Source of the DNA: Thermoanaerobaculia bacterium | GTDB taxonomy: Bacteria; Acidobacteriota; Thermoanaerobaculia; Multivoradales; UBA5704 | DNA: 12,690 bases | Direction: 5' to 3' | Assembly: GCA_044226625.1 (NCBI GenBank) | Contig: JBGAGQ010000112.1 | Coordinates: 1 to 12,690 of the forward strand | Shown here: positions 1 to 12,690 of the stretch, one piece after another | How positions within the stretch are numbered: position 1 is the stretch's first letter | Layout: each line of letters starts with the position of its first letter | The notes under the pieces: model-generated | What the model was told of the DNA's origin: nothing | What the model saw: the letters and a program-made list of their open reading frames with translations, nothing else | Database searches by the model: none | Position numbers and translations under genes: made by a program

Positions 1-917
1 GCTCCTGGGGTGCGAGGACCGGCCACCATGGGAGGAGAGGCGCTCAGGTCGCCCACTCGATAGACGCCGTTGTGGCCGTTCGCGATCTCCGGGAAGATCT
101 CGATCCCCTGCGTCGGATCGTCCGCCCGTCCCGAGATGCGCCGCGGCTGACAGCTCGACGCCTCGGCGGTGGTGCAAGTCCATGCCTCTCCTCCCCGATA
201 GGAGACGTCGAGGGCGGTCACCCGCAATCCGGGCCGCAGCGACAGGAGGACGGAGCCCGCGGTCTCGTAGCTGGGATCCCAGGGAACGCCCGGCCGGATC
301 CGGGTATGGACGTTGCCCATGAGCGCGATCACGACCCCTTCGGGCGTCTTGTCGAACGCGCCTTCGAGCGATTCGGCGAGCCGCCGGTCGCGCTCCGCCG
401 AGCTCGAAGCCCGTTCCGCGCGATCGAGCAGCTCCGCGCGAACAGGGCTGCCGCTGCTATGGAACCGTCGCAGACGGTCGAGCAGCTCGAACATCGCGCG
501 GCTTCGTCGCCCGTCCTGATAGTCGTCGCGCCAGAAGGGGCCCGCCAGCAGTGCGTCGCGATCCTTCTCGTTCCCGACGGACGACAGAAAGGCGTCGACG
601 CGGGAGGTCTCTTCCCGCGGAATTTCGAGCGCCACCGTAACCGGCAATCCCTTGCGCAAGGCGACGCACACCGCGTTGGCCAGGAAATCCGGGCTCTGCT
701 CCGTGCCGTGCATCTCCCCCAGGAGCAGGCCGGCGCCGGGAGAGAACAGCGAATCGAGGCCGGCGACCTCCCGGCATTCGAGCGAGGAAGTTGCCGACGG
801 CCGGGCTTGGACCACGGCGGGAGCCGGCTTGGGGGTGCATGCCGAAGCGAGCACCAGGCCGATCGAGCCGGCGATCGAGCCGGCGACCCTTGGAAAGTGG
901 GGTGTTGCGATCTTCAT
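1..917 (-). CDS. Putative lipoprotein, EreA/ChaN-like (erythromycin esterase-like superfamily) hydrolase; 3' end runs off the window
   Basis: Manual translation of the minus strand from ATG 917 is open to base 1: MKIATPHFPRVAGSIAGSIGLVLASA|CTPKP... with lipobox LASA-C, then LLLGEMHGT, VTVALEIP, FWRDDYQDGRRSRAM and IALMGNVH motifs, which resemble EreA/ChaN-like proteins. SD-like GGGAGA upstream of the ATG. Absent from the ORF track, presumably because its stop is outside the window; ORF 72..1121(+) is its antisense shadow. Confidence 0.75.
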   Translation of the reverse strand, partial: MKIATPHFPRVAGSIAGSIGLVLASACTPKPAPAVVQARPSATSSLECREVAGLDSLFSPGAGLLLGEMHGTEQSPDFLANAVCVALRKGLPVTVALEIPREETSRVDAFLSSVGNEKDRDALLAGPFWRDDYQDGRRSRAMFELLDRLRRFHSSGSPVRAELLDRAERASSSAERDRRLAESLEGAFDKTPEGVVIALMGNVHTRIRPGVPWDPSYETAGSVLLSLRPGLRVTALDVSYRGGEAWTCTTAEASSCQPRRISGRADDPTQGIEIFPEIANGHNGVYRVGDLSASPPMVAGPRTPG

Positions 918-1025
918 GGAAACATCTCCCGCAAAGCTCCTCTCGAAACGCTGACTCCGCGAAAACATCGGGAAGATGCTATCGCTTTGCGAGAGGGAGC
1001 GCCTTTACGAAGAGACGCGATGCTT

Positions 1026-1673
1026 CTAGGGGGAGTGGCCCAGCCACCATCCTACGGGACCTACGGGGCCCATGGGGCCCATCGGATCGAGCGGAGCGAG
1101 GGGATCGGTGGTTCGGCCTGACCGATCGTCTCCTTCGGTCGCCTCGTTCACGTGCCAAGGCCCCGGGATTGCGTCGCGCTGCCAATACAGCGAGCCGGCG
1201 GGCAGATCGAGGGTCTCCCCGCCCCCGGCACGGAGGCGCAATGCGGTCTTCGCGAACAGACCCCGCGCGGCGAAACCCTCGTCCCAGGGGTCTCCCAATC
1301 GTGCCGCGAGCATCGTCCCGCGGCCCGCGGCGACCATCAAATTCAAATCGCGCGTCGGCCCGTCGTGCAGGTGGCAGTCGGGCGCGTCGCCGCCGTCGAA
1401 CCGCAGCGGCTCGTCGAGCGGGCCGAGACTTCTCTCCTGAGCGCCGAAACGCAGGCGCACACCACGGCCTTCGACCACAGCGAACCAACGGGTCACTCCT
1501 GGGAACGAGGAAAACGGACCGTCGGCCTCGATCTCCGCGACGCTGATCCGGAGACTCCAGGGGCCCGGATGATCCCGGTCGGGCCAGACGAGGAGCTCGC
1601 GGGTCCGCCCTCCGCCGTTCTTCCAAGGGGTGGGCGCGACGTCGTCGAGTCGCACGATGCGCGGGCGGTCCAT
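1026..1673 (-). CDS. hutD: HutD/Ves family protein (cupin-like)
   Basis: PWKNGGGRTREL...WSLRISVAEIEADGPFSSFPGVTRWFAVVEGRG...GPTRDLNLM is the HutD/Ves signature. Start moved from 1859 to ATG 1673 (MDRPRIVRL) because the upstream extension overlaps the divergent protease gene. 215 aa. Confidence 0.9.
   Translation of the reverse strand: MDRPRIVRLDDVAPTPWKNGGGRTRELLVWPDRDHPGPWSLRISVAEIEADGPFSSFPGVTRWFAVVEGRGVRLRFGAQERSLGPLDEPLRFDGGDAPDCHLHDGPTRDLNLMVAAGRGTMLAARLGDPWDEGFAARGLFAKTALRLRAGGGETLDLPAGSLYWQRDAIPGPWHVNEATEGDDRSGRTTDPLAPLDPMGPMGPVGPVGWWLGHSP
1051..1104. repeat. Six degenerate 9-bp tandem units inside the 3' end of hutD
   Basis: cctacggga/cctacgggg/cccatgggg/cccatcgga/tcgagcgga/gcgagggga, encoding a Pro-periodic tract DPLAPLDPMGPMGPVGPVG on the minus strand. 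Confidence 0.7.
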
Positions 1674-1773
1674 GGCGCGGATCCTAACGGCAACTTGCGC
1701 AAGGGCGTTCCGTACAGTCAGGATCGGTCGATTCCGCGCCACCCCTTCGCCATCTCCTCGGAAAGGACTCCCC

Positions 1774-4700
1774 GTGAAGAAACGCCTGCTGCCATTGCTC
1801 GCCCTTCTCGCCCTCTCCGTCGCTCCCGCGCGCGGAGCGGAAGACACGGGGTCCCGCATGCTTCATACGCCGGACGTCTCGCGCGACCGGATCGTTTTCG
1901 TCTATGCCGGGGACGTGTGGATCGTCCCCCGGGCAGCGGAAGACACGGGGTCCCGCATGCTTCATACGCCGGACGTCTCGCGCGACCGGATCGTTTTCGT
2001 CTATGCCGGGGACGTGTGGATCGTCCCCCGGGCCGGCGGCGAAGCACGGCGGCTGACCTCTCACCCGGGCCAGGAGCTCTTCCCCAAGCTCTCGCCGGAC
2101 GGCCGGCAGGTCGCCTTCTCGGGCGAATACACGGGCACCCGCCAGGTCTACGTCGTCTCGGCCGACGGCGGCGAGCCGAAGCAGCTCACGTTCCGCAACG
2201 ACATCGGCGAGCTGCCCCCGCGCGGCGGCTACGACAACGTGATCCTCGACTGGACGCCCGACGGCAAGAAGATCGTCTTCCGCGCGAACCGCGTCCCGTA
2301 CGACGAGCGGATCGGCCGCCCTTACGCGGTGCCCGCCGCGGGCGGCATGGAAGAGCCGCTGCGCATGCCCGAAGGGGGCGCCGGAACCCTTTCGCCCGAC
2401 GGCAACCGCTTCGTCTATACCCCGATCGGCCGCGAGTTCCGCAACTGGAAGCGCCACCGCGGCGGCCGGACCCCCGACCTCTGGATCTACGACTTCGGCA
2501 AGGACAGCGCCGAGCAGATCACCAAGACGCCCGAAAACGAGATGTGGCCGGTCTGGCTGGGCGACCAGATCTTCTACGCCTCGGACCGGGACCACACGCT
2601 CAATCTCTTCTCCTACGACGTGCGGACGAAGGCGACGGCCAAGGTCACGAACGGCGACTGGGACGCCATGTGGCTGAGCGGCGGCCCCGATGCGGTGGTC
2701 TACGAAGCGGGGGGTTGGATCTGGCTCTACGATCCACAGCGCGGCGAGACGAACAAAGTGCCGATCCACGTCTTGGGCGACTTCCCCGAGGCGGTTCCGT
2801 CCTTCGTCGACCTGTCGCGTAGCGTCGAGGCCGCCGTGCCCTCCCCCACGGGGAAGCGCGCCCTGCTCACCGCGAACGGCGAGCTGTTCACGGTCCCGGC
2901 CGAGCACGGGGAGATCAAGAATCTCACCACCTCCCCGGGCGTCCGCGAGATGTCGGCCAGCTGGTCGCCCGACGGCAAGTGGATCTCCTACCTTTCCGAC
3001 CGGAGCGGCGAGTACGAGATCTGGGTGCGCCCGAGCGACGGCTCCGGCCCGGAGCGGCGGGTGACGACCGACGGCGACGTCTGGCGCTTCGCGCCGGTCT
3101 GGTCGCCCGATTCGAAGAAGCTCGCCTTCGGCGACAAGAAGGCGCGCGTGCGGATCGCGGACGTCGATTCCGGCAAGGTGCGAGATGCCGATTCCTCGCG
3201 CTACGGCACGATCGAGCTCTACCGCTTCTCGCCCGACAGCCGGTTCCTCGCTTACACCAAGAACGGCGCGAACCACCTCTCCTCGATCTGGATCTACTCG
3301 CTCGACGAGGGCAAGGCGCGCCAGCTCACCGATAGCGGCGCGAACGACTTCGAGCCGGTGTGGGACCCGAACGGGCGCTACCTCTACTTCCTCTCGAATC
3401 GTGACTTCACCCTCACCTTCAGCGGCTTCGAGAGCCAGTATCTCTACACCGACCCGACCCGCGTCTACGTGGGCGAGCTGTCGAAGGACGCCCCGGCGCT
3501 CTTCCCGCCGCAGAGCGACGATGAGCCGACGGGTGCCGCCGCCAAGGCGACCGATCCGGCGAAAGTCGCCAAGGTATCGATCGATTTCGACGGCTTTGAC
3601 GGCCGAGTGCGGGCGATCCCGGGAGACCCCGGCGCCTACCGGTCGCTCTCGGCGTCGGCCGACGCGCTCTTCTACCTGAAGCAGATCAACCCGGCGACCA
3701 CGCAGTTGTTCCGTTTCGGCCTCGGAGCGCGGGAAGAAAAATCGGTCCTCGACGAGGTCGGCGACTACACGCTCTCCGGCGACGGCAAGAAGATCCTCTA
3801 CCAGCACGGGCTGGATTTCGGGTTCGTCGACGCGCTGCCCGACCAGAAGCCGACCGGGCGCCTCGACCTTGCGAGCCTCCAGATGCGGAGCGTGCCGCGC
3901 GAGGAGTGGGCGCAGATGTACCGCGACGCCGGCCGCCTGGTGCGCGACTGGTTCTACGACCCGAACCTCCACGGCCGGGACTGGACGGCTATCCTCAAGC
4001 GCTACGGCGAGCTGATGCCTTACGTCGCGAGCCGCAACGACCTCGACTGGATCCTGAACGAGATCCTGGCGGAGCTGGGCGCCGGCCACACCTACCTCGA
4101 GCGCCGTCCGCACTGGTCGCCGGTCGAGCGGAAAGCGGGCGGGCTGCTCGGCGCCGAGATCGTCACCGACCCGTCCGGAACCTTCCGCATCGCCCAAATC
4201 TTCCCGGGCGAAAACTGGCACGAGGACTTCCGGTCGCCGCTCACCGAGCAAGGGGTGAACGCCCAGGAAGGCGAGCTGATCCTGGCCGTCGACGGCGTCT
4301 CGACCAAGGGAGTCGACAACTTCTACCGCCTGCTGGAAAACAAGGGCGGGCGTACGGTGTCGTTGCTGCTGAACAAGAAGCCGACGACCGACGGCGCCCA
4401 CGAGGAAAAAGTCTCGACGATCACCAGCGAGCAGAACCTCCGCTACCTCGCCTGGGTCGAGGCGAGCCGGCGCCGGGTGGAGAAAGCCTCGAACGGGCGG
4501 ATCGGCTACATCCACCTGCCGAACACCGCCTTCGAAGGAAACCGCGAGCTGTTCAAGCACTTCTACCCGCAGGTCGACAAGGACGCGCTGATCCTCGACG
4601 ACCGCTACAACGGCGGCGGCTTCATTCCAGACTCGATGATCGCCCTGCTCACCCGGCCGCTCCTCTCCTACTGGGTCCGCCGCGGCGAAGAGCCGAACAC

Positions 4701-5100
4701 GACGCCCGATTTCGTCAACCCGGGACCCAAGGCCTGCCTGATCAACTGGAGCGCCGGCTCAGGCGGCGACGCCTTCCCCTACTACTTCCGCGAGCTCGGC
4801 CTCGGACCGCTGATCGGCACCCGCACCTGGGGTGGTCTGATCGGCCTCTCCGGCAACCCGCCGCTCATGGACGGCGGAGCGGTTCTCGTACCCCAGTTTC
4901 GATTCATGGATCCCAGCGGCCAATGGGCGGTCGAAAACGAAGGGGTGAGCCCCGACATCGAAGTTATCGATCGCCCTGATCTGATCGCCAAAGGTCAGGA
5001 TCCGACGCTCGAAAAGGCGATCGAAGTCTTGCTTGCCGAGCTGGCGAAGAACCCGCGGAAGAAGGTTGTCGTGCCGCCGATTTTGCCGCCTCGGGAGTAG
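1774..5100 (+). CDS. Tricorn protease homolog (peptidase S41; beta-propeller repeats, PDZ, catalytic domains), secreted
   Basis: GTG 1774 after SD AAAGGA; signal peptide MKKRLLPLLALLALSVAPARG; many PD40-like (W/L)SPDG(K/R) repeats; ELGAGHTY (catalytic His region), PDZ segment GELILAVDG, GYIHLPN, DDRYNGGG, SAGSGGDAFPYYFR (catalytic Ser), LIGTRTWGGLIG, VENEGVSPDIEV. 1108 aa as assembled. Confidence 0.95.
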   Translation: MKKRLLPLLALLALSVAPARGAEDTGSRMLHTPDVSRDRIVFVYAGDVWIVPRAAEDTGSRMLHTPDVSRDRIVFVYAGDVWIVPRAGGEARRLTSHPGQELFPKLSPDGRQVAFSGEYTGTRQVYVVSADGGEPKQLTFRNDIGELPPRGGYDNVILDWTPDGKKIVFRANRVPYDERIGRPYAVPAAGGMEEPLRMPEGGAGTLSPDGNRFVYTPIGREFRNWKRHRGGRTPDLWIYDFGKDSAEQITKTPENEMWPVWLGDQIFYASDRDHTLNLFSYDVRTKATAKVTNGDWDAMWLSGGPDAVVYEAGGWIWLYDPQRGETNKVPIHVLGDFPEAVPSFVDLSRSVEAAVPSPTGKRALLTANGELFTVPAEHGEIKNLTTSPGVREMSASWSPDGKWISYLSDRSGEYEIWVRPSDGSGPERRVTTDGDVWRFAPVWSPDSKKLAFGDKKARVRIADVDSGKVRDADSSRYGTIELYRFSPDSRFLAYTKNGANHLSSIWIYSLDEGKARQLTDSGANDFEPVWDPNGRYLYFLSNRDFTLTFSGFESQYLYTDPTRVYVGELSKDAPALFPPQSDDEPTGAAAKATDPAKVAKVSIDFDGFDGRVRAIPGDPGAYRSLSASADALFYLKQINPATTQLFRFGLGAREEKSVLDEVGDYTLSGDGKKILYQHGLDFGFVDALPDQKPTGRLDLASLQMRSVPREEWAQMYRDAGRLVRDWFYDPNLHGRDWTAILKRYGELMPYVASRNDLDWILNEILAELGAGHTYLERRPHWSPVERKAGGLLGAEIVTDPSGTFRIAQIFPGENWHEDFRSPLTEQGVNAQEGELILAVDGVSTKGVDNFYRLLENKGGRTVSLLLNKKPTTDGAHEEKVSTITSEQNLRYLAWVEASRRRVEKASNGRIGYIHLPNTAFEGNRELFKHFYPQVDKDALILDDRYNGGGFIPDSMIALLTRPLLSYWVRRGEEPNTTPDFVNPGPKACLINWSAGSGGDAFPYYFRELGLGPLIGTRTWGGLIGLSGNPPLMDGGAVLVPQFRFMDPSGQWAVENEGVSPDIEVIDRPDLIAKGQDPTLEKAIEVLLAELAKNPRKKVVVPPILPPRE
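1836..2033. repeat. Perfect 99-bp tandem duplication (1836-1934 = 1935-2033), in frame
   Basis: Identical copies; duplicates AEDTGSRMLHTPDVSRDRIVFVYAGDVWIVPRA. Identity stops exactly at both edges. Confidence 0.95.
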
Positions 5101-5116
5101 GGAAAGGTTTCCTCTG

Positions 5117-5148
5117 GCCCCCGGAAGCGCCACGGCGCTTCCGGGGGC
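5117..5148 (+). terminator. GC-rich perfect stem-loop after the tricorn gene; possible terminator or transcript stabiliser
   Basis: GCCCCCGGAAGCGCC-AC-GGCGCTTCCGGGGGC, starting 17 nt after the TAG. No clear U-tract, so intrinsic termination is uncertain. Confidence 0.55.
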
Positions 5149-5182
5149 GGCTTGGCCGAGTCCTGATCCCCCGCATCCCGCG

Positions 5183-5191
5183 TGATAAAAT
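5183..5191 (+). promoter_or_regulatory. Candidate extended -10 promoter for the conflict operon
   Basis: TG-A-TAAAAT in an AT-rich patch about 90 nt upstream of ATG 5283. No convincing -35. Confidence 0.35.
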
Positions 5192-5282
5192 TTGCGCGAT
5201 CCCTAGATTGATGCGGCGGCGCGTCGGTTTCCTCTGAGCCACTCACGACCCGAGGCGTCGGCCGGTCCCGGAGGGCGGGTCG

Positions 5283-5558
5283 ATGGCCAAGGTTGCGCTG
5301 GCGGACATGATCGAGGAGCTTCGCAACGAGCTTCAGATTGCGATGGAGAAGGGCGAAGGGAGGAGCCTGCGCTTCGAGCTGGGGGAGATCACGCTCGAGG
5401 CGGAGGTGGCGGTCGAGGCGGAGGCGAGGGCCGGTCTCAAGTTCTGGGTGTTCAGCGGAGTTGAGGCTGCGGCAAACCAGGGGAAAACGCAGAAGATCAC
5501 TCTGCGGCTCCTGCCACGCGGCGAGGACGGTCAACCCATCACGAATCTTTCGAGGTAG
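5283..5558 (+). CDS. Trypco2-like (trypsin co-occurring domain 2) small protein
   Basis: 91 aa; LADMIEELRNEL...LRFELGEITLEAEV...AGLKFWV...QKITLRLLP matches the Trypco2 pattern as I recall it; lies directly upstream of a trypsin-like gene; SD GGAGGG. Confidence 0.85.
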   Translation: MAKVALADMIEELRNELQIAMEKGEGRSLRFELGEITLEAEVAVEAEARAGLKFWVFSGVEAAANQGKTQKITLRLLPRGEDGQPITNLSR

Positions 5559-5561
5559 GAG

Positions 5562-7085
5562 GTGGAGCTGGCGCGTCTGGTCAGGATCACCCGCGATGGC
5601 TCAGCAGTGAACGGCGGCACCGGCTATCTGCTCGCCACGCACCTTGTTCTCACCGCGCGACACGTCGTCGAAGGCGCTGAACGGATCGAGGTTCGTTACA
5701 ACGGAGCCGATGGCAAGGAAGCGACGGCGGAACCGATCGAGCCGCCCTATTTCGGCGAAGGGGATCTCGATCTGGCGGTGCTTCGCGTGGCGACGGGCCT
5801 TGACCTTTCTGCGGTGCCTCTCGGTCCCGAGCGATTTATCGGTGATCGCCCTTGGCGTTCGAAGGGGTGGGCGCGCGCGGCCCGAGGGGTCGCGGCGGAG
5901 GAGGCGAGCCAGGCTGATCGGATGAGCGCGCTCGCCGGGTCCGCTTATGAATTCTCCGCGACGGCGACGACTTTCGAGCTGGGAGTCGACGACCCGCCGA
6001 CCGAGCTCGATTGGTGGAAGGGTGCATCCGGCGCTCCTGTGTTCATTGCCGACCGTTCCGGTGAAAGGCTGGTCGGCGTGATCGCACAGGGGGATCAGCC
6101 CTTCGACGGTCGGCGGCTGCGCGCCGTGCCGCTCGCGGCGGTCTGGGGCGATCGACGATTCCTTGCCGCGATCGACCACGACAAAGCGCAGGAAGAACGT
6201 CGCAAGCGACGGAAAGAGGAGCTGATCTCTGCTCTCGAAAACCGCCTCAGCCTGCACCACGAGGCCGCTTGGACGATCGCCAACGAGCATCCTCTTTGGC
6301 GAGAGGCGCTGGATCAGAAAGAGAGCAGCGGATACCTCGCCCTGGCGAAGGCCCTTTGCGAATCGCGCTCCTGGCGCGAAACGATCGAGCTGCTCGACCG
6401 TGCGCACCTTCGGATGGTCGAGGAAGAAGAACGTGATGCTTCCAGGACCTCGCATGAACGCTCGCACTCCGAGGAGATCGTCCGGATCTTGGAGCGCGTC
6501 CTGCCGGAGGTGTATTACTCGACGGTGAGCCAAGCGGCACCGAAAGGGGAGGGGAGCTTCATCGAGCTTCCGGTCGAGACCGCGACGCTCGCCGAGATCG
6601 CGATGGCCGCGATCGACGGGCGGTGTCTAGCTTTGGAAGAGGTCCGCAAGAAGAAGGTCTATCCGAAGAGCACTTTTCAGATCGACCCGAAGCACTCGAA
6701 GGAGCGGAAAGGGTTCGACTTCACGGGGGCTGCTGCGCTCGGCGGCTGGCTGGAGGTCATCGCGCGATGGATCGGCCTCGATCCGGACGACATCGAGACA
6801 CTGCGCCACCCGAATCGCCTGGACGAGTTGGCGCGACGCATTGATAGTGAGATCGAAACCGACGTCCGGCGCGGAGAGCCTCGACGCTATTTCGTCTATC
6901 CGAGCGACTTCGCCGAACGAAACCAGCTATTCCTTCGACAGCTCGGAAGCGCGCTTCACTCCCTCCGATTCGTCCAACTGACCGGCAAGAGCCTCACCGA
7001 CGAGCGCGACGCCTGCGAGCCGCTGCGCGCAATCCTCTTCCGTTCCTATGAGCACCGCAACAAGAAAGGCAGGCGCCGATCGTGA
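5562..7085 (+). CDS. Trypsin-like serine protease fused to an uncharacterised ~300-aa C-terminal domain (third component of a MoxR/vWA ternary system)
   Basis: Intact triad motifs GTGYLL...LTARHVV (His), DLDLAVL (Asp), WKGASGAPVF (Ser); no signal peptide; starts 3 nt after the Trypco2 stop; its TGA overlaps the MoxR GTG (GTGA). Confidence 0.85.
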   Translation: MELARLVRITRDGSAVNGGTGYLLATHLVLTARHVVEGAERIEVRYNGADGKEATAEPIEPPYFGEGDLDLAVLRVATGLDLSAVPLGPERFIGDRPWRSKGWARAARGVAAEEASQADRMSALAGSAYEFSATATTFELGVDDPPTELDWWKGASGAPVFIADRSGERLVGVIAQGDQPFDGRRLRAVPLAAVWGDRRFLAAIDHDKAQEERRKRRKEELISALENRLSLHHEAAWTIANEHPLWREALDQKESSGYLALAKALCESRSWRETIELLDRAHLRMVEEEERDASRTSHERSHSEEIVRILERVLPEVYYSTVSQAAPKGEGSFIELPVETATLAEIAMAAIDGRCLALEEVRKKKVYPKSTFQIDPKHSKERKGFDFTGAAALGGWLEVIARWIGLDPDDIETLRHPNRLDELARRIDSEIETDVRRGEPRRYFVYPSDFAERNQLFLRQLGSALHSLRFVQLTGKSLTDERDACEPLRAILFRSYEHRNKKGRRRS

Positions 7086-8053
7086 GATTCCTCGACGTCC
7101 GACCGGGTGAAGCCCGGACGTTGCCGGCCCATGGGGCGCTTTCGGAGGCCGTCCACGTCTTCGACGAGCGGATGATTGCCGCGATCGACGCGGCGCTCGC
7201 CGCCGACCGACCCCTTCTCGTGCGCGGCGAGCCGGGTACGGGAAAGAGCCAGCTCGCGCGCGCCGCGGCGGTCGCGCTTGGGCGCGTGTTCCTCCCGTTC
7301 ACGGTCGATGCCCGAACCGAATCGCGCGACCTCCTCTACTCGGTCGACACCGTCGCTCGGCTCGCTGAATCGCAGATCGTCGGCTTTTTGAAGAACTCGC
7401 AACCCGCGCTCGACGTCCGGGCGCACCTCGCCGAGAAGAATTTCACCTCGCCGGGCCCTCTCTGGTGGGTTTTCGACTGGCAGGGCGCGACCGATCAGGC
7501 GACCGTGGCGAGATCCGCGACGCCCTGGTCGCCGCAGGGCTGGACACCCGAGAACGGCGCGGTCCTCCTTCTCGACGAGATCGACAAAGCGGATCCGGCG
7601 GTTCCGAACGGCCTGCTCGAAGCGCTCGGCCTCGGCCAGTTCCCGACCCCCTGGGGCGATACGGTTTCGAGCCAGTCCGCGGTGCCTCCTCTCGTCGTAA
7701 TCACGACGAACGAAGAGCGGTCGTTGCCCGACGCGTTCGTCCGCCGATGCCTCGTCCTCCAACTCGGCTGGCCGATTCGACGCGACGAGCTGATCGCCGC
7801 CCTGATCGCGCGAGGCCGAGCCCACTTTCCCGCCGCCGCCGAGAATCTCTTGGCGACCGCCGCCGGAATGGTCGCCGACGATCGGGAGGCGATTCTCGAT
7901 CGGCACCTGAACCCGCCCGGCGGAGCCGAATATCTCGATCTTCTTCGCGCTGTGATCCGGCGCCACCCCGACGATCCCGAGGCCCAGAAGGCAGGGCTCG
8001 ATCGCATCCGCTCCTTCGCGCTGCGCAAGCATCCGGAGGAGAGGGAGGGTTGA
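7082..8053 (+). CDS. MoxR-family AAA+ ATPase
   Basis: RPLLVRGEPGTGKS (Walker A), VLLLDEIDKAD (Walker B), PNGLLE, VVITTNEERSLPDAFVRRC (sensor 1/Arg finger). DLLYSVDTVARL and GPLWWVFDW are typical of conflict-system MoxRs. 323 aa. Confidence 0.93.
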   Translation: MRFLDVRPGEARTLPAHGALSEAVHVFDERMIAAIDAALAADRPLLVRGEPGTGKSQLARAAAVALGRVFLPFTVDARTESRDLLYSVDTVARLAESQIVGFLKNSQPALDVRAHLAEKNFTSPGPLWWVFDWQGATDQATVARSATPWSPQGWTPENGAVLLLDEIDKADPAVPNGLLEALGLGQFPTPWGDTVSSQSAVPPLVVITTNEERSLPDAFVRRCLVLQLGWPIRRDELIAALIARGRAHFPAAAENLLATAAGMVADDREAILDRHLNPPGGAEYLDLLRAVIRRHPDDPEAQKAGLDRIRSFALRKHPEEREG

Positions 8054-10773
8054 GCCTCTCGATGGGGCCCCGGCCCGCGGCCTCCGCGGCAAGCCGCGCC
8101 GACCTCTATCGGGCGCTCGTCGAAGGAGGCGAGAAGGCGCTCGCCGCCATGGCGGAGCTGCTCGGCTATGAGGAACGCCCCTCGCTCGGAACCGGCACGC
8201 CCCGCCAGCAGGAGCCTCGCGAGCCCGAGCCGACCGCCGAAAAGCCGGCACCGGAAAAGCCGGTAGCTCGCCCGCCCACAACCTTCTGGTGTTTGGAGGA
8301 GGTCGAGCACCTCACGCCCGCTCCGGCTCCGGCGCGCCCCGCCGTCGCACCGATCGGATTGGAAGGGATCGGCCTCCTCGAAGGCCGCCCGCCGCGGACA
8401 TCACCGATCGTTTCCGATGCGCGACTTTGGGCGGCACTCCGCCGCCGCCTCGGCTCGACCTCCAAGAGCCGCCAGGTCGACGTCCGGGCGCTCGCGGATT
8501 CATGGAGCCGCGGCAGAATCCGGCGCGAGATCCCATATCGAGCGCTGCCTGCCTGGACCTCTCGTGTGCTGGTCCTCGTCGACGGAAGCGCGCACCTCGG
8601 CCCTGTGCGCGACGACCAGCGGCGGTTGATCTCCGAGCTGAAGCTGCGGCTCGGAAAATCCGCGGTGCGGTCGGTGCGATTCACCGAGGGAATGGAGCGG
8701 CCCTGGAAAGACGGGCGAGAGCGCCGAAGCGAGCCGCCGTTCGAAGCCCGCACTCCAGCGATCGCCTTGAGTGACCTCGGCTTTGTCGGGGGTTTGGACC
8801 GACGTGCCTTCTGGGTGAGCGTAGCGCTCTCCGCCGAACGGGCGGACGCGCCGCTCGCTGCGCTGGTGCCGGTCGGGGCCGATCGCTGGGAGAGGAGCGC
8901 TGGTCATGCGTGGAACGCGCTTCCTTGGGAGCGGCCCGAACGTGCGCCGGAGCCGGGCCCTGCACGCGCCGAAGACCAGCGACGAGAGCGCGCCGAGCGC
9001 CTGCTTAGCCTCCTCGCATTCGCCTCGCGCATTGAGCCCGGGCTCCTTCGCTCGGCGCGCCGCCTGCTTTCGCCGCAGGAAGCGGACCAGGGCACCGAGC
9101 TCGACGCGTGGAATCTCGCCGGTGTGGCCGGAGGTTTCGCTTCGGCGGCCGTGGTTTTCTCAGCCGAGCTGCGACACAAGCTGGAAGAGCGTTTTCGGGC
9201 GGAAGATCCGGACCGAAAGGGAAAGCTATTGGCCCTGCAACGCTCCTGGCGTCGGGGCCAACCGAAAGAGATCTGGCTCGACGAGGTGCTCGCTCTCGAC
9301 GCGGCCGGAGACCTTCCGGCCGGGGTCTTGCGGAACGAAGAGGTCGAAGCGGCCCGTGCTCTCTGGGAGCGGATCGGCGAAACCCTGGAGAGCGGGGCCG
9401 CATCCCAGGTGGTCGCCGAAGGGCTGAGCCGTTATGTCCGTGAAGCGGTCGGCGAGCACCTTCCGAAAACGGCCTGGGACGACGAAAGTTGGTCCCACCT
9501 TCTTTCCCGCGCCTGGAAGCACGCCTGGAAAGGCCCCGGCCCCCCGCCCCTTCCCCCCGGGGTCGGCTCCGGCGTGCTCGACCTGCCCCGCGGCGAGGCG
9601 CGCCGTGGCGCCTTGTGGCAGGTGGCTGGCGATCTCGTCTGGAGCCCTTCGGGCGCGTCCCTTCCTGCGGGGAGCCCGCTCGCGGCGATGGAGTCCTCGG
9701 ACGGACTGGTCACCCTCGCCGGGGAATGCTCTGGCTGGTCAACTCCCCGACCGCTCGGCGAAGGGCAGGCGCTGCCGCGACGCACCGGGGAACTCCTCGT
9801 CCTCACCGATCGCACGCGTGCGACGCTCCGCCGGATCGTGCGCCCGGCTTGGGCGCAGTCGGTCGGCAGAGACCGCCACGGCCTCTGGGCCACTCTTGCG
9901 GTGGGCGAGGCTCGGCAAAAGATGCGGTGGATTGCGCCTGGGCGGTTCTGGATGGGCTCGCCAGAAGACGAGCCGGGAAGGTATTACTGGGAGCAGCTCC
10001 TTCATCTGGTGGAGATCAAGAACGGCTTTTGGCTCGGCGAGACCCCGTGTACTCAGGCACTTTGGCTTGCGGTGATGGGGGGCGGAAACCCGAGCGAATT
10101 TCAGACACCTGACCGCCCGGTCGAAAGGGTGAGCTGGGACGACTGTCAGGAGTTCCTCGGAACGCTCCGGCAAGACAAGGCCGGAGGCGAAATCTGGCGG
10201 CTTCCGACCGAGCAGGAGTGGGAGTACGCCTGCCGAGCGGGGACGGAGACGGCGACCTATGAGGGGTCGATCGAGATCAAAGGGGAACACAACGCACCGG
10301 TCCTCGGCCCCATCGCCTGGTACGGTGGAAACAGCGGCGTGGACGATCTGGAGAACGGTTGGGATTCGAGCGACTGGACTGAGAAGGAGGAGAAACACAC
10401 CCGAGCCGCGACTCACCCCGTCGCCTTGAAACGCGCGAACCCCTGGGGTCTCTACGACATGCTCGGCAACGTCTGGGAGTGGTGCCACGACTCGGTCGAT
10501 CCTGAAATGACACCAAATCCAGAGGGCCCGTACCGGGTGTTTCGTGGCGGCTCGTGGTACGAGCTCGCCCGGAACGTTCGCGCGGCCTACCGGTACTGGT
10601 ACCTCCCGAGCGACCGCGACGACAGCTTCGGCTTCCGCCTTGCCCGAGGTCAGGAATCTGCGCTCCGGCAAGGGGCGGAGCCCAGGGGCGCGGAGCGCCC
10701 CACCCGGGGCCTGCCGAAGTGCGGGACGCGCCGGTCAGGCCCAGGGCCGCGGCCGGAGGCCGCGGCCGAATGA
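8050..10773 (+). CDS. vWA-like domain protein with C-terminal FGE-sulfatase (SUMF1-like, C-type lectin fold) domain; putative DGR target 1
   Basis: Likely start TTG 8050 (TTGA overlap with the MoxR stop, after GGAGGAGAGGGAGGG) or ATG 8062; the extension to 7465 overlaps MoxR. vWA-like core VDVRALADSWSRG...VLVLVDGSAHLGPVRDD...IALSDLG. FGE domain MRWIAPGRFWMGSP, TPCTQALW, PVERVSWDDC, RLPTEQEWEYACRAG, NPWGLYDMLGNVWEWC, RVFRGGSW...FGFRLAR. About 907 aa. Confidence 0.88.
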   Translation: MSLSMGPRPAASAASRADLYRALVEGGEKALAAMAELLGYEERPSLGTGTPRQQEPREPEPTAEKPAPEKPVARPPTTFWCLEEVEHLTPAPAPARPAVAPIGLEGIGLLEGRPPRTSPIVSDARLWAALRRRLGSTSKSRQVDVRALADSWSRGRIRREIPYRALPAWTSRVLVLVDGSAHLGPVRDDQRRLISELKLRLGKSAVRSVRFTEGMERPWKDGRERRSEPPFEARTPAIALSDLGFVGGLDRRAFWVSVALSAERADAPLAALVPVGADRWERSAGHAWNALPWERPERAPEPGPARAEDQRRERAERLLSLLAFASRIEPGLLRSARRLLSPQEADQGTELDAWNLAGVAGGFASAAVVFSAELRHKLEERFRAEDPDRKGKLLALQRSWRRGQPKEIWLDEVLALDAAGDLPAGVLRNEEVEAARALWERIGETLESGAASQVVAEGLSRYVREAVGEHLPKTAWDDESWSHLLSRAWKHAWKGPGPPPLPPGVGSGVLDLPRGEARRGALWQVAGDLVWSPSGASLPAGSPLAAMESSDGLVTLAGECSGWSTPRPLGEGQALPRRTGELLVLTDRTRATLRRIVRPAWAQSVGRDRHGLWATLAVGEARQKMRWIAPGRFWMGSPEDEPGRYYWEQLLHLVEIKNGFWLGETPCTQALWLAVMGGGNPSEFQTPDRPVERVSWDDCQEFLGTLRQDKAGGEIWRLPTEQEWEYACRAGTETATYEGSIEIKGEHNAPVLGPIAWYGGNSGVDDLENGWDSSDWTEKEEKHTRAATHPVALKRANPWGLYDMLGNVWEWCHDSVDPEMTPNPEGPYRVFRGGSWYELARNVRAAYRYWYLPSDRDDSFGFRLARGQESALRQGAEPRGAERPTRGLPKCGTRRSGPGPRPEAAAE
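10525..10668 (+). other. Putative DGR variable region VR1 (10525-10629) plus invariant IMH-like block (10630-10668)
   Basis: Aligns without gaps to 11756-11899; mismatches concentrate at positions 1-2 of NNC codons and mostly involve A; followed by 39 identical nt GGCTTCCGCCTTGCCCGAGGTCAGGAATCTGCGCTCCGG. Confidence 0.8.
10673..10767 (+). promoter_or_regulatory. Array of four GGA-triloop hairpins downstream of VR1 (candidate DGR homing cis-element)
   Basis: GGGC-GGA-GCCC (10673-83), GGGGCGC-GGA-GCGCCCC (10685-701), GTGCG-GGA-CGCGC (10719-31, one T-G pair), GGCCGCGGCC-GGA-GGCCGCGGCC (10745-67). Confidence 0.7.
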
Positions 10774-10865
10774 AATTGGCATTTTTCGCGGTGCCGGCGG
10801 AAGGCGGAATGGAGGTCGCCGCCGACGTGAACCGATTCCTTGGCGCACACCGCGTCGTCGCGATC
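10770..10865 (+). pseudogene. Truncated 5' fragment resembling the DGR-associated HRDC accessory protein
   Basis: ATGA overlap with the upstream stop. MKLAFFAVPAEGGMEVAADVNRFLGAHRVVAI resembles the N-terminus (FF.IP...LN.FL..HRV) of HRDC proteins encoded beside DGR RTs, from memory. Similarity ends at CTAG 10866; the frame then runs through a palindromic repeat to TGA 11042 with no HRDC domain. Confidence 0.6.
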
Positions 10866-10900
10866 CTAGGGGTCCCTCAGAAGAAAGGGTCGTGCGAGGT

Positions 10901-11012
10901 GGCTTTTCCTGGGCTCGCCAGGCTCCAGCCTGGCATCGATCGCTGCATCGAGCTGGCTGTGTGCTCGAAGCCAAAAGCGCCACGCTGGAGCGTGGCGAGC
11001 CCAGGAAAGGCC
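10901..11012. repeat. Inverted pair of REP-like palindromes (REP doublet)
   Basis: 10901-10934 and 10979-11012 are 34-bp inverted repeats with 3 mismatches; each arm has an internal hairpin (GCCAGGCT-CC-AGCCTGGC; GCCACGCT-GG-AGCGTGGC); 44-nt spacer. Confidence 0.75.
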
Positions 11013-11038
11013 CCCGATCTTTCCGCGGAGCGCCTTTC

Positions 11039-11902
11039 GTGACCTTCCGCTCCCACCCGCTCGAAGACGGTTGCCCTCCTGCCTGGGCCTCCGGCTGGGG
11101 GGAGGACGAATTCGGGATCTTCGCCGAGTTTTCTGTCGGGGAAGCGTCGCAGCGGATGCGTTGGATCGAGGCGGGGGATTTCATGATGGGCTCGCCAAAG
11201 GACAAACCGAGGCGGTGGGGTGACGAAGGACCGCAACACCGCGAAGCGATCGAAGAAGGGTTTTGGCTCGCGGACACCCCCTGTACCCAAGCGATCTGGG
11301 AGGTGGTGACGGGTTCGAACCCGAGCCGCTTCAAGACGCCCGATCGGCCGGTCGAGCAGGTGAGCTGGGAGGACTGCCAGGAATTCTGCCGCAAGCTCGC
11401 CGAGAGGATCGGCGGCCCGGGGTGGCGTCTCCCTTCCGAGGCGGAGTGGGAATACGCCTGCCGGGCGGGGGCCGAAACCGCAACCTACGCGGGGCCGATC
11501 GAGCTGAAAGGCGAAGCCAACGCCCCGGTGCTCGGCCCGATCGCCTGGTATGGCGGGAACTCAGGGGATGGCTACGATCTCGAAGAGTTCGAGGACTCCT
11601 CCGATTGGCCCGAGAAAGAAATCGCACACATGCGGGCCGGGACGCGGCGGGTGAAGACCAAGGAACCGAACGCCTGGGGCCTCTACGACACGCTCGGCAA
11701 CGTCTGGGAGTGGTGCGAGGATTTCTGGTCTGCCGGGTATGACGCCGAACGCAAGGGCCCGTCCCGGGTGATCCGTGGCGGCTCATGGAGCACGCTCGCC
11801 CGGCTCGTTCGCGCGGCCTACCGGGGCTGGTACCACCCGGGCGTCCGCTTCGACGACCTCGGCTTCCGCCTTGCCCGAGGTCAGGAATCTGCGCTCCGGT
11901 AG
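11039..11902 (+). CDS. Stand-alone FGE-sulfatase (C-type lectin fold) protein; putative DGR target 2
   Basis: GTG 11039 with GGAG 8 nt upstream; MTFRSHPLEDGCPPAWASGWGEDEFGIFAEF...MRWIEAGDFMMGSP...RLPSEAEWEYACRAG...NAWGLYDTLGNVWEWC...RVIRGGSW...LGFRLARGQESALR*. 287 aa; paralog of the C-terminal part of 8050-10773. Confidence 0.9.
   Translation: MTFRSHPLEDGCPPAWASGWGEDEFGIFAEFSVGEASQRMRWIEAGDFMMGSPKDKPRRWGDEGPQHREAIEEGFWLADTPCTQAIWEVVTGSNPSRFKTPDRPVEQVSWEDCQEFCRKLAERIGGPGWRLPSEAEWEYACRAGAETATYAGPIELKGEANAPVLGPIAWYGGNSGDGYDLEEFEDSSDWPEKEIAHMRAGTRRVKTKEPNAWGLYDTLGNVWEWCEDFWSAGYDAERKGPSRVIRGGSWSTLARLVRAAYRGWYHPGVRFDDLGFRLARGQESALR
11756..11899 (+). other. Putative DGR variable region VR2 (11756-11860) plus invariant IMH-like block (11861-11899)
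   Basis: Second copy of 10525-10668 at offset 1231 nt; same mismatch pattern as VR1. Confidence 0.8.
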
Positions 11903-11903
11903 G

Positions 11904-11998
11904 GGGCGGAGCCCAAGGGTGCGGAGCGCCCCACCGGGGCCGGCAAGGCGCGGGACGCGCCGGCCTGGCCCCGGATCGCGGCCGGAGGCCGCGATCCG
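11904..11998 (+). promoter_or_regulatory. Array of four GGA-triloop hairpins downstream of VR2
   Basis: GGGC-GGA-GCCC (11904-14), GGGTGC-GGA-GCGCCC (11917-31, one T-G pair), GGCGCG-GGA-CGCGCC (11947-61), CGGATCGCGGCC-GGA-GGCCGCGATCCG (11972-98). Confidence 0.7.
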
Positions 11999-12181
11999 AA
12001 TTTGAGAATCCGGCCGGCCGGGACCTCGATCGCAACCGCCGGGACCTTGGTCCGAGCCGCCCGGACTGCAGTCGCGACGACCGGGACAGGGTCCGGAAGC
12101 CGGCGGCCGGGGAGGAACTCCATGCCCGTTGGGAAGCGCTCCCCAAAACTCCGCAAGCGCACTTTTCTCAGGGCGGAACCT

Positions 12182-12249
12182 TCGCCTTTTCTCCTTCCCA
12201 GAAGGAGAACTTTGGGCTGAGTTCTCCTTCTCAGAAGGAGAAAGGGCGA
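12182..12249. repeat. Nested palindrome: 30-bp inverted repeat whose arms are themselves hairpins
   Basis: Arms 12182-12211 and 12220-12249 (3 mismatches, 8-nt loop); internal TTCTCCTTC-CCA-GAAGGAGAA (12189-209) and TTCTCCTTC-TCA-GAAGGAGAA (12222-242). Confidence 0.75.
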
Positions 12250-12267
12250 CACTCGCCGACGTCCGGC

Positions 12268-12357
12268 ATGGGCCGGGCCTTCAGCCCTTGCCGCCTCGTC
12301 GGCGCCTCGATTCCTGGGGCTTCACCCCAGGCTATTATGGGACGCGCCTTTGGCGCT
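12268..12357. repeat. REP/BIME-like composite palindromic unit
   Basis: Degenerate direct repeats ATGGGCCGGGCCTTCAGCCCT (12268-88) and ATGGGACGCGCCTTTGGCGCT (12337-57), each a small hairpin, flank CCTGGGG-CTTCA-CCCCAGG (12313-31). Confidence 0.6.
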
Positions 12358-12650
12358 GGCCGCCTCAGATCCTCTCTTGACGTACTAAGGTTGCGCCCCT
12401 TTTTCACCGCTCCGCAGCAGAAGCCCGGTGAGAAGTTCGGGCTAGCGTCGATTGGCGCCAGAGGAACATTTCGGCCGGCTGGGTTCGAGAGCGCCGCGAC
12501 CTGTGGCGCTCGGGGTCGTAACACGGAAGATAAGCGCCAAAGGCGCGATCGATAATAGATGCTATGGAGGGTCGAGGCCCCCGGGTGAGTGAGGTTGTGG
12601 GCCGGCTGGATAATTCTCTGGAACCACCATCGCCAAACGGAGGCAACCAG

Positions 12651-12690
12651 ATGAGCCAGACGACCCACAAAACAGAGTCTAAAGCGGCCG
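12651..12690 (+). CDS. 5' end of an unidentified gene running off the window (MSQTTHKTESKAA...)
   Basis: Strong SD GGAGG at 12639-12643, 7 nt before ATG 12651; frame open to the window end. Too short to assign. Confidence 0.5.
   Translation, partial: MSQTTHKTESKAA

Follow-up and report, generated by a model that had tools for sequence, protein, structure and literature searches.

A putative MoxR-linked defence operon from an Acidobacteriota bacterium with two lectin-fold sensors and the remnant of a DGR cassette

The stretch of Thermoanaerobaculia DNA analysed here (the window; 12,690 nt) carries a putative bacterial defence operon, of a kind already described, in which a protease and an ATPase are encoded together with two lectin-fold sensors. 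In our view, the locus is probably an island-like operon, 6.8 kb long, that belongs to the MoxR-linked 'ternary' conflict systems, has DGR targets as its sensors and has lost its retroelement cassette. The deletion is evident in the window, where 32 codons of an accessory gene and a palindromic repeat are all that is left of the cassette; as a DGR target, the locus is degenerate. The new details are a likely cryptic vWA domain of the CoxE type in the longer sensor and a large effector-carrier module that is without a Pfam family.

The operon spans positions 5283–11902 of the + strand, and every gene was found where the sequence-only reading had placed it (Table 1). The domain calls and operon structure of that reading were right: Pfam identifies the Trypco2, trypsin, MoxR and both FGE domains, and the sequence itself shows the gene overlaps GTGA (7082), TTGA (8050), ATGA (10770) and GTGA (11039); 3 nt separate the Trypco2 gene from the trypsin gene that follows it.

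Table 1. Coordinates of the operon's genes, variable regions (VR) and associated elements in the window
Feature	Position	Strand	Evidence or remark
Trypco2-domain protein, 91 aa	5283..5558	+	PF19631, E 8e-22 (Pfam); first gene of the operon
Effector protein, 507 aa	5562..7085	+	Trypsin_2 PF13365, E 2.4e-11 (Pfam)
MoxR-like AAA+ ATPase, 323 aa	7082..8053	+	AAA_5 PF07728, E 1.8e-13 (Pfam)
Long sensor, 907 aa	8050..10773	+	FGE-sulfatase PF03781, aa 624-866, E 1e-40 (Pfam)
VR1, long sensor, 3' end of lectin domain	10534..10650 (approximate bounds)	+	
Conserved 3' flank of VR1, GC-rich hairpins, GGA loops	10651..10770	+	Translated as C-terminal tail
Stub ORF, 90 codons	10770..11042	+	First 32 codons (10770..10865) from HRDC-type accessory gene
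Palindromic repeat element, multi-copy	10890..11015	.	Self inverted match
Short FGE/C-type-lectin-only sensor, 287 aa	11039..11902	+	PF03781, E 1.4e-43 (Pfam)
VR2, short sensor	11765..11881 (approximate bounds)	+	
Conserved 3' flank of VR2, hairpins as in VR1 flank	11882..12000	+	

The short sensor and the long sensor's lectin domain share 63% identity, and over the last ~130 nt of the two FGE genes plus ~110 nt of 3' flank the likeness is 87%. Within 34 VR codons the pair differs 8, 8 and 1 times at codon positions 1, 2 and 3, respectively, compared with 70, 67 and 122 times in the other 241 codons. The 16 VR differences at positions 1 and 2 cluster in 11 codons, third positions are nearly identical, and the residues concerned vary in close homologues too. 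VR1 and VR2 bear the mark of mutagenesis at adenines from one common template, and the codon-position pattern bears out the earlier claim that both FGE genes end in DGR-type variable regions. Ordinary duplication or gene conversion, with no retroelement, would be consistent with tandem paralogues whose likeness extends ~110 nt past the stop, beyond the coverage of the template repeat (TR) in relatives; we nevertheless regard it as extremely improbable, since conversion would also erase the clustered differences at positions 1 and 2, since the block of likeness begins where TR homology begins in relatives, and since the remnant of a DGR accessory gene lies between the two genes.

Catalytic formylglycine-generating enzymes have a cysteine pair in their C-terminal segment. 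In translation, the VR segment of both FGE proteins contains no cysteine, and all the NCBIfam enzyme models score far below their cut-offs on these proteins. The best solved relative of the long sensor's lectin domain is TvpA of Treponema denticola (2y3c, E 5e-52), a surface lipoprotein that is not known to belong to a MoxR operon.

When folded as DNA, the VR1 flank gives -50.9 kcal/mol (z -3.54, with 0 of 200 shuffles as good) and the VR2 flank -49.1 kcal/mol (z -3.68); the hairpin motif of the VR1 flank is also present 3' of the VRs in relatives. Compared with the DGR hairpin or cruciform of Guo (2011), which has stems of 7–10 bp and 4-nt GRNA loops and lies 4–34 bp downstream of the VR, the hairpins in the window have 3-nt GGA loops, and a 7-bp stem lies ~35 nt from the VR end.

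Conservation of the gene order elsewhere was confirmed, the succession Trypco2, trypsin, MoxR, long FGE and FGE being found in 13 further Acidobacteriota loci (L008–L010 and L107–L116, three of them, L114–L116, being truncated or degraded). Eleven other loci have a Trypco2 homologue in the corresponding position; L110 and L009 gave no Trypco2 match in tblastn, though that of L009 was found by Pfam. Other phyla have a core of MoxR, long-FGE and short-FGE genes with TIR/SEFIR or unknown effectors. TIR or SEFIR replaces trypsin at L012, L014, L016 and L017. In relatives, the two FGE genes are separated by an accessory gene of the HRDC type together with an RT and a template repeat. The intact accessory proteins match HRDC (PF00570) at E 1e-16 to 1e-18, and in having HRDC, not Avd, as the accessory, these loci resemble the architecture C HRDC-type DGRs in the available text of Wu et al. 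(2018, PMC5758913), from which the window differs in keeping only the accessory stub. The expected association of homologous loci with DGR RTs was also found: 3 of 21 loci hold an intact RT and 2 of 21 hold fragments. The RT is intact in only three Acidobacteriota loci (L009, L110 and L113, each with an ORF containing YMDD). Template repeats differing from the VR at adenines are present in these three and in L115, and nine TR/VR pairs, with cores of 128–148 nt, show 15–21 mismatches at TR adenines and 0–2 elsewhere, a specificity for adenine. Stubs of the accessory gene occur in at least six loci, a count that leaves out L112 with its weak 13-residue match.

In the window, the palindromic repeat occupies the site at which relatives have the accessory–RT–TR cassette. 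In tblastn, the stub matches residues 1–32 of the L110 and L113 accessory proteins at 53% and 44% identity, respectively; beyond it, the open frame runs through unrelated repeat sequence to 11042. Copies of the repeat lie on contigs C58 (85%) and C13 (76%), and portions of it are found on C17 and C60. The congener G515 has the repeat at the same place, the arrangement of stub plus repeat being common to both genomes.

In the sequence-only reading, the sensors appeared to be hypermutated by a DGR. Hypermutation at present is not supported, the cassette being reduced to the 32-codon stub and the assembly yielding neither RT nor TR. Could a degenerate target of this kind still be rewritten in trans, by a complete DGR, with RT, accessory gene and matching TR, situated elsewhere in the genome and left unassembled or unbinned? 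The source assembly is a 133-contig bin, 97.94% complete with 5.5% contamination, of which the window is a whole contig; contigs break at repeats, and this one ends in a multi-copy IS110-type transposase, so that an RT/TR locus could have remained unassembled. In the part of Doré et al. (2024, PMC10907252) available to us, RT phylogeny and the TR–VR match tie the degenerate loci of each class to a single complete locus. Moreover, VR1 and VR2 differ at the third position of 3 of 44 codons, whereas either differs from G515 VR2, the orthologue of VR2, at 9–10 of 44, despite the scar in common with G515, and G515 VR1 was written from another, L115-like template type. Several results weigh on the other side. 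The search with RVT_1 gave 0 matches in the assembly (not proof of absence in an incomplete bin) though the same search was positive in 5 of 5 relatives tried; the DGR RTs of L009, L110 and L113 gave no tblastn match in the assembly, and the accessory-protein query matched nothing but the stub and a single HRDC domain at another site. No template repeat was detected in the assembly, even with 7-nt words, VR1 and VR2 matching only each other. Logan contigs from the run that is the likely source contained no TR-like form, only a second strain differing in and outside VR1, and the contrast of 3 with 10 third positions involves small numbers. Rewriting in trans therefore seems to us rather unlikely, and we favour a locus that has lost its retroelement.

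The long sensor consists of an N-terminal extension (8050–9909) and a TvpA-like FGE/C-type-lectin domain (9919–10647). All 47 of the 47 proteins that share its N-terminal region possess the FGE domain. No Pfam family matches the N-terminal 620 residues; of 18 N-terminal segments tried, none gave a match at E≤0.1. Alignment of this region with VWA_CoxE alignments in hhalign gave E values of 0.13 and 0.027 at very low probabilities, both matches falling in one register that places VLVDxS on LLxDVGGSMD and ALSDLG on FVGDA. Structure neighbours in the Atlas were obtained for residues 95–340 of a 50%-identical homologue, P0016, and their TM scores of 0.50–0.57 apply to this protein and not to that of the window: VWA_CoxE clusters have TM 0.50–0.51 and a cyanobacterial FGE+VWA_CoxE cluster has TM 0.57. 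Together these matches point to a divergent CoxE-type vWA domain at ~8380–9084, a probable assignment which is itself weak and which we offer as a lead. Thus, of the 'vWA-like-FGE' label originally given to this protein, the FGE part stands, while the vWA part is without any Pfam match and has as its lead the hhalign and Atlas neighbours. If the 'domain-less' extension is indeed a divergent CoxE-type vWA, such loci fold back into the vWA–MoxR scheme.

[quoted passage not shown] H34, D70 and S156 are invariant across 45 aligned trypsin-type members, indicating that the catalytic triad is intact. The carrier module matches no Pfam family; its profile, defined here, finds a family of 597 cluster representatives that is covered by no Pfam model. 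Among 94 representatives scanned, the heads were trypsin in 52, TIR in 10, CHAT in 4, SIR2 in 2 and other domains in 3, and 23 had no family. VMAP-C (PF20028) matches neither the window effector nor, in a six-frame genome search, anything in the window, and 0 of the 94 representatives match it at E≤1e-4. Strict membership of the VMAP class therefore fails for this effector; its carrier module is an analogue. In the MoxR-like ATPase, which has a weak, partial bpMoxR match (Pfam), the Walker motifs are intact, GEPGTGKS and LLDEIDKAD being invariant among four aligned orthologues.

The system is rare and patchy: it occurs in 2 of another 400 genomes from the phylum, in 15 of 400 from the class and in two of the three other genomes from the genus. 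The operon's flanks are unlike those in both operon-bearing congeners, G515 and G575; homology with G515 is confined to window positions 5177–12009, and the tricorn protease orthologues sit on other contigs. This patchiness even inside the genus and the differing genomic contexts of congeners, together with the fusion of the carrier module to trypsin, TIR, CHAT or SIR2 and the linkage to hypervariable lectin domains, make it very unlikely that the operon serves the cell outside defence, as the MoxR/vWA chaperone module of a regulated protease, for example in the envelope or in signalling, as might be supposed because 66 of 80 MoxR loci in the scan matched the query set by MoxR alone and 7 of 12 scanned ORFs downstream of MoxR-only loci contain VWA_CoxE.

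For a defence operon, we envisage that the lectin tips of the sensors would bind a foreign ligand and that the N-terminal part of the long sensor, probably a CoxE-type vWA, would couple binding to MoxR. MoxR may then remodel the effector's carrier module, switching on the trypsin domain and leading to cell death or arrest, and Trypco2 might be the protease's partner, its inhibitor or an adaptor. Without the cis cassette, the specificities of both sensors have most likely become fixed alleles. The corresponding flow from sensor through vWA/MoxR to protease, proposed in the sequence-only reading, agrees with the model of protease release in the available text of Doré et al. (2024, PMC10907252); its novelty falls, the model being already in print. 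The action of the trypsin on Trypco2, also proposed in that reading, is not supported. No experimental test of the function of any member was found in the literature.

Nor is the architecture, earlier called uncharacterised, undescribed: what is available of Doré et al. (2024, PMC10907252) and Kaur et al. (2020, PMC7159879) already contains it. In the former, MoxR immediately precedes a long target in whose N-terminal extension no domain is predicted; a short target comprising CLec only is also described, as are Trypco1/2 and their trypsin or TIR neighbours. The window shares with the RT clade 5A MoxR loci and with DGR 8 and DGR 9 of Thiohalocapsa PB-PSB1 the position of MoxR, the domain-less long target and the second, short CLec-only target, as well as a Trypco2 neighbour and a trypsin-like peptidase that has no canonical VMAP domain. 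Degenerate members without RT or accessory gene, with MITE-like repeats in place of DGR parts, are also common to both. The window differs in its Acidobacteriota host ('Acidobacteri' is absent from the main text of that paper) and in the lack of a complete DGR locus from its assembly, the likeness to clade 5A being one of gene layout alone. The part of Kaur, Burroughs, Iyer and Aravind (2020) available to us describes Trypco–trypsin VMAP systems and vWA–FGS fusions linked to DGRs. With these vWA–MoxR ternary systems the window has in common MoxR, swappable effectors, a third component with N-terminal trypsin and a Trypco partner gene, and a DGR-linked protein in the vWA position fused to a TvpA-like FGS; in contrast, its effector is without a Pfam VMAP-C and its vWA is undetected by Pfam, and the FGS fusions of that account are mainly cyanobacterial and gammaproteobacterial.

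The importance of the class is that it may be a prokaryotic immune system in which a retroelement diversifies antibody-like sensors. The window extends it to Acidobacteriota and offers a clear instance of cassette loss whose scar can be dated. Possibly, though we put this forward with some doubt, the retroelement is transient in this family of systems, its cassettes being repeatedly deleted and the sensors becoming hard-wired 'germline' receptors or being serviced in trans. The silent-site identity of VR1 and VR2, small as the numbers are, hints at rewriting after cassette loss; were the retroelement transient, this identity, following a scar common to G515, would mean that rewriting continued past the local loss of the cassette.

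The six genes and open reading frames of the operon lie on one strand (see the table), downstream of a tricorn-type protease gene and a HutD gene, on contig C128, which makes up the entire 12,690-bp window in an assembly of 133 contigs (97.94% complete, 5.53% contamination). An acidobacterial host is probable, as homologues bear source names such as Thermoanaerobaculia and Acidobacteriota bacterium and an Acido-Lenti-1 RNA motif lies downstream of the operon. Read from the sequence, the gene junctions are the overlaps GTGA, TTGA, ATGA and GTGA; the sequence-only reading was right in its description of the operon and sound in its assignment of the families. The Walker A and B motifs of MoxR are invariant, and His34, Asp70 and Ser156 of the trypsin domain are kept in 45 of 45 aligned members. 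Scans for promoters and terminators gave nothing beyond chance (no promoters; 7 terminators against 5.9 expected), and PADLOC named no system, returning weak protease and ATPase matches only.

Coordinates and supporting matches of the operon genes and associated features
Feature	Location	Strand	Match or remark
Operon, six genes/ORFs	window 5283–11902	+	
Trypco2		+	PF19631, E 8e-22
Trypsin-type effector		+	
MoxR-like AAA+ ATPase		+	AAA_5, E 1.8e-13
Long sensor, 907 aa		+	final third FGE-sulfatase/C-type-lectin domain, E 1e-40
Stub ORF, 90 codons		+	between long and short FGE genes
FGE-only protein (short sensor), 287 aa		+	E 1.4e-43
Tandem duplication in tricorn-type protease gene	window 1831–2028		99 nt, in frame, near 5' end of gene
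Region compared in second strain	window 10461–11146		run X1, record 2
Last hairpin after VR1	window 10739–10767		GC palindrome, GGA loop
Inverted repeat, ~68 nt	window 12182–12249		directly downstream of operon
Repeat, ~90 nt	window 12268–12360		holds Acido-Lenti-1 motif
Acido-Lenti-1 RNA motif	window 12313–12357	+	RF01687, 39.4 bits (gathering score 37)
Contig end	window 12529–12690		upstream region and first 39 nt (13 codons) of IS110-family transposase gene
Full IS110-type copy	L132 (G000:C81) 369–1877		PF01548 and PF02371
Inverted-repeat matches, both orientations	L107 2404–2459		~330 nt upstream of G515 operon
Long sensor with internal TIR	L012 10953–14183		TIR between N-terminal region and FGE domain
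Family-less small ORF and HNH endonuclease	L012 14249–15062		PF01844, E 1.8e-14; between FGE genes
Long sensor with TIR and CHAT	L024 11850–16043		without FGE; caspase-TCAD2 gene nearby
Palindromic repeat, every ~81 nt	G000 C35:1–508		
Palindromic repeat, clusters	G000 C133:59232–60347		

The sequence-only reading took this architecture and its mechanism to be uncharacterised, but both are in print. The available part of Kaur 2020 (PMC7159879) defines vWA-MoxR-VMAP systems, places Trypco domains beside trypsin VMAPs and links vWA-FGS fusions to diversity-generating retroelements (DGRs). The operon corresponds to a variant set out in the accessible text of Doré 2024 (PMC10907252), in which MoxR immediately precedes a long target extended at its N-terminus by a region free of predicted domains. 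With these go a short CLec-only target, Trypco1/2, either trypsin or TIR neighbours, and a peptidase without a canonical VMAP. Degenerate loci, their DGR parts degraded by MITE-like repeats, are described in the same text, as is a proposed signalling route in which an invader is detected by the target carrying the lectin and MoxR relays the signal to the effector. The literature searched yielded no experimental test of such a system.

The claim that both FGE genes end in DGR-type variable regions (VR1 in the long gene, VR2 in the short) is upheld by their pattern of substitution. The 3'-most ~130 nt of the two genes and ~110 nt downstream are 87% alike, and the remaining lectin domains 71–80%. 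Across 34 codons of the variable region the two genes show 8, 8 and 1 differences at first, second and third positions, compared with 70, 67 and 122 in the 241 aligned codons outside it. Silent sites have thus been made uniform, with changes spread over replacement sites. Judged from the nucleotide comparison, this is the mark of two targets of one adenine-rich template. The same residues vary on the same scaffold in close homologues from other assemblies, and the family profile matches the DGR-diversified lectin TvpA of Treponema (2y3c) with an E-value of 5e-52, true FGE enzymes scoring lower at ~1e-31. GC hairpins with GGA loops occur in both VR 3' flanks (z −3.5 and −3.7); they are similar but not equal to the hairpins with 4-nt GRNA loops that, in the part of Guo 2011 available, are required downstream of the VRs in the Bordetella phage DGR. 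The last hairpin after VR1 is 83–86% identical over 29 nt to a palindromic repeat found on contigs C35, C133, C93 and C58; the repeats could constitute a REP-like cluster or else a CRISPR-like array.

In six-frame searches, two of 400 further genomes from the phylum carried the operon, as did 15 of 400 from the class, including two of the three other genomes of the genus. A neighbourhood survey, suggested in the sequence-only reading along with a search for adjacent reverse transcriptases (RTs) and template repeats (TRs), found the order Trypco2, trypsin protein, MoxR, long FGE, FGE kept in 13 fetched Acidobacteriota loci, three of them cut or degraded. RT and TR are present in L009, L110 and L113, where an HRDC gene (~155 aa; PF00570, E 1e-16 to 1e-18) lies between the FGE genes, followed by an RT of ~335 aa with a YMDD motif and then the template repeat. 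The HRDC accessory gene places the family with the Treponema-type DGR architecture of Wu 2018 (PMC5758913), as presented in the accessible text. Nine TR/VR pairs, one in degraded L115, have 15–21 mismatches at template adenines and 0–2 elsewhere, in cores of 128–148 nt whose lengths are biased towards a DGR reading by a core-finder that penalises non-adenine mismatches. From these pairs and their HRDC and RT neighbours, we infer that this is a genuine family of DGR targets. The L009 template was rejected as the source for L010, a second locus in the same genome, the cores being just 10–41 nt. One VR in genome G176 matched nothing but itself. No TR was found in the congener G515, and the third VR match there is another FGE gene.

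The sensors of the window operon were originally described as apparently hypermutated by a DGR. Their VRs are indeed of DGR type, but the DGR link in this genome is, from the gene remnants, a historical one, the cassette having been deleted. The first 32 codons of the stub ORF match the N-terminus of the accessory protein (53% to L110, 44% to L113), after which the frame enters a ~125-nt palindromic element with further copies in the genome. Stubs of the accessory gene also occur in L109, L111, L014 and L015, with a weak match in L112. The window's own assembly gave no RVT_1 matches, whereas all five relatives tested did; three DGR RTs used as tblastn queries found no match in it, and no third VR-like sequence was found there beyond VR1 and VR2.

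Because the stub-plus-repeat arrangement is shared with G515, which has a further internal deletion, the cassette seems to have been lost before the two species diverged. The sensor specificities may have been fixed since that loss, or the VRs may still be rewritten in trans by a DGR elsewhere in the genome. Of 44 third positions, just 3 distinguish VR1 from VR2, whereas 9–10 distinguish either of them from G515 VR2, the orthologue of window VR2; G515 VR1 derives from another template type. These observations point tentatively to trans rewriting once the cassette had been lost, though on small numbers and with a trans element that is absent from the assembly. Overall, we consider frozen sensors the probable state and service in trans a decidedly less probable one. 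Assembled contigs of the sample, in which rare variants are invisible, also show a less abundant strain (depth 4.7 against 9.6–14). It carries another VR1, differs upstream of VR1 and lacks the stub, having 56 nt in place of the window's 329 nt of stub and palindromic repeat. Its VR1 was rejected as DGR variation since the differences fall both inside and outside VR1.

For the C-terminal module of the effector no Pfam family was matched, VMAP-C included. A word-based homologue search with this part found 6 proteins, and a profile of the module found 597 cluster representatives among 1.84 billion proteins. The domain ahead of the module in the 94 representatives scanned is trypsin in 52, TIR in 10, CHAT in 4, SIR2 in 2 and another in 3, with nothing recognisable in 23. 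Since such different heads precede it, the module is, on this domain census, a carrier for interchangeable death effectors. The TIR, CHAT and SIR2 members came from the library-wide profile search; hhalign of trypsin-type against TIR-type effectors gave an E-value of 0.36, and a local HMM of the module matched L011 alone among 10 non-trypsin proteins.

Among the best 80 MoxR matches listed from other phyla, 14 loci contain more than MoxR; MoxR, long FGE and FGE are all retained in 8 of them. The upstream gene encodes TIR or SEFIR in L012, L014 and L017 (E < 1e-4), with weaker matches to TIR in L022 and L031 and to trypsin in L013; that of L011 and L015 matched no family. The long sensors of L012 and L024 themselves contain effector-type domains (see the table). 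In L012, from a Thiothrix bin, an HNH endonuclease gene occupies the position of the DGR cassette in other loci.

None of 18 members gave a Pfam match in the N-terminal extension of the long sensor. Two profile comparisons with CoxE-type vWA proteins gave E-values of 0.13 and 0.027 in the same register, and VWA_CoxE clusters are among the structural neighbours (TM 0.50–0.57) of the Atlas model for P0016, a homologue with 50% identity used in place of the window protein; the whole-protein search was dominated by the FGE domain. The extension is thus probably a vWA domain that has diverged and whose metal site is degenerate.

A search next to the orthologues of the tricorn protease in three congeners turned up no empty site for the island. 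The ~68-nt inverted repeat, which recurs near the G515 operon, may be an island boundary repeat. At least 10 further contigs of the genome carry copies of the ~90-nt repeat, and its contig depth in the sample is very high. IS110-type copies on C81 and C106 match the contig end at 97.5% and 89.6%, the latter stopping at the same point, and the assembly break is attributed to this multi-copy transposase. The two copies of the tricorn tandem duplication are 98% identical and repeat 33 residues; the duplication may be genuine or may have arisen in assembly.

What the first reader, a model, noticed from the sequence alone, without database searches (positions are those of the whole stretch)
10525..11899. 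Two paralogous 3' ends show the adenine-mutagenesis signature of DGR variable regions
Seen: 10525-10629 vs 11756-11860 (35 codons, ungapped) differ at 20 nt. 18 are at codon positions 1-2, only one codon change is synonymous (TCG/TCA), 12 codons change amino acid, and 16 of 20 mismatches have an A in one copy despite A-poor DNA (TAC/AGC, GAG/ACG, AAC/CTC, TAC/GGC, CTC/CAC, GAC/GTC, GAC/TTC, AGC/GAC). Upstream the same paralogs diverge normally, with 5 synonymous changes in 15 codons at 10111-10155 vs 11342-11386. Proteins: YRVFRGGSWYELARNVRAAYRYWYLPSDRDDSFGFRLA vs SRVIRGGSWSTLARLVRAAYRGWYHPGVRFDDLGFRLA. Established: DGR RTs miscopy template adenines, typically in AAC codons. Inference: both regions were rewritten from one template repeat.
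Basis: partly seen in the sequence, partly recalled or inferred. Interest (0 to 1): 0.9.

Follow-up and report, generated by a model that had tools for sequence, protein, structure and literature searches.

The report
Leftover targets of a decayed retroelement
Two neighbouring genes still carry the scrambled ends that a diversity-generating retroelement once wrote into them, but the reverse transcriptase and template that did the writing have been deleted from between them, a kind of leftover already described in other bacteria.

Summary
In detail: 20 differences in 105 nt, 18 at codon positions 1-2, 16 with an A in one copy. This departs from the upstream domain of the same paralogs (p = 0.0008, 0.009).

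Both segments are C-terminal variable regions (VRs) of FGE-sulfatase/C-type-lectin proteins. Same-order genomes carry intact, syntenic DGR cassettes: trypsin-like peptidase, long A-like target (VR), HRDC accessory, RT, TR, short B-like target (VR). Fifteen of the 20 differences fall in the 24 columns where at least 2 of 3 of those TRs have adenine (p = 2e-8). Both window copies have the VR-type 3' junction.

The writing machinery is missing. Only 32 codons of the HRDC accessory survive between the two genes (10770-10865), followed by a repeat element and then gene B. No RT, TR or intact accessory was found in the 6.6-Mb, 97.9%-complete assembly, nor a cognate RT or TR in four same-genus genomes. 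A core missed by the assembly is not excluded.

Verdict: a DGR remnant with orphan VRs, as reported in Treponema denticola (PMC4891356). New member of a known kind; moderate-low interest.

The parts
5562..7085 (+). Trypsin-like peptidase gene (507 aa), the first conserved gene of the cassette
   Evidence: Pfam Trypsin_2 4e-11-range match. Homologues precede the A-like target in intact cassette L128 and in the decayed ones L217, L218, L220.
7465..10773 (+). Gene A: long target protein (ORF 1102 aa) with a C-terminal FGE-sulfatase / C-type-lectin domain. Homology to relatives outside the genus starts near residue 206.
   Evidence: PF03781 1.6e-40 at residues 819-1061. Syntenic A-like genes occur in L128, L129, L130, L138.
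10525..10648 (+).
   Evidence: Related TRs align to 10525/10529-10654 at 70-75% identity.
10649..10767 (+). VR-type 3' flank (GTCAGG..TCTGCGCTC) and an array of GC-rich hairpins with C-GGA-G triloops (10673-10683, 10685-10701, about 10719-10731, 10745-10767).
   Evidence: DNA fold z = -4.7; 3 perfect-stem GGA hairpins in 130 nt; genome background mean 0.017, P(>=3) = 5e-5. The same arrays follow VRs in intact cassettes L128 and L129.
10770..10865 (+). Stub of the HRDC accessory gene: the first 32 codons only. The ATG overlaps gene A's stop.
   Evidence: tblastn 47% identity to residues 1-32 of the 158-aa L128 accessory, E 7e-6 against the locus and 0.004 against the genome. It sits in the same position, right after the identical hairpin CGCGGCCGGAGGCCGCG. 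No HRDC part is present.
10866..11038 (.). Scar filler. It is a multi-copy palindromic MITE-like repeat (arms 10898-10934 / 10979-11015) occupying the place of the accessory C-terminus, RT and TR.
   Evidence: 37-nt arms, 89% complementary. (copies at C58, C13, C60, C17 of the same genome). (not present in the TR-to-B spacers of intact cassettes).
11039..11902 (+). Gene B: short target protein (287 aa), FGE-sulfatase domain only
   Evidence: PF03781 1.9e-44. Orthologues at 81% identity in L016 and L017. B-like genes follow the TR in intact cassettes.
11756..11879 (+). Variable region B
11880..11998 (+). VR-type 3' flank and GGA-triloop hairpin array after VR B
   Evidence: z = -3.5; 3 hairpins

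Best explanation
The window holds the remains of an HRDC-type diversity-generating retroelement (DGR). In the intact form, an RT with an HRDC accessory protein copies a template repeat (TR) lying between two target genes. It misreads the TR adenines and writes the cDNA over the 3' end of each FGE-sulfatase/C-type-lectin target. This keeps the scaffold bases identical and randomises the AAC-type codons that line the ligand-binding face. Genes A and B are those two targets, and their last ~124 coding nucleotides are the two variable regions. The segment between them that should carry the accessory C-terminus, the RT and the TR (about 1.6 kb in relatives) has been lost. What remains is a 32-codon accessory stub plus a MITE-like repeat. 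The two VRs are therefore most likely frozen orphan records of past mutagenic homing. Shown: the mismatch pattern, its coincidence with the TR adenines of homologous cassettes, the synteny, the stub, and the absence of RT, TR and accessory from the assembly. Inferred: that both VRs were written from one locus-specific TR, that the core was deleted rather than never present, and that diversification has stopped.
For: (1) Pattern: (see observation check).

(2) Intact homologous cassettes exist in same-order genomes. L128: TR 5768-5901, 2 VRs, RT. L129: TR 5620-5750, 2 VRs, RT. L130: TR 6704-6835, 3 VRs, RT. TR-to-VR mismatches are 12-17 at TR adenines and 1-2 elsewhere.

(3) 15 of the 20 window mismatches lie in the 24 of 105 columns where at least 2 of 3 of those TRs have A (Fisher p = 2.2e-8). 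In 12 same-genus VR copies those columns are near-random in composition (A93 T78 G65 C52), against 29 A in 972 in the other columns. Column entropy is 1.54 vs 0.51.

(4) TRs read GAGC at the 3' end of the repeat. All VRs, and both window copies, read GAGGTC(AGG).

(5) The gene order trypsin-like, A(VR), HRDC accessory, RT, TR, B(VR) is seen in L128. The part from A(VR) to B(VR) is also seen in L129 and L138, where no trypsin-like match was listed. The window has the same order minus the core. The accessory is PF00570 HRDC.

(6) The stub is at 10770-10865.

(7) In the own genome there is no PF00078 hit, no tblastn hit to three DGR RTs below E 0.1, no third VR/TR-like copy and no intact accessory. 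The one PF05635 gene lies inside the ATP synthase operon.

(8) Core-less A-B junctions sit mid-contig in same-genus genomes: L017, L016 and L136, on contigs of 43, 172 and 189 kb. Other decay states occur on 80-938-kb contigs in other families: L217, L218, L221 and L220.

(9) The window's A-B pair differs at 5 of 81 inferred non-A columns. In ten VR-VR pairs of intact DGRs the figure is 0-2 of 90-106.

(10) There is a precedent for leftover targets without RT or TR: PMC4891356 (passages read).
Against: The cognate TR was never seen. Adenine positions are inferred from TRs that are only 66-75% identical to the window's VRs.

The genome is a 133-contig MAG whose smallest contig is 2022 nt. A ~1.7-kb core flanked by repeats could have been dropped. 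The window's contig ends in a multi-copy IS110-family gene.

The two Logan contigs that cover the scar overlap by only 26 nt, inside the repeat arm. The join across the MITE therefore rests on the assembler.

The VR scaffolds are still 94% identical and their hairpin arrays are intact. This fits a very recent loss but fits continuing homing from a core elsewhere equally well.

The stub match is short (32 aa; E 0.004 genome-wide).
Confidence: 0.8

Rival explanations
1. The DGR is still active. An intact accessory-RT-TR core exists in this organism but is missing from the MAG (on an unbinned short contig, beyond the IS110 at the contig end, or on a mobile element). It diversifies both VRs in trans.
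For: The VR scaffold is 76/81 identical and the 3' flank and hairpins are intact. Remote targets are known for DGRs (PMC5758913, passages). The MAG is fragmented, with an apparent ~2-kb contig floor. Locus-specific shared states (4 vs 0) show that homing went on after the species split.
Against: There is no RT, TR or HRDC accessory in 6.6 Mb at 97.9% completeness. The in-situ core is visibly truncated. Four same-genus genomes lack a cognate core; the one DGR found there (G050, L127) has a TR only 60-69% like these VRs. Non-A differences (5/81) exceed those of intact systems (0-2 per ~100).
Confidence: 0.14
2. No retroelement was ever involved. Gene conversion keeps the two 3' ends alike and diversifying selection changes the ligand-binding codons.
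For: The 140 nt downstream of the VRs, which homing does not rewrite, are also 88% identical. Some conversion or a shared constraint is therefore at work.
Against: Conversion would also erase the variable columns, yet 15 of 24 differ against 5 of 81 elsewhere. In 7 codons both of the first two positions differ. The variable columns coincide with the adenines of real TRs in syntenic cassettes (p = 2e-8). An accessory stub lies between the genes.
Confidence: 0.03
3. One of the two copies is itself the template (a coding TR) for the other.
For: Only two copies exist in the genome.
Against: Neither copy is adenine-rich at the variable columns: 16 of the 20 mismatches have an A in one copy or the other, but these are split between copies A and B rather than held by one. 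Both carry the VR-type GAGGTC junction, not the TR-type. Both end intact FGE domains.
Confidence: 0.01

Closest known systems
Treponema denticola TvpA-type DGR (HRDC accessory, FGE-sulfatase/C-type-lectin target) and its 'leftover' targets in isolates lacking RT and TR (PMC4891356; PMC5758913 'architecture C', target category b)
   Same: FGE-sulfatase target with a C-terminal VR. HRDC accessory overlapping the RT in the intact relatives. Genomes that keep VR-bearing targets after losing RT and TR, with VR differences at TR-adenine positions.
   Different: A different phylum (relatives are labelled Thermoanaerobaculia/Holophagales MAGs). The gene order is target-accessory-RT-TR-target, with a trypsin-like gene upstream in several cassettes. 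Here a physical scar (accessory stub plus repeat element) marks the loss. VRs are followed by arrays of GGA-triloop hairpins.
Bordetella phage BPP-1 DGR (mtd-avd-TR-brt), the prototype
   Same: Adenine-specific TR-to-VR mutagenesis into the C-terminus of a C-type-lectin fold. The directional 3' junction differs between TR and VR. GC-rich hairpin/cruciform downstream of the VR (PMC3240598, passages).
   Different: The accessory is Avd, not HRDC. The target is a phage tail fibre. There is a single hairpin with a 4-nt GRNA loop, rather than 3-4 hairpins with GGA triloops. BPP-1 is complete and active, whereas the window lacks RT, TR and accessory.
FGS(FGE-sulfatase)-DGR modules of prokaryotic conflict systems (Kaur et al. 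2020, PMC7159879)
   Same: FGE-type hypervariable domain at the C-terminus of a large multidomain protein, next to a trypsin-like peptidase gene.
   Different: No vWA, MoxR, STAND or other NTPase domain was detected in gene A or its neighbours by Pfam or NCBIfam. Membership of those systems is not shown.

Membership tests
Diversity-generating retroelement (complete cassette) | DGR-clade reverse transcriptase encoded in the genome | tested here: not met
   PF00078: 0 matches in G000. tblastn with three DGR RTs: best E 0.11. Order-wide protein search: G000 has 0 matches. Limit: a 133-contig MAG, 97.9% complete.
Diversity-generating retroelement (complete cassette) | Template repeat differing from the VR almost only at its adenines | tested here: not met
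   No third copy was found by BLAST with VRs or with related TRs. None of 13 VR-like copies in five same-genus genomes is TR-type.
Diversity-generating retroelement (complete cassette) | Accessory gene (Avd or HRDC) | tested here: not met
   Only codons 1-32 of the HRDC-type accessory remain. The lone PF05635 gene is unrelated by context.
Diversity-generating retroelement (complete cassette) | VR at the C-terminus of a C-type-lectin/FGE-sulfatase target, with variation at codon positions 1-2 of AAC-type codons | tested here: met
Diversity-generating retroelement (complete cassette) | VR-specific 3' junction (IMH-like) and GC-rich hairpin downstream | tested here: met
   GAGGTC in both copies against GAGC in TRs. 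Hairpins. Function in homing is not testable here.
Orphan / leftover DGR targets (as in T. denticola isolates lacking the core) | Target homologous and syntenic to targets of intact DGRs | tested here: met
   (L128, L129, L130, L138)
Orphan / leftover DGR targets (as in T. denticola isolates lacking the core) | VR variation concentrated at positions that are adenines in TRs of intact relatives | tested here: met
   15 of 20 mismatches in 24 of 105 columns, p = 2.2e-8
Orphan / leftover DGR targets (as in T. denticola isolates lacking the core) | RT and TR absent from the genome | tested here: inconclusive
   Not found in the assembly. The scar is visible. But the genome is a MAG and the contig join crosses a repeat.
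Orphan / leftover DGR targets (as in T. denticola isolates lacking the core) | No ongoing diversification | not testable with these tools
   Only Logan contigs were available, not raw reads. Contigs drop rare variants.

The most novel reading that the evidence does not exclude
The orphan VRs are not dead. In this HRDC-type DGR lineage, targets are marked by a conserved acceptor module: the GAGGTCAGG..TCTGCGCTC junction plus an array of 3-4 GC hairpins with invariant C-GGA-G triloops. This module is kept intact in core-less genomes because a core elsewhere (unassembled, on a mobile element, or acquired again from time to time) still rewrites them in trans. That would explain why each A-B pair keeps a locus-specific scaffold long after the species split, even though 19 of 24 sampled genomes with such VRs show no adjacent cognate RT.
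Probability: 0.15. Interest if true: 0.6.

Novelty: new member of a known kind. Interest (0 to 1): 0.35.

Why it matters
DGR surveys start from the RT, so they miss loci like this one. Here the targets, their acceptor sequences and a stub of the accessory gene survive while the engine is gone.

The window gives a dated, anatomically clear example of DGR decay. In a 151-genome sample of the same order, 24 genomes carry VRs of this sequence family, but only 5 have the cognate RT beside them (my reading of the tables). Several different partial deletions were seen. This suggests that hypermutation is switched off often, leaving 'frozen' binding proteins.

It also warns annotators that an adenine-mutagenesis signature is evidence of past activity, not present activity. 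None of this changes the known mechanism.

Tried and rejected
1. Search for the TR and RT in the own genome with VR DNA, related TRs, PF00078, three DGR RT proteins, the HRDC accessory and PF05635. Nothing was found except an unrelated four-helix-bundle gene in the ATP synthase operon.

2. RTs of same-genus genomes. Six loci (L092-L097) carry no VR-like repeat within ±1.5 kb. Their high RVT_1 scores and ~450-aa ORFs suggest group II introns, but I did not verify that.

3. The DGR of same-genus G050 (L127) as a possible trans donor. Its TR has a different scaffold, 60-69% identical.

4. Metagenome scan for closer relatives with an intact core. The best hit was only 65% identical, so no cognate TR was found.

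5. Laying Logan contigs of four runs on 10300-12690 at 80% likeness, to look for a TR-type copy or VR polymorphism. No extra contig at the genome's depth was seen on 11740-11819, and no A-rich variant was listed. But contigs cannot show absence, and 88 difference rows were not displayed. A minor variant contig (depth 4.7) skips 10708-11038.

6. Orthologue comparison as a clock. Four-fold sites between species are 52-70% identical, near saturation at 46%. Randomised adenine columns between orthologues therefore do not date the activity.

7. Whether the deletion is shared by G000 and G040. They share the repeat element and the first 8 codons of the stub, but differ in the left junction. This is unresolved. 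Locus-specific scaffold states favour independent, post-speciation losses.

8. The inverted repeat in the scar as a native post-TR structure. Rejected: it is absent from the TR-to-B spacers of intact cassettes and present at unrelated loci.

9. Acido-Lenti-1 as an IS110 bridge-RNA-like part. Only 2 of about 10 loci with the motif lie near an IS110 gene.


Full report
OBSERVATION

The window is a whole 12,690-nt contig (C128) of a 6.6-Mb, 133-contig MAG rated 97.9% complete and 5.5% contaminated. Segments 10525-10629 and 11756-11860 align without gaps and in frame. They differ at 20 of 105 positions: 9, 9 and 2 at codon positions 1, 2 and 3. Sixteen mismatches have an A in one copy, and 12 of the 13 changed codons change the amino acid.

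The 218 aligned codons upstream in the same two domains serve as an internal control, and the pattern departs from them. Positions 1-2 vs 3 are 18/2 against 120/111 (p = 0.0008). Mismatches with an A are 16/4 against 111/120 (p = 0.009). Synonymous vs non-synonymous codons are 1/12 against 59/85 (p = 0.018).

WHAT THE TWO SEGMENTS ARE

Both are the C-terminal ends of FGE-sulfatase (PF03781) domains. Gene A is 7465-10773 (ORF of 1102 aa). Gene B is 11039-11902 (287 aa). FGE-sulfatase/C-type-lectin C-termini are the largest class of DGR targets, 71 of 372 in the survey PMC5758913 (passages read).

The two genes are 68% identical over the 600 nt before the segment (401/593), and their four-fold sites are saturated (29/63 identical). 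Identity then jumps to 76/81 in the columns that I infer to be non-adenine. It stays at 123/139 for 140 nt after the segment.

INTACT RELATIVES

A DNA search of 151 genomes of the same order found VR-like sequence in many of them, often in clusters. In three such clusters I found complete DGRs:
- L128 (G103): TR 5768-5901, VRs 4741-4874 and 7560-7690.
- L129 (G091): TR 5620-5750, two VRs.
- L130 (G045): TR 6704-6835, three VRs.

Each has an RT scoring 54-64 bits on RVT_1. TR-to-VR mismatches are 11-17 at TR adenines and 1-2 elsewhere.

Aligned with the window, 15 of the window's 20 mismatches fall in the 24 columns where at least 2 of the 3 TRs have A, and 5 fall in the other 81 (Fisher p = 2.2e-8). 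In 12 VR copies from five same-genus genomes, those 24 columns are near-random in composition (A93 T78 G65 C52). The other 81 columns hold 29 A in 972 letters. Mean column entropy is 1.54 against 0.51.

At the 3' end of the repeat, every TR reads GAGC. Every VR, and both window copies, read GAGGTC followed by AGG..TCTGCGCTC. Both window copies are therefore acceptors, not templates.

SYNTENY AND THE SCAR

In L128 the order is: trypsin-like peptidase, long A-like protein ending in a VR, a ~160-aa accessory protein, RT, TR, short B-like protein ending in a VR. L129 and L138 (a metagenome contig) show the same order from the A-like gene onward, but no trypsin-like match was listed for them. L130 has an extra B-like target. 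L019 shows the target-accessory-RT-TR part. The accessory carries an HRDC domain (PF00570, E 1e-15 to 4e-20). This is the rarer DGR accessory, 14 of 372 in PMC5758913, typified by Treponema.

The window has the same order, with trypsin-like at 5562-7085, A and B, but only 410 nt between VR A and gene B. An ATG overlapping A's stop opens a reading frame whose first 32 codons match the accessory N-terminus. The match is 47% identical to L128, with E 7e-6 against the locus and 0.004 against the whole genome. It directly follows a hairpin, CGCGGCCGGAGGCCGCG, that is identical in L128. Homology stops at 10865.

Positions 10866-11038 hold a palindromic repeat with 37-nt arms. It has other copies in the genome at C58, C13, C60 and C17, and it is not found between TR and B in intact cassettes. 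The accessory C-terminus, the RT and the TR (about 1.6 kb in L128) are absent.

ABSENCE FROM THE GENOME, AND ITS LIMITS

The assembly has:
- no PF00078 match;
- no tblastn hit better than E 0.11 to three DGR RTs;
- no third VR/TR-like copy with VR or TR queries;
- no intact accessory.

Its single PF05635 gene lies between ATP synthase genes.

The limits are real. The smallest contig is 2022 nt, so a short core contig could have been filtered out. The contig ends in the first 13 codons of an IS110-family transposase that has a full copy on C81. In Logan contigs of the best-matching run, one contig covers 10639-10930 and another 10905-11888, both without differences. They overlap by only 26 nt, inside the repeat arm. 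So the truncation of the accessory is directly supported, but the join across the repeat is not independently supported.

Core-less A-B junctions that do not depend on this repeat occur mid-contig in same-genus genomes: L016 and L136, on contigs of 172 and 189 kb. L017 (43 kb) shares the repeat and keeps 8 stub codons.

None of the 13 VR-like copies in the five genomes of the genus is TR-type. The only DGR-type RT in the genus (G050, L127) has its own TR and VRs with a different scaffold.

HOW LONG AGO

In non-adenine columns, four sites show the state shared by the window's A and B against a different state shared by G129's A and B. No site shows the orthology pattern. Between the two A-B loci of G129 the count is 11 to 1. 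Each A-B pair therefore tracked its own template after loci and species had diverged, which argues for separate, later losses of the core.

The window's pair differs at 5 of 81 inferred non-adenine columns. Two of these involve an A and may be adenines in the unknown cognate TR. Ten VR-VR pairs of intact DGRs differ at 0-2 of 90-106 such positions. This is a small excess, as expected if some point mutations have accumulated since the last homing.

Orthologue comparisons cannot date the event, because silent sites between the species are close to saturation.

A WIDER PATTERN

By my reading of the tables, 24 of the 151 sampled genomes (G000 included) have a hit covering the VR at E <= 1e-8. One search scored at most 5 candidates per genome. 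Only 5 of the 24 (G103, G091, G045, G049, G035) have an RT at least 50% identical to the L128 RT next to those hits.

I inspected five other clusters:
- G005 (L217): trypsin-like, A, B, B, a 78-residue accessory fragment, B. No RT or TR.
- G015 (L218): two accessory fragments. No RT or TR.
- G037 (L221): A, B, B only.
- G068 (L220): a full accessory, only the last 55 RT codons, then a TR and one VR.
- G034 (L219): a TR-type copy and a partial RT match.

Among 155 more distant homologue loci from genome and metagenome collections, 21 show a DGR-like RT and/or an adenine-biased repeat pair within the DNA held (14 with RT, 15 with repeat pair).

THE ACCEPTOR HAIRPINS

Each window VR is followed, within 130 nt, by three perfect-stem hairpins with a GGA triloop closed by C-G. 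The genome background is a mean of 0.017 per 130 nt, with P(>=3) = 5e-5. The regions fold better than shuffles as DNA (z = -4.7 and -3.5).

Intact cassettes show 4, 3, 3, 3, 1, 0 and 0 such hairpins after their seven VRs. Stem sequences differ while the CGGAG core is constant.

In BPP-1, a single GC-rich hairpin with a 4-nt GRNA loop lying 4-34 bp after the VR is needed for homing. Stem structure and loop sequence both matter (PMC3240598, passages). The arrays here look like a lineage-specific version of that element. Their function is not tested.

COMPARISON AND VERDICT

The intact relatives are ordinary members of the HRDC-type, FGE-target class of DGRs. The window fails the membership test for a complete DGR, because RT, TR and accessory are not met. 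It matches what Nimkulrat et al. described in T. denticola isolates: target genes with VRs differing at TR-adenine positions in genomes without RT or TR, read as leftovers of core loss (PMC4891356, passages).

No NTPase, vWA or MoxR domains were detected in or near gene A. A link to the conflict systems of PMC7159879 (passages) is therefore only a resemblance.

The element is best described as a decayed DGR with two orphan variable regions. It is a new member of a known kind. Confidence is 0.8 for the remnant reading and about 0.14 for a hidden or trans-acting core.

I did not see supplementary tables of the cited papers. They may list comparable remnants.

Noticed in passing
window 12313-12357 (+); also L017 11737-11781: [quoted passage not shown] In this genome BLAST finds 18 hits at about 10 loci, mostly as convergent pairs 200-450 nt apart. 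In the window it is one arm of an inverted repeat (12332-12357 / 12533-12558). Only 2 loci lie near an IS110 gene. It looks like a small dispersed palindromic element.
   Followed up: partly
window 12651-12690 (+): The first 13 codons of an IS110-family transposase. The full 382-aa copy is at C81:218728-219873, with PF01548 + PF02371. The last 160 nt of the contig are 97.5% identical to C81, which explains why the contig ends here.
   Followed up: yes
window 10891-11015: MITE-like palindrome (37-nt arms) filling the deletion scar. It has copies on C58, C13, C60 and C17, and sits at the same place in the orthologous locus of a same-genus genome (L017 9845-9947).
   Followed up: partly
window 12182-12249: 30-nt inverted repeat made of two short hairpins (TCTCCTTCCCAGAAGGAGA-like). 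Similar sequence occurs in L016 10842-10901 and L017 3955-4009. Function unknown.
   Followed up: no
window 10673-10767 and 11904-11998; L128, L129: Arrays of 3-4 GC hairpins with an invariant C-GGA-G triloop after VRs of this DGR lineage. Stems vary and loops are constant. GGA loops are also the classic CsrA/Rsm binding motif (recalled, not tested).
   Followed up: partly
window 1630-5100 (+): 1156-aa Tricorn-like protease (PD40 beta-propeller, Tricorn C1, PDZ, peptidase S41) just upstream of the trypsin-like gene. It is not part of the conserved cassette in the relatives examined.
   Followed up: no
G000:C14:6121-6429: A 23S_rRNA_IVP/four-helix-bundle gene (PF05635, 86.5 bits) inserted between ATP synthase genes and flanked by GAATGGCGAAT-type short repeats.
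   Followed up: no
L220 (G068:C23:12000-22000): A different decay state of the same cassette. The full HRDC accessory, TR and one VR are retained, but the RT is reduced to its last 55 codons and the A-like gene to a fragment.
   Followed up: partly
G045:C102:7449-8660; G049:C20:549576-550772; G049:C12:43585-44790: Cognate DGR RT matches contain 1-2 in-frame stop codons. I did not check whether these lie in the accessory/RT overlap or mark pseudogenes.
   Followed up: no
L019 10001-10790: In an otherwise intact DGR (accessory, RT, and a TR with 20 of 21 mismatches at adenines), the target gene's match to gene B is split into two frames just upstream of its VR. This is a possible frameshift or an assembly error.
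   Followed up: no
L016 8072-9770: In one same-genus genome, 1.7 kb lies between VR A and gene B. It begins with a second B-like N-terminus (8072-8135 is 73% identical to 9769-9832) and has no accessory or RT similarity. Content not analysed.
   Followed up: no

Follow-up and report, generated by a model that had tools for sequence, protein, structure and literature searches.

To our knowledge, the question of how diversity-generating retroelements (DGRs) locate their target DNA and open it has yet to be settled, and the only DGR target hairpin that has been dissected is the single GAAA-loop stem of a Bordetella phage, an Avd-type element. As far as the available text of Guo et al. (2011; PMC3240598) describes them, DGR target hairpins lie 4 to 34 bp from the variable repeat (VR) and combine GC stems of 7 to 10 bp with a sense-strand 5'-GRNA loop; the stem sequence is free and the loop sequence is critical. 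Inverted repeats downstream of the initiation-of-mutagenic-homing (IMH) sequence were present in 127 of 372 DGRs (34%) according to the accessible part of Wu et al. (2018; PMC5758913), which also describes an HRDC-type "architecture C" and, in that part, no GGA-triloop arrays among the DGR inverted repeats. Outside the DGR field, very high stability as DNA has been described for d(GNA) triloops and for GCGNAGC mini-hairpins (PMC3201870 and PMC13037366, available text).

Here we describe two hairpin arrays in a 12,690-nt stretch of DNA from a Thermoanaerobaculia bacterium, which is referred to below as the window. We regard them as a probable multi-hairpin form of the inverted repeat already known to follow DGR variable repeats. 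As in mtd of Bordetella phage BPP-1, a GC-rich inverted repeat lies a few tens of nucleotides 3' of the VR and outside the homology between template repeat (TR) and VR, its stem sequence is free, and a purine-rich loop is conserved on the sense strand; the first stem starts 25 nt past the end of the homology, within the published 4 to 34 bp (PMC3240598, available text). Unlike BPP-1, as the same text presents it, the loop is a 3-nt GGA (G-N-A) and not the 4-nt 5'-GRNA, although the sense-strand rule still holds, and two to five hairpins stand in series in place of one, some with stems of only 4 to 6 bp. The accessory protein of the lineage is of the HRDC type and not Avd, and the TR lies downstream of the reverse transcriptase. 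A further difference from BPP-1, as that phage is treated in the available text of PMC5758913, is that the TR flank of the present lineage also has a hairpin with a GGA-containing loop.

The locus also resembles the HRDC-type DGRs of the Treponema denticola TvpA type in having targets of the FGE-sulfatase/C-type-lectin kind whose VR is C-terminal (Wu et al. 2018; PMC5758913, available text) and, in its relatives, an HRDC accessory gene and several targets, including remote ones. Unlike complete HRDC-type DGRs, this genome has target genes and an accessory-gene stub only. Hairpins 1 and 2 of the arrays read GCGGAGC and hairpin 4 is closed as C-GGA-G, like the d(GCGNAGC) mini-hairpins (PMC13037366, PMC3201870), which in the available text of those reports are, unlike here, physico-chemical model oligonucleotides. 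Our literature search found no link between d(GCGNAGC)/d(GNA) hairpins and DGRs, nor an experiment on an HRDC-type DGR target site, in the texts that were accessible. Intrinsic terminators and REP/BIME elements are likewise GC-rich stem-loops at gene ends; unlike them, the arrays have no T tract, are not dispersed in the genome, and lie partly inside an open frame.

Gene ends and hairpin arrays in the window

All features described here are on the forward strand. Gene 1, which is large, ends in an FGE-sulfatase (C-type lectin fold) domain at 9919 to 10647 (Pfam PF03781, E 9.9e-41; placed by genome scan). Gene 2 encodes a short FGE-sulfatase protein at 11039 to 11902 (PF03781, E 1.9e-44) that ends at TAG 11900 to 11902; the GTG start at 11039 is our choice and putative. 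A trypsin-like protease and a MoxR-type ATPase adjoin the two lectin-fold genes. VR-like stretches lie at 10523 to 10627 and 11754 to 11858, each followed by an identical block, which we measured as 41 nt (10628 to 10668 and 11859 to 11899) instead of the 39 nt first reported; in copy 1 the block encodes the ...GFRLARGQESALR gene end. The near-identity tract is sharply bounded at 10523 to 10668, and elsewhere the paralogues are 71 to 80% alike. The VR-like stretches differ at 20 of 106 nt; 18 of these mismatches are at codon positions 1 and 2, and the mismatches coincide with columns at which other genomes are hypervariable (Fisher p = 1.5e-6). The VR and block were homogenized later than their flanks: third codon positions have diverged at 2 of 35 sites within the VR and at 42 of 100 upstream of it, and the block is identical where the tails are 82% identical (84 of 102 aligned columns; 14 mismatches and 4 gap columns).

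The initial annotation had placed four GGA-triloop stems behind each copy, at 10673 to 10767 and 11904 to 11998, and all eight were recovered at exactly those coordinates. Hairpin 1 is a 4-bp stem in both copies (10673 to 10683, GGGC-GGA-GCCC, and 11904 to 11914). Hairpin 2 has 7 bp in copy 1 (10685 to 10701, GGGGCGC-GGA-GCGCCCC) and 6 bp, including one T-G pair, in copy 2 (11917 to 11931). Hairpin 3 caps a longer, imperfect hairpin of 15 to 17 bp: in copy 1 (10707 to 10742) the tip is GTGCG-GGA-CGCGC, 5 bp, at 10719 to 10731, and in copy 2 (11934 to 11971) it is GGCGCG-GGA-CGCGCC, 6 bp, at 11947 to 11961. Hairpin 4 is GGCCGCGGCC-GGA-GGCCGCGGCC, 10 bp, at 10745 to 10767, and CGGATCGCGGCC-GGA-GGCCGCGATCCG, 12 bp, at 11972 to 11998. 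In both copies the stems start 25, 37 to 38, 68 to 71, and 93 to 97 nt past GCCCGAG. Three of the four hairpins have C-GGA-G; the closing pair of hairpin 3 is G-C, which is less favorable. Folded as DNA, the 115- to 116-nt tails gave z scores of -3.95 and -4.61, and none of 200 shuffles folded as well; as RNA the z scores were -2.85 and -3.81. The stop positions bear out that the array is coding in copy 1, where it lies within an open frame up to TGA 10771 to 10773, and noncoding in copy 2, where it begins past TAG 11900 to 11902.

Both arms of the last stem co-vary, as had been claimed, through two compensatory pairs (G-C to A-T and C-G to T-A), and among the other stem changes there is one T-G wobble in stem 2 and one in stem 3. 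Two pairs of hairpin 4 of copy 1 are compensatory both against copy 2 and against a relative (L097). In an alignment of eight genus copies, the sequence of hairpin 1 is invariant, stems 1 to 3 barely vary, and the observed covariation was reached in 62 of 500 shuffles and is thus not significant. The pair of copies is therefore too little to establish structural selection, and the proposal that conservation acts at the level of nucleic acid structure draws stronger evidence from distant relatives. Other genus copies show decay: stems 1 and 2 are broken in L115, L006 has lost all but hairpin 1 and a hairpin 4 that is damaged, and L069 is without a hairpin.

Immediately behind array 1 lies the N-terminal part of an HRDC-type accessory gene, a stub of 32 codons at 10770 to 10865 detected by tblastn. 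Over residues 1 to 32 it is 41 to 44% identical to full-length accessory proteins of complete DGRs (E 7.6e-4, 0.009, and 2.9e-6); past the 32 codons nothing similar to an HRDC-type protein was found, and a palindromic insertion of 110 nt follows. The stub itself has no Pfam match, whereas the full-length accessory proteins carry Pfam HRDC. At the L006 locus the HRDC gene stub is even shorter.

DGR genes in the assembly and in relatives

The assembly comprises 6.6 Mb in 133 contigs, is 97.9% complete by markers, and includes the window as one whole 12.7-kb contig, so absence of a gene from the assembly does not prove its absence from the organism. No reverse transcriptase was found in it by a PF00078 search or by tblastn with six DGR reverse transcriptases, no TR was found in the window or the assembly by blastn and a fuzzy pattern, and the HRDC gene is present only as the stub. 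The names VR and target-recognition element are accordingly inferred here from homologues. Four genus-mates (G001, G003, G004, and G006) gave only weaker, group-II-intron-like reverse-transcriptase matches, the sole DGR found in the genus serves a different VR family, and one of 401 genomes of the class yielded an exact TR-type block.

The same 23-nt gene end as here, GGCTTYCGCCTNGCCCGAGGTCA, was found in 70 stretches from many phyla. Most of those listed close FGE-type proteins with hypervariable codons; a few (e.g., L064, L067, L068, and L107) lie in unrelated sequence. In ten of the 70 loci a DGR-type reverse transcriptase lies at most 2 kb away (L070/71, L078/79, L121/122, L094/132, L100, L110, L092, L074, L117, and L114). 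Complete relatives are arranged as a VR-bearing target gene, a hairpin tail, the HRDC gene (Pfam HRDC, E 3.4e-20 to 1.1e-16), the reverse transcriptase, and the TR, in that order. Their TR/VR homology stops at GCCCGAG, which corresponds to 10647 within the 41-nt block here. Compared with the TR, 13 VRs of relatives show 11 to 24 A mismatches and 0 to 5 non-A mismatches. An order-mate has a remote VR with 15 A and one non-A mismatches and five GGA hairpins (L149) and a cis VR with 18 A and no non-A mismatches and two hairpins (L159); L110 has 11 A and no non-A mismatches and three hairpins. Arrays of two to five such hairpins thus occur in relatives, and four in series is less exceptional than the initial annotation had supposed. 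Of the 13 proven targets of the lineage, six have a GGA hairpin and seven have none, which excludes a universal requirement for the motif. The TR flank in the HRDC-type lineage also bears a hairpin whose loop contains GGA.

Hairpins across the tails

Among 71 unique tails, a nonindependent set with paralogues and related genomes in it, there were 69 GGA-loop and 2 TCC-loop hairpins, and the next commonest triloop occurred 17 times; in the 160 nt upstream of the block the counts were 8 for GGA and 7 for TCC. At least three further flanking pairs surrounded 46% of the 95 CGGAG and 48% of the 48 GGGAC pentamers in the tails, versus 6.5% of 33,746 and 6.4% of 12,640 genome-wide here, and the stems comprised 22 (CGGAG) and 14 (GGGAC) distinct sequences. 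GGA hairpins were found in 23 of 27 tails with a GC content of at least 0.72 versus one of nine below 0.55. A downstream HRDC gene made little difference: 6 of 10 tails with one and 30 of 61 without one bore hairpins, and the hairpins track the VR end and not the gene.

It had been proposed that a covariance model built from the two copies would reveal remote targets in this genome. The model (R1) matched the two copies only, with none remote in the assembly. Weak matches elsewhere in the genome, on C10 and C76, were unrelated sequence. A leaderless model (R2) matched ten places in 61 related genomes, eight of them training sequences, and all directly 3' of VR-like gene ends. None of six other FGE domain ends examined in this genome has a GGA hairpin in the next 200 nt.

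A terminator scan called none of the eight GGA stems; it gave five sites in 10400 to 12690 versus 2.1 expected, all elsewhere or marginal, and on the forward strand only a 5-bp stem at 10765 to 10780, overlapping the stub start, and a site at 12170 to 12188. The arrays had no Rfam match at E ≤1. The only real Rfam match in 10300 to 12690 is Acido-Lenti-1, at 12313 to 12357.

Discussion

We consider that the arrays are probably DGR target-flank hairpins by descent and kind; they may also still be active in this genome at present, though on that point we lean toward doubt. The position, structure, strand bias, and stem variability of the hairpins, their lineage-wide association with VR ends, and the bona fide TR/VR pairs of relatives argue for the target-recognition element that was first proposed, while the missing TR and reverse transcriptase here and the seven proven targets without a hairpin speak against it.

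A possible, if somewhat unlikely, account is that the arrays descend from DGR target flanks whose retroelement was lost, and persist through recent common descent and slow decay with no function. The reverse transcriptase, TR, and intact HRDC gene that the assembly did not yield, the truncation of the HRDC gene here and still further in L006, the palindromic insertion after the stub, the decay in L115, L006, and L069, and the nonsignificant genus covariation are all consistent with such a loss. It sits less well with a 10- to 12-bp stem maintained by two compensatory pairs and a long hairpin 3 retained despite seven differences and an indel, and small or variable contigs can be missed in MAGs. 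Moreover, the two copies resemble each other far more closely at VR scaffold positions than in the flank on either side, and the differences fall on hypervariable columns, which points to homing into both VRs after the tails had diverged. Quite unlikely is a role in RNA, as a U-tract-less terminator, a 3'-end stabilizer, or a processing or attenuation site between the target and downstream genes. The GC-rich stems at gene ends, the T-G pairs, which would be A-C on the opposite strand, and the RNA folding scores would suit it, and a terminator role for some DGR inverted repeats was considered and not fully excluded in the available text of PMC5758913. The strict sense-strand bias (69 to 2) is equally compatible with action as RNA and as DNA. 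On the other side, no T run follows any of the four stems, copy 1 lies within an open frame, four to five stems stand in series, none of the six other FGE domain ends examined here carries such stems, no Rfam family matches, and across phyla the motif accompanies one VR family whether or not a gene follows.

Gene conversion between the tandem paralogues, promoted by the block and hairpins as a recombination anchor, with ordinary diversifying selection behind the variable codons, is very unlikely. The sharp bounds of the near-identity tract and the reverse transcriptase and TR not found in the assembly would be explained by it, but homologous VRs elsewhere have TRs with A-only differences, the copies mismatch on columns that are hypervariable in other genomes, and the HRDC stub shows that a DGR cassette formerly occupied the site. 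Hardly credible, finally, is that the array is a dispersed repeat of a generic type (REP, BIME, or MITE-like) or reflects a peptide-coding constraint acting on the C-terminal tail, and for this genome such a reading is contradicted. The sequence is palindromic and GC-rich, and copy 1 and its L097 relative are translated in the same frame; against this, covariance model, blastn (E ≤1e-3), and motif counts found two copies only in 6.6 Mb, the genome has the core of hairpin 4 twice, and copy 2 is preceded by a stop codon and carries 1-nt indels that would break the frame. The array is neither a genome-wide repeat nor, by the terminator scan, a terminator, and it was not found behind the other FGE genes examined.

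On the favored reading, that of DGR target-flank hairpins, the arrays would be the 3' flanks of variable repeats in two tandem target genes of a DGR, in a lineage that uses an HRDC-domain accessory protein and FGE-sulfatase/C-type-lectin targets. The hairpins, short GC stems closed by a G-N-A triloop that reads GGA on the sense strand in every case, would be the lineage's version of the GC-rich inverted repeat after the IMH sequence. Forming on an unpaired sense strand, or as a cruciform extruded from the duplex, they may label the recipient VR and so tell it apart from the donor TR, and cDNA from the TR would then be integrated as far as GCCCGAG, which lies 25 nt before the first stem. A series of hairpins might provide redundancy or avidity. 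The hairpins would then be needed for homing and would act as DNA.

A bolder and rather unlikely idea is that in HRDC-type DGRs the GGA-loop hairpin is a shared, sequence-specific docking module, with one copy just 3' of the TR in the donor RNA and, in the recipient DNA, one to five copies 3' of each VR. A single factor would read every copy, and the HRDC accessory protein or the reverse transcriptase is the most plausible reader. If so, arrays of GCGGAGC mini-hairpins would be multivalent landing pads by which one retroelement serves remote targets in trans, and orphan targets, as here, could stay ready for re-use by an incoming element.

With the arrays, the unstudied HRDC-type lineage gains a target-flank signature, the second of its kind, that is clearly distinct from the first and comparatively well defined: G-N-A triloops that are strand specific, with free stem sequence, in one to five copies, across several phyla, with a hint that the donor TR flank carries a related hairpin. 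In GC-rich genomes the motif could assist the search for DGR targets that are remote or orphan. For this bacterium, it means that the two lectin-fold genes are, or recently were, hypervariable.

Gene context and structure of the paired hairpin arrays

The assembly holding the window comprises 6.6 Mb at 67.7% G+C, and the window is one entire contig of 12,690 nt. Its forward-strand genes encode a tricorn-like protease, a trypsin-like peptidase at 5562-7085, a MoxR/AAA_5 ATPase at 7082-8053, a large protein of ~900 residues with a C-terminal FGE-sulfatase domain (target 1), and a second, short FGE-sulfatase protein (11039-11902). The FGE-sulfatase domain adopts the C-type lectin fold, here the variable lectin fold, and the two FGE genes are paralogous to each other in their 3' parts. 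The order of trypsin-like peptidase, MoxR-type AAA ATPase, and lectin-fold target extends over 5562-10773; a link between FGE targets and proteases is mentioned in PMC5758913. Within the tricorn-like protease gene, a 99-nt tandem duplication (1831-2028, 98% identical) repeats 33 residues in frame near the protein N terminus.

A block of 41 nt is identical in the two copies (10628-10668 and 11859-11899), and the sequence 3' of it is referred to here as the tail. The initial annotation had described four stems closed by a GGA loop in each tail, and these are present at exactly 10673-10767 (copy 1) and 11904-11998 (copy 2), with hairpin 3 forming the tip of a longer imperfect hairpin. Array 1 lies within an open frame and array 2 begins past a TAG stop, in agreement with the description of the first as coding and the second as noncoding; the copy 2 array carries single-base indels. 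Folded as DNA, the tails gave z values of -3.95 and -4.61, with none of 200 shuffles folding as well, and folded as RNA they gave -2.85 and -3.81. The compensatory changes reported for the last stem are real, in that two pairs differ between the copies and both are compensatory, and the T-G pairs reported for other stems are found once in stem 2 and once in stem 3. Neither the two window copies nor the eight copies from the genus would by themselves prove structural selection, because stems 1 to 3 are nearly invariant among those eight and the genus covariation is not significant (the observed value was equalled or exceeded in 62 of 500 column shuffles).

Probable variable repeats in an assembly without a retroelement

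Diversity-generating retroelements (DGRs) copy a template repeat (TR, the donor) into a variable repeat (VR, the recipient). A PF00078 search and tblastn with six DGR reverse transcriptases yielded no reverse transcriptase in the assembly, nor was a TR found there: small-word blastn and a fuzzy pattern scan with the gene-end block matched the two copies only. The differences between the copies are nevertheless unevenly placed. Between 10523 and 10628, 18 of 20 mismatches occupy codon positions 1 and 2, and third positions differ at only 2 of 35 codons, versus 42 of 100 upstream as counted in three ungapped blocks of the domain. Thirteen copies from other genomes define 35 hypervariable columns, and the mismatches affect 15 of these versus 5 of 93 other columns (Fisher p = 1.5e-6). 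By this comparison, the mismatch pattern is that of a DGR. The hairpin tails are 82% identical between the copies. Together with the mismatch pattern, this suggests that the stretch from the VR to the block was homogenized much later than the gene duplication, and later than the divergence of the tails, and was diversified at specific codons. Past homing into the VR-like stretches of the window is thereby suggested rather than demonstrated.

Directly after array 1 lies a 32-codon stub of an HRDC accessory gene (10770-10865; MKLAFFAVPAEGG...HRVVAI), which corresponds to residues 1 to 32 of the accessory protein (E values of 2.9e-6, 7.6e-4, and 0.009); downstream of the stub, nothing resembles that protein. 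A DGR cassette was once located between the two target genes. Four sequencing runs were found, one of which contains 97% of the window's sampled words; across 10300-12690, the run data consist of contigs only, in which rare variants are dropped and which break at repeat borders. In the 97% run, a low-depth contig (depth of 4.7 versus 14.3) connects 10708 to 11038 across 56 letters of different sequence and represents a second strain that lacks hairpin 4, the stub, and a MITE-like insert. One genus-mate locus, L109, has an arrangement comparable to this junction.

The insert itself (10904-11013) is palindromic and ~110 nt long, with perfect 16-nt terminal inverted repeats (TTTCCTGGGCTCGCCA / TGGCGAGCCCAGGAAA). 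More copies or parts of it occur on contigs C58, C13, C17, and C60, and a similar element is found just past the VR tails of loci L065 and L077. Farther downstream, an Acido-Lenti-1 RNA motif (RF01687) on the forward strand at 12313-12357 reaches 39.4 bits (gathering score of 37); a weak inverted partner lies ~220 nt away on the reverse strand (12533-12558). The region 12290-12570 has 28 further blastn matches in the genome, often as inverted pairs, and so resembles a small mobile element. At 12166-12262, a long AG-rich inverted repeat matches its own opposite strand at 82% over 68 nt and draws only spurious microRNA families from Rfam.

Complete DGRs in relatives

The 23-nt gene end GGCTTYCGCCTNGCCCGAGGTCA, encoding GFRLARGQ/H, was found in 70 stretches of a species-representative genome collection, under record titles that name Thermoanaerobaculia, Planctomycetota, Myxococcales, Nitrosomonas, Desulfobulbaceae, Nitrospinota, Spirochaetales, and others. 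Most of these gene ends terminate FGE-type proteins with a hypervariable layout as in the window, a few (such as L064, L067, L068, and L107) lie in unrelated sequence, and none of the 70 is a template repeat. A DGR-type reverse transcriptase is encoded less than 2 kb away at L070/71, L078/79, L121/122, L094/132, L100, L110, L092, L074, L117, and L114, and in those loci the TR lies downstream of it. The alignment of TR and VR runs to GCCCGAG, after which the VR continues with GTCA and the TR with CGCA or CTCA. Between the VR and the reverse transcriptase is a gene for a ~160-residue protein with a C-terminal HRDC domain (E values of 3.4e-20 to 1.1e-16), and the loci match the HRDC-type "architecture C" with FGE-sulfatase targets described in PMC5758913.

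Thirteen VRs differ from their own TR at 11 to 24 adenines and at 0 to 5 other positions, and we treat these as proven targets. The count omits L079, in which an indel disturbs the register of the ungapped comparison, and L156 and L158, whose 24 to 26 non-A mismatches indicate that they are not targets of that TR. At L159 (G347:C23), the HRDC gene, the TR, and the target gene follow one another, and no reverse transcriptase lies within 10 kb. The genome's best same-lineage reverse transcriptase matches are two fragments from a different contig, one of which has an internal stop; two VRs nevertheless differ from the TR only at adenines. Metagenome scans with the alpha-family VR scaffold pattern and with the genus-type flank GCCCGAGGTCAGGANTCTGCGCTC returned 0 stretches each, and a scan of viral contigs for a VR- or TR-type block likewise returned 0.

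GGA hairpins in the flanks of variable repeats

We scanned 160 nt past the block in 71 unique tails for triloop hairpins with at least four pairs. There were 69 GGA hairpins versus 2 with the complementary TCC loop, and the next commonest triloop occurred 17 times, in a set that includes the two window copies and is not independent, as it contains paralogues and related genomes. At least one GGA hairpin is present in 36 of the 71 tails (35 tails have none, 16 have one, 11 two, 6 three, 2 four, and 1 five). The 160 nt upstream of the block contained 8 GGA and 7 TCC hairpins. In a second test, conditioned on the loop pentamer without selection for structure, at least three further flanking pairs accompanied 46% of 95 CGGAG pentamers in tails versus 6.5% of 33,746 in this genome, and 48% of 48 GGGAC pentamers versus 6.4% of 12,640. 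The paired tail occurrences comprise 22 and 14 distinct stem sequences, respectively; tails contain few reverse-complement pentamers (14 and 6), which are unpaired. GGA hairpins are a lineage-wide, strand-specific feature of VR flanks. Their presence is independent of a downstream accessory gene: 6 of 10 tails with one and 30 of 61 without have a GGA hairpin.

Among proven targets, L149, a remote VR of an order-mate, has five GGA hairpins, L159, the cis VR of the same order-mate, has two, and L110 has three. The initial annotation called four stems more elaborate than one or two; the window copies do rank high among the counts seen, yet four is not unique, and L149 has more. A GGA hairpin is missing from seven of the 13 proven targets, namely the Desulfobulbaceae, Desulfocapsa, Nitrospinota, and DOM43 loci, one Planctomycetaceae VR, and one Myxococcales VR, and some of these carry a long hairpin with a different loop. 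The presence of a GGA hairpin also follows tail G+C content, with 23 of 27 tails at 0.72 or above versus 1 of 9 below 0.55.

A covariance model had been expected to reveal further and remote targets, and this expectation failed: the model of the whole tail (R1) matched only the two copies in this genome. A match on C10 (E = 0.33) and a 49-nt array look-alike on C76 (E = 7e-5) were rejected as unrelated sequence. A model of hairpins 1 to 3 without the leader (R2) found 10 sites across 61 related genomes; eight of these had served to train it, and the remaining two (G056:C178 and G006:C216) are immediately 3' of VR-like gene ends. No GGA hairpin occurs in the 200 nt after any of the six other FGE domain ends examined in this genome, no stem is followed by a T tract, and no Rfam family matches the arrays. 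Taken together, these results do not depict a generic repeat or terminator, nor an array absent from homologous targets, with the qualification of the seven proven targets that lack GGA loops. The genome does contain 20 other clusters of at least three short GGA-loop stems, with stems of 4 to 7 bp and a periodic appearance.

Possible present activity and mechanism

The arrays might be relics without present function in this genome, which we consider rather unlikely. Genomes G001, G003, G004, and G006 of the genus gave no strong match to a DGR-type reverse transcriptase, and seven VR queries found no TR near the reverse transcriptase genes retrieved from G003, G004, and G006. Of 401 genomes of the class, one contained an exact TR-type block, and some array copies in the genus are visibly decayed. 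The lack of a strong match in those four genomes, the decayed copies, the targets without GGA loops, the link to G+C content, and the three-base loop weigh against a simple reading, and the arrays may or may not function in this genome today. A reverse transcriptase at L038 (G006:C165, 8422-9792) is of the group II intron maturase type and on the opposite strand; its 3' end lies ~70 nt from a hairpin array, to which it was judged unrelated. Another genus-mate locus, L133 (G002:C107, 4356-9671), holds a complete DGR of a different VR family (gene end GFRVVVS), with the reverse transcriptase at 7665-8876 on the reverse strand, the TR at 8884-9011, and two VRs. Each VR has a G-run hairpin ~70 to 80 nt downstream, unlike the hairpins of the window.

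Inverted repeats downstream of DGR VRs are already known, in 127 of 372 DGRs (PMC5758913). GGA-triloop arrays or mini-hairpins behind DGR targets were not found in the literature searched, though the supplementary tables of PMC5758913 may list such repeats. The target element described in PMC3240598 is a 7- to 10-bp GC stem with a sense-strand 5'-GRNA loop, 4 to 34 bp from the VR, in which the stem sequence is free, the loop is sequence dependent, and, in the Bordetella phage, loop size is critical. The element in the window follows the same logic with a G-N-A triloop instead, although its three bases differ from a system in which loop size matters. Hairpins 1 and 2 have the sequence GCGGAGC, which fits d(GCGNAGC), a DNA mini-hairpin reported to be extraordinarily stable; d(GNA) loops are stable when closed by a C-G pair (PMC13037366 and PMC3201870). 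By analogy with the published element, and given this fit, we favor a role of the hairpins at the DNA level; the strand bias and the T-G pairs would suit a role in RNA equally well.

Acting at the DNA level, sense-strand hairpins or cruciforms would mark the recipient and tell it from the donor. By eye, seven of nine distinct TR flanks (L071, L074, L094, L100, L117, L121, and L126) have a hairpin with a GGA-containing loop (GGA, GGAT, GGAC, or TGGAT) just 3' of the homology end, although the computed minimum-energy fold of most of them shows another structure. In this they differ from the Bordetella phage TR as stated in PMC5758913. Given these TR-flank hairpins, one and the same factor may meet a related motif on donor RNA and recipient DNA.
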